Below are positions 1 to 64,000 of a stretch of 64,000 nucleotides of DNA, in pieces. Numbering within the stretch: the first letter of the stretch is position 1; each line of letters begins with the position of its first letter. The notes below the pieces were generated by a model, which did no database searches, was not told where the DNA came from, and worked only from the letters and a program-made list of their open reading frames with translations. Source of the DNA: Armatimonadota bacterium (GTDB taxonomy: Bacteria; Armatimonadota; SYMT01); assembly GCA_041690135.1 (NCBI GenBank), contig JAWLHY010000002.1, positions 160,001 through 224,000 of the forward strand, given 5' to 3'. Made by a program: the position numbers and the translations under genes.

Positions 1-669
1 CCCCGCAACCTCCTCTGGAATCTCTTTCTCGCCGTGGTGCCCGTGGTGCTCGCCTATCTCCTGGCGTGGGGCCTGGGGAAGGGCGGGCGACGGCCGCTGC
101 CGCTCTGGATTTGCTTGCCGATCGCCCTGGTGTGGCTGGTGTTCCTGCCGAATACCTGTTACCTGCTCACGGAGTGGCGGCACCTGCTGTTCGACCGCCG
201 GTGGGCGGGATTGCTCGACGCGGGCCGGACCGACCGGATCGCCATGCTGCGGACGGCCAAGTGGGCGCTCTTCTTCCTCGCTTACAGCGGGGTCGGCGTG
301 CTACTCTTCGCCCTGGCGGTGCGGCCGATGGAGCAGTGGGCGCGCGCCAATGGGCGCAACCCCGTCCCCTTCGCACCGGTCTTCTTCTTCCTCATGTCGC
401 TCGGTGTCTACCTCGGCTTGATCGAGCGCCTCAACTCCTGGGACCTCTTCAATCGCCCTTCTTACGTCTGGCAGGAGGCGGTGGAGGGTGTCACCAACCG
501 CATGCTCCTGCTCTCCATCGGCATCTTCGCTCTACTCCTCTGGGGCCTCTACGAGGCGGTGGACATCTGGGTGGACGGGGTCGCCGAACGCCTCCAACGC
601 CTCGGAGGCGGCGGGGGTGGTGGGGGTGGCGGTAAGCCTCCAGTGAGAAGTAGCAAGAAAAAGAAATAG
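1..669 (+). CDS. DUF1361-family membrane protein (5'-truncated by window)
   Basis: Frame open from base 1 (PRNLLWNLFLAVVP...); WNLFLA, FLPN.YL.T and G.YLG...R.NSWD motifs; several TM segments. Confidence 0.75.
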   Translation, partial: PRNLLWNLFLAVVPVVLAYLLAWGLGKGGRRPLPLWICLPIALVWLVFLPNTCYLLTEWRHLLFDRRWAGLLDAGRTDRIAMLRTAKWALFFLAYSGVGVLLFALAVRPMEQWARANGRNPVPFAPVFFFLMSLGVYLGLIERLNSWDLFNRPSYVWQEAVEGVTNRMLLLSIGIFALLLWGLYEAVDIWVDGVAERLQRLGGGGGGGGGGKPPVRSSKKKK

Positions 670-770
670 AGAGTACGGTCGTCTCTGCGAGGAGGGGTAA
701 AACCCAGCCGCCTTCACAGATCACTGCCGCCCCACTGTCGAAGCGCAGCCATCGTGAACCTGCACCCCGG

Positions 771-849
771 TACCCAACGTGGCAGGCCCCCTGGTCAGGG
801 AAGCTGTGCTTACCCAGACGTGGCAAGCCTCCGGGTCAGGGAAGTTGTG
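771..849 (+). repeat. Two imperfect ~39-bp direct repeats upstream of folD
   Basis: TACCCAACGTGGCAGGCCCCCTGGTCAGGGAAGCTGTG (771-808) and TACCCAGACGTGGCAAGCCTCCGGGTCAGGGAAGTTGTG (811-849). Confidence 0.8.
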
Positions 850-955
850 TCGCACCTGAATTCCTACGCCCAAACAGAACGGCGTGAGATAATTGCTTCC
901 GGCGGGCATGTGGGAATAACAGGCCCGGCATGCGAACGGACAAGGGAGGGCGCGA

Positions 956-1816
956 ATGGCGGCGGAGATCATCGACGGTCAGCGGATTTCGAAGGAGATC
1001 CTGGAAGAAGTACGGATCGAGACCGAGGCGTTGAAGGGACAGGGAGTCCATCCGGGGCTGGCAGTTGTTATGGTGGGAGAGGACCCGGCCTCGCAGATTT
1101 ACGTGCGGAAGAAGCTGGAGATCGCCCACGGCCTGGGTATCCACAGCGAGGACCACATCCTGCCGGCCTCGATTTCGCAGGAAGAGTTGCACAGGGTCAT
1201 CGCCCAATTGAATGCCGACCCGAAGATCCACGGGATCCTCGTCCAGTCGCCGGTGCCCGCGCCGCTGAACGAGCGCGCCGCTCTGAATGCCGTCGATCCG
1301 CGCAAGGACGTAGACGGCCTGCACCCCCTGAACGCCGGCGCCCTGATGCACGGCGGAACCCCGATGCCGCCCTGCACCCCCGCCGGCTGCCTGGAGATGC
1401 TGCGCCGCACCGGCGTGGACCCCAGCGGCAAGGAAGCGGTGATCGTGGGGCGCAGCGACCTGGTCGGCAAGCCGGTGGCCATGCTGCTGCTGCACGCCAA
1501 CGCTACCGTGACTCTCTGCCACAGCCGCACGCGGGACCTGCCTGCGGTCTGCCGGCGCGCCGATATCCTGGTGGTAGCGATCGGACGCCCTCGCATGATC
1601 GACGCCAACTACGTGAAGGAAGGCGCCGTGGTCATTGACGTGGGCATCAACCGGGTGGATGGCAAGGTGGTGGGGGATGTCGACATGGCGTCGGTGAGCG
1701 AGAAGGCCGCGGCCCTGACTCCCGTGCCCCGTGGCGTCGGCCCGATGACCATCGCCATGCTGATGAAGAACACCCTCACCGCCGCGCGCCTGGCGCACGG
1801 ACTGCCGCTCCAATAA
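956..1816 (+). CDS. folD: Bifunctional methylenetetrahydrofolate dehydrogenase/cyclohydrolase
   Basis: YVRKK, HGILVQ.P, KDVDGLHP.N, PCTP.G, GRSDLVGKP, DVGIN, TPVP.GVGPMT; RBS GGAGG. Confidence 0.97.
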   Translation: MAAEIIDGQRISKEILEEVRIETEALKGQGVHPGLAVVMVGEDPASQIYVRKKLEIAHGLGIHSEDHILPASISQEELHRVIAQLNADPKIHGILVQSPVPAPLNERAALNAVDPRKDVDGLHPLNAGALMHGGTPMPPCTPAGCLEMLRRTGVDPSGKEAVIVGRSDLVGKPVAMLLLHANATVTLCHSRTRDLPAVCRRADILVVAIGRPRMIDANYVKEGAVVIDVGINRVDGKVVGDVDMASVSEKAAALTPVPRGVGPMTIAMLMKNTLTAARLAHGLPLQ

Positions 1817-1856
1817 GAGGGCCAGACGGTTCGGACTTGGATGCGGGCGGGTTAGT

Positions 1857-1972
1857 TAGCCCCGGAGGGGCGTCGGAGAATAGCCGGGGGTGAGCGTAGC
1901 GCTACCCCCGGAAGATACCGTGAACGCCCATACCAAGCCCTGAAAGGGCGGCAGAGGACAGCCTTTGTAACC
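1857..1972 (+). repeat. Composite REP-like palindromic element (copy 1)
   Basis: Three hairpins AGCCCCGGAGGGGCG / CCGGGGG..CCCCCGG / AGCCCTGAAAGGGCG; a reverse-oriented copy lies at 36387-36494. Confidence 0.75.
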
Positions 1973-2042
1973 ACCGAGCCGCCCTGCGTGTGAAAAGACC
2001 AGCAGCCGAGAATCCCGTTAAGGCATACGGGAGACTCAGGCG

Positions 2043-2528
2043 ATGCTGGAACCGATCCTGGAGCGACGCATATCGAGCCGGGCCTTTACCGGCCCTTACA
2101 TTCTGGGCGGGCTGGCGGCGGTGGGGATCGCCGTGGTCACCGGCCTTTTCGCACCGCCCTTGATTCCGCTGGCGCTTCTACCGCCCGCGGGGGTGTTCGT
2201 TTACTCCCGGCTGGCAATGGCGGGAAACCGCTACCGGCTGTTCGCGGACCGGCTGGAGGTGGAAAGCGGCCTCCTGACGCGGAGCATCGAGAACGTGGAG
2301 CTGTTCCGGGTCCGCGACGTGGGCCTGCGCCAGGGCATCCTGGGCCGGCTCGCGAACTTCGGCGACGTCTACCTGCAGAGCACCGATGCCAGCACGCCGG
2401 ACGTCCGCCTCACCAGCGTCGACGCCCCCAAGCAGGTGTATGAGGAGATCCGCCACCTGGTCTCCGAGAGCCGCGCCGGCCACCGCACCCTCATTCTGGA
2501 GCAGGGACAGGCTGTTGACGAAGGGTGA
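2043..2528 (+). CDS. Membrane protein with bacterial PH domain (bPH_2/DUF304-like)
   Basis: 2 TM segments followed by YRL...RL....G.L....EL.RV.DV...Q..LGRL..FG. Confidence 0.8.
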   Translation: MLEPILERRISSRAFTGPYILGGLAAVGIAVVTGLFAPPLIPLALLPPAGVFVYSRLAMAGNRYRLFADRLEVESGLLTRSIENVELFRVRDVGLRQGILGRLANFGDVYLQSTDASTPDVRLTSVDAPKQVYEEIRHLVSESRAGHRTLILEQGQAVDEG

Positions 2529-2988
2529 ACTGTTGACGCAGCAGGTTCACCTGCCCGGCGTGGTAATGATCGTGCTCGATCACGATGCCGAGCACCTCGA
2601 GGACAGAGAGGCGCTCCCCTTCCAGTGTGACGAGGGTCTCGAGCCAGCCCTCCCGTTCGGAGTTCTCCTCCAGCAGCCGCGCCATCCGCGCGTGTCCGCT
2701 CCGCAGCCATTCCAGCATCCCGGACCAGCCGAAGTCGTGCGGCAGCACCGCCTCCGCATCCGGGAAGCCGCCCCCCTCCAGGCCGTCCGCAATCACGTGC
2801 TTCCACGCCGCGACGTGCCACACGATCCCGGCGATGGACCCGTCCAGCCCCACCCCGAACCGCTCCCGCCGCCAGTTCGCATCCACCCCCCACCACGCCT
2901 CGGCCTCGGTTACCCCCTCCAGGCTCCGCCCCAACTCCCGATGCGCGTGCCCCAGTCGATCACTCACATAAGTATGCAGAGGAGGCAT
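2491..2988 (-). CDS. DinB/YfiT-family protein
   Basis: SIAGIVWHVAAW and HDHYHAGQ His motifs; likely ATG at 2988. Confidence 0.8.
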   Translation of the reverse strand: MPPLHTYVSDRLGHAHRELGRSLEGVTEAEAWWGVDANWRRERFGVGLDGSIAGIVWHVAAWKHVIADGLEGGGFPDAEAVLPHDFGWSGMLEWLRSGHARMARLLEENSEREGWLETLVTLEGERLSVLEVLGIVIEHDHYHAGQVNLLRQQFTLRQQPVPAPE

Positions 2989-3050
2989 TGACTTCTCCGC
3001 AGGCTTGAAGCCTGCCCAAAAGGTATCAGCTGCACCCAGACCTGCCAGTG

Positions 3051-3656
3051 TCAGTCCGGCGAGCATTGCGTCGCCAGGACGCCAGCAGGATCAACGGCGC
3101 CACGCACCGTCTGCCGGATCCACTCCTCTCGCAGGAGGGCGTACCAATATTCGCTGCTCCACCGCCCCTTAAACCACGTACTGGCGATTGTGTGGCCCTC
3201 GCGCCGCATTCCGACCCGCGCAAGCAGTCGCGCCGAAGAATGGTTGTCCGCATCGCAGGTAGCACGAACACGATGCAGTGCGAGATCTTCGAACAGGTAA
3301 GCAAGCAACCTGGTTACGGCTTCCGTGGCAAAGCCCTGGTGTTGAGCCGACCGACGCAACGTGAAGCCGATGTCCGCCTGGCGACTATCCTCGGCAAGAA
3401 GGCAGAAGGCACAGTCGCCCAGCAGGTCGGCGGTTTCCTTGCATTCGATGGCGATCTGGTACCAGGCGCCGGGAGTCGCGGGTCGCGCATCATAGAGCTC
3501 CGCCAGAAAAGCGGTAGCCTGGGCCTGGGTATACGGGACATCCCAAGACTGGTACCTGGCAACCTGCGGATCGGAGCGGTAAGCGGCGAACGCAGGTACA
3601 TCCGTCTTCCGGAAGGACCGAAGAAACAATCGCGGCGTTTCTAGCTCGGGGAACAT
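3051..3656 (-). CDS. GNAT N-acetyltransferase, RimJ/RimL type
   Basis: LETPRL.LR, QHQGFATEA, N..S.RLL..VGM..EG. Confidence 0.9.
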   Translation of the reverse strand: MFPELETPRLFLRSFRKTDVPAFAAYRSDPQVARYQSWDVPYTQAQATAFLAELYDARPATPGAWYQIAIECKETADLLGDCAFCLLAEDSRQADIGFTLRRSAQHQGFATEAVTRLLAYLFEDLALHRVRATCDADNHSSARLLARVGMRREGHTIASTWFKGRWSSEYWYALLREEWIRQTVRGAVDPAGVLATQCSPD

Positions 3657-3860
3657 AAATCCATCACCTGAAGTTGTTATGGTTGCTAAGCAGATATGTT
3701 TGCTTTACGGCCCAAACTGCTCCACGCCCATCCCAAAACGAGATCGGCCCTGCAACGGCAGCTTTTTGGTTCTGGCTATATTCTACGAGCCGACTTCCGC
3801 TAGAAGGATCCCCGATCACCGGCCCGGGCTAAATACCGGAAAACCATCGTCCAAGGGATC

Positions 3861-4043
3861 GGCCGAACACCTGAACACGCGAGCACCTGAAAACCCGACG
3901 AGCCTTCCAACTTGCTAACCTGCAACTCGGATCCCGTTTCGCCAACACGTACCCGTTACCGACAACAGGGGTCCCCAACCTTTAGCCCCCGAGGGGGGCT
4001 TCAACTTTCAACCTGCCAACTTTCAACCTGCCAACCTTCAACT
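3861..4043. repeat. Short tandem repeats (CCTGAACA-type octamers, TTCAACC-type heptamers) with an embedded 19-nt hairpin
   Basis: GCCGAACA CCTGAACA CGCGAGCA CCTGAAAA; TTCAACT TTCAACC TGCCAAC...; TTTAGCCCCCGAGGGGGGC at 3981-3999. Confidence 0.75.
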
Positions 4044-4084
4044 CTGGTCCGGTCCCCGCCAAACCGTTCTCCTACCGGAAACCC

Positions 4085-5062
4085 CTAGAACCAGTTCCGC
4101 TTGTCCACCACGTTCACCAGTGGCTGGTCGGCGGCGAAGCGACGGCAGTTCTCGATGAAGATCTCGGTGCGGCGCTCCTGGAGGTAGGGCCCCTCGCCGC
4201 CCATGTGCGGGGTGAGCAGCGCGTTGGGCGCCGTCCAGAGCGGGTGATCGGCCGGCAGCGGCTCGATCTGGTAGACGTCCAGGCCCGCTCCCGCGATCTC
4301 ACCGGCTTCCAGGGCGGCGACCAGGTCGTCCAGGACCACGATGGCGCCGCGGCTGATATTGATCAGGTAGGCGGAAGGCTTCATCTTCCGGAGGCGTTCC
4401 CGGTCGAAGAGGCCCTGGGTCTGCGGCGTTTCCGGCGCGGTGCTGATGACGAAGTCGGCCTGGGGGAGCAGACCGTCGAGGGCCTCCGGGCGGTGCAACT
4501 CGGCGACGCCCTCGGGGGCCGTTTCCCGGCGCGGATCGACGCCCACCACCTTCACGCCGAAGGCCGCCAACATCCGGGCGGCTTCCGCGCCGATCCCTCC
4601 CACGCCCACCAGCAAGGCGGTAGCCTCGGGCAGGTGGACCAGCGGCGCCTCGGGGTTCCACTCCCGGTGAAGCTGCCGGGGGATGTACCGGTGGAAGCCG
4701 CGGGAGAACGCCAGGACGAACGCCATGATGTGCGCGCCGAGGTGGTCGTTGAAGATCTCGCGGAAATTAGTGACCACCACCGGGTGCTCCACCAGTTCGG
4801 GATAGTAGTAACCCGCGGGCGGCCCGGCCATCGGCGCCTGGATCCAGCGCAGCCGGGTGGCGCGCTGCAGCAGGTCCGACGTCACCGTCCCGAACACCGC
4901 ATCGGCATCGACAATCGCTTCCGGCGCCGCGGCGAGGTCTTCCAGCATCACGACCTCGGCGCCGGGGACGGCTTCGCGGATGAGACCGGGCCAGTGCTCC
5001 TGGTAGGACGGCGGAAGCAGGACGATCTTGAACGGCCGCGCGGGGCCGGAGGGATGGCTCAT
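4085..5062 (-). CDS. D-2-hydroxyacid dehydrogenase
   Basis: GVGGIG NAD motif, NISRG, GAGLDV...EPLP, TPHMGG. Confidence 0.93.
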   Translation of the reverse strand: MSHPSGPARPFKIVLLPPSYQEHWPGLIREAVPGAEVVMLEDLAAAPEAIVDADAVFGTVTSDLLQRATRLRWIQAPMAGPPAGYYYPELVEHPVVVTNFREIFNDHLGAHIMAFVLAFSRGFHRYIPRQLHREWNPEAPLVHLPEATALLVGVGGIGAEAARMLAAFGVKVVGVDPRRETAPEGVAELHRPEALDGLLPQADFVISTAPETPQTQGLFDRERLRKMKPSAYLINISRGAIVVLDDLVAALEAGEIAGAGLDVYQIEPLPADHPLWTAPNALLTPHMGGEGPYLQERRTEIFIENCRRFAADQPLVNVVDKRNWF

Positions 5063-5110
5063 GAAGCGGATCTCCGAGAAAGTGGTCAGGGGAAGGGGCC
5101 GGTGGGAGGC

Positions 5111-5683
5111 CTACCGGGAAGAGGGGGCCTCGCCCGCGGGATCGGTCGTCCGTGGAGAGGCATCCCGGTCCAGGATCACCCCGTCCAGCGGCGGTCCCGG
5201 CGGAGACACCACCGGCCGGGGCGGGACGGGCGGCGCGGGCGGAACCCGGTCGAAGGGATCCTGCAGCGAGGGCCGAGCCGGCACTTCAACCGGCGTGGGC
5301 GGGACGAGTTGCGGGGCCGGGCTACTGCTGGTCAGGAAGTGAAGCAGGATGGGCGTCGTGAGCAGGGAAAACCCCAGCATCACGGCCGCGATACGGTTCC
5401 GTCTTTGCTCCAGAGTAGGGGAGTGGACGTGCGCCCGGGGCTGCACCGCCGCCTCCGCCTTCGCCCGCTGCGCGCGGGTAGCCGCCACCGCCGCCAGCAG
5501 CTCCTCCGGCGTGGCCTGGAGCCCCAGCTCGTTGATGGCCTCCCCGATGGAGATGGTGCGGGAGCGCTCCAGCGTTTCCCGCTCCCGGCGCGCTTCCAGG
5601 GCGGACATCGCCTCCACCAGCTCTTCCGGCGTGACCCGGACCTGCTCCGCGCGCGGCTCCTCTGCCTGCGTAAACTGCTGCAT
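5111..5683 (-). CDS. Hypothetical single-pass membrane protein with Pro-rich C-terminus
   Basis: RBS GGAGG; repeated TPEEL motif; one TM; typical codon bias. Confidence 0.6.
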   Translation of the reverse strand: MQQFTQAEEPRAEQVRVTPEELVEAMSALEARRERETLERSRTISIGEAINELGLQATPEELLAAVAATRAQRAKAEAAVQPRAHVHSPTLEQRRNRIAAVMLGFSLLTTPILLHFLTSSSPAPQLVPPTPVEVPARPSLQDPFDRVPPAPPVPPRPVVSPPGPPLDGVILDRDASPRTTDPAGEAPSSR

Positions 5684-5714
5684 CGCTCGGCCTCCTCCCG
5701 GGTGATTCTACCAC

Positions 5715-6215
5715 TCAATCCCTTTCGGCACCCGTCCCGGAGAGGAGATACCGTACATCCTCCTCCAAATGGGGCCACCGCCGCTCCAGTGCGTTGAGGG
5801 AGAGGACTTCCTTTCCTGCAAGCGAGACCTCCTCCAGTTCCACCCGGTTGCCTCGCACGCTGTGCACGAGCACCGCGATCGAAGGGACTACGGGTTGGAG
5901 GCGCCGCAGTCCCTCGAATAGGTGGGCGACAGCCTCGCTCTGCTTAGGTGAACGCTTCAGGCTGCAAGAGCACCCACGCACCTCCTCGCTGGCCCGGGTC
6001 CACGGCAAGTCCCCGATCAAGAACGCCGACCCCGCTTTCGGACCGCCCAGGGTAGCCTTCCCGATGGATAACGTCCTGGCATTCAGTAAGTACAAGCTCT
6101 CGGCGAATGTCGTTTCCAACACGGAAGCCTCCGCGGGCGCCGACACGCAAACCAGGAAGCATCCATGCGCCGGAAGGAGTTCCGCGTATTCTAATTGCTT
6201 GCGATCCGAAGCCAT
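5715..6215 (-). CDS. Hypothetical protein
   Basis: ORF with RBS GGAGAG before ATG 6215; no recognised motif. Confidence 0.4.
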   Translation of the reverse strand: MASDRKQLEYAELLPAHGCFLVCVSAPAEASVLETTFAESLYLLNARTLSIGKATLGGPKAGSAFLIGDLPWTRASEEVRGCSCSLKRSPKQSEAVAHLFEGLRRLQPVVPSIAVLVHSVRGNRVELEEVSLAGKEVLSLNALERRWPHLEEDVRYLLSGTGAERD

Positions 6216-6494
6216 GCTCTCCCCCGGGTCACTCTGCGTAAGAACAACGTTCTGACGGTAGAATACCATCTCCCAGTATGAGAACGCTCTCCAGCGTCTC
6301 GCGGGTGCCCCCGGTTCCGATGCGCCCGCCCAGGACATCGAAGAGGGAATGGAGCAACTGTAGCCCCGCCCCGACTACCGTGGGCTACCTGCACAACGGA
6401 AGCAGGCTCCCACTGATCCAGTGGAAGCCTGCACAACCGTTTTCTTTACCAGCGCCGAACGCGGCCGGCACGGTTCTCCTCTTCTCAAGTTCCC

Positions 6495-6535
6495 CTCTGC
6501 GCCGGCTCTGCGTTCTCCGCGTCTCCGCGGTTGAA
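6495..6535 (-). repeat. Nonamer-type repeat (AACCGCGGAGACGCGGAG family)
   Basis: Related copies at 56959-57000, 57151-57180, 58486-58525. Confidence 0.65.
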
Positions 6536-6542
6536 TCCGGCC

Positions 6543-7589
6543 CTACCCCCGAGGACCGGGGTGGGGCGTGGTGAGGGGCTTTTCGGCGATGTAGACCCAC
6601 GTGTGCACGTGCGGCGCGCCGCGGAAATACCACACCATGGTGGGGCCTTCGAGGCGCCAGACATCCCAGACCTTGTCGTTGCCGACATCTTCCGCCTGGT
6701 AGAACGCCATGTTCAGGCTCTGGAGACCGCCGTTGGCTTTAATGTAGCGCCGGGCCTCGTCCTGGTCCGCCTTGCGGATCGGGGCCAGCAGGTCTTCCAG
6801 CACTTTGCCCACCAGCTCCCGCTGGTCGCGGCTCATGTCGGCAACCGGCAGGCCGGGCCGCTCCTCCTTCGCCCGGGAAAGCAGGGTGCGGGGGGTCTCC
6901 TGCGGCACGCCGGTGGTTACCAGCGCCTTCTCCCGCTGCTTGCCGTCGAGGGCGGTGAACACCTCGTTGGCCCGCACCGCCTGGTACCAGTAGACGTTCC
7001 CCGGGTGGTCCGGCTTCTCGTTGAAACTCTCCGCCGCGTGGCCGTAGAAGATGGGACCGCCGAACGCCACGCCCGGCTCGCTGTTGCCGTCCACGCGCAT
7101 CGTCAGGTGGCGGCCGGTGAGCACCCACTCGAACTGGTCCGTCGCCGGCTTGCCGAAGATCGCGACGTTGTAGGCGTTGAGTCCCTCGGGACCGGCGTCG
7201 TCCCGCATCTGCTTCAGGCGCTTTTGCACCCACTCCTCGGAGGAGTGCGACTGCTTGAAGATGGCGGTAATGATCTCCTGCTGCTCCGGCTTGAAGAACT
7301 TGCCGATGGTCTGCGGCACGATGTGCCAGTTATTGGAGATCATCAGGCGCTTCGGATGATCCCAGCCGAAGCAGACCGCGCTCTTCTGCTCGTCGGAAAG
7401 GGTGCCGTAGAGCTGGGCGACCAGTGACTCCTGGCTGCCGGCCGGCGCGGCCGCAGCCGGTCGGGCGGTGGCGAAGAGCGGAAGGCTGCCCGCTGCCCCC
7501 GCGACGGCCGCGGCTCCCAGCCCCTTCAGCAATTCGCGGCGGCTGATCCCGTCGCAGTCCGGGCAGTGGTCCAACGGTTTCTCTGACAT
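6543..7589 (-). CDS. DUF3500-family protein with Tat signal
   Basis: SRRELLK Tat motif; IFG.P....FEW..TGRH.T, FGGPIFYG, FRG.PHVH motifs. Confidence 0.75.
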   Translation of the reverse strand: MSEKPLDHCPDCDGISRRELLKGLGAAAVAGAAGSLPLFATARPAAAAPAGSQESLVAQLYGTLSDEQKSAVCFGWDHPKRLMISNNWHIVPQTIGKFFKPEQQEIITAIFKQSHSSEEWVQKRLKQMRDDAGPEGLNAYNVAIFGKPATDQFEWVLTGRHLTMRVDGNSEPGVAFGGPIFYGHAAESFNEKPDHPGNVYWYQAVRANEVFTALDGKQREKALVTTGVPQETPRTLLSRAKEERPGLPVADMSRDQRELVGKVLEDLLAPIRKADQDEARRYIKANGGLQSLNMAFYQAEDVGNDKVWDVWRLEGPTMVWYFRGAPHVHTWVYIAEKPLTTPHPGPRG

Positions 7590-7805
7590 GGAGTGCCTCC
7601 TCAGGCGGTGAAAAGATCCATTTCCAAGGACGTTGAATAGGGGCATTCGGTTTACCTTCCGGATGCGTACAGCAAAAACAGCCTCGCCGGGTGCGGGGAT
7701 CCTGAATCCCCCGGGGCACCGGGTGAGGCTGTTTTCTTCGTTTGTCGCCCTTCCAGCCCAGACGTCCCCAGACTCCCGGCAAGCTCAAACCTTAAGAGAG
7801 CGCCT

Positions 7806-8279
<474 letters not shown>

Positions 8280-8293
8280 AGCCGGACCTCTCC

Positions 8294-9007
8294 CTACAGC
8301 GTGCCGCCTTCGGGCCAGTTTCGCCAATCGGTGTTGGGGTCGGCGGTCGGCCGGTAGCGGGAGGCGTCCCCGGTGACCAGTACATCCGCGATCATCCGGA
8401 ACGTCTCGGACTGGCTGGGCAGCTCGTCGCTGGCCAGGTCCGGGTGGTGCCATTCGTCCAGGCGCAGGATCTGGGGAAGGTCGGCGGGGATGCGCGCCCG
8501 CAGCTCTTCCTCGGTGGCGAGGAGGAGCTCCCGGTGCTCCGGCAGCAGGCTGCGGAGCAGGTCGGCGCCGCGAATCTCGGGCGGCGCAACCAGCTCGATG
8601 CCTTTTGCCGCCAGGGCGTCCGGAGCCAGGTGCAGAGGCACGACCTGGTCCCGAAGGGTGAGCGACCGGGCCTCGGGAAGCACCACCTCGCTGCACTCGT
8701 CCTCAAACGTGGGGCCGTCGGGCCCCTCGGAAACAGGATGGAGGAAGTCCTCGTTCGCCGTGCCGGGCGCCCGCTTCAGGCAGTTTCCGAACAGGTGGAG
8801 GGCGTTATCGAACCCGTCGAACCCTCCTGCCCGCGGGCTGTACCCGACCACCTCGATCACCAGCGCCCACCGCTCCGGATCCCGGTAAGCGGTCAACCGC
8901 ACCGTGCCCAGGTAAACGTAGCCGTTGTCCAGCATCGGGAAGGTGTATTCCCGCGCGCAGGCATCGAACTGCTGCAGGATCTCGTCGAAGTTGTAGGCGC
9001 TAGTCAT
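8294..9007 (-). CDS. Conserved hypothetical protein (DUF7003-like)
   Basis: FPMLDNGYVY, WALVIE.VG, LDEWHHPD, PSQSETF, PNTDW.NWP motifs. Confidence 0.6.
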   Translation of the reverse strand: MTSAYNFDEILQQFDACAREYTFPMLDNGYVYLGTVRLTAYRDPERWALVIEVVGYSPRAGGFDGFDNALHLFGNCLKRAPGTANEDFLHPVSEGPDGPTFEDECSEVVLPEARSLTLRDQVVPLHLAPDALAAKGIELVAPPEIRGADLLRSLLPEHRELLLATEEELRARIPADLPQILRLDEWHHPDLASDELPSQSETFRMIADVLVTGDASRYRPTADPNTDWRNWPEGGTL

Positions 9008-9077
9008 GGGGAGTAAGGGGGAGTAAGGGGGCCCTGCGTCAACTTTGCGATTGGCACTCGTCAGGCCAACCCCATTC

Positions 9078-9103
9078 GTAGGGGCACCGGCTCTGGTTGC
9101 CCT
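9078..9103 (+). repeat. REP-like GTAG hairpin
   Basis: GTAGGGGCACCGGCTCTGGTTGCCCT. Confidence 0.5.
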
Positions 9104-9207
9104 GTCCTGAACGAGATCAGCGCGTGCAAAACCGTAGTCACCGGTGGGCACGGAGCCGGCCAGTTGCTCGCCCACCTGCCGACCCCGCCTCACCCGTTTC
9201 CACGCTC

Positions 9208-9579
9208 CTACGTGTCGTGGACACCCGCACCCGCGCGCGCCCGACCCGCAGGGAATGCGACCACCAGGTGCCCCGCCGCGCACCCTCCCCACATGCAGAA
9301 CAGGAGAAGACCGCTCTCATCCCCCTTACTGAAGAACCGGTAAAGCCCCATCCCCGCCCACGCCAGCAGTAACCCCACCGCAACGCGCGAAGTCGCCCTC
9401 CGGCGCCGCCCGCCCAGCGTCCCCGAAAGGGTGCCGGCCAGCAACCCGGAGGCCAGACCCACTGTATTGATTACCCATGCGGACGGAATGCCGAGGGATT
9501 TGGCGAGGAACCCCAGGGTCAGTGCGAGTAGCCAGAATACCAGGGCGGCGGCCTGGAAGGGGTGCCGGCGGACCATCAC
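9208..9579 (-). CDS. Small hypothetical membrane protein
   Basis: About 4 hydrophobic segments; start overlaps the stop of the upstream SBP gene. Confidence 0.5.
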   Translation of the reverse strand: MMVRRHPFQAAALVFWLLALTLGFLAKSLGIPSAWVINTVGLASGLLAGTLSGTLGGRRRRATSRVAVGLLLAWAGMGLYRFFSKGDESGLLLFCMWGGCAAGHLVVAFPAGRARAGAGVHDT

Positions 9580-10619
9580 TTCCCTCCGCGGATGACCTCG
9601 AGCGGCACCAGGAACTCACGCCCGGCCGGGACCTTCCCTTCCAGCACGCCCACGGCCGCGCGGACCCCGTACTTGCCCATCAGGTCGGGATGCTGCTCGA
9701 TGGTGGCGTGCATCTCTCCGCTCTTCAGGTAGGGCTGCACGTCCGGGATGTTGTCGTATCCCACCACGGTGACCTGTCCCTTCTTGCCGGCTTCGCTGAT
9801 CGCCTTGAGCGCGCCGAGCGCCATCTTATCGTTCGCGCAGAAGAGGCCCCGGATCTCCGGGTGGGCCGCCAGCATGGACTGGAACTTAGCGTAGGCCTTC
9901 TGGGTATCCCACTCCGCGGCCTCGGAGGCCACCGTGTCCAGCTTACCCTGTGCTCCTTCCGCGAAGCCGCGCTTCCGGGCCTCGGCGTTGTCCACGCCCC
10001 GGATGCCCTCCAGCACCGCCACCTTGCCGCTGCCGCCGAGCGCCTCGGCCAGCGCCGTGCCGGCCAGTTTGCCGCCCTCCTGGTTGTCCGCCCCGATGTA
10101 GGCCGCCAGTTCCAGCCCCGCCGACCGCCCGGTCTCCGGATCGACGCGGTTATCCAGGTTGATTACGCGGATCCCCTTCTCCTGGGCCTGCTTCAGCGCG
10201 GGCACGATCCCCTTGCTGTCGGCCGGCGCGATAAGGATCGCCTCCGCGCCGCGGGCCGTCACGTCCTGCACCAGGGCGAACTGCCGCTCCTTATCGCTCT
10301 CCTGGGCGGGCGCCTGGACCTCCAGTTCCACGCCCAGTGCTTTCGCCTCGGCCTCCGCCGCCGCGATCATGGGGGTGAAGAACGGGTTGTTGCGGGTCTT
10401 CACGATCAGCGCGATCTTGTACGGCTTCGAGGCCTTCTCCACCCCGTCCAGCTCCGCCTGGGTCAGCTTCTCGGCCTCCGCCGGCGCGCCGGCGGCGGGG
10501 GCATTGGAGCCGGCGGCGGAGGGTGCCGCTTCGGGTGAGGTCGCGGGCTCCTCTTTCCCACAGCCGGCCGTCAGCAGGAGCGCGAGGGAGACTCCCCAGA
10601 GAGTGGTTTTCCGTTGCAT
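9576..10619 (-). CDS. Sugar ABC transporter substrate-binding lipoprotein (RbsB-like)
   Basis: Lipobox LTAGC; NPFF, DN..GG, ANDKMALGA, GYD. Confidence 0.92.
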   Translation of the reverse strand: MQRKTTLWGVSLALLLTAGCGKEEPATSPEAAPSAAGSNAPAAGAPAEAEKLTQAELDGVEKASKPYKIALIVKTRNNPFFTPMIAAAEAEAKALGVELEVQAPAQESDKERQFALVQDVTARGAEAILIAPADSKGIVPALKQAQEKGIRVINLDNRVDPETGRSAGLELAAYIGADNQEGGKLAGTALAEALGGSGKVAVLEGIRGVDNAEARKRGFAEGAQGKLDTVASEAAEWDTQKAYAKFQSMLAAHPEIRGLFCANDKMALGALKAISEAGKKGQVTVVGYDNIPDVQPYLKSGEMHATIEQHPDLMGKYGVRAAVGVLEGKVPAGREFLVPLEVIRGGK

Positions 10620-10623
10620 AGCT

Positions 10624-11829
10624 TTAACTCTTTCGAAGGCGGTCCACCATGACCGCGAGCACGATGACGATACCGACGACCACCCCCTGCAGGGTGTCCT
10701 GAACCCCCACCAGTACCAGCCCGGCGTTCAGCACGGCGATGGTGAGTGCACCGACCAGGCTCCCGACGATACTGCCCCGGCCGCCGCTGAGGCTGGTCCC
10801 GCCCAGCACCACCGCGGCGATGGCGTTGAGCTCCGCGCCCATCCCGGCGCCGGTGTCGGCCACCTGGAACTTGGCGGTCAGCACCACGGCGGCGATGCCC
10901 GCTCCGAGGCCCGAGAGCAGGTAGGCGAGGGTCTTGTACCCCAGTATGTTCACGCCGCTGAGGCGCGCGGCCTCCTCGTTGGCGCCGATGGCCTGGACCA
11001 TGCGCCCCGGCCGGGTCCGCGCCTGGAGCACGGCCGCCAGCACCACCACGACCAGGGCAATCAACACCAGGGGCGCCCCCTGCCCCAGGCTGCCCAGCCG
11101 CGCCGGCAGGCCGGAGACACTGTTGCCGTCGGTCGCGTAAACGGTCAGCCCGCGCGCGGCCGTGAGCATTCCCAGGGTGACCACGAAGGAGGGGACCTTT
11201 CCGAAAGAGACGACCGCGCCGTTGATGAGCCCGCACCCCAGGCCCACGGCGAGCGCCGCCAGGATCGCCCCTTCTAGCCGGATGCCTCCACGCGTTAGCT
11301 GAAGGATGAGGAACCCACCCAGCGCCGTCGCCACAACGGCCGCCAGGGAACTGGCGGCCCCAGTGACAACCTCTGGACGCACCCACCCCCGACGGCCGGC
11401 CCGCTCACCAGCTAAGCCGCCTTCCCCTTGCGGCCCATAACCTTCAACCTTCCACCTGCAACTCGCAACCCTTCCCACCAGGGTTGCGGCGATGGCGCCG
11501 AAGGGGACCGCCATCAGCAGCGCCAGGAAAGGCGGGGGGCCCTCCGTGACCGTGAGACCGAGTGCTACGCCGCAGAGCGCCATCACCGACCCCACGGAGA
11601 GATCGATCCCCCCGGTGAGGATCACGAAGGTAAGGCCCGTCGCCAGGATCACGTTGGTGGCCGCCTGCTGGAGCAGGTTCGGCAGGTACTCCCGGGTCCA
11701 GAACGTCCGCGCAAAGTCCGGATGAAGGGAGAAGCCCCCGCAGACGAGCGCCAGCAGTAGCCACGGCCGCAGCGTGCGGGCCAGGCCTTCCGGGAGAACG
11801 GTAGTTTTTTTTGTCGGTGTGAGGGACAT
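10624..11829 (-). CDS. Sugar ABC transporter permease (RbsC-like) with an internal insertion
   Basis: GGIDLSVGS, PSFVVTLGML, GANEEAARLSG, ELNAIAAVVLGGTSL.GG.G. Confidence 0.92.
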   Translation of the reverse strand: MSLTPTKKTTVLPEGLARTLRPWLLLALVCGGFSLHPDFARTFWTREYLPNLLQQAATNVILATGLTFVILTGGIDLSVGSVMALCGVALGLTVTEGPPPFLALLMAVPFGAIAATLVGRVASCRWKVEGYGPQGEGGLAGERAGRRGWVRPEVVTGAASSLAAVVATALGGFLILQLTRGGIRLEGAILAALAVGLGCGLINGAVVSFGKVPSFVVTLGMLTAARGLTVYATDGNSVSGLPARLGSLGQGAPLVLIALVVVVLAAVLQARTRPGRMVQAIGANEEAARLSGVNILGYKTLAYLLSGLGAGIAAVVLTAKFQVADTGAGMGAELNAIAAVVLGGTSLSGGRGSIVGSLVGALTIAVLNAGLVLVGVQDTLQGVVVGIVIVLAVMVDRLRKS

Positions 11830-11998
11830 CAAATGCCGTGATTTATGTCGGGCCCGATCGCAACCGCCAATGGGACGCTGCGCGGGCCAACGCGAAATCG
11901 CGAAAGGGCGAAATCGCGAAAGTGCAAAGAACGCAGGCGGAGGCACCCGGCCTGACCTCTAAACGACACAGTTGCCCCACGTCCCAGGTCAAAGTCCA

Positions 11999-14365
11999 TC
12001 AGTCTGCATAGGCCTGGAGCTCGGCACAGGAGGCGAAGGCCTGCTTGGGATTATCGCCGTGAGCGGGCTTGCCGACGATGCGCACCGCTATTGCTCGGAC
12101 CGGTTCCCGCAGGCGCAGCGTGAAGAGTTGCTCCTCCTTGAGGCCGCGGGAATCGGTGGATGTGGTGGCGGGATACTCGTCCAGGGTGCCGACCGGGAAC
12201 CAGGGGCCGCCCCTCTCGTGCTGTACCTCCACCCGGGGCTTGCCGGCGGAAGCGTCGAACCAGCCGCCGTCGTGGAAGGTTTTGCCGTGGGCATACACCA
12301 CCCGCCGGATCTCGATCGGCTCCGTTCGCTCCACGGCGAACCAGTCTTCCTCGCGCGGCTGGTTGTCGAACGTGACCACGAACGTCGCGGGGTCGCCGTC
12401 CGAGATCTCGCCGACCACGTTCCCAACGCGGGACCGGGTCTCCTCCGCGAAGGCGAAAGGAGAGGTTGCCTTGGGTAGCGGCGCGTCGGGCGCCCGCAGC
12501 CAGACGGCATAGCGACCACCGGTGCTGCCCGCCTCCGCGAACGGCACCAGGCGCGCCGGCGCCACGCGGCCCTGGGCGTCCGCCACGGGAGCGGAGAAGG
12601 AGACGGGGGAGTCGGCCGCGACCTGCTGCGAGATCTCGGCGGCGGACTGGTCGGTCAGGCCGAGGGCGCGCGGCGAGGGAAGGCGCGGGTTTCGGGCTCC
12701 GTCCACGGCCAGGACCATCGGCCCGTAGGTGAGCGCGGCCCGTCCGGCGTTCCCGTGGCTGCCCGGTATCAGGCGCACCGGCACGGAGAAGGAGACGCGG
12801 AGACGGTCGCCGTCCCGCCACTGGCGGACCGGCAGCACCAGCCAGCCGTCGTAGGGGGCAGGCCGGGAGACCCGGTCCCCGATCTGCACGGAAAGCGGCT
12901 GCGCCCAGGCCGGGGCCCGGAAGCGGAGGCCGAAGCGAACCGGGCGTGGGGTGCGGATCGTCAGCTCCGACTGGCCGGAGAACTTCCCCTCCGTCCCCAC
13001 CGCCTGCGGGAAGAGGGTCTGCTGCTCCAGGGTGATTTGAGCCTCTCCCATGGGCAGGGTGGCGGTGGAGGCCTCAAAGAGGTTCACCACTACGGTATCC
13101 GGTCCGGCTCCGGGCTTCCGCTGCCGGAGATAGGCCAGTTGAGGCGCCATCGCCATGCCGCGCGGACCGCTGGAGACGCAGCAGTTGATGCCGGGGCCGT
13201 AGGGCTTGGTCCCCTCCAGGGAGGTGTAGTAGCACCAGTGGGCGCCGTCCGGCCGTTGGGCCGCGGCGAGGTGGTTGTAGTAGGAGCGCTCCAGCTCGTC
13301 CGCGTACCGGGCCTCCCCGGTGAGACGCAAAAGCTGGGTGTTGAGCTGGATCCAGGTAACGGTGACGCAGGTCTCTCCCACGTTCGCCCCCATGGCGTTC
13401 GGCAGCTCGTGCGGCTCGTGGAAGTGCTCGAAGTGGCTGGCGCTGCCGGTGAGGTAGAGGTGGTTGGCGACCACGTCTTCCCAGGCGATCACCGCGGGCT
13501 GCAGGTACTGTCGGTCTCCCGTCACTCGCGCCAGCTCGCAGAGGCCCACCAGGTTCGAGAGCATCTCGTAGGCCTTGGCGTTGGCCGTTTTGCGGACCGC
13601 TTTCTCCGCGAGGAGCGCGCTCATCAACCGCGGCCCGCTCGGCTCATCCCACGCGCGGACCAGGTACTTCGCAAACTCCCGGTAGCGCCCGTCTCCGGTG
13701 GTGCGGTAGAGGATGACCATCGGTTCCAGCACGCTGGTGGAGGCCATCCCCACGTGGGTCCCGGCCGCCAGGATGCTCTTCTTATCGGGGCCGAAGGTCT
13801 TGAGGAGGAGGTCCCCGATCTTGCGGGAGGCCTCCAGCGCCTCGGCGCGGCCCGTGTAGTGATAGTAGGTGAGCAGACCGATCAGGTTGTACTTGTGGAC
13901 CCACACGTCCCAGTCCGCGCCCGGGTACTTCCCGAACCGCTGCGTGGGCACGTAGGTGCCCAGGTAGCCGTCCGGCTCCTGGGTCTTCAGCAGTTCCGTT
14001 ACCACCCGGTCGAGTTTCCGGCGCAGCCCGGAGTCGCCGGTGTTCACCCAGGCCAGCGTGGCGGCGTGCAGCCACTTGCCCACATGCTCGCCGACCCAGG
14101 CCTGTTCCCCCGGCCGATTGCGGAACCCGGCGAGCAGGGCGTCTTCATTCACGCGCAGGAGGCGGTTCTTCTCGTTGTTCTCGACGCGCTTGCCCAGGTA
14201 GCCGGTCAGCTTCACCGCGTCCGGCGGCAGGAACTCCAGCACGTCCGGCAGCTTCGCCTCTACGCGGTACGGCACTGGAGTGGCCGGCGGCGCGGGCGCC
14301 TGGGCATTGCCCACCGCCGCTACGGCGCCCAGCAACACAGATCCAAACATCGCCGGATATCGCAT
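11999..14365 (-). CDS. GH127 beta-L-arabinofuranosidase-like hydrolase with C-terminal beta-sandwich domain
   Basis: Signal peptide; GKWL.AA, Q.PDGYLG, ETC, ERSYYN, CC..SG.RG, GPMVLA. Confidence 0.85.
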   Translation of the reverse strand: MRYPAMFGSVLLGAVAAVGNAQAPAPPATPVPYRVEAKLPDVLEFLPPDAVKLTGYLGKRVENNEKNRLLRVNEDALLAGFRNRPGEQAWVGEHVGKWLHAATLAWVNTGDSGLRRKLDRVVTELLKTQEPDGYLGTYVPTQRFGKYPGADWDVWVHKYNLIGLLTYYHYTGRAEALEASRKIGDLLLKTFGPDKKSILAAGTHVGMASTSVLEPMVILYRTTGDGRYREFAKYLVRAWDEPSGPRLMSALLAEKAVRKTANAKAYEMLSNLVGLCELARVTGDRQYLQPAVIAWEDVVANHLYLTGSASHFEHFHEPHELPNAMGANVGETCVTVTWIQLNTQLLRLTGEARYADELERSYYNHLAAAQRPDGAHWCYYTSLEGTKPYGPGINCCVSSGPRGMAMAPQLAYLRQRKPGAGPDTVVVNLFEASTATLPMGEAQITLEQQTLFPQAVGTEGKFSGQSELTIRTPRPVRFGLRFRAPAWAQPLSVQIGDRVSRPAPYDGWLVLPVRQWRDGDRLRVSFSVPVRLIPGSHGNAGRAALTYGPMVLAVDGARNPRLPSPRALGLTDQSAAEISQQVAADSPVSFSAPVADAQGRVAPARLVPFAEAGSTGGRYAVWLRAPDAPLPKATSPFAFAEETRSRVGNVVGEISDGDPATFVVTFDNQPREEDWFAVERTEPIEIRRVVYAHGKTFHDGGWFDASAGKPRVEVQHERGGPWFPVGTLDEYPATTSTDSRGLKEEQLFTLRLREPVRAIAVRIVGKPAHGDNPKQAFASCAELQAYAD

Positions 14366-14457
14366 CGAACCCTCTCCCATAAACCGTCAACCGCAGGTGA
14401 AGCCCTTAACCAGGTGGTACGAGCCAGTAACCGAAGCCGGCCAGAACCTGTTCTGTA

Positions 14458-15291
14458 TCACGCCATTCTATCGTTCAATATTAACTCGGCCGCACGGCGC
14501 ACGATCGGCGCAGGGTCGCAGGCGTAAAGCCCCGCGCAACTGAAGCCGTTCAACTCCAGGAGATAGTATCGACCGTCTGACTCGCAGACGTCGGCAACAA
14601 AGATCGGATCGGGCCGCCAGCGCACGGTAGCGAGTACTTCTCCAATGAAGTCCGCGACTTCCGGAGGGCAGCCGGTCACGACATCGATGGCTTCGACCGT
14701 GCGGTAGCGGCTTGCCGCCAGCACTTCTTCTCCGGAGACCACCAGTCTCCATTCTGCTCCAATCCGGCGCGGAGCCGCGACCACTACCAGGGGTTCCGGG
14801 TCGTAGCGCGCCGGCGCCAGGGCGTCGCCAAACGCCTCCCGATCCACCAGGCGGCCGGTGAAGCGCTTGTCTCCCGTGTCCGGCCGCAGAAACACCTGCC
14901 CGTCACGGCCAAATAGCTCGAACAACCAGTTCCCAAGGCGCAGCGCCTCGTAGCTCGGCAGTAGCGCGTACCGGGAGTTCAACAGGTACTCGCCCAGGTG
15001 CGCCGCATAGACGGACCACCGCAGCCGCTCAGCCGTACACCATCCCAGCGGTTTCCACTCAGACCGCTGCTCCCGCAGGTATGCCAGCAGGGCATACGAG
15101 CTTTGCACCAGCACCGGGACCCGCTGTTCCGTGATTTCCCGCAGGAGCGTATCGTGGGGGTTGTTGACCAGGCTCTGGAATCGAACGACGTGATAGGTCA
15201 TCCCTTGCCGACGGATTTCCGCCTTCAGGGGTTCGAGAGAGGTGCCGAAGGCATCCGCTTCGATCAACCAGGTCAGCACCATGGGAAACAC
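14458..15291 (-). CDS. ATP-grasp domain protein (DUF4343/R2K-like)
   Basis: VFLRPD...K.FTG, EWR.VV, FV.DV, LLELN.FSCAGLY.CD. Confidence 0.75.
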   Translation of the reverse strand: MFPMVLTWLIEADAFGTSLEPLKAEIRRQGMTYHVVRFQSLVNNPHDTLLREITEQRVPVLVQSSYALLAYLREQRSEWKPLGWCTAERLRWSVYAAHLGEYLLNSRYALLPSYEALRLGNWLFELFGRDGQVFLRPDTGDKRFTGRLVDREAFGDALAPARYDPEPLVVVAAPRRIGAEWRLVVSGEEVLAASRYRTVEAIDVVTGCPPEVADFIGEVLATVRWRPDPIFVADVCESDGRYYLLELNGFSCAGLYACDPAPIVRRAAELILNDRMA

Positions 15292-15297
15292 TCCCGG

Positions 15298-16413
15298 CTA
15301 CCGTCGTCCGATGCCGAACTGGTCGCCGGCACGAACCGGTTTGCCGTCCCGGAAGTGGATCTCCAGCACTTTCTCGCTGTGCACCGGGCGCCCCGTTTCG
15401 TCCGTGAGGGTCGCGACGATGCGGCGGGTCTTTGTATCGATGATCTCGCCGGTCGAGGGGTAGGCGTGCTTGCCGTCCAGGCTGAAGGTCACCCAGCCGG
15501 GTTGGTCGCGGAGCTTGAGGCTGGCTACTTGGCGGGGCGGCAGCTTCTGATTGTCGAAGATGTGGACCCGCTCGTTGGAGGCATCCACGACCCAGACTTC
15601 CTTCTCATCCGGTGTGAGCCCCACCCCGTGGCTGGGGCAGCCGTGCCGCTTGATCGGGCCCTGTTGGTAACCCTGGACCTCCACCCGGTGGATCATCTTT
15701 CCCGACTTCAGATCCCCGATCTCGAAGCCGAGCAGCCCGTTGACACAGACGAAGGCGAGGCTCTGGTCGCGATTGATCGTGAAGGGACGGATGGAGCCGC
15801 TGAACGGGCCGACCTGCGCTGTTACCTGGTGGGAGCGCGTATCGGCGACGAACAGCATCGGCGACTTGAGGCCGCCCATGTAGACCCGCTTGCCGTCGGC
15901 CCCGTAAACGGTGTTGTGCGCTCCAGAGTGGGTGACCACCTTCGCCAGCAGGTTGCCGGTTTCGGCATCCACGGCGTTCCAGTGCGGGCCTTCGAAAGAG
16001 GGCAGGTACATCACCTTCCCATCCGGGGAGAGCGACATCCGGTCGCATCCGCCCTCGTAAACCTTCTCCCACACCGGCTTCTCGGTCAGCAAGTCGAGGC
16101 AGAGCAGGCGCTGGGGCGTGCTGACGTACAGCTTGCCGGTCTTCGCGCTGGCGCAGACGCCCTTCACGTTCTCGGCCGGCTTCTCCTCAACCACGGGGAA
16201 CGTGGGGATGCGCTTCACGAAGCGGTAGTTGTCGTCCCGGTCGAAGACCAGCACGCCCACGCCGCCGTACTCCACGTAGTTGCGGATGCCCGGCGAGGCC
16301 ACATACAGGTAGCGCTGCGTCTTCCCGGCGGCGTGGGGCGGCGGCGAGGACGCTAACAAGAGGGTGCCGGTCAGCAGGGCGGTGGCGGAAACGAGGATCT
16401 TCGGAAGTTTCAT
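15298..16413 (-). CDS. Secreted YncE/YVTN-like beta-propeller protein
   Basis: Signal peptide; repeated SPDGK/TPDEK blades; SHGVGLTPD. Confidence 0.8.
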   Translation of the reverse strand: MKLPKILVSATALLTGTLLLASSPPPHAAGKTQRYLYVASPGIRNYVEYGGVGVLVFDRDDNYRFVKRIPTFPVVEEKPAENVKGVCASAKTGKLYVSTPQRLLCLDLLTEKPVWEKVYEGGCDRMSLSPDGKVMYLPSFEGPHWNAVDAETGNLLAKVVTHSGAHNTVYGADGKRVYMGGLKSPMLFVADTRSHQVTAQVGPFSGSIRPFTINRDQSLAFVCVNGLLGFEIGDLKSGKMIHRVEVQGYQQGPIKRHGCPSHGVGLTPDEKEVWVVDASNERVHIFDNQKLPPRQVASLKLRDQPGWVTFSLDGKHAYPSTGEIIDTKTRRIVATLTDETGRPVHSEKVLEIHFRDGKPVRAGDQFGIGRR

Positions 16414-16616
16414 GGCCCGGACTCCGGTGTCGGCAGGATGATAGTTATTCTTCCCGCAGGGATGCCGGAAACTCCTCCGGATGCATCGTCCCGGTGTTTC
16501 CCCGGTCGCTGGAGGGCACGTGGGCCCCTGCCCCGGATCATGGCATCCCTCGTCACTCGGGTCTCTACCAGAGCCTGCCGGAATACCGTTAGGGCCTCCG
16601 TAGGGAAGGAAAGCCC

Positions 16617-17900
16617 ATGTTCAATGGTGACGGCAAAGTAGATGTCGCGGTTAGCGTGCATGAGGGTAACCGACTGGTGGTGCTGCTCGGCAACGGCGCA
16701 GGCGGCTTCAGCATGTCGGCGAACCTGCTGGACCGGAGCCTACCGGCTCGGGTAGTCAGCGCCGATTTCAACGAAGACGGCCGCATGGACCTGGCGACGT
16801 CCCACTACAACTCGAGCGATGTCCGTGTGTTTTTGGGCAACGGAAACGGCACCTTCGTCCTCCAGCGCACCCGCTATTTCGTCGGATTCAGCGCTCCCAT
16901 TGCGACGTATTCCGCACAGATCGTGACGGAGGACTTCAACCTGGATGGTCACGCCGACCTGGCCACGTCGAACTACTTCGATGGATCCATCTCCCTCCTC
17001 TACGGGAAGGGAGACGGCACTTTCCACGACGGGACGGGAGCTGTGCGGGCCAAGAACTACCCGGTGGGCTACCTGCCCCATCTCATGGGCAGCGGTGATC
17101 TCGATGGAGACGGTGACGCGGACCTGGCGATCCCGCTGGCCGGCTCCCGGCAGTTCGCCACCTATGAGAACCGGGGGACCAGTTTCGTGCAGGGGCCGAC
17201 GATCCTCTCGGATGGTCAGGACCTCGCCAGCCTCGCGATGGGAGATCTGAATGGTGACGGGCGCGCGGATGTCGTCGCGGCGCATAACGGAGGCACCTTC
17301 GCCTCGGTGTTCCTTTCCGTGGGTCCCCTGACGGTGCAGTCCGTCACCGTCCAGCCGGGCAGCTTCATCGGCGGCTACCAGAGTGCCTCGGGGGTGGTGA
17401 CGCTCAGTCGTCCGGCCACCGCCGGGGGCGTCGAGGTGCAACTCGCGACCACCAATACCGCCGTCACCGTGCCGGCGAGCGTCGTTATCGCCGAGGGGGA
17501 GACCCAGGCCACGTTCCCCGTGACCGCCCCCTACGTGACGCAGACCTTCACGGGTGTGGTGACCGCAACCCTGAATGGCAGCAAGAACGCGCCCGTAACG
17601 GTGCGGCCGATCAGCGTCGATGCCTTGTCACTGTCGCCGAACCCCGCGAGTGATGGGAAGAAGGTCATCGGCACGCTGACCCTGGATGCGCCGGCGGCGC
17701 CTGGGGCCCTGACCGTGGCCCTTTCGAGCGACAGTCCGGACGCGGCGGAGGTGCGGGTCGATACTGTCACCGTAGCGCAGGGCCAGACCCAGGTGAGCTT
17801 CAAAATCAAGACGCGTCAGGTGCCGATGCCCACCGAGGTCACGATCTCGGCCACCCTGCACGGAATCACCACGAGCACGGTGCTCACGGTGCTGCCGTAG
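16617..17900 (+). CDS. FG-GAP/VCBS repeat protein with two C-terminal Ig-like repeats (possibly 5'-truncated)
   Basis: Five D.N.DG..D repeats; two 'G.VTL..PA..G...V.L' modules; begins mid-repeat with no signal peptide. Confidence 0.75.
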   Translation: MFNGDGKVDVAVSVHEGNRLVVLLGNGAGGFSMSANLLDRSLPARVVSADFNEDGRMDLATSHYNSSDVRVFLGNGNGTFVLQRTRYFVGFSAPIATYSAQIVTEDFNLDGHADLATSNYFDGSISLLYGKGDGTFHDGTGAVRAKNYPVGYLPHLMGSGDLDGDGDADLAIPLAGSRQFATYENRGTSFVQGPTILSDGQDLASLAMGDLNGDGRADVVAAHNGGTFASVFLSVGPLTVQSVTVQPGSFIGGYQSASGVVTLSRPATAGGVEVQLATTNTAVTVPASVVIAEGETQATFPVTAPYVTQTFTGVVTATLNGSKNAPVTVRPISVDALSLSPNPASDGKKVIGTLTLDAPAAPGALTVALSSDSPDAAEVRVDTVTVAQGQTQVSFKIKTRQVPMPTEVTISATLHGITTSTVLTVLP

Positions 17901-17923
17901 TCTTCAGCGGGAGACGGGTAACA

Positions 17924-17965
17924 CAACAACCGGGCCGGGAGGACAACCTCCCGGCCCGGTTGTTG
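17924..17965. terminator. Hairpin between convergent genes (probable bidirectional terminator)
   Basis: CAACAACCGGGCCGGGAGG-ACAA-CCTCCCGGCCCGGTTGTTG, a perfect 19-bp stem. Confidence 0.75.
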
Positions 17966-18047
17966 CCGGCCAGGAAACCGGTAGACCTCGAAGCGCCACG
18001 GCACACCAGCCCGGTAAATGCGGATCAGAGCGGTACCGCTCCCAGGA

Positions 18048-19145
18048 TTACAGGCGGACCGGCTGACCCGTCCGGGCGGACTCGTAGACCGCCAGGATGA
18101 TCTCCACCGCCGGACGGCCGTCCTCGCCGGTGACCATCGGGTCCCGGTCCTCGCGGATGGCGTCGATGAAGTCCTGAAGCTGGATGATATGCCCCTGCTG
18201 GCTGATGGCGCGGGGATCGGAGGCAGCGCTGCCGGCGCCGTCACTGCTGAAGTCCGGCTCCGGAACACCCGGCACAGCCCACTTCACGATTCGCTCTCCG
18301 TCCACCATGATCGTGCCGCGGTCGCCGTGGAATTCGAGGCGGTGGTCCAACCCGCCCCACTTCTTCACTTCCACATTGCCGCTCTCGTCCTTCTCCCACT
18401 CCACGCTGCCGATGACGGAGGTGGTCCCCTCCAGGGTCCCGAAGGCCCCGTTCTTGAACCGGATGGCGGAGACGGTGGTGTCTTCCACCTCGATGTCGCG
18501 CGCCAGGTGGTCGGCGAAGCTGAAGATGGTATCGACCGGTCCCATCACCCACTGCAGGATGTCGACGAGGTGGACGCCCTGGTTCATCAGCGCGCCGCCG
18601 CCGTCGAGGGCCCAGGTGCCCCGCCAGGCTCCGCTGTTGTAGTACTCCTGCGAGCGGTAGTACTTGAGGTAGGCATCCCCCAGTACCATCTTGCCGAGCG
18701 CCCCGGACTGGACGGTCTCCCGCACTACCTGCCACAGCGGCGAGGTGCGGCGCTGGAAGATCACGCCCAGTTTCGTGCCGTTGCGCCGGACCGTGGAGAT
18801 CATCGCGTCGATCTTCTCCAGGGTGATGTCCATCGGCTTCTCGGTCATGGCGTGCTTCCCGGCGTTGGAAGCCTGGATCACCATGTCTGCGTGCATGCCG
18901 CTGGGCGTGCAGATGCTGACCGCGTCGATCTCGGGGTCGGCGAGGAGGTCCTCGATATGCGTGTAGGTCTTCGGGATGCCGAACTTCTCGGCAAAGGCCT
19001 GGGCCTTCTCCGGCACCTCGTCGCAGCATGCCACGAGGCGCGCGCCCCGCACGTGGTCTTTGAGGGAGCCCGCGTGCCAGGGTGCGATGACGCCGCACCC
19101 GACAACGCCGTACCCTACCGTATCGTTCGGACCGATTCTACGCAT
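18048..19145 (-). CDS. Gfo/Idh/MocA oxidoreductase
   Basis: GCGVI, CTPSGMH, EKPMD, WRGTWALDGGGALMNQGVH. Confidence 0.93.
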   Translation of the reverse strand: MRRIGPNDTVGYGVVGCGVIAPWHAGSLKDHVRGARLVACCDEVPEKAQAFAEKFGIPKTYTHIEDLLADPEIDAVSICTPSGMHADMVIQASNAGKHAMTEKPMDITLEKIDAMISTVRRNGTKLGVIFQRRTSPLWQVVRETVQSGALGKMVLGDAYLKYYRSQEYYNSGAWRGTWALDGGGALMNQGVHLVDILQWVMGPVDTIFSFADHLARDIEVEDTTVSAIRFKNGAFGTLEGTTSVIGSVEWEKDESGNVEVKKWGGLDHRLEFHGDRGTIMVDGERIVKWAVPGVPEPDFSSDGAGSAASDPRAISQQGHIIQLQDFIDAIREDRDPMVTGEDGRPAVEIILAVYESARTGQPVRL

Positions 19146-19163
19146 GGTCAGTTCTTCTGGGGG

Positions 19164-20387
19164 TTAGCTCCGGACGGCGGATTGGATCTTGCGGATGGCG
19201 GCGACGATGTCGTCCATGTCGCCGCGCTCGGCAAGCAGCATGCTCTGGGTGAGCCACACCGCTTCCTCGCACGCCTTCTCCACCTGCGGCAGGTGCAGCG
19301 CGCCGTAGTCGATCCGGGCCGGGAACGGGTGGGTGCCGGTATCGATTTTGAAGGCAGGGCTGCGGTAGAGAGGCGAGTAGCCGGGGCTGCAGGGGATCCC
19401 TTCGGCACGGAGAGCCGCGAGGAACTCATCGCGGGTGAGGGTGCCGCCGAACGCCTCCTGGTTGTAGCGGAAGATGAAGAGGTGATAGGCGTGCTGCGTG
19501 ATGCGCGGGTCTCGCGCCAGCGGCTGGACTCCCTCGATCTCGGAAAGCTGCTGCGCCAGATAGAGCGCGTTCTCGTTGCGGCGGCGCGTCTGCTCTTCCA
19601 GCCGGCGGGCCTGGGAGAGGAGAATCGCCGCGTTCCACTCCGGCATGCGGTAGTTGCCGGAGAGCATCCGGTGCTCGTACCAGCCGCCGTTCCGGACGCG
19701 GCCGCAGTTGACGAGCGACCAGGCGCGATCGAACACCTCGTCGCTGTTGGTCACCACGATACCGCCTTCCCCGGCATTCAGGTTTTTGCTGGCCTGGAAG
19801 CTGAAGGTGCCCGCATCGCCGATGGCGCCAACGCGGCGGCCGTTCCACTCCGCCAGGTGCGCCTGGGCCGCGTCTTCGATGAGGATCAGGTTCTTGCGGC
19901 GGGCCAGGTCGGTGAGGGCGTCCATGTCGGCCGGGCAGCCCGCGACGTGCACCGCAATGATGGCGCGGGTTCGCTCGGTGATGGCGGCCTCGGCGGCGGC
20001 GGGGTCCAGGTTGAAGTTGCTTGGGTCGACGTCCGCGAAGATCGGGACCGCATTCACGTTGACCGTGGACGAGACGGTGGCAATGAAGGTGTAGGGGGTG
20101 GTGACGACCTCATCGCCCGCCTTGACGCCGGCGGCCCGCAGCGCGATCTCGATCGCCTGGGTGCCGTTGCAGCACGGCACCGCGTGCTTCGCCTGCTGCA
20201 GCCCGGAAAAGTATTCGCCGAACTCCCGGTTCTGGGTGCCGCTACCCGCGAACCACTTGCCGCTGCGGACCACGTCGGTCAGCGCTTCGATCTCGCTTTC
20301 GTCCCAGATGGGCCACTTCGGCCACGGTCGGTTCCGCAACGGCTCTCCGCCATTCAGGGCGAGCTTCTCGGGGGTGACGGCAGGCAT
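19164..20387 (-). CDS. DegT/DnrJ/EryC1/StrS PLP aminotransferase
   Basis: NGTQA, IEDAAQAH, FSFQASKNL.AGEGG, GNYRM. Confidence 0.93.
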   Translation of the reverse strand: MPAVTPEKLALNGGEPLRNRPWPKWPIWDESEIEALTDVVRSGKWFAGSGTQNREFGEYFSGLQQAKHAVPCCNGTQAIEIALRAAGVKAGDEVVTTPYTFIATVSSTVNVNAVPIFADVDPSNFNLDPAAAEAAITERTRAIIAVHVAGCPADMDALTDLARRKNLILIEDAAQAHLAEWNGRRVGAIGDAGTFSFQASKNLNAGEGGIVVTNSDEVFDRAWSLVNCGRVRNGGWYEHRMLSGNYRMPEWNAAILLSQARRLEEQTRRRNENALYLAQQLSEIEGVQPLARDPRITQHAYHLFIFRYNQEAFGGTLTRDEFLAALRAEGIPCSPGYSPLYRSPAFKIDTGTHPFPARIDYGALHLPQVEKACEEAVWLTQSMLLAERGDMDDIVAAIRKIQSAVRS

Positions 20388-20630
20388 AAAACTTCCTCTT
20401 CTTCCTAAGCAACGGCGCCGTCGAAACGGCGTACCCGGCGGCGGTCACGAAGGGTGCACTCCGGGGTACGCGCGGGCCAATCCAGTTTACACCGGTACGG
20501 GAGGCTTTACCTGCCTTTGCACCTTGCGCGCGTACTGCGCGTGCGGCACGAGACAGGCGGCGGGGCTTGCGGCGGCGACGCAAGCCGGGCCCGCAGTAGG
20601 TAGTGTGCCACTGCGAGCCCGAAATCTGCA

Positions 20631-20772
20631 GGGTCAGGTGTTCAGGTGCTCAGGTAGTCAGGTGCTCGGGTGTTCAGGCGGTCAGGGGTGGGAATACCGA
20701 AGTGCGGGAGTAAGGAGATTTAGAGGTGATCCAGGCTCCTTCCAACCCCCATACTCCCACACCTCCATACTC
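20631..20772. repeat. Octamer short tandem repeats (TGTTCAGG type, plus opposed GGGAGTA/CATACTCC type)
   Basis: GGGTCAGG TGTTCAGG TGCTCAGG TAGTCAGG TGCTCGGG TGTTCAGG...; CATACTCC CACACCTC CATACTCC. Confidence 0.7.
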
Positions 20773-20785
20773 CCGGAGAGGGCGA

Positions 20786-22054
20786 CTACGCCAGGCGGCC
20801 TGCGGAGTGGACGCCGCCATGTTGGGCGCGTGCCTGGAGTTCTTTCCACTCGCGACTGCCGTCATCCGGGACGACTTCGAGGCGTGTGCCGGGCATGAAG
20901 ACCGGGAGATGCCCCTCCTGGAAGTCCTTCCAGTACTGCTGGCAGTGGGTGTAGTAGCTGACGGCGCCGCTGCCGAACCGGATGGCGATGAGCAGGCCGG
21001 GGTGCGGGTACGGTTTGGCGGGCATCTCCGGCAGGCGGAACCGCGCGATCGCCTCCTCATCCAGCTCAAGCCCGAGACCAGGCTGGTTCGGCACGTCGGC
21101 CATGCCGTTGGAGACCTGGATGCGGGGCAGGACCATGTGATGCGTGAAGAGCTGGTGGCAGTTGACGCTGGGCCACCGGGCGTGGGAGAGCACCGCCCCG
21201 AAGTGGAGGGAGAAGGTGGCGGTGATGCCGGTGCCCACCAGTTGGAGGAAGAACGGCTTGTTGAAGGCGGCGGAGATCTGGCCGCTCTTCATCACCTGGC
21301 TCGCACCGCCGCCGATCACGAAACCGTCGCACACGTCTTCTTTCAGCGCGGTCATCACCGGCGGGCTGCCGAAGTGGTGGGCGATCGCGACGCGCGTCTG
21401 GCTGCGCAGGAACCGGTTTCCTTCCACGTCACCCTGGGGGATGGGGGACTCGTAGATCCCGACATTCTGGTACTGCTCGATCTGCTTCAGTAGCCGGGTG
21501 GCGTGGCCCGTCTCGTTGAGCATGGCGTTGAAGTCCATGTCCAGGTCGAACCACTCCGGCAGCGTCGCGCAGAGGGTGCGGCACTGCTCGTTGAGATCGA
21601 ACCACGGCCGGGCCTTCGTCTTGAACGCCGTGTATCCTTCCGCCATGGCCTGCCGGCACTCGAGCACCCAGTCCTCTCCCGGCATGTCGATGTCCCACCA
21701 GGAGATGTGCGGGCGCTCGCGGACCTTGTGCCCCAGCAGCGCCCAGACCGGCGTGTCGGTGGCGCGGCCGACCGCGTCGAACAGGGCCATCTGGAGCCCC
21801 GCGCCGAGGGAGTCGTCCCACATCTGCTCGGCGGCGTTCCGCTCCATCACCCGCGCCACTGCGTCCTCGCTCACGGTGCCCCAGGTGTAGTACTGCATCG
21901 TCTCGCCGAAACCGGTCACCCCACAGGCGAGCGTTACCTTGCAGATTTCGAACAGGGTCCAGTGCGGTAGCTCCCGCACCATGTTCCGAGCCGGCACCTC
22001 CCGGAACGGTACGCTCACCGGGATGCGCTCGATGTTCTTAACGGTCAGGTCCAT
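20786..22054 (-). CDS. Mandelate racemase/muconate lactonizing enzyme (enolase superfamily)
   Basis: G..GFGE, MALFD..G, LLG.KVR, K.K, D.N, E.P, P..PGLG.E. Confidence 0.85.
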   Translation of the reverse strand: MDLTVKNIERIPVSVPFREVPARNMVRELPHWTLFEICKVTLACGVTGFGETMQYYTWGTVSEDAVARVMERNAAEQMWDDSLGAGLQMALFDAVGRATDTPVWALLGHKVRERPHISWWDIDMPGEDWVLECRQAMAEGYTAFKTKARPWFDLNEQCRTLCATLPEWFDLDMDFNAMLNETGHATRLLKQIEQYQNVGIYESPIPQGDVEGNRFLRSQTRVAIAHHFGSPPVMTALKEDVCDGFVIGGGASQVMKSGQISAAFNKPFFLQLVGTGITATFSLHFGAVLSHARWPSVNCHQLFTHHMVLPRIQVSNGMADVPNQPGLGLELDEEAIARFRLPEMPAKPYPHPGLLIAIRFGSGAVSYYTHCQQYWKDFQEGHLPVFMPGTRLEVVPDDGSREWKELQARAQHGGVHSAGRLA

Positions 22055-22201
22055 AGGAGATTCTCAGGTGTCCACGCGGTCGAGAACCTTCCGGGCGAAG
22101 GCCTCTTCACTCCAGTGCGGAGGGTGAGTGCGATTTCCCTGCGCGAATAGCGGTGCAGCCCCGCATGACCGGCGGCGGAAATGCCCGAGATCTCATGCGG
22201 T

Positions 22202-23215
22202 CTACCCAGCCCGCCATCCTGCCGGCCGGTCATCCACGGTCCAGAGGATTCGGGAGTGAAGGAGGTATTCCGCTACGGGAGCACTCTGGCCCGGGCTCGG
22301 GCTCTCCCCCTCCGCCAGGAAGAGGAACAGCATCCGAACCCGCAAGACCATCCCCGCATCCACATCGCGCCGCAGCAACCGGAAGCGCCGGAAACGGACC
22401 AGGAAATGCGCGCCCGCGAGGCCCACCAGCAGGGAGGCAATTTGCAGCTCACTCCCATTGCGCGGCCCGGGGACCCTGGACAGGGTGCTCGCCAGCATCA
22501 GGGTCAACACCACGCCTGCCAGGAACAGGAATAATCCTGGCAAAAGCAGCAATCTGAGTCCCGCCCGCACCACCTCGGCCACCTCCGCAGGGGTCAGTTC
22601 CCGGCGATCGATTTCGGGGGAGTGCGGGTCTCCCCGGTAGAGGGGCTCGGCCCACTCTGCGGCGATGGCAGCAGACCCGGGACCCTTCGTCGGGGTGGTC
22701 GGAGGCGCATAGCAGTAGCCTTTCGGCAATCGCCCGTCGCTGGCAAGGAGCAGTCCGGAGCCGTGCACGCTCTCAAACCAGGAGAGAGGGCCGGACACGC
22801 CACGGTCGAACCGCAGCTTGACGAATCGGGTGCGAGGCGTTACTTCCTCACCTTCCGGTCGGCCGAAACGATCCACCTGTCCCTGGACCAGGGCTACGCG
22901 GAGCTCGCGCGCGCGACGTAGATAGACCCAACCTCCGGGGCTCAGCAGCAGGCCGAGAATGAGCAATCCACCCAAGACGCCCATTTGCAGTACCGCCCAG
23001 GAGCTGTCTGCCCTCGGATCCCGCAGCCAATAGAGCAGCGAAGCGATAAACAACCCGGGACCGCTACCGAGCAGGAGCCATCCCTCGGCCCAGAGGCGAA
23101 AGGCCGTACGTTCCGCCCACTGCCGCTCGCGAGGGGTGAGGGGGCGGTCACGACAAAGCGGCAGCCCACCGGACCAACTGCTGCACGGAGGATCCAGGTC
23201 TGTGGGTACTTGCAT
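22202..23215 (-). CDS. Hypothetical membrane protein with internal duplication
   Basis: Two modules 'R.LT..E' + 2 TM + 'L....G.V' + 'E....S..L....G/D.P'; RBS GGAGG before ATG 23215. Confidence 0.55.
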   Translation of the reverse strand: MQVPTDLDPPCSSWSGGLPLCRDRPLTPRERQWAERTAFRLWAEGWLLLGSGPGLFIASLLYWLRDPRADSSWAVLQMGVLGGLLILGLLLSPGGWVYLRRARELRVALVQGQVDRFGRPEGEEVTPRTRFVKLRFDRGVSGPLSWFESVHGSGLLLASDGRLPKGYCYAPPTTPTKGPGSAAIAAEWAEPLYRGDPHSPEIDRRELTPAEVAEVVRAGLRLLLLPGLFLFLAGVVLTLMLASTLSRVPGPRNGSELQIASLLVGLAGAHFLVRFRRFRLLRRDVDAGMVLRVRMLFLFLAEGESPSPGQSAPVAEYLLHSRILWTVDDRPAGWRAG

Positions 23216-23543
23216 GGGCCTCCCTAATTCTTCTGGAGACAGGGCGCGCGAGGGATGAAGCTCACTCCGAGAACGTGTCGCTTTAGCGCACCAACCGGTC
23301 AGACGGGGTTTCAGTACGGGAAGCCTGAAGCAGGAAGGGCGTTGCACACCCTTTGGCAGGCCCAGGCTAGCCCGGGGAGAGGAAAAGTGGCGAGTCGACG
23401 CCGATTGAACCCATGAGACTCCCTGGCCTGCTTCAGTATGGGGGACGCCAGCCGCACCCGCAAGGAAACTCCTGCAATTGAAATACCCTGAGTCGCGAAC
23501 GCATGCCGAACGTTCCTGTACCGAGCGCAAGGACACCCACCCG

Positions 23544-24683
23544 ATGATGAACGACCCTCTCGACCGCCGCCGTTTCCTCACCCTGGCCGCCGGAGCTGCC
23601 GGCGTTGCCGCCACGGCCCGTCACGTATCCGCGCAGGTCTCCTCCGGTCCCGTCTCCGCGAAGTCGGAGAAGGGGATCGACTGGTACGACGTCCGCCAGT
23701 GGGGCGTGGAAGGACGGGGCTGGAACGATACGGCCCGCTACTTCGACCGCCTCCCTGCCCGCGCGGAAGGGAAGGTCCGCGACGCCGTGTGGAACCTCAG
23801 CCGTCATTCCGCAGGGATGCTGGTGCGCTTTGAGACGGACGCCCCCGCCATCCATGGCCGCTACGCCCTGCTCTCACCTAACCTGGCGATGCCCCACATG
23901 CCGGCCACGGGGGTGAGCGGGCTGGACCTGTACGCCCGGGACTTGAAGGGGCGGGACCGCTGGCTGAACGTCACGCGGCCCAATGCCCAGCAGATGAACG
24001 TGCAGATCGTGAATGGGCTCGACCCGGCTCCCGGTGGGCGGCTCTACACCGTTTACCTGCCCCTCTATAACGGAGTCGAGGCACTGGAGATCGGCGTGCC
24101 GTCGGGGCGGCTGTTCCGGCCGGTGGCGCCACGGACAGAGAAGCCGATACTGTTCTACGGCACCTCGATCATGCACGGCGCGTGTGCTTCCCGGCCGGGG
24201 ATGTCGATTTCCGCGCTTGTCGGCCGCCGTTTCGACCGCCCCACGATCAACCTCGGATTCTCGGGCAACGGGCGGATGGAGAAGGAGGTCGGCGACTTCC
24301 TGGTGGAGCTCGACCCGTGCGTCTACGCCGTCGATTGCCTGCCGAACATGGACGGCAAAGCCGTTGCGGAGCACGCCGAGCCGCTGGTTCGCCAGCTACG
24401 ACAGGCCCGGCCGGATACCCCGATCCTGCTGGTGGAGGACCGCAGCTTCACCAACTCCCCCTTCCTCAAGAGCCACCGGGATAGGCACGCCGGCAATCGC
24501 GCCGCGCTTCGCAAGGCCTACGAAAACCTGCAGCGCGACGGGGTGAAGAGGCTTTACTATCTCCGCGGGGAAGACCTGCTCGGCGACGACGGCGAAGGCG
24601 CGACCGACGGCTCGCATCCGAACGACCTGGGGTTCGTACGCTACGCCGAGGCCTATTCAAAGGTGCTGAAGAAGATCCTTTAG
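23544..24683 (+). CDS. Tat-exported SGNH/GDSL hydrolase with N-terminal GxDLY domain
   Basis: RRRFL; SGLDLY; [25 protein letters not shown]. Confidence 0.9.
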
Positions 24684-25150
24684 ATGTGGCAGGAAGCCAT
24701 GCCCCGCTTCGCCAGGTACTGCTGATGGTACTCCTCGGCACGCCAGAAGTTAGCAGCGGGGACGATCTGCGTGACGATGGGGCGGCGGAACCGGCCGGAA
24801 GCGTCCTGCGATTGCTTTGAGGCCTCCGCCGCTGCCTGCTGCTCCGGTGTATGGTAGAAGATCGCCGAGCGGTACTGGGAACCGAAGTCCGGCCCCTGGC
24901 GATTGAGCTGCGTCGGGTCGTGCGAGGACCAGAACACCTCCAGGAGCTGATCGTAGCTCACCTTCTCCGGGTCGTACTCCACTTGGACCACCTCCGCGTG
25001 CCCCGTGCGGTCGGTGCATACGTCCTGATAGGTGGGGTTATCCAGGTGCCCGCCCATGTAGCCGACCGCCGTGTCCGTTACGCCTTCAACCCGGCGGAAC
25101 GCTTCCTCCACGCCCCAGAAGCACCCCGCGCCAAATGTTGCCGTTGCCAT
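24680..25150 (-). CDS. msrA: Peptide-methionine (S)-S-oxide reductase
   Basis: [26 protein letters not shown]. Confidence 0.97.
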
Positions 25151-25166
25151 ATATTGCCCCCGTTAC

Positions 25167-25450
25167 GGATGAGGATAAGGATAAAGATAAGGATAAGGAA
25201 CTGCCGCTACTGGTAGGTTGATGGGGATACGCTGGCCGATCCCGTTTCCGATCCAACCGCTACGGTGCCGGCCGGCATGGTCGGCCCACCCCCATACCCT
25301 TACCCAAAATCTCCACCCCAGCCCTGCTCCCCCTCCCTCTTTATCTTTATCTTCCCCCGTCCTTATCTCTCCTGTCCTTATCCTCTCGCCCCGTCTCTCT
25401 TTATCTTTATCCTTATCTTTCCGATCCTTATCTTCCCGGTCCTTATCTTT
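25167..25450. repeat. Opposed hexamer repeat tracts (GATAAG / CTTATC)
   Basis: GATGAG GATAAG GATAAA GATAAG (25168-25198) faces CTTTAT/CCTTAT tracts (25338-25450); also seen at 54005-54047 and 60575-60608. Confidence 0.7.
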
Positions 25451-26285
25451 TCCAGGCCACGGGGAAGATGTCGCTGTCCAGGGGGCTGCCGGGGGGCGGG
25501 GCGCCGGACCAACCGGGGTGGGTGCCGTCCGGTGGGGGCGGGGACATGAAACCAGGGCGGAGCACGTACACCGCGTCGTCGCCGGTCCAGCGGGAGGCGA
25601 TGGCGCGCCGGCGGTGGTGGAGGCGGTTGCCGGGAGCGCCGTGGAGGGTGAGGGCGTGGAAGACGACGCAGTCGCCCGGCTCCAGGTCCCACGAAACGAG
25701 GTCGTATTTCTCCCGCTCGGCATCCACGTCCGGCACGGGGACGAAGCTGGCATCTTCGGAGGGATGGTCCTGGTTGTCCACGAACCGGCGTGGGGTGTAC
25801 CATACGGCCCAGCGATGGGAGCCGCGGACGAACTCCGGGCACGACTCCTGGGGCACGGGATCGAGGCACATCCAGAGGCTGCAGACCTGGGTCCCATCCA
25901 CCGTCCAGTACGGCTGGTCGTGGTGCCAGGGGGTCCGCTCCAGGGTGCCCGGTTCCTTCACCAGCACGTGCTCGTGGAACAGGTTGACCTTGCCGGAGCG
26001 CATCAGCCGCCCCGCGATCTCCGCTGCAGGGGAGTGGAGCAGGAACTCGCGGTACTCGGGAATCCGCGGCCAGTTGCAATAGTCCCCGAAGAAGAGCCCC
26101 GGCGCCCCCTGCGGCGTGTACCACTTCGCGAAGGGTCCCGGCTCCCGGAGGTTCCGCTCCACTCCCTGCGCCAGCAGCTCCAGCCACCGGGGCTCGAACA
26201 CGCCCCGCAGGCAGGTCGCCCCGTCCCGTTCATATTCTTCGATCCGGTCGTCGTTCACCATGAGCGTTGTCGAGGGGCCAGTCAC
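25443..26285 (-). CDS. Phytanoyl-CoA dioxygenase-family 2OG/Fe(II) oxygenase
   Basis: WHHD, GSH, PGD.VVFH..TLHG; alternative ATG at 26261. Confidence 0.88.
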   Translation of the reverse strand: MTGPSTTLMVNDDRIEEYERDGATCLRGVFEPRWLELLAQGVERNLREPGPFAKWYTPQGAPGLFFGDYCNWPRIPEYREFLLHSPAAEIAGRLMRSGKVNLFHEHVLVKEPGTLERTPWHHDQPYWTVDGTQVCSLWMCLDPVPQESCPEFVRGSHRWAVWYTPRRFVDNQDHPSEDASFVPVPDVDAEREKYDLVSWDLEPGDCVVFHALTLHGAPGNRLHHRRRAIASRWTGDDAVYVLRPGFMSPPPPDGTHPGWSGAPPPGSPLDSDIFPVAWKR

Positions 26286-26297
26286 AGAGGACGGGAT

Positions 26298-29123
26298 TTA
26301 GAAGCCCGCGGTCGATTTCGCGAGCGGCAGTAGCCGCACCGGTCCCAGGAGACCCGAGGGAAGCGGCTGCCAGGTGGAGGCATCGAACTTCTTGTAGTCG
26401 ATGTTGACGAAGAAGAACTTCTGCCACGGCTGCTTCTGCCGGTCCATCTCCGCGATCCGGTTCGCCATTAAGTTGGTGACCTCTACCTCCAGGAGATTCT
26501 CCCCGGAGCGGAGCGCCTCCCCGAGCGACACCCGGTAGGGCGGCGCCACGAGCGTGCCGAGGTCCCGGCCGTTGAGACGCACCCGCGCGCTGTTCCGCAC
26601 GTCGCCCAGGTCGAGCTGCCAGTCGTCGGCCTTTGCGTCCGGTTTCCGGAAGCGAAGACGGTAGCGGGCGGTACCGGAGAAGGACCGCAGGGCCGCGGTC
26701 TCGCCCGGCAGTTCGATCCAGCTTTTCAGGTCCGTCAGGGTGAGCGGCTGCGGGCGGACGGGCCCCCCTTCGAGGAACTCCACCTGCCACTCGCCCCGCA
26801 GCAGTTCCGATTCTCCGCCGGGTCGCGCCTCGGACCACGCGGGGCCCTTTGCGCTGCGTTCGAGGAGCCGAACCATCCGGGACTCGCCGGGCTCCATCCG
26901 GAGGTAGACCTCGCTGGAGCCGGCCGGTCCCCGGCGCAGCGGCGTGAGACCCCGCCGGCCGGACATCGGGTCGAAGAGGACCGCGGTTTCGCCAGGCGTT
27001 GCCAGCGGGACCCAACTCTCGATGGCTTTCGCGGACCGGTTGACCAGAAAATAGTCCCGGTGTTCCTCATCGATGCGCCGGATGAACCGCAGGCCGCGGT
27101 CGGTCATCCGCTCGCGGGGGACGCGGGCGCGCTCGAGGAGACGCTCCAGGTCGTTACCGACGAGCACCAGGCCGGAGCCGACGCGCGTCTCCGCGATGCT
27201 CCAGTCACGTGCCCGTGGCTTGTCCAGGGGCAGGGTCGCGGCCCGCAGGCGGGCGATCCGCGCGTCGGCTTCGTGGAGGCCGGGCACGTCGCGGGGAAGC
27301 TCGCCCACCACCACGACGGTCGCACCCTCGCGGGCGAGGCGCACGATCCGTTCAAAGGTGTCCGGAGGCATCGTCCGGCAACCCGCCACCACGAGGACGC
27401 GGTACGTGCCGCTGCGGCCGACCAGCCGGCCGTCCGAGGTCATGACGGATCCTTCCACCAGCCCGTCGGAGACGTAGTCGAAGCCGTAGCCTCGCTCCCA
27501 GAGGCGGTGGGCGACCCGGTTGAACTCGGGCAGGTTCTTCCCGCGCCAGTCCTCCGCGTTGTGGACCGTAAGCGGCTGTAGCAGGTCCCGCGAGCCCTCG
27601 TCCTTCGACCAGAGGTCCCAGATCGGGAAGTAGAGGAGCACATCGTTATCCGGTCGCCCGGCCTGGAGGAACGACTGGCAGCGGGTGAAGTAGGCGTTCA
27701 GGGCGGGGAAATCGCGCCACCAGGTGTTGGTGGGGGCGAAGTGGGTGGAAGCGTAGAAGAGCCAGCCAGGCCACTCCGCGTCCGCCGGGGAGAACGGGGT
27801 GCCGTGGTAGAAGAGGTGATTGACCCCGGAGAGGAAGAGCTGGTCGGCCTGGTCCTTCACGTCGGCCAGGGGCACTCGGAAGTGCTCGCCGAGCCAGGTC
27901 ATCGACTCGCTGCTGGTGTACGGCTTGCCCGCCACGTGCGCCGCGGAGGAGGCCATCTTGCAGGTGAGAAGATCGTCCACGCGCTCATCGACGGCTGGGG
28001 CCGGCGTTCCGGGAGCGACCGGGCGGCGGCCTTCCCCGAACATTTCTGTCTCGGGGATATCGGCGGCGGCGTACAGGTCCAGCACATTGCCCGGCGACCC
28101 GTGCGCCTGGTTCCGGGTGACGCACCCCTGGCCCCTTGCCCAGCCGGCCCAGCGCCGGGTGAACCCTTCTAGCAGCAGGTCGGAGACGGTATGGCGATAG
28201 TCCGAGCGCACCCGCGCGACCCGCTCTGGGGTATCGTGGCCGCCGAGCGCGGGCAGGACCTTCAGCAGGTCGTACCCGCGGCGGCGCTGGAACTCGGCCG
28301 GCAGGCTCGACGTCCAGTTGGAGCCGAACGCCTCGAAGGAGTCGTTGAACAGCGCGCGCGGTCGCTCCGCGGAGGGCATGCCGGAGAGCACCGGGGTGAA
28401 GTTCCCCAGCCACCGCTGCAGCGCCGGGCCGGAGTAGTGGTCCAGCACGTTCCCCTCGCCGCCCGGTCCGGCGCGCTTTACCTGCTGTCCCGTCGGCTTG
28501 ACCTGGAGTGCGTAGAGGCTCCAGCCCTCTCCGGGTGCTTTCCAGGTGAGGCGACCGCGGGAGTCGACCTGCCGGGTGAGGTCTTCCGTCCGTCCCTCCG
28601 GACCGTAAGCGACAAGCGCCTGCAGCCGGGCATTCCGAATGGCGGGCACGGTGGCGGTTCCGCCGGGCTCCACCTGCAGCCGTTGGACCACCGCCTGCGC
28701 GGCGGCATCGTCGCGCGAAACGGTGGGGCCGCCGTAAGGCCAGCCGGTCCCGAGGATCATGTCCACGCCCATTCCTAATCGGGCGCCCTCGCGGGTGGTG
28801 TGACGGAGCATCTCCACCCAGCGGGGGCTGAGGTACGGGATGGCGCGGCTCTCCGCTCCCTGGGCGCCGTAGATCGGGCTGATTTCCACCCCGCCGATCC
28901 CGGCCTGCCGGAACTGTTCCAGGTGACGAGTGATCTCTGCCTCGTTGACGGCGCTCCCCAGCCACCACCAGCGGGTCCATGGCCGGGCCTCCCGCCGGAC
29001 CTCGGGCCAGTCCAGGGCGGGATCTTGCCGGGTGCTCGTGGACGGCGCACTGAACGCCGCCGAAGCCGCTCCCATAGCCGCCAGACCGGCACAAACCATT
29101 ACTGCTCTTCTGCCGTAGCCCAT
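26298..29123 (-). CDS. GH106-like (alpha-L-rhamnosidase) glycoside hydrolase
   Basis: RPWTRWWW.G, GIGGVEI, GWPYGGP, DSFE, DIPETE, K.ASS.AH, SGLLGPV. Confidence 0.85.
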   Translation of the reverse strand: MGYGRRAVMVCAGLAAMGAASAAFSAPSTSTRQDPALDWPEVRREARPWTRWWWLGSAVNEAEITRHLEQFRQAGIGGVEISPIYGAQGAESRAIPYLSPRWVEMLRHTTREGARLGMGVDMILGTGWPYGGPTVSRDDAAAQAVVQRLQVEPGGTATVPAIRNARLQALVAYGPEGRTEDLTRQVDSRGRLTWKAPGEGWSLYALQVKPTGQQVKRAGPGGEGNVLDHYSGPALQRWLGNFTPVLSGMPSAERPRALFNDSFEAFGSNWTSSLPAEFQRRRGYDLLKVLPALGGHDTPERVARVRSDYRHTVSDLLLEGFTRRWAGWARGQGCVTRNQAHGSPGNVLDLYAAADIPETEMFGEGRRPVAPGTPAPAVDERVDDLLTCKMASSAAHVAGKPYTSSESMTWLGEHFRVPLADVKDQADQLFLSGVNHLFYHGTPFSPADAEWPGWLFYASTHFAPTNTWWRDFPALNAYFTRCQSFLQAGRPDNDVLLYFPIWDLWSKDEGSRDLLQPLTVHNAEDWRGKNLPEFNRVAHRLWERGYGFDYVSDGLVEGSVMTSDGRLVGRSGTYRVLVVAGCRTMPPDTFERIVRLAREGATVVVVGELPRDVPGLHEADARIARLRAATLPLDKPRARDWSIAETRVGSGLVLVGNDLERLLERARVPRERMTDRGLRFIRRIDEEHRDYFLVNRSAKAIESWVPLATPGETAVLFDPMSGRRGLTPLRRGPAGSSEVYLRMEPGESRMVRLLERSAKGPAWSEARPGGESELLRGEWQVEFLEGGPVRPQPLTLTDLKSWIELPGETAALRSFSGTARYRLRFRKPDAKADDWQLDLGDVRNSARVRLNGRDLGTLVAPPYRVSLGEALRSGENLLEVEVTNLMANRIAEMDRQKQPWQKFFFVNIDYKKFDASTWQPLPSGLLGPVRLLPLAKSTAGF

Positions 29124-29283
29124 TTCCAATTCCTTGACTGGAGTGTTTGCCGATGCCGGCTGCGAGGCGTTAGAAACGCCTCGCTGGAGGGCGTCCTCCG
29201 GACGGCTAAATCCTGTGTAACTGCGATGAACCCGGGTAGACCGGGTGCCCGCGTCCGGAGGACGCCCGATCAGCGAGGGACTT

Positions 29284-30849
29284 CTACTCCCTCGCCGGCT
29301 TCTGACCTTTCCGGATATCCACCGGGGTGTCGTTCTTCTGGGCGGATCCGGGGGTGCTGCGGCCGCGGTCGGCATAGGCCTGCAGCAGCTTCGTGAGGCG
29401 CTCGACCACCTCGGGATGCTCGGCCTGCAGGTTCTTTCGCTCGCCGATATCCCGGCTCAGGTCGTAGAGCTGTACCTTCGGAAGCTGGGAGGTATCGTCC
29501 TTGCCCGGGCGGGGCGCGCTCCAGCCGCCGGAGCCGGGGCAGAGGGCGAGCTTCCATTTCCCCTGCCGGATGGCGAAGGAGCCGTTGATGGAGTGATGCA
29601 CCGTCGCTTCCCGGACCGGCGCCTTCGCGGTTCCGGTGAGCGCAGGGAGAATACTGACGCTGTCTTCCCCCGCGTGGTCCGGCAGCTTCGCCCCCACGAG
29701 GTCGGCGCAGGTCGCCATCAGGTCCGTCAGGCAGATTGTCTCCTCGCTCTGCGCGCCGGCCTTCACCTGGCCTGGCCAGCGCACGATGAACGGCACCCGG
29801 TGCCCACCCTCAAAGATATCCGCCTTATGGCCGCGGAAAACGTGGCTGGGGTTGTGGCCTTTCCCCAGCAACTCGGGATAGTTCGCCTGCGGAGAGCAGC
29901 CGTTGTCGCTGGTAAAGACGACCAGGGTGTTCTTCGCGGCGCCCGTCCGCTCCAGGGCCTCCATCACCTGGCCCACAACCTGGTCGGTCTGGATGGTGAA
30001 GTCGGCGTAGGAGTTCAGGCCGCTCTTCCCCGCGAACTCCGGGGTGGGCGCGATGGGGGTATGGGGCGAGTTGAGCGGCAGGTAGAGGAAGAACGGCTTC
30101 CCTGTCCGGCTGCGGCGCTCGATGTATTCCACGGACTTTCGGCCCAGGGTCGGCAGCACGTCCACCGCTTCGAAGTCGGCATGCGCGGGGCCTTTGCGCA
30201 GGAAGGTCTTCTCGGTGGTCGGGACCCCCTCTGTCCGGTCGTTCCGGATCCAGAGGTACGGGGGCATGTCAAGCGAGGCGCTGATGCCGTAGAACTCGTC
30301 GAACCCGGCGGTGACCGGCGCGTGGCGGATGGGGCGAGTGTAGTCCACCTGCTCCGGAGGGGCTTCTTCCCGCCCGGTCGCGGGCGTCTCCTCGCCCTTG
30401 AGCGACCAGTCCATCCCCAGGTGCCACTTACCGACCGCCGCGGTGTGGTAACCGTGGCGCTTCAGCAGCGCGGGGACGGTGAGACGATCCGGCGCGATCA
30501 GGTGACCCGAGTAGCCGAAGAGAACCCCACTCTTCAGGCGGGTGCGCCAGGCGTAGCGGCCCGTGAGCACCCCGTAGCGCGTGGGCGTGCAAACCGCCGA
30601 GCCGGAGTGGGCGTCGGTGAAGGTCATCCCCTGTGCGGCCAGGCGGTCGACGTGGGGCGTCTTGATCTTCGACTGCGGCTTCAGGCAGGAGACATCGCCG
30701 TAGCCGAGATCATCGGCCAGGATGTACACGATATTCGGCCGCTCCGCTTTGCCGCGAGACGGCTTCCCGCCTTCCGCGGCGGCCACCGACCCCACCACGC
30801 AGAGCGCTATCGCTCCGACCCAGGTTCGCACCATCGTTCGTCTCCCCAC
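29284..30849 (-). CDS. Arylsulfatase (Cys-type)
   Basis: PNIV.ILADDLGYGD, CTPTR..LTGRY, GKWHLG, FTSDNG, EGGHRVP. Confidence 0.95.
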   Translation of the reverse strand: MGRRTMVRTWVGAIALCVVGSVAAAEGGKPSRGKAERPNIVYILADDLGYGDVSCLKPQSKIKTPHVDRLAAQGMTFTDAHSGSAVCTPTRYGVLTGRYAWRTRLKSGVLFGYSGHLIAPDRLTVPALLKRHGYHTAAVGKWHLGMDWSLKGEETPATGREEAPPEQVDYTRPIRHAPVTAGFDEFYGISASLDMPPYLWIRNDRTEGVPTTEKTFLRKGPAHADFEAVDVLPTLGRKSVEYIERRSRTGKPFFLYLPLNSPHTPIAPTPEFAGKSGLNSYADFTIQTDQVVGQVMEALERTGAAKNTLVVFTSDNGCSPQANYPELLGKGHNPSHVFRGHKADIFEGGHRVPFIVRWPGQVKAGAQSEETICLTDLMATCADLVGAKLPDHAGEDSVSILPALTGTAKAPVREATVHHSINGSFAIRQGKWKLALCPGSGGWSAPRPGKDDTSQLPKVQLYDLSRDIGERKNLQAEHPEVVERLTKLLQAYADRGRSTPGSAQKNDTPVDIRKGQKPARE

Positions 30850-30995
30850 CGTTTCACGCCCCTTCAGGCACTGCCAAAGACGAGAGACGGTTCACCTGTG
30901 TTGCAACGGAATCCTGTTGCCGCACGGGGAAGCCGTCTCTCGCAGCGGACTTCACGATTCGAACCGGGGCTGTGAACCCTTCCGGTAGAGAGGCC

Positions 30996-31754
30996 TCAGA
31001 GCGACATCCCGCCGTCGATCATGGTGTGGGTGCCGGTGACGTAGCCGCTCTCGTCGGAAGCGAGGTAGAGGGCCAGGGCGGCGATCTCTTCGGCCTTGCC
31101 GATGCGCCCCATCGGCTGGCGGGCAATGAATTGGGAAAGGGCGGTCTCGTAGTCGCCGGTCGCCCGGAGCCGCGCCTGGAGGGAGGGGGTGTCGACGGTG
31201 CCGGGGCAGATGGCGTTGATCCGGATCCCGTCGGCGATGAAGTCGATGGCCACGCTCTTCACCAGGCCCACCACGGCCGCTTTGCTGGCGGAGTAGGCGG
31301 CGCGGTTCTTTACGCCGATGATCCCCGCCACGCTGGCGGTGCAGACGATGGAGCCGCCGCCGTTCGCCTTCATCACCGGGACGGCGTGGCGACAGGCCTG
31401 GAAGACGCTGTTGACGTTGATCCGCATGCAGCGGTCCCACTCCTCCTCGGAGATCTCCAGGACGGTGCCGCCCGGCACAACGCCGGCGTTGGCGTAGAAG
31501 ACATCCAGCTTGCCGTACCGCTCGACGGTCAGGCGCACCAGGTTCTCCACGGAGGCGCTGTCGGCCGCGTCGCACCGGACGAAGAACGCCTCGCCCCCGG
31601 CTTCGCGCACGAGGCGGACGGTCTCCTCGGTCGTGGTCTCGTCCAGGTCGGCGCAGACGATCCGGGCTCCTTCGCGGGCGAACAGGAGGGACGAAGCGCG
31701 CCCGATGCCGGCGCCGGCTCCGGTGATGATAGCTACCTTATTCTCGAGTCTCAT
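30996..31754 (-). CDS. SDR family oxidoreductase
   Basis: TGAGAGIG, NAG, YSASK, NAICPG. Confidence 0.93.
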   Translation of the reverse strand: MRLENKVAIITGAGAGIGRASSLLFAREGARIVCADLDETTTEETVRLVREAGGEAFFVRCDAADSASVENLVRLTVERYGKLDVFYANAGVVPGGTVLEISEEEWDRCMRINVNSVFQACRHAVPVMKANGGGSIVCTASVAGIIGVKNRAAYSASKAAVVGLVKSVAIDFIADGIRINAICPGTVDTPSLQARLRATGDYETALSQFIARQPMGRIGKAEEIAALALYLASDESGYVTGTHTMIDGGMSL

Positions 31755-31779
31755 TTGGCGGTGTCCTGGTGCAGCGTTT

Positions 31780-31856
31780 GCAGGTTGGAAGGTTGAAAGT
31801 GGAAGGTTGAAGGTTGGAAGCGCCCCTCGGGGGCCAGGGGGTGAAAGCTGGAAAGC
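31780..31856 (-). repeat. TTCAACC-type heptamer repeats with a diverged hairpin insert
   Basis: GGTTGGAA GGTTGAA AGTGGAA GGTTGAA GGTTGGAA followed by GCGCCCCTCGGGGGCCAGG. Confidence 0.6.
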
Positions 31857-32146
31857 AACATGGCTCTTGCCAATGTGCTTTCTTCTGTGAACGAGCCGGT
31901 GTAGGGCGGGATGCTCTGTCACCGCCTGGCCATGTCTCCGCAGACGTCCTGCCGTGTGGGCGTGCCCTTGTTTACGGGAAGACGAGCCCTGTTATGGATG
32001 ATCCGTGCCGAAACCTGTCCCTGCTTACCTGACGATGTCCCCTGCGGGACGGGAGGCTTTCTCAACAAAGGTTAGCACGTTCGCGCGGTGGCGGGGGAGG
32101 AGTTGGCGCTACGGATCTGTCAATGCGTAGCTGCTTTGTTGTGCCC

Positions 32147-32214
32147 AGCCGACGCAGGTTTACGCCCCGAGGGGGTGTCGGCTTTGCCGTTTGTAGCCGC
32201 GAGTTCACTCGCCC
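32147..32214 (+). repeat. REP-like double hairpin carrying a nested 19-nt insert
   Basis: AGCCGACGCAGG[TTTACGCCCCGAGGGGGTG]TCGGCT...GTAGCCGCGAGTTCACTCGCC; an uninterrupted relative lies on the minus strand at 59628-59677. Confidence 0.7.
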
Positions 32215-32242
32215 AGCCGAAGCGTTTGTTCCCTCGCATTCC

Positions 32243-35008
32243 CTACGTTGCTTCACCGGAGTCGCCGGTCTCCTGCTTGCAGAGGCAACACAGGCGCAGC
32301 AGGTGCAGCTCGGGGTAGGGGACCCGGCCCTCGAGAGCTTCGTTGACCGGCCCCAACCGCTCGTGGCCAAGGCGATGGAAGAGCGCCAGAACACGGTCCC
32401 GGTCCTCCGGGGAGAGGCTGCATTCGGCGAGGAGGGGTTCGGGGTCGAGGGTGCCGCCCGCGCGCACGTACTTGTAGAGGTTGGTGAGGATGGTGTTGCG
32501 GGTCACGTTCCAGCGCTCCTGGAGTTCCTCCACGGTGGCGCCGGCGCGGTAGGCCTCGCCGACTTCGAAGCAGCGTCGGCCCTCGATAGAGGCCAGGCCC
32601 GTGGGCTCTGCAAGAGCCGGAACACCGTGTTCCTCGATGTGGGCGCGGATGGCCTCCAGGAACGGCTCTCCGTAGACGGCCGCCTTGCGCTCCCCCACCC
32701 CATTGATTTGCAGGAAAGCGGCTCGGCTCTGCGGGCATGTCCGGGCCATCTCCGTGAGGGTCCGGTCGGAGAAGACCATGAAAGGGGCCAGCCCGGCAGT
32801 ATCGGCGAGCTCTTTGCGAAGGCGCCGCAGGGAGGCGAAGAGGAGCGGGTCGCATTCCGGGGCATCGCCGGTGGGGCGGGTCGTGCGCGGCTCGTCCAGG
32901 ATTACGAGCACCGGCTCGCCGGCCAGGGCGCGGCGACCGCCATCGGCGACGCGGAGGGTGCCGTGCTCCATCTCCACTTCGACGAGACCCAATTCGATGA
33001 ACCGGTCGGCCAGGCGGCGCCAGGTCTCCGCGGAGCGGTTACGGCCCGACCCGTGAGCCGCCAGGCGGTCGTGTTTCCACCGCAGCACGGCGGCGGACTG
33101 CGAGCCGCGGAGCACGTCGATGACATGCCCGCGCCCGAACCGCTCGCCGGTTTGCTGCAGGCACGCCAGGAAGAGGCGAGCGTCCTCGGATACATCGACC
33201 GGGGTGCGACCTCCCGCCTCGGAGCGGCAGTTGTCGCACATCCCGCAGGGGTCGGCCGGGGGTTCGTCCCCGAAGTAACGCAGGAGGGTGACGCGCCGGC
33301 AAGTAGTTGATTCAGCGAAGCGGACCATCGCCTGCAACCGGGCGGTGCGCCCCGCTCGTTCCGCGGGATTGCCTTCCAGAATCAGGTGATAGCGCGTCGC
33401 CATATCGGCGCCGCTGAAGAGGAGGAGGCAGTCCGACCGGAGCCCGTCGCGGCCGGCCCGCCCGACCTGCTGGTAGTACGTCTCCAGGCACTCGGGCAAC
33501 GCGTAGTGGGCGACAAACCGCACGTTGGACTTGTTGATGCCCATTCCGAAGGCGACGGTCGCCACCATCACCGTCACCTCATCGCGCTGGAAGAGTTGCT
33601 GATTCTCGCGGCGGACCGCATCCTCTAAGCCGGCGTGGTACGGCAGCGCCCGGATTCCCGCCTTCTGGAGGTGCTGCGTCAGGTCTTCCACCTGTTTCCG
33701 GGTGTTGCAGTAGATGATTCCCGCCTGATCGGGATACGCCGCCAGGAACTCCCGTAGTTGGGCATGCGCATCGCCCCGGCGGCAGGCTTCCAGGAAGAGG
33801 TTGGGCCGATCGAAGCCGGCCACAAAGGTGTGCTCCGGAGCGATCCCCAGGATCTTGCGGATGTCCTCGCGCACGCGTTCGGTCGCGGTGGCGGTGAGCG
33901 CCAGGCACACGGCCCGGGGGAAACGGTCTCGCACGGCGCGGATCTGCCGGTACTCGGGGCGGAAATCGTGACCCCACTCCGAAATACAATGGGCTTCGTC
34001 CACCGTCAGACAGCAGACACGGCTCTCTTCCAGGAGAACCTGAATGTCCTCACGCATCAGGGTTTCCGGGGCCACGTACAGGAGCTTTGCCTCACCGCTC
34101 CGCACCTGCCGAACGTTATCGCGGTAGGCGGCGGGGGTGAGCGTGCTGTTGAGCGTCACCGCGGCCACGCCCACCTCGCGGAGTTGGTCCACCTGGTCCT
34201 GCATCAGGGACAGCAGCGGAGAGATGACGACCGTAAGCCCCTCCCAGAGGAGTGCCGGAAGCTGGTAACAGAGCGACTTGCCCGCACCGGTCGGCATGAT
34301 GCCCAGGGTGTCTTTCCCGTCCAGGACGCTGCCGATGATCCGCTCCTGAAACGGGCGCAGCTCGGGATACCCGAAGACCCGCTGCAGCACCTGGCGCGCG
34401 GCTTCCAGGCTGGGGGTCGTCGGCGGCGGGGTCGTCGGCGGCGGTTCCGCAGGGGCTTCCGGCGGAGGAGGCGGCTCGCCGAAGAGGTCCATCTGACCGC
34501 CGGTGAGACGCTCGATCACCTCTTCGTGCGTGCGGGGACAGCCTTCCTCATCCAGATGGGTGACCGGGATCCCCAACTCCCGCAGCGAAACGCCGATCAG
34601 ATGGGTCCGGTGACATTCCTCCGGTCGGCCCTCACTGCACATCAGGGCCACGGCCATCCGCTGTGCGGAGGCGCGCCGGAGCCGGTCGATGCCGCGCTGG
34701 TAAGACTCCTTCTCGCGCACCCGGCCGTAGTCGATCCTGTCGTCCACCCAGCAGTCCGGGTCTTCCGGGCGCCCGCCGAGGGCATTCCCCAGGTAGACGT
34801 ACCGGAGGCCCCGCTCGGTCAACGCCGCCTCGAGGGCCGGGCGCGAGAACTCGGGCCGGAACCGGGAAGCCGGCACGGAACGCACGTCCACCAGGCAGGT
34901 GATTCCATGCTCCCGCAGGAGCGCCACCAGTTCCTCGAAGGTGCGGCTGCCGTACCCCAGGGTGTAGATCTGTCCCGGCCCGTCCAACGGAATTACCCCT
35001 CGTCGCAA
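32243..35008 (-). CDS. recQ: DUF488-RecQ helicase fusion (DUF488 + Pro linker + DEAH helicase + Zn/RQC + HRDC + C-terminal HTH)
   Basis: IYTLGYG, LVDVRS.P.S, LGGRP, LMCSE...CHR; then MPTGAGKSLCYQLP, DEAHCISEWGHDFRPEY, ATVAFGMGI, YYQQVGRAGRDG, CRR..LL.YFG, CGMCDNC, VFSD.TL.EM; alternative TTG start at 34987. Confidence 0.92.
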   Translation of the reverse strand: MRRGVIPLDGPGQIYTLGYGSRTFEELVALLREHGITCLVDVRSVPASRFRPEFSRPALEAALTERGLRYVYLGNALGGRPEDPDCWVDDRIDYGRVREKESYQRGIDRLRRASAQRMAVALMCSEGRPEECHRTHLIGVSLRELGIPVTHLDEEGCPRTHEEVIERLTGGQMDLFGEPPPPPEAPAEPPPTTPPPTTPSLEAARQVLQRVFGYPELRPFQERIIGSVLDGKDTLGIMPTGAGKSLCYQLPALLWEGLTVVISPLLSLMQDQVDQLREVGVAAVTLNSTLTPAAYRDNVRQVRSGEAKLLYVAPETLMREDIQVLLEESRVCCLTVDEAHCISEWGHDFRPEYRQIRAVRDRFPRAVCLALTATATERVREDIRKILGIAPEHTFVAGFDRPNLFLEACRRGDAHAQLREFLAAYPDQAGIIYCNTRKQVEDLTQHLQKAGIRALPYHAGLEDAVRRENQQLFQRDEVTVMVATVAFGMGINKSNVRFVAHYALPECLETYYQQVGRAGRDGLRSDCLLLFSGADMATRYHLILEGNPAERAGRTARLQAMVRFAESTTCRRVTLLRYFGDEPPADPCGMCDNCRSEAGGRTPVDVSEDARLFLACLQQTGERFGRGHVIDVLRGSQSAAVLRWKHDRLAAHGSGRNRSAETWRRLADRFIELGLVEVEMEHGTLRVADGGRRALAGEPVLVILDEPRTTRPTGDAPECDPLLFASLRRLRKELADTAGLAPFMVFSDRTLTEMARTCPQSRAAFLQINGVGERKAAVYGEPFLEAIRAHIEEHGVPALAEPTGLASIEGRRCFEVGEAYRAGATVEELQERWNVTRNTILTNLYKYVRAGGTLDPEPLLAECSLSPEDRDRVLALFHRLGHERLGPVNEALEGRVPYPELHLLRLCCLCKQETGDSGEAT

Positions 35009-35147
35009 AGGTGTATCTTAACACCTTTCGGCAGGAGCGAGTTGCTCGCCTTCCCTGGGTGCGGCAGGCGGGCTGCAGGCAAAAACCGGCCAGCCAACCC
35101 CCTTCTTGATAGTATTACCCGGCTACGCAACTGTGTCAGGGAGTAGC

Positions 35148-35756
35148 GTGTTGCTCGATCCTCACGCTCCTCGAAAACCCAAGGCTCTGGTGGTACTCCT
35201 TCCACACCCAGAATACAACCGACTTGCTCGCACGCTTCGAGCATTGATCGTCGAGGCGATACCGTGGCAGGGCGAGGTTTATCGCTTTGTCTCGCCCCAA
35301 TATGCCGGGACAGACGATCTCATATCCGGTATAGGCAGCAGTCTCCACGGGGCACGCTGGAATGCACAAGGATCCTTCCCCGCCATCTATGGAAGCCTGG
35401 CACCGGAAACACCCCTAAAAGAAACCCAAGCTTACAGCCAACGGCATGGGTTTCCTCTGGCGCGGAGCCTGCCGCGCACTTTGGCGGCTATTCAGATTGA
35501 CTTGCAGGCGGTGCTGGATCTCACAAACGGAACCGTGCGGCGGCGGATTAAGGTGTCCAATCTCCGGATGCATGCAGAACCCTGGTGGATCTTACAGGCC
35601 GCAGGTCGGGAAGCCTTGACGCAGGCGGTTGGCCGGGCAGCATACGAAGCCGGCTTCGAGGGTATGCTCGTCCCCTGCGTGCCGGCTCGCGGCGAGGTTA
35701 ATCTGGTGGTGTTCCCCGACAACCTTCGCCCGGGCAGTGCTGTTGTGGCCCTGTGA
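35148..35756 (+). CDS. RES-domain toxin (putative NAD+-consuming)
   Basis: YR, GARWN, IYGSL.PET.L.E, TQ.VG.AA...GFEG.LVP, NLVVFP.NL; GTG start after AGGGAG. Confidence 0.85.
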   Translation: MLLDPHAPRKPKALVVLLPHPEYNRLARTLRALIVEAIPWQGEVYRFVSPQYAGTDDLISGIGSSLHGARWNAQGSFPAIYGSLAPETPLKETQAYSQRHGFPLARSLPRTLAAIQIDLQAVLDLTNGTVRRRIKVSNLRMHAEPWWILQAAGREALTQAVGRAAYEAGFEGMLVPCVPARGEVNLVVFPDNLRPGSAVVAL

Positions 35757-35819
35757 GAATCGCTGAAACGCGGAAGCTGCAGATCAGAGTGCAGATCTGC
35801 AACTTCTGGCCGCAAACCC

Positions 35820-35828
35820 GGGTATAAT
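35820..35828 (+). promoter_or_regulatory. Putative -10 box for the antitoxin gene
   Basis: GGGTATAAT about 40 nt before the TTG start at 35870. Confidence 0.45.
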
Positions 35829-35869
35829 CCATTCGGAATGGGATCATCAGGCATACGGAATTAGCAGAA

Positions 35870-36316
35870 TTGAATTCACGCACTGTAGAGAAGCCAAAGC
35901 GCAGGAGCCGGGAGAGCACCGAACGCTGCGAATCTCCGACACTTGAGGTTCCGCACGGTCGGACAGAGTCGACGGCGCTCGAAATCCCGCCAAACGAGGA
36001 ACTCGTTCGGGCAATACGGGAGGGGCTTGGGCTGACCCGGCGGGACTTCGCTCGTATGACCGGCTACTCCGAACGAGCCATCGCCGCGTGGGAAACCGGC
36101 GCGCCTCTAAGTGGACCGAGTCGCCAACGGATGTTGGAGATGCAGGCGCTCCAGAAGGCCCTCAGTTCGCTGGCCGAGCCGGGCGGGATAGGTCCGTGGC
36201 TTCTTCGTCCCAACGATGGGTTCGGCGGCCTGAAGCCGTTGGAAGTAGTGGAACGGGGGGAAATCCACCGTCTCTGGCAACTGGTGTTCTGGCTCGAATC
36301 GGGCGTTCCGAGCTGA
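35870..36316 (+). CDS. Xre-HTH + Xre/MbcA/ParS C-terminal antitoxin
   Basis: IRE.LGLT...FA...G.S...I..WE.G HTH; WL..PN..F.G.KPL. Confidence 0.85.
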   Translation: MNSRTVEKPKRRSRESTERCESPTLEVPHGRTESTALEIPPNEELVRAIREGLGLTRRDFARMTGYSERAIAAWETGAPLSGPSRQRMLEMQALQKALSSLAEPGGIGPWLLRPNDGFGGLKPLEVVERGEIHRLWQLVFWLESGVPS

Positions 36317-36386
36317 ACTTCAACCTTTAGCCCCGAGAGCTTCAACCCTGCCCCCGAGGTAGGACTATTTGGCCTCCCTCACAGCA

Positions 36387-36494
36387 GGCTGCTCTGTCGC
36401 CCTTTCAGGGCTGTTGTGTACGGCCGCCAGGTCCGGGGGTTACACCCCCCTGCCCGCATGCGGGCGCCCGTCTCTCTTCGCCCCTCCGGGGCTA
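36387..36494 (-). repeat. Composite REP-like element (copy 2)
   Basis: Reverse complement matches 1857-1972; the central hairpin carries an extra GCCCGCATGCGGGC palindrome. Confidence 0.75.
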
Positions 36495-36551
36495 TCGGCG
36501 GGCACTGACCAGAAGCTGCCCCGCCCGTCCCCAGGGCAGGGTTCGGTCGTG

Positions 36552-36676
36552 AACCTTCAGCCTTCCAACCTTCAGCCTTCCAACCTTCAGCCTTCCAACC
36601 TTCAGCCTTCCAACCTTCAGCCTTCCAACCTTCCACCTTCCAACCTTCCACCTTCCAACCTGCTAACTTTCCAACC
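36552..36676. repeat. 15-bp tandem repeat AACCTTC(AG/CA)CCTTCC, about 8 units
   Basis: 5 exact AACCTTCAGCCTTCC, 2 AACCTTCCACCTTCC and a degenerate tail. Confidence 0.92.
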
Positions 36677-36692
36677 CAGCTACCACCCCTGT

Positions 36693-37109
36693 TCACCCCA
36701 GTTCCCCATGCTCCACGGGGCGGCCCTGCATCAGCTTGGCGGTGGCGGTGGCAAGCAGGGTGCCGCCGGCATCGCGGAGTTCCGCGCGACAGTGGACGAT
36801 GCGGCGCTGGCGCTCGGTGACCTCGGCGGTCACGGTGAGGGTCTGGTCGGTGGGGGCGGGCTTGCTGTAGCGGACCGTCAACTCCGCGGTGGCGGCCCAG
36901 TGGCCGAGGGAGACGGCGGCGTAGACCATCGCCTCGTCCAGAAGCGCCGCGACGATCCCGCCGTGGGAAACGCCGGTATAACCCTGGTGCTCCGCGCGCG
37001 GCTGGTAGGTCCCGGTGGCCTTCCCCTCCGTGGTGGTGAACGTGGCTTTCAGCCCCTCCGGGTTATCGGGCCCGCATACGAAGCAGTAACGGTCAATGTC
37101 GAGGCGCAT
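36693..37109 (-). CDS. PaaI-family (hotdog) thioesterase
   Basis: CFVCG..NP.GL, HQGY.G..HGG....LLDE. Confidence 0.9.
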   Translation of the reverse strand: MRLDIDRYCFVCGPDNPEGLKATFTTTEGKATGTYQPRAEHQGYTGVSHGGIVAALLDEAMVYAAVSLGHWAATAELTVRYSKPAPTDQTLTVTAEVTERQRRIVHCRAELRDAGGTLLATATAKLMQGRPVEHGELG

Positions 37110-37192
37110 AGTCAGGTGTTCGGGTGGTCAGGTGTTCGGGTGGTCGGCCCCCTGTGGGGGGGTAAATGTTCGGGTGGTCAGGCGGTCGGGTG
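37110..37192 (-). repeat. Octamer repeats (CCCGAACA/CCTGACCA) with a 19-nt hairpin insert
   Basis: Insert TTTACCCCCCCACAGGGGG at 37148-37166 (minus strand). Confidence 0.75.
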
Positions 37193-37389
37193 GAAGTAAC
37201 AGCGGGATGCTGGTCAACGGACCAACTTCTGCCCCAGACCTCACGTATCACGCCCACGTCTGAGGCGAAATCTCTGCCCTCGCAGCCGCCTCGCACGTAA
37301 GCATCACGTTTCGCGCCTCACGGACCGACGCGAAGCCCCCCTCTCGCACCCACACCCTCCCCAGGTACGTAAACCTCACGCATTACGCA

Positions 37390-39624
37390 CTAAGCATTAC
37401 AAGTCTGCCTGGGGGCGGAGCACTCTTCGGATACCGGGCACGGGGAGACATACTCCACGTCGAATTCCACCTGCCGGCAGATCGGCGGGAAGATGTCCTT
37501 GCCGAAAAGCAGATAGAGGGCCAGGGTATAGGGACGGTCGTTGAGATACGGGAGGGACTCGGCTCGCTGCCAGAGACGGCGGACATAAGCCGCGAAGAGC
37601 AGCATGAGCTGGCATTCGATCACCTGCCGCTCTCGCTCCTGCTCTGGATCGTAATCCGGCTGCAACCGGCGTCGCCCTTCCCGCTTCGCGGCTTCCTTCT
37701 CTCGACGGAGTGCCGATTGCCGGGCGGCCAGCAACTCCGTGCGGCGCGCCGACAGCGCTTCGATCTGCTCGGCGACCGGGAGCGGAAGGTCCCGGCCCAA
37801 CTCGCGCAGCAGGAGGTCCCCATCCGGGAAGGCGCGGAGCTGGCGGGCCAGTTTCGCCAGCCGCGGGTCTTCGCTCAGCGCCTCTTCCCAGCGCCCCCCG
37901 CGCGCGTTCAGCGCCATCAGCCGCGCCAGGTGCACATGCTGCCCGACATGACAGTGGGAGAGGAGATCGAGCATCCGGTGGGCGTCTCCGGCCACGCGCC
38001 GCCACTGGTGGGCGACCGTCCTTGCCGTGGTTACCCGGCCTAGCGTTCCCTCCAGGAACCGGGGCATCCGTAGCGGCAGGTCGCCCATGGCATCGAGCCG
38101 GTCGAGGGCATTCAGGCCGATCCGAATCAGAAGGCCGGTGTTCTGGTGCAGCACGCCCCGCGCCCGAAGACCGCTGACGAGGTGGTCGACCATCGGCGCG
38201 TACTTACTGCCCTGGCGCGGAAGTCCCAGGCCACGCGGTGAACGCTGGAGCTCGGCCGCAAACGCTGCCGCCTTGCCGACGATCGCCAGGTCTTCGATCT
38301 CTCCGAGGCTCTCCAGCAACGCATGGAGCAGGGTATGCGCCGAGTCTACGCGTCCCTCCGCTTCCACCACGATGCTGCCGGCGCTCTCGTTCCGGAGCGT
38401 GATCACCGTGCGCTCCGTGCCGGACAGCTCGAGGCCGTAGCGATAGATGGGAGTGCCCGGCCCACCGGGGGCTAGCTCTACGAAGAAGGGTGGCGTGTAG
38501 TGTCCGGTGCGCGGATCGTATTTCATCCGCTGGAGGCCGAACCCGACCCGGTTCAGGGCGTCGTTGTAGGCCTCGGAGAACTCACGGGGGTGGCGGAGCG
38601 CCAGGTCCAGGAAGAAGTGGAGGGTCTGTTCCGGGGCCCGGAGCCGTTCCAGGTCCGCATTGGAGAGACCGGCGAAACGGCTGGCGCGGTCAAGCGCCAT
38701 CCGGTCGGCCGGGAAGATTTCGTGGGTGAGCCACTCCCCGAAGGCGATCTGGAAGTCCGCGACGCTGGCATCGGGGTGCGCTTCAAGGTAGTCCCGCGCC
38801 CAGTCGGCCACACGGCGTGCCCGGGCCGCGACCCCCTTGCGGTGCACCGGGTTCACGGCCAGTCGCATGGCCCCGCGGGCCGCGGCATGGATCTGCAGCC
38901 AGCTCGCCGCCGAGCGCAGCTCCGGATCGTTCGCCGGGATGCTGGAGAGGATCTCGTTTGCGTTCTCCACCGGCACGATGCCGTAGAGCCCCTCGGTTTT
39001 GGTGAAAGCGTAATAAAGGGCCGCGGCGGGATGATCCTCGCCGAGCTGCCGCAACTCTTCGCGATGGAGACCCGGCCCCAGGCGGGTAGCGGCATCAGCG
39101 CTCGGACCACCGGCAGCGTTCGGGAGGACTACCCCCAGTTCCCCGAGGGCACGCAGCCACGACGGATCCCGGAGGATCTCGGCGGCATGCTTCTCCCACA
39201 ACAATGCCGAGCGGTGCAGGTGGACAGAGGCGGAAGCGAACTGTTCCGGGGAGACGGCCTCCGTGAAAAACAGGCCGTAAGAGGTGTCCTGGTGCTCCCA
39301 CACGGCTCCGGCGCGGCCCCGGTAGTAATCTTCCGTGAGCACGTACTTGCGGCCCGCCTGCCGCCAACCGCGCGTCAGGCGCGCGTCGGCCGTTCCGAGG
39401 CGCTCGTCCTGCACGAAAAAAGTGATCTCGGCGCCGCTGTCGCCCACCGCGCGGGAAAGACAGTGGTTGGCCAGTACGGCATCCCAGGCCTGGTTCTGGT
39501 CGCCCTTGTAGACGTGCTGGACGTCCCGGATGGCCAGGGCTTCCTGGATCTCCGCGGGTCGGTCCGTTGTCGCCCGGAGCGTCACAAACTGATCGCCCCG
39601 GTTGATGACCGCAGCGGGCTTCAT
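37390..39624 (-). CDS. Large hypothetical protein, possible distant BshC-like protein
   Basis: 744 aa with strong coding bias; motifs KGDQ..., F...YN.AL, PFF, GSKY...D; C-terminal coiled coil. Confidence 0.6.
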   Translation of the reverse strand: MKPAAVINRGDQFVTLRATTDRPAEIQEALAIRDVQHVYKGDQNQAWDAVLANHCLSRAVGDSGAEITFFVQDERLGTADARLTRGWRQAGRKYVLTEDYYRGRAGAVWEHQDTSYGLFFTEAVSPEQFASASVHLHRSALLWEKHAAEILRDPSWLRALGELGVVLPNAAGGPSADAATRLGPGLHREELRQLGEDHPAAALYYAFTKTEGLYGIVPVENANEILSSIPANDPELRSAASWLQIHAAARGAMRLAVNPVHRKGVAARARRVADWARDYLEAHPDASVADFQIAFGEWLTHEIFPADRMALDRASRFAGLSNADLERLRAPEQTLHFFLDLALRHPREFSEAYNDALNRVGFGLQRMKYDPRTGHYTPPFFVELAPGGPGTPIYRYGLELSGTERTVITLRNESAGSIVVEAEGRVDSAHTLLHALLESLGEIEDLAIVGKAAAFAAELQRSPRGLGLPRQGSKYAPMVDHLVSGLRARGVLHQNTGLLIRIGLNALDRLDAMGDLPLRMPRFLEGTLGRVTTARTVAHQWRRVAGDAHRMLDLLSHCHVGQHVHLARLMALNARGGRWEEALSEDPRLAKLARQLRAFPDGDLLLRELGRDLPLPVAEQIEALSARRTELLAARQSALRREKEAAKREGRRRLQPDYDPEQERERQVIECQLMLLFAAYVRRLWQRAESLPYLNDRPYTLALYLLFGKDIFPPICRQVEFDVEYVSPCPVSEECSAPRQTCNA

Positions 39625-39786
39625 CGTGCTTCCATCTCCCTCGTCCCACGCCGCCGTGCGACGCCGTCTCCGCCTTCTGTTGGTTAGCTGCCGGTCACGG
39701 GTTCCCCTGCCCGGAGACCGGGTGGTGACAGGCCGGTAAACCGAGCCTCAGTTTACCCCCCGCTTTTCACAGGCGTAAACAGCGGG

Positions 39787-39952
39787 TTAGGGGCCAGGGG
39801 TTGGGGGCCAGGGGTCGGGGATTAGTGGTTGGGGCTTAGGGGCCAGGGGTTAGGGGCCGGGGGCTATACTTATGCCTGAACATTTACCCCCCACAGGGGG
39901 GCCCGAATACCTGAACACCCGAATACCTGAACACCCGAATACCTGAACACCC
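39787..39952. repeat. Heptamer (GTTAGGG/GCCAGGG) and octamer (CCCGAATA/CCTGAACA) tracts with a 19-nt insert
   Basis: About 11 heptamers at 39787-39863; CCTGAACA[TTTACCCCCCACAGGGGGG](CCCGAATACCTGAACA)x3. Confidence 0.85.
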
Positions 39953-39964
39953 ACCGCCTACCGC

Positions 39965-40429
39965 CTACCTTACCCCCGCGGTCTCGCGCGCTTCATCCTC
40001 CCGGGCCGAAGCGACCGCGGACTCGGCGGCGTGCTTTACCCGGCCGAGCCGGCGAGCCATGTCTCCCAGCACCTGGGCCTTGCGCGATAGGTCAACCTGG
40101 ACTTCCTTCACTTCCGCTGCGGCCTGCTGAGCAGGCGGCATCACCTCTCCCGCGATCTTGCGGGTCGTCTCCACACGCCGTTTAACGAGGCTGGTTACCG
40201 CTTTGACGCGCGAAACCACCGCGCTCCCCTGGGTCTTGGTCTGGTTCGCCATGGCCTGCCCCAACTGCTGCAGTCCCTGGACCTCCCGCATGAGCGGCTG
40301 GACGCGCCGCTGGCCCTTGCGCGCAGTCTGCATCATCATCGAGGCCACGTAGCCCATCGCGGCCACGCAAACCACCTCGATAATGGCCATTACCACGAAG
40401 AACGTATCCCACGCCGTCAAGCCGGCCAT
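39965..40429 (-). CDS. Hypothetical membrane-anchored coiled-coil protein
   Basis: N-terminal TM plus heptad-rich helix; RBS GAGG, upstream TACAAT. Confidence 0.65.
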   Translation of the reverse strand: MAGLTAWDTFFVVMAIIEVVCVAAMGYVASMMMQTARKGQRRVQPLMREVQGLQQLGQAMANQTKTQGSAVVSRVKAVTSLVKRRVETTRKIAGEVMPPAQQAAAEVKEVQVDLSRKAQVLGDMARRLGRVKHAAESAVASAREDEARETAGVR

Positions 40430-40544
40430 GCAGCACCTCGCTTTCCGCGACCATTGTACCCCGGGGGACGACCGTCTTCAAACTTCCCGGCCGGGAAGGG
40501 AACCCGAGTTGTCAGGGCGATGGGCAGACGGTGACCGGGAGTGA

Positions 40545-40703
40545 CGTAGGCGTCTCGTCCGCGGGCGTTCGATCACGATCACAAACACTGACTGTGCTCG
40601 CGAGGGTGGGGCGGGCGTCCCGCCCGCCAGTATGGCGAATGAGTGGAGTGCGTGGAGCGGGCGTCTCGCCCGCCGGTGTTCGATTACGATTGCGATCACG
40701 AGG
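40545..40703. repeat. Cluster of REP-like GCGGGCGTC(C/T)CGCCCGC hairpins and CGATCA hexamers
   Basis: Three related hairpins (about 40546, 40607, 40653); another copy at 59866-59889 on the minus strand. Confidence 0.65.
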
Positions 40704-40710
40704 AATAGGC

Positions 40711-40752
40711 AAGCAACAGGGGGAGGACCGAGCGGTCCTCCCCCTGTTGCTT
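40711..40752 (-). terminator. Hairpin terminator downstream of the DUF1501 gene
   Basis: AAGCAACAGGGGGAGGACCG-AG-CGGTCCTCCCCCTGTTGCTT. Confidence 0.75.
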
Positions 40753-40787
40753 GCGTCCGTTCCGGGTTCTCCCGAGCGGGAACCGGT

Positions 40788-42113
40788 TTACCCCCAGAGT
40801 TCCTGGATCACCTTACCGCCCTGGGCGAGGTGGATCGGGCGGCCGGTGGGGGTGATGTATTGCTTGTTATGATCGATGCCGAGCGTGTGGTACAGGGTGG
40901 TGGCCACGTCTTCCACGTGCACCGGCCGGTCCGCCGGCACGCCGCCCTGCTCGTCGCTCTTGCCGATGACCTGTCCGCCGTGGATACCGGCGCCGGCGAA
41001 CACCACGAACCGGCAGCGGGACCAGTGGTCGCGGCCGCCCCGCGGGTTGATCTTCGGCGTGCGGCCGAACTCGCCCATCAGCACCACCAGTGTCTTGTCG
41101 AGCATCCCGCGCTGGGAGAGGTCCGCGATGAGACCGGCGAAGGCCTTGTCGAGCTCCGGCAGCAGACGGGTGGAGAGGTTCTGGAAGTTGTTCTGGTGGG
41201 TGTCCCAGCCATTCTTCTGGATCGTCACGAACCGGGCGCCGCCTTCCACCAACCGCCGGCCGAGGAGAGCACCCTGGCCGTAGGTGGTCTGCCCGTACAT
41301 CTCCCGGATCGAGTTGGGCTCCTGGCTGATGTCGAACGCCTTCTTCGCGTCACTGGAGGTCACCAACTCGTAAGCCCGCTCGTAGAAGGTGTCCACCGCC
41401 TTGACGTTGCCGTCCGGCAGGGCTGCCGCGAACCGGTCGTTCATCCGCTGGGTGAACCCGCGGCGCCGGGCGAGGCGCGAGTCGTTCACCCCACGCGGCA
41501 GGTTCACGTCCTGGACGCGGAAGTTGCCGGCGGAGGGGTCGGCCACGGTGAAGGCGTTGTAGCCGCCGCCGATGAAGCCGGCCTGGCCGCCGCGCCCGAT
41601 GTCCGGGATGGCGATGTACGCCGGGATGTTGTTCTTGGGGCCCAGTTCCTTGGAGACCACGGAGCCGTAGCTGGCGTACTCCAGGGTCGGCAGCGGGCGG
41701 TAGCCCGTGAGCAGGTACTGCGTGGCCTGCTCGTGGGCCGCGATGTTCGAGGTCAGCGAGCGGACAATGGCGATCTTATCCGTCACCCTTGCCGTGTGGG
41801 GCAGGTGCTCGGAGATCCGGATGCCGGAGACGTTGGTCTCGATGGCGTTGAACTCGCCGCGAATCTCGGACGGCGCGTCCGGCTTCGGGTCGAACGTGTC
41901 CAGGTGGCTCGGGCCACCGGAGCACCAGAGCAGGATGACCGATTCCGCCTTCGGAGCGTTCGACGCTCCGGCCGCCGCGGCGGCACTGCGCAGGGACAGG
42001 AACTGGGGCAGGGAGAGCCCGAAGAAGGAGAGGGCGCCCACCTTCATCAGGTCGCGGCGGTTCACTCCCTCGCAGTTCCGAGCGACGTTGTTGCCAAGCA
42101 AAACAGTCTTCAT
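40788..42113 (-). CDS. DUF1501-domain protein (Tat)
   Basis: RRDLMKVG, GGPSHLDTFDPKP, GWDTH, GEFGRTPKIN..GGRDHW. Confidence 0.92.
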   Translation of the reverse strand: MKTVLLGNNVARNCEGVNRRDLMKVGALSFFGLSLPQFLSLRSAAAAAGASNAPKAESVILLWCSGGPSHLDTFDPKPDAPSEIRGEFNAIETNVSGIRISEHLPHTARVTDKIAIVRSLTSNIAAHEQATQYLLTGYRPLPTLEYASYGSVVSKELGPKNNIPAYIAIPDIGRGGQAGFIGGGYNAFTVADPSAGNFRVQDVNLPRGVNDSRLARRRGFTQRMNDRFAAALPDGNVKAVDTFYERAYELVTSSDAKKAFDISQEPNSIREMYGQTTYGQGALLGRRLVEGGARFVTIQKNGWDTHQNNFQNLSTRLLPELDKAFAGLIADLSQRGMLDKTLVVLMGEFGRTPKINPRGGRDHWSRCRFVVFAGAGIHGGQVIGKSDEQGGVPADRPVHVEDVATTLYHTLGIDHNKQYITPTGRPIHLAQGGKVIQELWG

Positions 42114-42128
42114 AGTAAACCCTCCGGC

Positions 42129-44879
42129 CTAATGGTTAAAGAGGAACTCGCGGGAGTTGAGCAGGCTCCACATCAGGTCTTCGATCCCCTCCTTGCGGGA
42201 CGCCGAGGACCGCAGCAGGGCGGCGGCCTCCTCCATCTCGGTGGGGTTGGGCCGCCGGCTCAGGGCAGCCAGATACAGCTCTTCGATGACGAGCGGGTCC
42301 GGCTTCCCGGAGGCCGCCAGGGACTGGACACGGCTCTGGGGAGCGGCGATCTTCTGGTTCACGATGTCCCCGTTGATCAGCGCCAGGGCCTGCCCGATGT
42401 TCCCGTCCGAAGAGCGCTCGCACTCGCACACGGCTTCCCGGCGCGGCTTGCCGAACGTGTTCAGGAACTGGGCCGCCGGCAGGAGGCCGCCGCGGTTCTG
42501 GCCCGGCACGATGCCCGCCAACTGCATCACGCGGGTCACCTGTCCTTCCGGCATGGCATCCAGGGCCGCCTGGACCTGCAGGTTGGCTACCTGCGGCCGG
42601 CGGCGGCGGTTCCGTCCGATCGGACCGGTCTCCAGGAAAACGCCGGTGGCCTGGCTGATGCTGTCGTAAAGCTGCTCAGCCATCAGGCGCTTCGGATAGA
42701 ACCGGGCAAAGTTGGCGGTATCCGCCTGGTTGTACTGATTCGGCTTCGAGGACTGCTGGTAGGCGCGCGAATTCAGGATCACGCGGTGCATGTGCTTCAC
42801 GTCGAACTTGTGATCCGTGAAGTCCTTGGCCAGCGCAGCCAGCAGTTCCGGGTTCGAGGCCGGGTTCGTGACGCGGAAGTCGTCGATCGGCTCGACGATG
42901 CCGCGGCCGAAGTAGTGGCCCCACAGGCGGTTCACCAGCGCGGGGGAGAACCACGCATTGGAAGGCGAGGTCATCCACTCCGCGAAGGCCACGCGGCGGT
43001 CATCCCCGCGGTCGAACTTGCGGAGCTCGACATCGTCCAGCGTCTTCGGGTCCATCACCTCGTTGGTCTTCGGATGCCGAGGACCGGGAGCCCGGGGATT
43101 GTACTGGACCACGTTCGGCGCCTGGTTTCCACCCTGAGCACGGATGCCGGTGAAGAAGGCGGCCAGACCGTAGTAGTCGTTCTGCGTCCACTTCTCGAAC
43201 GGATGGTTGTGGCACCGGGCGCACTCGATCCGCACTCCCATGAAGATCTGGCTGGTGGCACTGGTGACATCCAGCGGATCCCGGGAGATCACGTAGTAGT
43301 TGGACGCCGGGTTCGGCGCAACCGAGTTCACCAGCCGGGCCAACTGCTCGCCGCGCGGGTTGCGCTGGAGCTGCGGGGGCAAGTTGTTCAGGTCCAACAC
43401 CAGGTTGGTGTTCTTCCCCTTGGCCGTGATCAGGTCGCGGGTGAACTCGTCGAACGGTCGGTTCGCGGCCACCTGCTCGCGGATCCACTTCGCGAAGGCG
43501 CCGACCCCGAGGCGGGTGAGCCGCGGATTGTTGCGGAGCGTGTCGTTCCACTTCATCGCCCACAGGTCGACGTGCTCTTCCCGCTCCAGCAGCACGTCGA
43601 TGAGCTTGGCGCGCTTGTTGGGCGACGAGTCGCTGACGAAGGAGCGGACTTCCTCCGGCGTGGGGATGATGCCGCAGACGTCGAGGTAGACGCGGCGCAC
43701 GAACTCCTCATCCGTGCAGAGGTCGCTCGGCACCATGTGGAGCTTCTGGAGCTTCTTCTGCACGAATTCGTCGATGTAGTTGTTCTGCGCCAGCTTCGGG
43801 TACTTCTCCGGCTTCAGCGCGGGCAGCACGGCCACCCGGGAGATGGCGACCTGGCCCAGGTAGCGGACCATCACGGCGGTTTCGCCCTGGCGCCGGGCCG
43901 TGACGTTGCCGTATTCGTCCACTTCGGCGATGGCGTCGTCGTTGCTGCTGAACAGCACCTTGTCCGTCACGTCGCGGGTGGTGCCGTCCGACATCACCGC
44001 GGTCACCGCCAGCCGTTGCTTCACGCCGGGGCGCGGCATCCACGGCTCGTCGGGGATCACCACTACCTGCTTGACGCGCGCCTCGAACTCGGCCAGGCCG
44101 GAAGCGCCGTCCTTCAGCCACTGGAGCAGTGTCTTGTATTCGGGGCTGCCGACCTTGAACCGCATCCCACCGCCGTGCGGCACGGCCATGGTCGCCTTGG
44201 TAAGGAGCAGGCTCTTCTCCGGCTCCTTCAGGTTCACGCGGCGTCCGTCGTCCGATTTGACGATCGCCGGGTGATCCAGGTCCGGCTCGTAGCCGAACAG
44301 GGAAAGCTTGAATCCGCCCTTGCCGACCGGCGAGCCGTGGCAGGCGGTGTTGTTGCATCCGCCCTTGGCCAGGATCGGCATCACGTCGTTGATGAAGTCC
44401 AGCGGGCTCTCCGCGTCGGCGTTGGCCACGGTGAAGTCCGCGCCGCCCGACTTCAGCTTGCCGAGCGTGGCCGTAACGCGGGTCTCTCCATCCTTAACCG
44501 GGTAGAGCACGCCGCCGGCGATCTTCGCGACGCTCTTGTCGCTGAGCCCGAAGGTGACGTGGTCCGTCACGTCGACGGTGGCGCCGTCCCGCGTGGTGCC
44601 GAGTACGATCAATCGCTGGCTGGAGCGCGGGCCTTCGAGTGCGGCCGAGGCGGGCGCGACATCGAGGCTGGTTAGATCCTTGAAGAGGGCCGTAACCGGA
44701 TCGGCGGGCTTCTTCTGCGTGGCGCCGGTCGTGGACCGGGTAGGTTTGGCGGCCGGCCGGGAGACCTTCTTCACCGGCTTGCGCGCCGGGCTCTTCCGGG
44801 CCGGGGCTGCCTGCGCGTTAGCTGTTACCAGCAGCGCGGCTGCCGCCATCCCGGCCCCCCAGAGGAGTCGTTCTTTCAT
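42129..44879 (-). CDS. DUF1549/DUF1553 (PSCyt2/PSD1) protein with Ig-like domains and CxxCH motifs
   Basis: GCN..ACHG, NYID.FV..KL, F.RRVYLD, CARCHNHPFEKWTQ.DYY, VNRLW....GRG, CECER, LLNSREFLFNH. Confidence 0.9.
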   Translation of the reverse strand: MKERLLWGAGMAAAALLVTANAQAAPARKSPARKPVKKVSRPAAKPTRSTTGATQKKPADPVTALFKDLTSLDVAPASAALEGPRSSQRLIVLGTTRDGATVDVTDHVTFGLSDKSVAKIAGGVLYPVKDGETRVTATLGKLKSGGADFTVANADAESPLDFINDVMPILAKGGCNNTACHGSPVGKGGFKLSLFGYEPDLDHPAIVKSDDGRRVNLKEPEKSLLLTKATMAVPHGGGMRFKVGSPEYKTLLQWLKDGASGLAEFEARVKQVVVIPDEPWMPRPGVKQRLAVTAVMSDGTTRDVTDKVLFSSNDDAIAEVDEYGNVTARRQGETAVMVRYLGQVAISRVAVLPALKPEKYPKLAQNNYIDEFVQKKLQKLHMVPSDLCTDEEFVRRVYLDVCGIIPTPEEVRSFVSDSSPNKRAKLIDVLLEREEHVDLWAMKWNDTLRNNPRLTRLGVGAFAKWIREQVAANRPFDEFTRDLITAKGKNTNLVLDLNNLPPQLQRNPRGEQLARLVNSVAPNPASNYYVISRDPLDVTSATSQIFMGVRIECARCHNHPFEKWTQNDYYGLAAFFTGIRAQGGNQAPNVVQYNPRAPGPRHPKTNEVMDPKTLDDVELRKFDRGDDRRVAFAEWMTSPSNAWFSPALVNRLWGHYFGRGIVEPIDDFRVTNPASNPELLAALAKDFTDHKFDVKHMHRVILNSRAYQQSSKPNQYNQADTANFARFYPKRLMAEQLYDSISQATGVFLETGPIGRNRRRRPQVANLQVQAALDAMPEGQVTRVMQLAGIVPGQNRGGLLPAAQFLNTFGKPRREAVCECERSSDGNIGQALALINGDIVNQKIAAPQSRVQSLAASGKPDPLVIEELYLAALSRRPNPTEMEEAAALLRSSASRKEGIEDLMWSLLNSREFLFNH

Positions 44880-45016
44880 GAAACCATCACCCCCGTGCAG
44901 CGTGGATCGTGGGGCGCCTGTCGTCCCGGGGGCGCTCCGCACGGTTGTCTACTGACTGCTACTATGGCAGACGGGGTGACGGGGAAGAGGGTTCAGAAAA
45001 GTGTACGGTATCCGCC

Positions 45017-46708
45017 CTACAACTTATGCAGGAACTGCAGCAGGTCGGAGGGGTCCACGGGCTTGGTCAGGTGGAAGTCGAAGCCGGCCTCGCGGGCGCG
45101 GCGCCGGTCCTCTTCCTGGCCGTAGCCGGAGATGGCGATGAGGCGCACTCGCCGGAGTTCCGGGTCCTCTCGCAGGGCCCGCGCGACCTCGAACCCGTCC
45201 AGGCCCGGCAGGCCCAGATCGCAAAGGATCACTTCCGGTTGGAACCGGTGGGCCGCCTGCAGCCCGGCCGGGCCGGTGTAGGCGAGCTCCACCTCGTGAC
45301 CGGAAAGCTCCAGGTAGTCCCGGAGGGCCTGGGCGGCATCCCGGTTGTCTTCGATCATCAGGATGCGGAAGATGCGGCGGGAGCCACGCCGCGGGGAGCC
45401 GCCGAACTCCCGGCTCTCCGCGGCGGAGGTGAGCGGCAGGGTGAAGGAGAACTCGGCGCCCCGGCCCGGTCCCTCGCTCCCGGCGCGGACGTTCCCACCA
45501 TGAAGCTCGACCAACCCCTTGACCAGCGCCAGGCCCAGCCCCAGGCCGCCCCGGCTGCGGTCGAGGGTGCGGTCGGCCTGGGCAAAGGTGTCGAACACAT
45601 GGGGCAGCATTTCCGGGCTGATGCCCATGCCGGAATCGCGCACGTTGACCACGGCCCACCCGCCTCCCGCAGCCGGGGCGGCGGGCTCGCAGGGTGTCGG
45701 GCTCTGGCCGGGAGTTCCTGGGAGGCTCGTCACGGGCGCGTCCGTTTCGGTGGTCGTCAGGGTGACGGTCACCTGTCCCCCGCTGTCGGTGAACTTGAGG
45801 GCATTGCTGAGCAGGTTGCCCAGGACCTGCGAGAGCCGCACCGCGTCCCCGTGGACCCAGACCGGCTCTTCCGGAACCTCGGCCGCGAGCGTCAGTTCCC
45901 CCTGCTCCAGCGCGGGCCGGTGGTCCGTTACGGTGTCCCGCACTACCCGGCCGAGGTCGAGGCGCTCGCAGGTCAGGAGCATCTTGCCCCGGGTAATGCG
46001 CGATACGTCGAGGAGCTCGTCCAGAAGGTGACCCTGGTGGCGGATCTGGCGGTCCAGGATCGCGGTGGCCTTGGTGAAGCGCTCCCGGTCGCTTCCGGCG
46101 ACTTTCAACACCTCCACGGCGTTGCGGATGGCGGCCAGGGGGTTGCGCAGCTCGTGCGCCAACATCGCCAGGAACTCGTCCTTCCGCCGGTGCGCTTCCT
46201 CCAGTTCGCGGTTCTTCAGTTCCAGTTCGTCGTGCTGGGCCTGCAGCCGCTTGAGCATGTCCAGCTTCTCGACGGCCCGGAGCACGGCCCGCTGCACGGC
46301 CGTGGGGGTGACCCGACCCTTGATCAGGTAGTCCTGCGCGCCGCTCTTTAGCGCGTCGACCGCCACCTCTTCACTCCCGGTCCCGGTGAGCATGATCACG
46401 GGCAGGGCATCGGTTCCCGTCTCGTCCGCCAGCGCACGGAGGAAGTCCAGGCCGTCCATATCCGGCAGGTGGAAATCGAGCAGTACCGTGTCGGGCTGCT
46501 CTCGCCGGAAAAGCTCCAGGCCTTCCCCGCCGGTCTCGGCCTCGATCAAAGCACAGGTCAGGCTGCCCTCGCGCGTGAGGTAACGCTTGACCGTTTCCCG
46601 GTCTTCGGGGGTATCGTCAACGATCAGGAGTTTCAAGGGCTCCCGGGCCTTCCGTGCAGGAGTCTCAGCGGCTGATGTAAGGGGTTCGGAGGGTTCGTGC
46701 GTGGCCAT
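45017..46708 (-). CDS. Hybrid histidine kinase (REC-HisKA-HATPase-REC)
   Basis: N-terminal REC; LAHELRNPL; [10 protein letters not shown]; D.G.GI; GLGLGL; C-terminal REC. Confidence 0.93.
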
Positions 46709-46735
46709 TCTTGAACTGCAGAATCGCGACGGGCG

Positions 46736-49024
46736 TTAGGCTGGCGGCGTAGGCAGGGTGAAACAGAAGGTAGTACCCAACCCAGGCTCCGATTCAATCC
46801 AGATCTTACCGCCGTGCCGCTCCACGATGCGCCGGGCAATCGTTAGTCCCGCGCCGGTGCCGCCGCCGTAATGCTCCCGACCGTGGAGACGCCGGAACAT
46901 CGTAAACACCGCCTCGCGGTCTTTCTCCGGGATACCGATCCCATTATCGCGCACGTACAGTACCGGAACGGCCTCTCCGGAATCGGGTTCTTCCGAGAGG
47001 GCTTCCCGATAACCGATCTCGATCCACTTCTCCACCTTATCATTGTATTTCATCGCATTGGTGATGAGGTTGGTGTAGAGATCGACTACTCGCACGCGGT
47101 CGCAGCAGAGGGTGGGGAGAGGGCGGGGCAGCCTGACCTCCACCTGCTCCTGTTCCAGGCGCGGGCCGAGCAGCGCGAGAACATCCTTTACCAGTTCGGT
47201 GAGGTCGGTCTCGCCCACCGCTAGCTCGGTCCGCCCCACGCGGGAGTAGTGGAGCAGGGCTTCCATCTGCTGCTCCATCCGGTTGCAGAGCTGCTGGATG
47301 GTGGTTAGCCGTCCCAGCCCTTCCGCATCCAGTTGTTCCTGGTAGTCTTCCAGTAGGAACATAGCATAGTTGCGGATCCCTCGCAGCGGCTCGCGGAGGT
47401 CGTGGGACGCGACGTGGGCGAAGGCGTCCAGTTCCGTGTTGCTGCGGGCCAGTTCGACGTTCAGTTTTTCGAGGTTGCTTTTGGCCTCCGTTTCGGCCTG
47501 GCGCAGGAGGGAATCGACCAGGGCCGCGCGCAGCTCGATCGCCGCCTCCAGCTCTGCCGGATGCCAGGGGCGAGATCGTCCGCGAACCGTCTCCTTCCAG
47601 AGCTCGAATGATTTCCTGGGGTGGATGCGCGGTCCCCCCGGCTCGGTTCGTACCGGCTTGCGGGGGTCGCCGCTCCAGTTGACCACCCGGACCACTTCGG
47701 GACGGAACCAGAGGAGACGGCTGGTGCGGGAGAGGGTGACCGAGAGAAGGCCGCTGGCGGCATCCCGCACGGCCTCGGCTTCCGGCCAGCGGGTGGGAAG
47801 AGCATCCGTGGCAACGGGCTCGTCCACGTGCTGGGTCTCCAGCCATCCGACGAGGCGGCGCACGGCCTCCGCGGGGGGTGTCTCACCCAGCAGGAAGACC
47901 TCTTCTTCCTGGATGAGCGCGGCGCCGGCGGCTCCTACCAGCTTCAGGAGGTCCTCCGTCCCTTCAGACAGGGCCTGGGGCAGCCCGATCTCGGGTGCCA
48001 CCCGCGCGCGCAGGCGGGTAAGAGTGGACCGCAGCTCGAAGCGGTAGTCCAGATCTTCCTGTCGCTCCCGCAGGCTGAACTGCAAGGAGAGCATCTGGCC
48101 GAGGAACTCGCAGGCGCTCCGCACCGCGTAAGGAACGTGCCGCGGCGTGCGGTGATGGAGGGCGATGAGGCCCCAGAGCTTCCCCTCCCGCAGCAGCGAG
48201 ACCGACATGGAGGCACCCACTTCCATGTTCTGCAGGTACTCGATGTGCACGGGGGAGACGCTCCGCAGGACGCTGAAGCTCATATCCAATGGGCAGCCGG
48301 TGAGGGGGTTGAGCGCTGGTTCCAGGCCCACGGGCCGGTAGTCCACGTCCGAGATCAGCCGGATCCAGTTGATCGTGTAGAGCTGACGGGCCTGGGCCGG
48401 AATATCCGAGGCGGGATAATGCAATCCCAGGAACGGCTCCATCTCTTCTGCACGCGCTTCGGCGATCACCTCGCCGTTCCACTCCGGATCGAACTGGTAG
48501 ACCATCACCCGGTCGAAATCGGTGATGCTGCGGACTTCTTCCGCCGCGGCCTGGCAGAGCTCGCGAATAGTGCCTGCGCCCTGGAGACGCGCGAGGGAGC
48601 CGCGGACCCGGTGGTAGAAGTCGGGGAAGGAACTCTCCACTCCTGGATCGGCCGGCTCCAGCTCCAGGATGAGGAGCCCGTCGTGACGGTGGAACAGGGC
48701 GTCGAAGGTTCGGATCCCGCGCTGGAGATGGCAGGTCAGCGACCGCGGACGCGGGGTGCCCCCCGCCGCCTCTCGCAGGTGTGCGCGCACCTGCGCCCCG
48801 GCTGCTTCCCCCAGGATCTCTTCGAGGGGACGCTCCAGCACCGCCGACGGCTCCTGGCCCAGAAGCACTTCGGTGTTGGCGCTCGCGACGCGGCAGAGGA
48901 GGCCCGGCTCTTCCAGGGCCAGCAAGACACCGTGAGGCTGAATGCGACCCGGAATGTGGATCGGCTCCCGGGCGCATTCCTGGAGGTCCGGCTGCGGCTG
49001 CAGCGGGGTCGTGTCGGAGTTCAT
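46736..49024 (-). CDS. bphP: Bacteriophytochrome (PAS-GAF-PHY-histidine kinase)
   Basis: N-terminal biliverdin Cys in CAREPIHIPG.IQPHG; DRVMVYQF; PASDIPAQAR; RSVSPVH..YL.NM; PRKSF; SHDLREPL. Confidence 0.96.
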   Translation of the reverse strand: MNSDTTPLQPQPDLQECAREPIHIPGRIQPHGVLLALEEPGLLCRVASANTEVLLGQEPSAVLERPLEEILGEAAGAQVRAHLREAAGGTPRPRSLTCHLQRGIRTFDALFHRHDGLLILELEPADPGVESSFPDFYHRVRGSLARLQGAGTIRELCQAAAEEVRSITDFDRVMVYQFDPEWNGEVIAEARAEEMEPFLGLHYPASDIPAQARQLYTINWIRLISDVDYRPVGLEPALNPLTGCPLDMSFSVLRSVSPVHIEYLQNMEVGASMSVSLLREGKLWGLIALHHRTPRHVPYAVRSACEFLGQMLSLQFSLRERQEDLDYRFELRSTLTRLRARVAPEIGLPQALSEGTEDLLKLVGAAGAALIQEEEVFLLGETPPAEAVRRLVGWLETQHVDEPVATDALPTRWPEAEAVRDAASGLLSVTLSRTSRLLWFRPEVVRVVNWSGDPRKPVRTEPGGPRIHPRKSFELWKETVRGRSRPWHPAELEAAIELRAALVDSLLRQAETEAKSNLEKLNVELARSNTELDAFAHVASHDLREPLRGIRNYAMFLLEDYQEQLDAEGLGRLTTIQQLCNRMEQQMEALLHYSRVGRTELAVGETDLTELVKDVLALLGPRLEQEQVEVRLPRPLPTLCCDRVRVVDLYTNLITNAMKYNDKVEKWIEIGYREALSEEPDSGEAVPVLYVRDNGIGIPEKDREAVFTMFRRLHGREHYGGGTGAGLTIARRIVERHGGKIWIESEPGLGTTFCFTLPTPPA

Positions 49025-49036
49025 TCGTTCAGTTTT

Positions 49037-49615
49037 CTAGGACATCCAGCGCTCGAACGCCTGGAACGTTTCGCGGGCCGCTTCCACCGTCTCCGTCTCG
49101 GTGGTCGGGGGGACCGAGCGAACCAGCAGGGCGCGGAAAGCGAGCCACATCGCTCCCGTCCGCGCGCCGTACCCGCGGAAGAAGGCGTGGTGCGCGGCGA
49201 TCTCCGGATCCAGGCGAGCGAGATGCCGGGAGATGACCTGCCCACCCAGCGTCGCCCCTTCCAGCACATAGAGACAGCCGAGCGCGCGCGGAAAACTATC
49301 AAGCTGCGGCAGCGCATCACACCCGGCCAATGCGGAGAGCTCGATAGGGGAGAGACCCAGCCCCAGCAAGTCCCGACGAAGGAGGGGGCACTTAAGGCGA
49401 GGCCCCAGCGGAAAGCCGGCCTCCTGCCATTCGCTTAGGGCCGCCAGATGCGCTTCCAAGGGCGCATGGAAACCGTAAAGGCGCTCCAGCAGGCGTCGAT
49501 ACTCCTCCACCGAGAGTCCGGGATCCAGCACCGGCAACAGACGCTCCACCCGCGCATGCTCCTTCCGGGTGGCCTGCTTCAACCGCTCCGGAAACCCTTC
49601 CTGACCTTGCCCCAA
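49037..49615 (-). CDS. bphO: Biliverdin-producing heme oxygenase
   Basis: LK.AT...H...E, LYVLEGATLGG; directly upstream of bphP. Confidence 0.92.
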   Translation of the reverse strand: MGQGQEGFPERLKQATRKEHARVERLLPVLDPGLSVEEYRRLLERLYGFHAPLEAHLAALSEWQEAGFPLGPRLKCPLLRRDLLGLGLSPIELSALAGCDALPQLDSFPRALGCLYVLEGATLGGQVISRHLARLDPEIAAHHAFFRGYGARTGAMWLAFRALLVRSVPPTTETETVEAARETFQAFERWMS

Positions 49616-49760
49616 CCTCTCACATCTCCCTGGAATAGCCGGGTACTCCTCGCCTGCTGCCGTGCCCCACCAAAAGTATGACCGCAGATCACCCAGGATT
49701 ACACCTCAAGACTGTGATGCGTTACGTCCGCGCTCCATGCGCCCAACGTCCCATACAGCG

Positions 49761-49769
49761 TGCTACAAT
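49761..49769 (+). promoter_or_regulatory. Extended -10 box (probable leaderless promoter)
   Basis: TGCTACAAT ends 6 nt before ATG 49776; no SD sequence. Confidence 0.5.
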
Positions 49770-49775
49770 GCAGAG

Positions 49776-50216
49776 ATGCAACGGACGGCCCTGATCACCT
49801 GTGAGTTCAACTTCGAAGCCAGCCACCAGCTCCGCCGCGACGATTGGTCCGACGCGGAGAACGAGGCGGTCTTCGGCAACTGCGCGCGCCTGCACGGCCA
49901 CAGCTACCGGCTGCTGGTGACCCTGCGCGGACCGATCGATCCCGATACCGGAATGGTGAGCAATTTTCGGGACGTGAAGCGGGCGGTGCGGGAGCGGGTG
50001 ATCTTGCGGTTGGACCACCAGCACCTGGACGGCGTGGTGGGTGGACTGACCACGGCCGAGAACCTTTGCTACTGGATCGGCGCCCAGCTCTTGCCGGAGT
50101 TCGGTATTCGTCTCCACCGGATCGAGCTCTGGGAGACGCGGTCTGCCTCGGCCGTGCTCACGGAAGTGGAGTTGGCCGAGCTGGACCGCTCGCTGCCCCA
50201 CGTCCGGATGGCGTAA
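49776..50216 (+). CDS. queD: 6-carboxytetrahydropterin / 6-pyruvoyl-tetrahydropterin synthase family
   Basis: FEASH.L, C..LHGHSY, LDH, TAEN, WET. Confidence 0.75.
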   Translation: MQRTALITCEFNFEASHQLRRDDWSDAENEAVFGNCARLHGHSYRLLVTLRGPIDPDTGMVSNFRDVKRAVRERVILRLDHQHLDGVVGGLTTAENLCYWIGAQLLPEFGIRLHRIELWETRSASAVLTEVELAELDRSLPHVRMA

Positions 50217-50439
50217 GCCCCAGGATCAGCCGGGAGAGGGCTTGCTGTTTCGGAACCGGGAAGATCGAAACTTTGATGCCGCGGGCGTGGAGGCGATTCG
50301 CCCTCCCATCACTAACCTAGGAGAGTGCTCGGGAAGCTTCTCCGGTTTACCTGGCCGGTTAACGGCCTGCCAACCGGAAGAATGCATGCCCTGGCGAGCT
50401 GCGAGCATTACGAATTGCCCGTCGGAGAGCGGCAGAACG

Positions 50440-50823
50440 ATGAGTAAGTGTGTCCTGGTTGTAGACGACCAGCCCCATATTGTGCGGTTGATACAGGTCA
50501 ACCTGGAGAAGGAAGGATTCCAGGTCGCGACCGCCGGAGATGGTGTGGAAGGCCTGCGCAAGGCTCGCGAAATCCGGCCCGACCTGGTGATCCTCGATGT
50601 GATCATGCCGCGGAAGGATGGGTTCGAGGTGCTGCGGGAGCTCAAGTCCGACCGCGAGTTGGCGGACGTGCCGGTCATTATGTTGACCGTAAAGACCCAC
50701 AACGCCGATATCGTCGAGGGTTTGAAGGAAGGCGCCGAGCTGTATCTTCCCAAACCCTTCCATCCCAAAGAGCTGGTAGCCCTGGTGAAGCGGGTGCTGG
50801 AAACCGGCCTACCTTTCGAGTAG
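50440..50823 (+). CDS. Single-domain response regulator
   Basis: LVVDD, LD.IMP..DG, MLT, KPF. Confidence 0.92.
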   Translation: MSKCVLVVDDQPHIVRLIQVNLEKEGFQVATAGDGVEGLRKAREIRPDLVILDVIMPRKDGFEVLRELKSDRELADVPVIMLTVKTHNADIVEGLKEGAELYLPKPFHPKELVALVKRVLETGLPFE

Positions 50824-50831
50824 TAGAGGGA

Positions 50832-51782
50832 ATGATGATGAACCAAGCACGATGGCTGGCCGCCGGCCTGGGCGTGTTGTTGGCGACCACGATCGCTCAC
50901 CCCGCCTCCGCCGCCCGCAAGCTGAACAAACCTCCGAAGGGCTTCAAAGCCCTGTTCAACGGCAAGGACCTCACCAACTGGAAGGGGCTCATCGAGCTGC
51001 CCCAGCGGAAGAAGCTGAACGCCGAGCAGATGGTCCAGGCCCAGGCGAAAGCCGATGAGCTGATGCGGGCGCACTGGTCGGTGCAGGACGGCATCCTCAT
51101 CTATGACGGCAAGGGCCAGAGCCTGCAGACGATCAAGGACTACGGCGACTTCGAGCTGTACGTGGACTGGAAGATCCAGGCCAAGGGGGACAGCGGCATC
51201 TACCTCCGCGGCAATCCGCAGGTGCAGATCTGGGAGGACCCGGTCGGCTCGGGAGGGCTCTTCAACAACAAGCAGAACCCCAGCAAGCCGCTAATGGTGG
51301 CCGACCACCCGGTGGGCCAGTGGAACACCTTCTACATCAAGATGGTGGGTGATCGGGTTACCATCAAGCTGAACGACAAGCTGGTGGTGGACAACACTCC
51401 CCTGGAGAACTACTGGGAGCGCGGCAAGCCGCTGCCGGCGACCGGCCCGATCGAGCTTCAGCACCACGGCAACCGCCTGGAGTTCCGGAACATCTTCGTC
51501 CGCGAGTTGCCCGACCCTTCCGTCGCCGCCGCGAGCGCGGTCTCCATGGAGCTGATCGAGACCCCGCTGGCCGAGGCGCTGCGGCGTGCCGGCGCGAAGG
51601 GCGGCGTGACGGTGGTGGTGGATGACCCGAACGGCCTCCTGACCGGACGCCGTGTCGGCTACCTCAAGCTGGACGGCGCCTCGGCGGAGGATGCAGTGGG
51701 CCAGATCGCCGGGGCCGCGGGAGCCCACGTTTACCAGGACAACCTGGGTGTTTACCACGTCACCGCCCGGCGCGTGAAGTAA
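50832..51782 (+). CDS. Secreted DUF1080 (3-keto-disaccharide hydrolase-like) protein with C-terminal STN-like domain
   Basis: LFNGKDL..W, GDSGIYLRG, GQWN, IELQ.HG...FRNI. Confidence 0.85.
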   Translation: MMMNQARWLAAGLGVLLATTIAHPASAARKLNKPPKGFKALFNGKDLTNWKGLIELPQRKKLNAEQMVQAQAKADELMRAHWSVQDGILIYDGKGQSLQTIKDYGDFELYVDWKIQAKGDSGIYLRGNPQVQIWEDPVGSGGLFNNKQNPSKPLMVADHPVGQWNTFYIKMVGDRVTIKLNDKLVVDNTPLENYWERGKPLPATGPIELQHHGNRLEFRNIFVRELPDPSVAAASAVSMELIETPLAEALRRAGAKGGVTVVVDDPNGLLTGRRVGYLKLDGASAEDAVGQIAGAAGAHVYQDNLGVYHVTARRVK

Positions 51783-51807
51783 GGCAGATCCTGGTCCATA
51801 AAAAGAT

Positions 51808-51836
51808 AACGGCCGCTCCACCTCGGAGCGGCCGTT
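51808..51836. terminator. Hairpin between the DUF1080 gene and the tRNA
   Basis: AACGGCCGCTCC-ACCTC-GGAGCGGCCGTT. Confidence 0.7.
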
Positions 51837-51845
51837 TCTCATGGT

Positions 51846-51916
51846 CTCCCGGACAAGGATTCGAACCTCGATTCACGGCTCCAAAGGCCGCTGTCCTACC
51901 ATTAGACGATCCGGGA
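51846..51916 (-). tRNA. tRNA-Gln (anticodon TTG)
   Basis: TCCCGGA acceptor stem, D-arm GTCTAATGGTAGGAC, anticodon loop CTTTGGA, T-arm CGAGGTTCGAATCCTTG. Confidence 0.95.
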
Positions 51917-52016
51917 CCGCCGGAGCCCGTAAGCCCCGTGCCCAACCAGTATACCTGCCGGCCCGTCTCCACGCAAGTCCGCACCGGCAATTGATCCATT
52001 CTGGTAGACACCATCA

Positions 52017-52053
52017 AACATAGCTGGGCGATCCATCATCGCCCAGCTATGTT
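52017..52053 (-). terminator. Hairpin terminator after the DUF892 gene
   Basis: AACATAGCTGGGCGAT-CCATC-ATCGCCCAGCTATGTT. Confidence 0.75.
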
Positions 52054-52103
52054 CAGACGCCCCAGGGGGTGTTCCCACCGCCTGGATAGATCCTACGTCG
52101 GGC

Positions 52104-52610
52104 TTACGCCGCCTGCTTCACCGCCTCCAGGTTGATGTGGCTCTCGGCGATGCGGCTCAGCTTATGGTCGGTGTTGCCTTCCTCTTCCAGGGTCTGCTGG
52201 AGCAGGTTGGCGACTTGAGAATGGCCGAGCTGGCGAGCCCAGGTGCGCGCCGTGCCGTAGCCCGCGATTTCGTAGTGCTCCACCTTCTGGGCCGCACCAA
52301 TGAGACCCGCGTCGATCACTTCCGGGTCGCCGCCCTTCTTCATGATCTCCTGGCCTTCTTTAATGATGCCCTGCACGCCCGGGCAGCTCTTGCGGTCGGC
52401 CTTCTCGCCCATCAACTGGAACACCTGCTCCAGGCGACTCACCTGGTTCTTCGTCTCTTCCAGGTGCATCTTGAACGCCTGCTTGAGGTCGGGCGAGTGC
52501 GCGGCATCGGCCATTTTCGGCAGCGCATCGATGATATGGTGCTCGGCGTCGTAGAGGTCCTTCAGTTCGTGAATCAGCAGTTCCTGAAGATTATCTTTCT
52601 TATCGAACAT
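52104..52610 (-). CDS. YciE/YciF ferritin-like protein (DUF892)
   Basis: LKDLYDAE, HLEET..Q..RL, AQKVEHYEIA.YGT, TL.EE...D. Confidence 0.93.
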   Translation of the reverse strand: MFDKKDNLQELLIHELKDLYDAEHHIIDALPKMADAAHSPDLKQAFKMHLEETKNQVSRLEQVFQLMGEKADRKSCPGVQGIIKEGQEIMKKGGDPEVIDAGLIGAAQKVEHYEIAGYGTARTWARQLGHSQVANLLQQTLEEEGNTDHKLSRIAESHINLEAVKQAA

Positions 52611-52742
52611 ACGCTGGTCTCCTTTCCCTTCCGAACGTGCCGTCGCGGAGGACGGCGCGCCCGGACGGTTCTTTCCCGACCCGCGGTCGGAGGAAACCAG
52701 CCGGTCTCCACGAACGGGCGATCTCTCTCGCCCCACCTCAAG

Positions 52743-53303
52743 CTACCGAACCCCGCCGATCGCCACGATGAACTCGCCCTCGTCGGTGAGGCGCAGTCCC
52801 ACGTTCCCGGCGTAGCGGATGCGTCCGGTGCGCCCGACGATCGGCACGGCGGCCACGTCGCTGCGCAGGCCGTCGGAGTAGGCGGCCCCGTTGATCGTGA
52901 GCGCCCCGATGTTGCTGAAGCGCATGGTCAGGTTCACAAAGTAGGTCGGGTCGCTGCTGTCGATGACCGTACCCTCCCAGGTCCCGACCACGCGGTTGCT
53001 ACTGTCGACCAGCGATCCGTTGCCGATGAAGATGTCGCCGCGCGAGAACTCACCATCCAGATCGACATCCACCAGGGAAGCATCCCCATCCAGCGCCAGC
53101 GTGTAGTAGGGGCCCCGCACCGACTGCGCCTGCACTCGCGAGGCCTGCGGTCCCGCTCCCTGGCTTTGCATCGCCAGCCCGCGCAGGGCCGCCTTGGCCT
53201 TGAACCCGTTCAACTTGCGTGCGGCCTGGGCCCGCAGCGGACCGTAAGTGGCGCCGACCAGGACCGTCGCCACGGCCAGGCCCGCGTAAAAGGATCGTGA
53301 CAT
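52743..53303 (-). CDS. Secreted dirigent/allene-oxide-cyclase-like barrel protein
   Basis: Signal peptide; D.D.DG.FS.GD.F...L....VG...G; IVGRTG...AG. Confidence 0.5.
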   Translation of the reverse strand: MSRSFYAGLAVATVLVGATYGPLRAQAARKLNGFKAKAALRGLAMQSQGAGPQASRVQAQSVRGPYYTLALDGDASLVDVDLDGEFSRGDIFIGNGSLVDSSNRVVGTWEGTVIDSSDPTYFVNLTMRFSNIGALTINGAAYSDGLRSDVAAVPIVGRTGRIRYAGNVGLRLTDEGEFIVAIGGVR

Positions 53304-53496
53304 CGTTCGGTTCTCCCTCGTTGGATGGTTCTTGCGCCGGGTAACCTGGGGGACAGGGGAAAGTTGCGGAGGCGCTGTACCGGCAAGCGCCCCTCGCACA
53401 GGGGACCCCCACCGGTGAAAGCCGGTTCCCTCTAGTTTACGGAGCCGCGGAAAACTTGTACCGCGGGCCTGCGAAAAACGCTACAATTGATGCGCT

Positions 53497-54003
53497 ATGC
53501 GTAAGTTTGGAGCCATCGCGCTCAGCTGGTTACACCAGGTCGCGTTCGCGGTCTGGCTGGGAGGCCTGGCGGCCCTGGGGGCCATCGGCGCGCCCGCGGT
53601 GTTCCGGACCGCCAAGAACATGGGGCACCGCGAGTGGGGCGCCCCGATGTACAATTTCGCGGGGGATGCCGTCGGCGAGATCTTCCGGCGGTTCAATTAC
53701 GTCGCCCTCGTTGCGGGGTTGATCGTGCTGGTGGCGGGATTGGGATACGGACTCCTCGTCGGTATGAACCGGAAAGGGTTAATGGTCCGCGCCCTGCTGA
53801 CCGCCGCCGGTATCGGCATCACCGCCTGGCTCACCTTCGGGCTCTACCCGGAGATGCTGACCCTCCGCGCGCAGGAGCGCATGCCCGAGTTCGACCGCCT
53901 GCACGTGACGTATGGTCTCGGCTTCCGGATCGAGGCATATCTCCTGCTCGGCATCGCGGCCCTCACTGCCTGGCTCCACCTCGACAGGATAAAGAGCCAG
54001 TAG
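53497..54003 (+). CDS. DUF4149/TMEM205-like membrane protein
   Basis: 4 TM; WLGG....APAVF, AG...G.IF, F.RLH. Confidence 0.8.
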   Translation: MRKFGAIALSWLHQVAFAVWLGGLAALGAIGAPAVFRTAKNMGHREWGAPMYNFAGDAVGEIFRRFNYVALVAGLIVLVAGLGYGLLVGMNRKGLMVRALLTAAGIGITAWLTFGLYPEMLTLRAQERMPEFDRLHVTYGLGFRIEAYLLLGIAALTAWLHLDRIKSQ

Positions 54004-54197
54004 AGGATAAGGATAAGGACGGCAGGCGGATAAGGATAATGATAAGGAAGCCCGTCTCTACCAGGCGGGGCCAACTCACCTTATCCGTTCGATCCGGCCC
54101 ATCCGTCTGAATGCTTGCTTTTGGAGACGGCGAGTAACCCGCAGAAACTCACGAACCCAGCCGGTTCGAGTTACGCATTACGCAACACACAATACGC

Positions 54198-55661
54198 ATG
54201 CACATCGGAACACCTGCCATCGAGCGGCCGCCGGTAGACGCCGCTTTCATCGAGGAACTGCGGCGCATCTGCGGTTCGGACGCGGTGCTCGCCGGGCGCG
54301 ACGAGACGCTGGTCTATGACTGCGACGCGTTCGTGATCCAGAAGCAGTATCCGGACGTGGTGGTGCTGCCCGGCACCACGGAGCAGGTGTCCCGCATCGT
54401 GCGCCTCTGCTCCGAACGCGGGATCCCATTTGTCGGGCGCGGCGCCGGAACCGGCCTGGCCGGCGGAGCGCTGCCGCTCCAGGGTGGGGTGATCATCGCC
54501 CTGACCCGGATGAAACAGATCCTGGAAGTGGACTACCGCAACCGGCGCATCCGCGCGCAGGCGGGAGTGGTCAACCTGAACCTCACCCGCGCGGTGACGT
54601 CCGACGGCTACCACTACGCGCCGGACCCCAGCAGCCAGATGGCCTGCACCATCGGCGGCAACGTGGCCAACAACTCCGGCGGTCCGCACACGCTCAAGTA
54701 CGGGGTCACCGTGAACCACGTCCTCGGCGTTACGCTGGTGTTGCCGGACGGCGAAGTCGTGGAACTGGGCGGTATGGAAGAAGAGCACCCCGGCTACGAC
54801 CTCACCGGGATCGTGGTCGGCTCCGAAGGCACCTTCGGGATCGTCACCGAAGTGGTGGCACGCCTGGTCCGCAACCCCCCCGCGATCCGCACGCTCCTCG
54901 CCGTGTTCAATACCGTTGAAGACGCCACCAACACGGTTTCCGGCATCATCGCCGCGGGGATCGTCCCGGCCGCCCTGGAGATGATGGACAAGCTCATCCT
55001 GGAAGCAGTGGAAGCCGCCTTCAAGTTCGGCTTCCCCACGGACGCGGGCGCCTGTCTCATCATCGAGTTGGATGGCCTGGAAGCGGGGATCGACCAGCAG
55101 GTGGAGCGGGTGAAGGAGATCTGTAACCGCAACGCCGCGCGGGAGATCCGGACCGCCCGCCCCGGCCCGGAACGGGATGCGCTCTGGAAGGCGCGGAAAC
55201 GTGCGTTCGGGGCCTGCGGTCGCCTGGCGCCCAGCAACGTGACCCAGGACGGCGTGATCCCCCGGACCAAGTTGCCGCAGATGCTCGGAGCCATCGATGA
55301 GATCGTGGGTCGTCACGGCCTCCGCTGCGCCAACGTTTTCCACGCCGGGGACGGCAACCTCCATCCGCTTATCCTGTTCGATGAGAAAGAGCCGGAGCAG
55401 GTGCGGCACATGCTGGAAGCGAGCGAGGAGATCCTGCGCATGTGCGTCTCGCTCGGCGGCAGCATCACCGGGGAGCACGGCATCGGAATCGAGAAGAGCG
55501 GCTTTATCACCTGCCAGTTCAGCGAGAAGGACCTGGAAGTGATGGGGCAGCTCAAGGCCGTTTTCGATCCCCATGGGCTGTGCAATCCCGGCAAGATGTT
55601 CCCCACGGGCCACGGCTGTATGGAAGTCACCATGAAGAAACGCCGCTCCGTAGCGCTCTGA
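54198..55661 (+). CDS. glcD: Glycolate oxidase subunit GlcD-like FAD-linked oxidase
   Basis: RGAGTGL.GG, PDPSS...CTIGGNVA.NSGG.H.LKYG, HAGDGNLHP, GEHGIG. Confidence 0.88.
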   Translation: MHIGTPAIERPPVDAAFIEELRRICGSDAVLAGRDETLVYDCDAFVIQKQYPDVVVLPGTTEQVSRIVRLCSERGIPFVGRGAGTGLAGGALPLQGGVIIALTRMKQILEVDYRNRRIRAQAGVVNLNLTRAVTSDGYHYAPDPSSQMACTIGGNVANNSGGPHTLKYGVTVNHVLGVTLVLPDGEVVELGGMEEEHPGYDLTGIVVGSEGTFGIVTEVVARLVRNPPAIRTLLAVFNTVEDATNTVSGIIAAGIVPAALEMMDKLILEAVEAAFKFGFPTDAGACLIIELDGLEAGIDQQVERVKEICNRNAAREIRTARPGPERDALWKARKRAFGACGRLAPSNVTQDGVIPRTKLPQMLGAIDEIVGRHGLRCANVFHAGDGNLHPLILFDEKEPEQVRHMLEASEEILRMCVSLGGSITGEHGIGIEKSGFITCQFSEKDLEVMGQLKAVFDPHGLCNPGKMFPTGHGCMEVTMKKRRSVAL

Positions 55662-55666
55662 ATTCC

Positions 55667-56944
55667 ATGGAAAACATAGTAGGGAGTGAGAATTTACTGA
55701 CTGGCGCGGAGACGGCCCCTTATGCCCTGGGCGGCATCGCGCCGGGGGCCGTGGCGTTTCCGGGCTCTCGGGAGGAAGTGGCCGCGCTGGTGCGGCTGGC
55801 GGGGGAGAACGGCTGGTCGCTGGTGCCCCACGGCGGCGGCACCCAGTGGGAAACGGGTTTCCCGCCGGAGCGGTTCGATCTGGTGGTTTCCCTACGGCGC
55901 ATGGACCGGGTGGTGGACTACCAGCCGGACGACATGACGATCACCGTGGAGCCGGGAATCCCCCTGGCGACGCTGCAGCAAACCCTGGCCGAACGGCGCC
56001 AGTTCTTGCCGCTCAACCCGCCCCTCCCCGAACGGGCCACTGCCGGCGGGACGGTAGCGGCGGCGGCGGTGGGCCCCTGGGGCGCCGGCTACGGCAGCCC
56101 GCGGGACTGGGTGATCGGCTGCCGGGTCGTCGGGGCGGATGCGCAGGAAGTGCGCGGCGGCGGCCTGGTGGTGAAGAACGTGGCGGGCTATGACCTCCCC
56201 AAACTTTACACCGGCTCGTTCGGCACGCTCGGCATCCTAACGGAAGTTACCTTCAAAGTGATGCCCGCACCGGCGGACCGCGCCTACTGCCGGGTGTTCC
56301 TGCAGAAGGCGGAGGATGCGGAAACTCTGGTGGGCCGCATCCGGGATTCCGATCTCATCCCGGCCTCCGTGGAATTGGTGCACACCGTCCTGTGGCAGTC
56401 GACCTCCGGGCCGGTGGTCGACCGCCCCTGGACCCTATTCCTCGAATTCCACCACGTGCCGGAGGCGCTCCAGTGGCAGTTGGACCAGGTAGGCCAAATG
56501 GCGCGCGATCTCGACGCGGGGTTCGATGCGCTCCCTGCCGCCGCGGGGGAACCGCTTCTGGCCGCGCTCCGGGACCGCCCGGCCCGGCACCGGCTGATCG
56601 CGAAGCTGGTGGTGGTGAGCTCGCGTGTCGCGGGCACGGCGGCCGCCCTGACCGGCTGGTGCGAGAAACGGGGCCTCCCGCCCCTGGTGGTGGCCCATGC
56701 GGTGACCGGCCAAGTCTACCTGTGCGCCGACGGGGATTTTGCGGAGGCGGACGTCCAGGCGATCCGCGAGATTGCCCAGGCTCACCGGGGCTCGTGCGTG
56801 TTCCAGCGCCTGCCGGAGCCGCTCGTTGGGGCGATCGATCCGTGGGGAACCGCTGGGCCGGAGCTGCGGCTGATGCAGGGCATCAAGACCGCCCTGGACC
56901 CCACCGGCCTCTTCAGCCCAGGGCGCTTCGTCGGTCATCTCTGA
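55667..56944 (+). CDS. glcE: Glycolate oxidase FAD-binding subunit GlcE-like
   Basis: GG.VVKNVAGYDL.KL..GS.GTLG, DP.G.F.PGR. Confidence 0.85.
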   Translation: MENIVGSENLLTGAETAPYALGGIAPGAVAFPGSREEVAALVRLAGENGWSLVPHGGGTQWETGFPPERFDLVVSLRRMDRVVDYQPDDMTITVEPGIPLATLQQTLAERRQFLPLNPPLPERATAGGTVAAAAVGPWGAGYGSPRDWVIGCRVVGADAQEVRGGGLVVKNVAGYDLPKLYTGSFGTLGILTEVTFKVMPAPADRAYCRVFLQKAEDAETLVGRIRDSDLIPASVELVHTVLWQSTSGPVVDRPWTLFLEFHHVPEALQWQLDQVGQMARDLDAGFDALPAAAGEPLLAALRDRPARHRLIAKLVVVSSRVAGTAAALTGWCEKRGLPPLVVAHAVTGQVYLCADGDFAEADVQAIREIAQAHRGSCVFQRLPEPLVGAIDPWGTAGPELRLMQGIKTALDPTGLFSPGRFVGHL

Positions 56945-56958
56945 TAGTCCGAACCGGA

Positions 56959-57180
56959 TTCACCGCAGAGACGCCGAGAACGCTGAGGGAACGCGGAGAG
57001 ATGGAAAGAGGATGATGAGACAAACCTGGGATGTCCGGCTAGACTCCAGAGGGCGTGGATCGTGGAGTGGATTACCTAAAGCGTGTGCTGAAAGCCGACA
57101 AGGGAGGGGGCCTTGCTGCGGCCGGATCCCGGTGGTCTCCATTGTTTCTCTCTCTGTGCTCTCTGCGTCTCTGCGGTTAA
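56959..57180. repeat. Inverted pair of ACCGCAGAGACGC nonamer-type repeats between glcE and glcF
   Basis: TTCACCGCAGAGACGCCGAG... and ...CTCTGCGTCTCTGCGGTTAA. Confidence 0.75.
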
Positions 57181-57186
57181 CAAGAA

Positions 57187-58473
57187 ATGTCTGAATTACC
57201 AGTAATCCCCGGCCTGGATACGGAAGATCTCATGGACTGCGTCCACTGCGGGATCTGTCTCTCCGCGTGCCCGACGTACGACCTCCTGGGCACGGAGGGC
57301 GACTCGCCGCGGGGCCGGATTTACCTGGTCCGGGCACTGGCCGAGGGGCGGACCGAGCTGAACGAGAGCGTGGTGAAGCACTTCGACAGTTGCCTCGGCT
57401 GCCGGGCATGCGAAACGGCCTGTCCGTCCGCTGTCCACTACGGGGAGTTCCTCACGGTGATCCGCGACGAGATCGAGCGGAAGCACCCGCGCTCGTCCCG
57501 AGAGCAGACCTCCCGCAAGCTGCTGTTGGACCTCCTCACCAACCCGCGCAAGATGGCGCCGCTGATGGTGGGTGCGAAGGCGATGAACGGCCTCTTTGGC
57601 TCGAAGAGCGGGCCGGTGGCCATGGTCAACCGCTACCTCTTTGGTCCCAACGCGCCGGCGGTGCCCGTCCCGGAGGAAGTCGGTTTTACGGTCAAGCCGC
57701 TGCCGGAATTCACCCCCGCCCGCGGCGAGAAGCGCGCCCGCGTGGCGGTGCTGGCCGGCTGCGTGATGCAGGTGCTCTTCCAGCGGGTCAACCGCGCCAC
57801 CGTGCGGGTGCTGGCGGAGAACGGCTGCGACGTGCTGGTCCCGCGCAGCCTGGGCTGCTGCGGCGCCTTCCACATGCACAACGGCTACCTGGACGAAGCG
57901 CGCGACCGGGCGCGGGCGCTGATCGAGGCATTCGAGAAGGAGCCGGTGGACGCCCTGATCATCAACAGCGCCGGCTGCGGCTCCAGCATCAAGGAGTACC
58001 CGGAGGTCTTCCACGCCGCCGCGGACGGCGACCGGAGCTGGGAAGAGCGTGCCCGCGCCATCGCCGCTAAGGCGAAGGACATCAGCGAGTTCCTGCACGA
58101 GCTGGGCCTGCGCCCGCCCACCCGCGAGCTGCCGAAGCGGGTGGCCTACCACGACGCCTGCCACCTGGCCCACGGCCAGAAGATCCGCACCCAGCCCCGC
58201 GAGCTCCTCCAGGCAATCCCCGGCCTCGAGCTGGTGGAGTTCGCCAACTCGGACTGGTGCTGCGGCAGCGCCGGGATCTACAACTTCCTCCAGCCGGAGT
58301 TGGCCGGTCAACTCCAGGAGAAGAAGGTGACCAACATCCTGGACGTCGACCCGGAGATGGTCGTGATGGGAAACCCCGGCTGCCACTCCTGGATCGAATC
58401 CGGTATCCGCTCCCGCGGCAAGACTATCCCCGTCAAGCACACTGTGGAAGTCCTCGACGAGGCGTACGGGTAA
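57187..58473 (+). CDS. glcF: Glycolate oxidase Fe-S subunit GlcF-like
   Basis: CVHCG.CL..CPTY, CLGCRACETACPS, two CCG domains, YHDACHL.H. Confidence 0.9.
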   Translation: MSELPVIPGLDTEDLMDCVHCGICLSACPTYDLLGTEGDSPRGRIYLVRALAEGRTELNESVVKHFDSCLGCRACETACPSAVHYGEFLTVIRDEIERKHPRSSREQTSRKLLLDLLTNPRKMAPLMVGAKAMNGLFGSKSGPVAMVNRYLFGPNAPAVPVPEEVGFTVKPLPEFTPARGEKRARVAVLAGCVMQVLFQRVNRATVRVLAENGCDVLVPRSLGCCGAFHMHNGYLDEARDRARALIEAFEKEPVDALIINSAGCGSSIKEYPEVFHAAADGDRSWEERARAIAAKAKDISEFLHELGLRPPTRELPKRVAYHDACHLAHGQKIRTQPRELLQAIPGLELVEFANSDWCCGSAGIYNFLQPELAGQLQEKKVTNILDVDPEMVVMGNPGCHSWIESGIRSRGKTIPVKHTVEVLDEAYG

Positions 58474-58539
58474 CCGGGACCAGGCTCACCGCAAAGACGC
58501 AAAGGAGCGCAAAGGACCGCAAAGATGTCGGAGTCTCGC

Positions 58540-59142
58540 ACCAAGCGGCCAAACAGGCACCATTCGGGTGTAGCTTAGGATACGCTGCGACGCGGTTCGG
58601 ATCACGTGGCGGAAGATGTCAAAGCCTTCGAGAAGAAGGAAGACGGCGTCATTGCGAAGGAGCCTTAGCGACTGCGAGTTCACCCGGCGAAGCATAGGGC
58701 AATCCCCCTGTCCTTTACATCCCCACCTTTGTGACCGTGCACTGGCGTTGCAGAACCACGTGCGGAACATTGCGCCGAAGAGCCGCCCACAGTGGCCAAG
58801 AACTTGCTCCATTCACCAGGGGATTTGCCGCGCCAGGATCCCGCGAACGGGAGGCTCGGAATGATGGAACACTGCGACGCGCTCCGATGCCCCGCATGGT
58901 TTCGCAGGCAATTTGCCGAGGCGCTTGCGTGGTGCAGCGGCCGCGCCTCACTCGATGACCCGGAACATTGCCTGCGCTCTCGGGAGCTTCAACCCGATCT
59001 TGGATCCTCTCCGGAAGGGGCACGGTGGCTCGAGGTCAACCGGAGTGGCTGCGGGAGTTTGCCGGGCAACTGCGGTAACGGGCGCTTCTGTCGAAAGGCG
59101 TGGAACTGGAGCGAGTCCCAACTATCCGGAATTTCCGGATAG
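58540..59142. pseudogene. Degraded gene remnants (possible HEPN-like on minus strand; frameshifted hypothetical on plus strand)
   Basis: Minus strand NG/EQVL...FRHVIR; plus strand F..Q.AE..AWC...DP..CLRS..L.P followed by a frameshift and stop. Confidence 0.3.
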
Positions 59143-59192
59143 TTCAAGCGGAAGGCCGCAACCTGGGACTTGAACGAAGACCGGTAGCGGTG

Positions 59193-59525
59193 TTATCGCT
59201 TCGGGGGCAGGGTGGCGGCGAAGGCGGCGGCGCGGTCGAGCCAGCGCTGGAGATCCGCGTCCGACGCGTAGCCGGCGGGGTCGACGTAGACCATTGAGCG
59301 CATGGCCCGGCCCGTGAAGTCCATCTCTCGCACGTGGGGCTCCTCAAGGGCGGCGGCCGCGGCTTCCGGTCCGAGGCGGAGCATCAGGTCGGAGCCCACC
59401 AGGCCGCAGCACATGTTGCCGTAGAGCATGAAGCAGAGGCCACCGAACATCTTCCGTTCGGAGTAGCCGTCGCGGGTTTCCAGGAGGGCGCGGACCCGGT
59501 CCGCCGCCGGTTCATCGTAAGCCAT
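59193..59525 (-). CDS. TfoX/Sxy N-terminal domain protein
   Basis: MAYDE..A.RVR, KMFGGLCF...GNM..G, MDFTGR.M, L..W. Confidence 0.9.
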   Translation of the reverse strand: MAYDEPAADRVRALLETRDGYSERKMFGGLCFMLYGNMCCGLVGSDLMLRLGPEAAAAALEEPHVREMDFTGRAMRSMVYVDPAGYASDADLQRWLDRAAAFAATLPPKR

Positions 59526-59731
59526 CGGTACTTCCGGGGGCAGGGAGGAGCACAGGGGCGAACAACCCCTCGCCGACTTACTCTTACTCCTGCTCCTACC
59601 TCACTCCTCCCGCCTCGGAAGCAAATAGGCGACTAAAGTCGCAGGCTGAAAAGGCGCGAAGTCGGCCTACGCCGACTTACTCTTGCTCTTAACTCTTACT
59701 GCAGCCGATCGTGCGAACCCATAGCTAACGT

Positions 59732-59862
59732 CCTGAACACCCGAACCCCCGAATATTTACGCCCCACGGGGGTGCCCGAACGTTTACCCCCCATAGGGGG
59801 GCCTGAACGTTTACCCCCCACAGGGGGACCTGAACGTTTACCCCCATAGGGGGGCCTGAACA
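59732..59862 (+). repeat. 27-bp tandem array made of an octamer plus a 19-nt hairpin, 4 units
   Basis: CC(C/T)GAA(TA/CG) alternating with TTTACGCCCCACGGGGGTG / TTTACCCCCCATAGGGGGG / TTTACCCCCCACAGGGGGA / TTTACCCCCATAGGGGGG. Confidence 0.9.
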
Positions 59863-59893
59863 CCGGCGGACGGGACGTCCGCGCTCCCAACGC

Positions 59894-60463
59894 CTACGCC
59901 GCGTACGGCATCTTCCCCTCCCGAGTCTCCGCGGCGGAGCTCTGCGCCAGGGCTCCGGCCACTTCGGCCACGCGTCGTCCCAGGCTGCGCGCGATCTTCC
60001 GGTCCGCCTCGCTCAGGTGGGGGTGGTCCTGGTTGGCTACGAACGTCGCGCCGTAGGCCGCGCCGGTCTCCATGATCTCCGCCTGCGGGATGTAGGGGCC
60101 GGTGACCACCATACTGCTGCCCAGCATCACGCGGAGGATCGTCTCCAGGGTGGTCTCCACGCCGCCGTGTTCTCCGCCGCTCGTGGCGAACGCACCGCCG
60201 GCTTTCCCGGCCAATCCGCCGCCCATCCAGACCTCGCCGAGGGTGGTGTCCATAAACTTCTTCATCTGGTGCGAGACCGTTCCGCCGTATACCGGCGACC
60301 CCAGGATCAGGCCGTCCGCGCTGCGGAGGTCGTCCGCCGTCACCTGCTCGATCGCCGCGAGCCGAACGTCGGCCCCCCGGACCTCGCGCGCGCCCGCCGC
60401 GATCTCCTGCGCCAGCTCCTCCGTATGCCCGTGCTCGCTGTGGTAGGCAATCAACATCCGCAT
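59894..60463 (-). CDS. WrbA-like flavodoxin / NAD(P)H:quinone oxidoreductase
   Basis: YHS..GHT, GSPVYGG, L.GK.GGAF..SGG.HGG.ET. Confidence 0.85.
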   Translation of the reverse strand: MRMLIAYHSEHGHTEELAQEIAAGAREVRGADVRLAAIEQVTADDLRSADGLILGSPVYGGTVSHQMKKFMDTTLGEVWMGGGLAGKAGGAFATSGGEHGGVETTLETILRVMLGSSMVVTGPYIPQAEIMETGAAYGATFVANQDHPHLSEADRKIARSLGRRVAEVAGALAQSSAAETREGKMPYAA

Positions 60464-60628
60464 CGTCAGCTCTCCTCTCTCGTCCACGGCTCAACACGGC
60501 CTATCTACCCGGAATACGCAAGGATTCCACCGGAAAGCTTCGGCCGATAAGGGTGAGATTCGGCCTACGCCCTTCCTCATCGTCATCCTTATCCTTATCT
60601 TCATCCTGATCGGCCGAAGGCCCGCCCC

Positions 60629-62308
60629 TCACCCTTCCAGGAACTCTGCTTGGCGGATTGCCTCGAGCCGCCGCAGTTTGAGGTGGTAGAACAGGCAACT
60701 GGCCCCCACGTTCAGCGCCAGGCTGAGTCCCGCGACCCACCACACCCAGGAAGAACGGAAGAATCCGGCAAACCCCGTGACGATGCATCCGGCGACCGCC
60801 GCTCCTAACAGCAGCCAGGCGGTGAAGTAGCCGTCGCGCTCACCCTCCGAGACCTCCGGGTCGGGCATCCCGTTTTGCTTGAAGCTGAAGGCGACCAGGA
60901 GGTTGTTGGTGATGAGCGTCGGAAAGAGGCCGATTCCGGCGGGAATGAGCCTTACTACGAGGTCCGGAACCAGAATGAGCAACGGCGTGAGGAGGGCGAT
61001 CCCCACTCCGAATTGCCGCCCGATCCCGTGCATGAACGCGGCGGACATCCGTCCCTTCATCAGCTCCCGGCTGCTCATGGGGGACAGGAGGAGCGACGAA
61101 AGCGCTTGCGAGTTACACTCCTGCTGCCAGCGGGTCGCCGCCTGCGCCCCGACACTCGCGAAGAAGATCGACCAGAGCCCGTAGCCGCCGGAAGTGAAGA
61201 GCAGCCGCATGGCTCCGCGCCAGCTACCTTCGATCGCACGAGCGAACAGGAGCAAAAGCACGCCGGACAGGAGGCCGTACAGCGCGGCCCGGCGCATGGA
61301 GGTGCGCCGGGAGTGCAGGCGGTAGTCGAGGAGCAGCACCGGGTTCTGGGTGCGGGCGGCGATCCAGCGCAGTTCCGCGGCGCTCCACGGATCGGAGAAC
61401 TGGAGCGGCACCCAGCGCGCCGGAACGGCCCAGGCCAGCCCCGGCAGCAGGAGCAAGATGAACCCGGCCACACCCGGCAGCCGCTGCCAGAGGGCGCCGA
61501 TCCCGAGCCAGTAGCAGGCCAGGCAGGCCGTCAGCCGCAGGTGATAGGCCCGCCGCTCGAATTGCTCCGAGCCCAGCGGCGTGGCCGCGGTAAAGAGGAC
61601 CGCCGCGAGCCCCAGCCCGGCCATCCCGAGCCAGAGCGGCCAGAGGGGCACGGGAACCCCGAACAACAGGGTGGTCGCCCCCACGTGGAGTGCGCGCCCG
61701 GCTCTGGTCAGAAAGAAGAAGGCGACGCCCACGATGAGCAGCGCCCCCTTGGTGGCTTCCCGCCGGAGGGCGGGGAGAAGCACCGTCTTCTCCTGTCCCG
61801 GCGCCACCGGGGTGTCCGGCACCAGGGGTGGAAAAAGGAGCGGCACGCAGAGTCCGGCGAGGGCGGCCACCCCCGCCTGCCCGGTCAGCACCGGAAGCCG
61901 GCTCATCGGCTCGATCCCCACCAGGATCGCCATGAGATAGACCGGCATTCCCAGGCCCACGACCGTGGCGCAAAGACTTACCGGAAAGGCCAGCTTGGCC
62001 GCCAGCCACGGAAAGGGGCGGTATGGAAGGAGCAGGACGGCTTCCAGCGTATGCGAGCGCTGTTCCGCGCTGTACACCCGCCAGCTCCCATACACGCCGG
62101 CCGCGCAGCAACTGAACAGGTGAACGAACCGGGTCGGCCAGATATTATGGCCCCACCAGGCCTGCGCCCCCGTCAGGTGCAACAGGACGATGATGAGTAC
62201 CGGAAGCGCCAGCAATGCGGCTACAAACGCCGCAACGGCTCGGAAGCTCCTGCAGTACCTTTCATGTTGTCGCAGTTCGCGGATCAGGAATGGGTTGTCC
62301 CGGAACAA
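60629..62308 (-). CDS. Polytopic membrane protein with two ABC-2-permease-like modules
   Basis: NPFL.RELR / NPVL..DYR starts; E....TLE..LL.P and E....L..LLLSP.S..E...G. Confidence 0.6.
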   Translation of the reverse strand: MFRDNPFLIRELRQHERYCRSFRAVAAFVAALLALPVLIIVLLHLTGAQAWWGHNIWPTRFVHLFSCCAAGVYGSWRVYSAEQRSHTLEAVLLLPYRPFPWLAAKLAFPVSLCATVVGLGMPVYLMAILVGIEPMSRLPVLTGQAGVAALAGLCVPLLFPPLVPDTPVAPGQEKTVLLPALRREATKGALLIVGVAFFFLTRAGRALHVGATTLLFGVPVPLWPLWLGMAGLGLAAVLFTAATPLGSEQFERRAYHLRLTACLACYWLGIGALWQRLPGVAGFILLLLPGLAWAVPARWVPLQFSDPWSAAELRWIAARTQNPVLLLDYRLHSRRTSMRRAALYGLLSGVLLLLFARAIEGSWRGAMRLLFTSGGYGLWSIFFASVGAQAATRWQQECNSQALSSLLLSPMSSRELMKGRMSAAFMHGIGRQFGVGIALLTPLLILVPDLVVRLIPAGIGLFPTLITNNLLVAFSFKQNGMPDPEVSEGERDGYFTAWLLLGAAVAGCIVTGFAGFFRSSWVWWVAGLSLALNVGASCLFYHLKLRRLEAIRQAEFLEG

Positions 62309-62446
62309 CGTGAGCGTCCTTCGAATGCAGTGGGTTGTAGCTCGGTTCCCTGCCGGTCCGGCGGTTTCCTGCCGCGGCGCCGGTTCTGGTATAGTTGAAC
62401 GAGAGTTTCCTTACGCCGTTGCGTTCCGCGACAGAGAGGCCCTTAC

Positions 62447-64000
62447 GTGGAGAGCGGTTTCCTCCCCCCGTCCGGCGGCACACCCCAGGCGGAGTCGGTC
62501 TGCGGCCACTGCGGCTCGAGTCTTCTCCAGGCTTGCGGCGGCTGCCGTTCCCCGATGCCGGCGGCTTTCCGCTTCTGCGGCCACTGCGGATCCGCGCTCA
62601 CTCGCGCCTGCCCCGGCTGCGGCGCGACCATGCCCGCGGCCTACCGCTACTGCGGGATGTGCGGCGGCACCCTCGGTGAAGCGGATGCGGAGGGCGCATT
62701 TGCCGCCAAGCCCGCGCTTCCGGTGCGTCCCGTCCCCGTTTCACCCCGGCCGCTTCCCGCCCGCTCCCCGGAAACCCCGGAGCCCCTGGGGGAGCAGCGA
62801 CGACGGGTGGCTATCCTGTTTGCCGACCTTTCCGGCTCCACGGCGATGTCGGACCGCCTCGAAGTCGAAACCTCCTACCGGCTGGTCAGTGAGTGCGTGA
62901 CCGGTCTCGGCCGGATCGTCTCCGAGGCCGGCGGGTACGTCGTGAAGACCCTGGGCGATGGGCTGATGGCCCTCTTCGGCGCGCCCCTCGCCCACGGCGA
63001 CGATGCGGCCCGCGCGGCCCGCGCGGGGCTCTGGATGCAGGCGTGGATGGAGCGCCGGGGCCGGAATGTGGAGGAGCGCTACGGGGTGCGCCTCCGCCTC
63101 CGCGTGGGGATCAACTACGGCAGTGTCGTCGCGGCGCCAATCACGGCGGGCGACCGTTTCCAGTACGACGTCCTGGGTGATGCGGTCAACGTGGCACAGC
63201 GGCTGGAGGCGGCGGCCGAGCCGGGGACCGTCACCGTCAGCGAGGCGTTCTACCGGATCACGCGCGGCGAGTTCGCGTATCTCGACCTCGGCACGGCGCG
63301 GGTCAAGGGGAAGCCCGAGCCGCTGCGCCTGTTCCGGCTCTCCGGCGAGTTACCGCCGTCCGAGCGACGGGCGGTCGAGAATGCATTTCCGCTGGCGGGT
63401 CGCGATGCGGAGCTGTCCCGGCTCCTGGCCGCCGTCCAGCAACTCCAGCAGGGCCACGGGGCCCTGGCGGCGGTTACCGGGGAAGGCGGGATGGGAAAGA
63501 GCCGTCTCCTGGAAGAGCTGTCCGGCGAGCTGGTTTCCCGCGGTCTACCGCTGCTGGTCGCCACCGGGACGGAAGCCGGCCGGACGAACCCCCTGGGCCT
63601 CTGGCGAGGCTGGCTGGCCCACCTGCTGCCGCTTCCGGAGAACGCTGACTACGACCGTACGTGCGCGGCCCTGGCGGAGACGCTGGAAGGGACCCCGGCG
63701 GCAGCGGCGGCGGAGTGGCTGGCGGCGATCCAGGTGGACCCGCAGCGGCTGCTGGCGCTGCCTTCGGAAGCTCGGGACACCCTGCTGCTGGACACCCTGC
63801 GGAGCTTCCTCCGTTACTGGAGCGGAGAGCAGCCCGCCGCCCTGCTGGTGGACGAAGCCGGGCTGGTCGACTCCCTTTCCCGCGACCTGCTGGTCCGCCT
63901 GGTCCGGGGAGATGCGGGCTCGCCGGTCCCGCCCCTTCTGGTAGTCCTCGCCGGCCGGCCCTCCAACGCCTTCCCTCCCTCCGCGGAGCCGGTCATCGAG
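62447..64000 (+). CDS. Zinc-ribbon + class III adenylate cyclase + P-loop ATPase protein (3'-truncated by window)
   Basis: Not in the ORF track because it runs off the end; GTG after GAGAGG; five CxxC motifs; ILFADLSGST, KTLGDG, DVLGDAVNVAQRL; GEGGMGKS. Confidence 0.9.
   Translation, partial: MESGFLPPSGGTPQAESVCGHCGSSLLQACGGCRSPMPAAFRFCGHCGSALTRACPGCGATMPAAYRYCGMCGGTLGEADAEGAFAAKPALPVRPVPVSPRPLPARSPETPEPLGEQRRRVAILFADLSGSTAMSDRLEVETSYRLVSECVTGLGRIVSEAGGYVVKTLGDGLMALFGAPLAHGDDAARAARAGLWMQAWMERRGRNVEERYGVRLRLRVGINYGSVVAAPITAGDRFQYDVLGDAVNVAQRLEAAAEPGTVTVSEAFYRITRGEFAYLDLGTARVKGKPEPLRLFRLSGELPPSERRAVENAFPLAGRDAELSRLLAAVQQLQQGHGALAAVTGEGGMGKSRLLEELSGELVSRGLPLLVATGTEAGRTNPLGLWRGWLAHLLPLPENADYDRTCAALAETLEGTPAAAAAEWLAAIQVDPQRLLALPSEARDTLLLDTLRSFLRYWSGEQPAALLVDEAGLVDSLSRDLLVRLVRGDAGSPVPPLLVVLAGRPSNAFPPSAEPVIE

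Follow-up and report, generated by a model that had tools for sequence, protein, structure and literature searches.

To our knowledge, tiny mobile repeats have been described chiefly in one cyanobacterial family, and no mechanism is known by which they move. Elhai et al. reportedly described such repeats in 2008 (Genome Res 18:1484) as the small dispersed repeats (SDRs) of Nostoc punctiforme, which are said to be 21-27 nt long, intergenic, nested in heptamer and other repeats and apparently mobile without a known enzyme. Short accounts of the SDRs of N. punctiforme and its relatives are found in PMC5861425, PMC2884548 and PMC3116915, which treat them briefly. Sections of Di Nocera et al. 2013 (PMC3733652) and Quentin et al. 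2018 (PMC6006769) that deal with REPs give these a length of 20-40 bp and a hairpin with a conserved unpaired GT[AG]G (or CGTC) at its foot; for the 'short REPs' of subclass 2.5, 10-13 nt are listed there. The GTAG-23 REPs of Thermomicrobium roseum, according to a passage in PMC3733652, lie within small palindromes that are also present as hundreds of empty copies. For IS200/IS605 elements, parts of PMC5027513 and PMC6006769 outline that a single strand is excised as a circle and integrated 3´ of a short specific single-stranded sequence without duplication.

The unit described here consists of a 4-base tag, a 6-bp G/C stem and a 3-base loop, in total 19 nt. It ranks among the smallest apparently mobile pieces of DNA, a kind that has so far been described mainly in Nostoc-type cyanobacteria. 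Like the SDRs, as far as their reported description goes, it is a short dispersed repeat that is nested in heptamer and other repeats and is present or absent in otherwise similar sequences. It differs from the SDRs, again compared by description, in its length of 19 nt, in its occurrence in a 65% G+C genome of another phylum and in the loops of REP hairpins beside RAYT genes, and furthermore in its defined target motif on the 5´ side and in the co-variation between bases 1 and 4 of the tag.

With REPs the unit shares a short G/C hairpin that has an unpaired tetranucleotide at its 5´ foot, the high copy number and the extragenic location, and its tag and stem together measure 10 nt, which is inside the range of the short REPs. 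However, the tag is TTTA, CTTG or CCTG and never of the GTAG type, the 19 nt fall just under 20-40 bp, the unit sits as a singleton in other repeats and not as an inverted doublet, and free units flank none of the RAYT genes. The lack of target duplication, the strand-specific hairpin and the insertion 3´ of a short sequence resemble IS200/IS605 elements as portrayed in parts of PMC5027513, PMC3201880 and PMC5934647; those elements, however, are described there as about 0.7-2 kb long with tnpA and separate left and right end hairpins, whereas the unit is one hairpin. The unit is a variant of the SDR/REP kind, real, well defined and informative on target and structure, for which we infer the mechanism.

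Census and genomic distribution

The assembly surveyed comprises 9.10 Mb in 25 contigs with 65% G+C, and the window, which is the whole stretch of 64,000 nucleotides analysed here, corresponds to C2:160001-224000. The genome was searched with four consensus forms, allowing up to two edits each and using the reversed strings as controls. Variant v1 (TTTACCCCCCACAGGGGGG) gave 50 matches, v2 with an ACA loop (TTTACGCCCCACAGGGGTG) 56, v2 with a GAG loop (TTTACGCCCCGAGGGGGTG) 58 and v3 (TTTAGCCCCCGAGGGGGGC) 24, compared with 0, 0, 0 and 2 for the respective reversed strings. Merging the matches of the four forms resulted in 153 loci scattered across 22 contigs, with 82 on the plus and 71 on the minus strand; 83 of them match exactly, 29 with one edit and 41 with two. 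The length is 19 nt at 136 loci, 18 nt at 11 and 20 nt at 6, counts that lean towards 19 as they come from fuzzy matching. A subfamily with the tag CCTG (CCTGGCCCCCGAGGGGGGC) has 39 regex matches genome-wide, 36 of which lie within heptamer arrays, bringing the total to about 190 copies (153 plus about 36). In the window, the pattern TTTASSCCCCN{2,6}GGGG has 8 matches at 7 sites, compared with 0.03 expected from 100 shuffles.

According to a crude gene call based on GC3, 134 of the 153 copies are intergenic, and the remaining 19 lie mostly in 5´ extensions of over-long ORFs. The spacers that hold copies are co-directional in 78 cases, divergent in 28 and convergent in 27, in line with the total spacer lengths, and relative to co-directional neighbour genes 43 copies have the same orientation and 35 the opposite one. 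Given this orientation and this split between spacer types, the unit acts neither as a terminator nor as an operon-linked signal. An intrinsic terminator was rejected on the basis of the same orientation counts and of the sequence order, with TTTA placed before the hairpin and, on the other strand, TAAA after it. Orientation relative to the local GC skew is divided 60 against 82, the skew being too weak to call a replication-strand bias.

Among 40 relatives (none of the same genus), the unit pattern had 1 single match, which does not exceed the controls, and the exact 19-mers of v1 (TTTACCCCCCACAGGGGGG) and of v2 with the GAG loop (TTTACGCCCCGAGGGGGTG) had 0 matches among other species-representative genomes. 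A degenerate 19-mer matched 115 loci in metagenome contigs, one match each and none related to this genome; the loop spectrum of these matches is unlike that of this genome and places them at chance level. Of the Rfam families, one tRNA alone matched in the window and none at the unit.

Copies in the window

All full copies listed in the preliminary description are present. Four of them form an array on the plus strand with a period of 27 nt, the length of one unit plus one octamer (59756-59854; units of 19, 19, 19 and 18 nt). Three host units of the octamer type (CCTGAACA, CCCGAACC and CCCGAATA; 59732-59755, plus strand) are located 5´ of the first unit, which is a v2 copy (TTTACGCCCCACGGGGGTG; 59756-59774). 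The other three are v1 copies: TTTACCCCCCATAGGGGGG at 59783-59801, a copy with the last G changed to A at 59810-59828, and an 18-nt copy with one C missing at 59837-59854. Each of the four units is followed by a single octamer of the CCYGAACR type on the same strand (59775-59782, 59802-59809, 59829-59836 and 59855-59862), and the array ends with a REP (GGCGGACGGGACGTCCGCGCTCC; 59865-59887, plus strand), which also flanks the RAYT gene of locus L007. The REP cognate to this RAYT (GGCGGACGRGACGTCCGCGCTCC) is found at 59865-59887 and at 24 other places in the genome. Octamer units lie up to 40 nt before it in 12 of 25 strict copies, and the octamer arrays may be part of a composite with this REP.

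The other full copies are distributed over different hosts. At 3981-3999 (plus strand), a v3 unit (TTTAGCCCCCGAGGGGGGC) is located in a heptamer array between CCAACC and TTCAAC. The v1 consensus (TTTACCCCCCACAGGGGGG) lies at 39883-39901 (plus strand) between CCTGAACA and CCCGAATA, and a further v1 copy (TTTACCCCCCCACAGGGGG) in an octamer array at 37148-37166 on the minus strand. The latter has 7 C and 5 G; its C run is one base longer and its G run one base shorter, with the result that the next octamer is one base short, as had been noted before. At 32159-32177 (plus strand), a v2 unit with a GAG loop (TTTACGCCCCGAGGGGGTG) sits in a REP hairpin, at the 3´ edge of its GCAG loop. This host REP belongs to family H3 (AGCCGAC GCAG G..TCGGCT TTGCCGTTTGTAGCCGCGAGTTCACTCGCCCAG; 32147-32216, plus strand), which has empty copies at other places in this genome as well as in two related genera. 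As had been claimed, the hosts in the window are of different kinds, namely heptamer arrays, octamer arrays and the REP-type hairpin at 32147-32216, and what had been called a REP-like hairpin is a member of true RAYT-associated REP families.

Of the three stretches proposed as eroded copies, the one at 36326-36340 (plus strand) is a decayed v3 copy in a heptamer array (TTTAGCCCCGAGAGC). The stretch at 31820-31838 (minus strand), also in a heptamer array, is not eroded but belongs to the CCTG-tagged subfamily (CCTGGCCCCCGAGGGGCGC, one mismatch), and the one at 52053-52071 is doubtful. This unit-like stretch adjoins a hairpin near a tRNA gene: after the gene (51846-51916, minus strand, 61.2 bits) comes a long perfect hairpin (catagctgggcgat...atcgcccagctatg) within 52010-52075. 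The CTTG and CCTG tags and the 5´ target motif reported below go beyond the preliminary description.

Filled and empty host sites

Clustering the flanks of the 153 copies revealed at least 10 unrelated host contexts. These include CCYGAACR octamer arrays, CCCAACG-type arrays and (C)TTCAAC heptamer arrays, arrays of CACGAAGA and of CGCCAAGA, CGCAAAGA repeats, a CCGCCAAAC...CGTACC element, a GATGTAGG...GCRGG element, a CTCTCCC...GGGAGAGG hairpin element and two large groups of REP-type elements, H2 and H3. The sharing of one unit by so many unrelated contexts agrees with the earlier claim that it is inserted into varied repeats.

To find paralogous empty sites, the joined flanks of each copy were searched genome-wide, and a clean alignment of at least 25 nt on each side was required. 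An empty site was found for 73 of the 153 copies, one of the 73 being a self-match across a tandem pair. In the best pair (C1:420762 filled, C3:94883-94740 empty), the two sites are 94% identical over 144 nt and the alignment has a single gap of 19 nt, located in the loop of GTGCCGGC GCAG GCCGGCAC. The preliminary description had stated that removal of the unit leaves no target duplication, and this was upheld except for one ambiguous base: the bases at positions -1 and 19 are identical in 111 of the 153 copies, so that absence of duplication cannot be distinguished from an 18-nt unit with a duplication of one base.

Furthermore, we used host-anchored profiles, made from the 45 nt that follow the insertion site on its right side and therefore independent of the unit sequence, and searched them genome-wide. 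Only members with an aligned 5´ end were counted, which left 51 for H2 and 73 for H3. The H2 members are empty in 25 cases, filled in 19 and classed as 'other' in 7; for H3 the corresponding numbers are 43, 19 and 11. The length between the loop and the 3´ arm in H3 is 0 in 42 members, 19 in 16, 20 in two, 18 in one and 34-35 in two, which are compounds; of the rest, six have a GTA-loop variant and four have odd values or could not be scored. The fixed length claimed earlier is therefore seen both in the genome-wide motif search (136 of 153 copies with 19 nt) and in these host-anchored inserts, which are 0 or 19 nt long (18-20). An earlier scan for any 6-bp stem followed by GNAG, an insert and the second stem arm was swamped by background, whereas the named stems and the host-anchored profiles were informative.

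The inserts of the host-anchored set are near-identical, while the host flanks are about 58-67% alike; in the set chosen by similarity, the units are about 98% alike, again with flanks at 58-67%. Eight stem subfamilies were distinguished, each of which has both filled and empty members. Taken together with the findings below on target sites and related genera, the filled and empty sites establish the unit as a discrete insert that is younger than its hosts, confined to this lineage and site-selective.

Arrays made of the unit plus one host repeat are found at C4:298030-298130, C6:139424-139478, C3:574129-574199 and in the window at 59756-59854, with periods of 25, 27, 35 and 27 nt, respectively, and up to 5 copies. 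They look like the result of repeated insertion at neighbouring target sites or of tandem duplication. Head-to-tail pairs are present at C3:703990 and C7:378762, where a TTTA-tagged unit is followed by a CTTG-tagged unit with zero host bases between them.

Target site choice

The insertion motif is R-A-S-R, located 5´ of the unit. An A is found at position -3 in 140 of the 153 copies and in 84 of 96 distinct contexts, and a T at position -1 in one copy only (of the 153). In REP hosts the unit is placed at the 3´ edge of the GNAG tetraloop. The octamer arrays contain it in a single phase and a single orientation, and no reversed unit was found in them. Selectivity is also visible among the units of the arrays: ACCA ends 100 of 611 array units and is followed by 0 inserts, whereas AACG ends 48 of the 611 yet precedes 12 of 24 v1 copies. 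The other variants have preferences of their own, with v2-ACA after AACA in 18 of 24 copies, v2-GAG after NAGG in 35 of 44 and v3 after AACC in 11 of 13.

Hairpin structure and tag

Two pairs of the stem differ between the variants. At pair 5:19, v1 and v2 have C:G where v3 has G:C; at pair 6:18, v1 has C:G and v2 has G:T, a pair that holds on the TTTA strand only. When v2 was folded as DNA, the TTTA strand formed six pairs with -4.0 kcal/mol and the bottom strand four pairs with -3.0 kcal/mol. To judge from this pairing pattern, selection evidently keeps the hairpin on the TTTA strand.

The tag was tallied on 95 v2 cores, the reversed control giving 3 cores. TTTA was found 75 times, CTTG 13 times, CTTA and TTTG 0 times, and seven other tags once each. 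On v3 cores the tags are TTTA (13), CTTG (4) and CCTG (24). The first and the fourth base of the tag thus co-vary; the tag counts could also have been produced by shared descent of the CTTG and CCTG copies.

Candidate enzymes

A search with the PF01797 profile identified nine places in the genome. Three of them are intact IS200-type Y1 genes (R1-R3; 144, 156 and 144 aa; 77, 74.5 and 57.8 bits with a cut-off of 55), which are located at C11:209659-210000, C1:627841-628185 and C2:54557-54895. Four genes pass the RAYT model with 104.2, 87.7, 102.7 and 83.0 bits (cut-off 80), a fifth stays just below it with 76.2 bits, and the ninth place is a 77-aa fragment. The intact-looking Y1 genes number 8 in total (3 of the IS200 type and 4-5 RAYTs); Y1 genes other than the IS200-type ones are located at C1:749332-749616, C9:14121-14351, C23:493-765, C14:178027-178233 and C1:1172517-1172786. 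As stated in the preliminary description, no Y1 transposase gene is present within the window; the nearest one is at C2:54557, outside of it. No domain of the TnpB type was found in the genome. The genome is unusually rich in Y1 HUH genes, and most of them have their own flanking REP family, representing several REPtrons.

The possibility of a TnpA or RAYT gene flanked by the motif, raised earlier, was checked, and free copies of the unit were seen beside none of the Y1 genes. H2 REPs lie on both sides of R1: an empty one downstream and, upstream, two filled ones that hold a CTTG-tagged unit in one case and a TTTA-tagged unit in the other. These two units lie within 350 nt of R1 and inside its H2 REPs, a family that is anyway filled in 19 of 51 members. 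At the other 8 Y1 loci examined, no unit was found beside the gene. R3 is flanked by empty H3-type REPs, the flanks of R2 are unique, and each RAYT has its own REP family. With this gene content, it is plausible that the unit could be mobilised by one of the Y1 enzymes of the genome.

Related genera

The H3-type hairpin (GCCSRC GNAG G YSGGCTT) was tallied in this genome and in two other genera of the same family. This genome has 26 empty hairpins and 8 that are filled with the 19-nt unit. In relative G004, all 6 hairpins are empty and none carries an insert. In relative G005, 56 are empty and 4 are filled, at the same site, with a different tagged hairpin of 20 nt, TATAGCCCC(C/T)G(T/C)A(T/C)GGGGGC, whose tag is TATA, with T and A at positions 1 and 4. 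Since the hairpin is empty or differently filled in the two relatives, the host is older and the units were added later, and the counts argue against the empty sites being deletions. The habit of insertion at the H3 loop site, as the three tallies show, is found in more than one genus of the family, the units themselves having diverged.

Tagged hairpins of G005 were also observed inside GGCAGAA heptamer arrays, where the unit has a TTTA tag (TTTACCCCCCGAACGGGGGG), and in REP loops after GNAGG (TATAGCCCCCGTAYGGGGGC). The loci are L136 (C4:84077), L139 (C42:10997), L135, L138 and L141.

Origin and spread of the unit

We lean towards the interpretation that the unit is a very small non-autonomous insertion element which moves as single-stranded DNA with the help of a Y1 HUH transposase of this genome. 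Insertion would have occurred on many separate occasions and with no duplication of the target, 3´ of R-A-S-R, the targets being the GNAG loops of REP hairpins and one fixed phase of the octamer or heptamer repeats. A Y1 enzyme would cut both junctions and rejoin the unit into targets exposed as single strands. The features of the unit fit the single-strand chemistry of IS200/IS605. Against a Y1 enzyme are the presence of one hairpin only, the lack of a Y1 gene flanked by free units and a tag that differs from the GT[AG]G of canonical REPs. The Y1 elements known so far carry a hairpin at each end, as in IS200/IS605, or are thought to move as REP doublets, and we know of no precedent for a single 19-nt hairpin as a Y1 substrate.

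It might also be that the unit is a true insert that has spread without a transposase of its own, by a few founding events followed by proliferation of the hosts (REPs by RAYTs, arrays by slippage) and by gene conversion. We consider this unlikely. The variant does correlate with the type of host, with GAG-loop v2 in REPs, ACA-loop forms in octamers and v3 in heptamers, which also fits spread together with the hosts or gene conversion, and the arrays of unit plus repeat with periods of 25-27 nt (59756-59854; C4:298030-298130) resemble tandem duplications. The filled copies of H2 are mildly clustered on a tree of their hosts (11 changes for 20 filled copies; shuffles: mean 14.7, range 10-19). 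Those of H3, however, are scattered like random labels, with 19 changes for 20 filled copies (200 shuffles: mean 17.4, range 12-20). Both trees were built on the host sequence alone and are weak with about 90 nt, and on these weak trees there is no sign of a single filled ancestor behind the filled H3 copies. Spread with the hosts is furthermore difficult to reconcile with eight stem subfamilies that are each both filled and empty, with units about 98% alike between flanks of 58-67%, near-identity being seen in the host-anchored inserts as well, and with an A at -3 that is common to at least 10 unrelated host contexts.

Quite unlikely, in our opinion, is mobility by a route other than HUH Y1, such as RNA and reverse transcription, or repair or replication that copies the hairpin into nicked loops. 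Such a route would account for a unit with one hairpin instead of two and for the lack of a Y1 gene flanked by free units, and no mechanism is known for the nearest known elements, the cyanobacterial SDRs, either. However, the absence of duplication, the strand-specific hairpin, the short 5´ motif and the hairpin-loop targets are marks of HUH single-strand transposition as set out in parts of PMC5027513, and the genome is unusually rich in Y1 genes.

Another explanation is that the hairpin is original to composite REPs and arrays, the empty sites being precise deletions, or that it is a functional module under selection, for instance a protein site or an RNA structure. The compensatory changes that keep the stem would agree with a function, and palindromes are prone to deletion. 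This explanation is nevertheless very unlikely: the hairpin is empty in 6 of 6 cases in G004 and in 56 of 60 in G005, the rest there having a different unit, and the hosts are mutually unrelated and far less alike than the units. A function in expression is also not supported by the gene context, since there is no bias in gene orientation (43 and 35 copies) and the intergenic types are occupied in proportion to their length, nor by a T run after the hairpin on either strand or by an Rfam family. Chance similarity or an assembly artefact, conceivable for a 25-contig assembly of an uncultured organism, can practically be dismissed with 153 copies on 22 contigs against 0-2 in the controls and 8 matches in the window against 0.03 expected.

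Three further candidates from the known types of elements were considered. An excision scar of a larger IS appears unlikely, as no long element bounded by halves of the unit was seen by inspection; matches of the TTTACGCC type without the closing G run are scattered in apparently unrelated sequence. A classical MITE would combine terminal inverted repeats and a target-site duplication; at the junctions of the unit there is no duplication beyond the one ambiguous base. A miniature derived from IS200/IS605 does not agree with the single hairpin, with the unique flanks of R2, with R1 and R3 being flanked by REPs and not by IS ends, or with the lack of TnpB.

Returning to the favoured transposition of single strands by a Y1 enzyme, the tag offers a tentative extension of it. 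TTTA, CCTG and CTTG are DNA type II tetraloops, in which, as described in part of PMC9975016, residues 1 and 4 close the loop with a Watson-Crick pair. No stem flanks the tag in the chromosome, and the tag would cap one only if base 19 were joined to base 1 in a circle of 19 nt. The 19-nt unit might be a transposable element complete in itself, moving in the form of a covalently closed single-stranded mini-dumbbell, its stem capped by the triloop and the tag, with Y1 cutting after R-A-S-R and after base 19. This proposal, which we regard as doubtful, is based on the three tags being type II tetraloops, on the absence of CTTA and TTTG among the 95 v2 cores and on the TATA tag in G005, which keeps T and A at positions 1 and 4. 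Folding the unit as a circle with nearest-neighbour parameters gave -2.6 to +0.3 kcal/mol; since the model has no term for special tetraloops, these energies are neutral for the dumbbell idea. If true, the mini-dumbbell would be the smallest known transposon and would provide a natural role for loops of the minidumbbell type.

The unit is a tractable case: its sequence is well defined, its target motif is clear, empty and filled host sites are numerous, a related genus has a sister unit, and eight single-strand transposases are candidates for its movement. Its mechanism is thereby testable with oligonucleotides and purified proteins. If a single 19-nt hairpin transposes, the lower size limit of transposable DNA drops. 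Such transposition, if true, would also account for the layered mosaics of REPs and tandem repeats in bacterial spacers.

Other intergenic repeats

A second family of micro-hairpins, (C)CG GGTACCC(A/G)C N2-5 G(C/T)GGGTG, has 84 copies genome-wide, compared with 0 in the reversed control. Examples are found in the region of C2:1050078, at C1:835525 and at C5:182222; none has been verified within the window. This hairpin nests in several REP families and also inside the 19-nt unit, generating compounds of 34-35 nt such as TTTACGCCC-GGGTACCCGC..GCGGGTGT-GGGTG. With a strict regex, 131 tandem arrays of the octamer type and 139 of the heptamer type with at least 3 units were counted genome-wide, and the load of intergenic tandem repeats of 7-8 nt is very high for a genome with 65% G+C.
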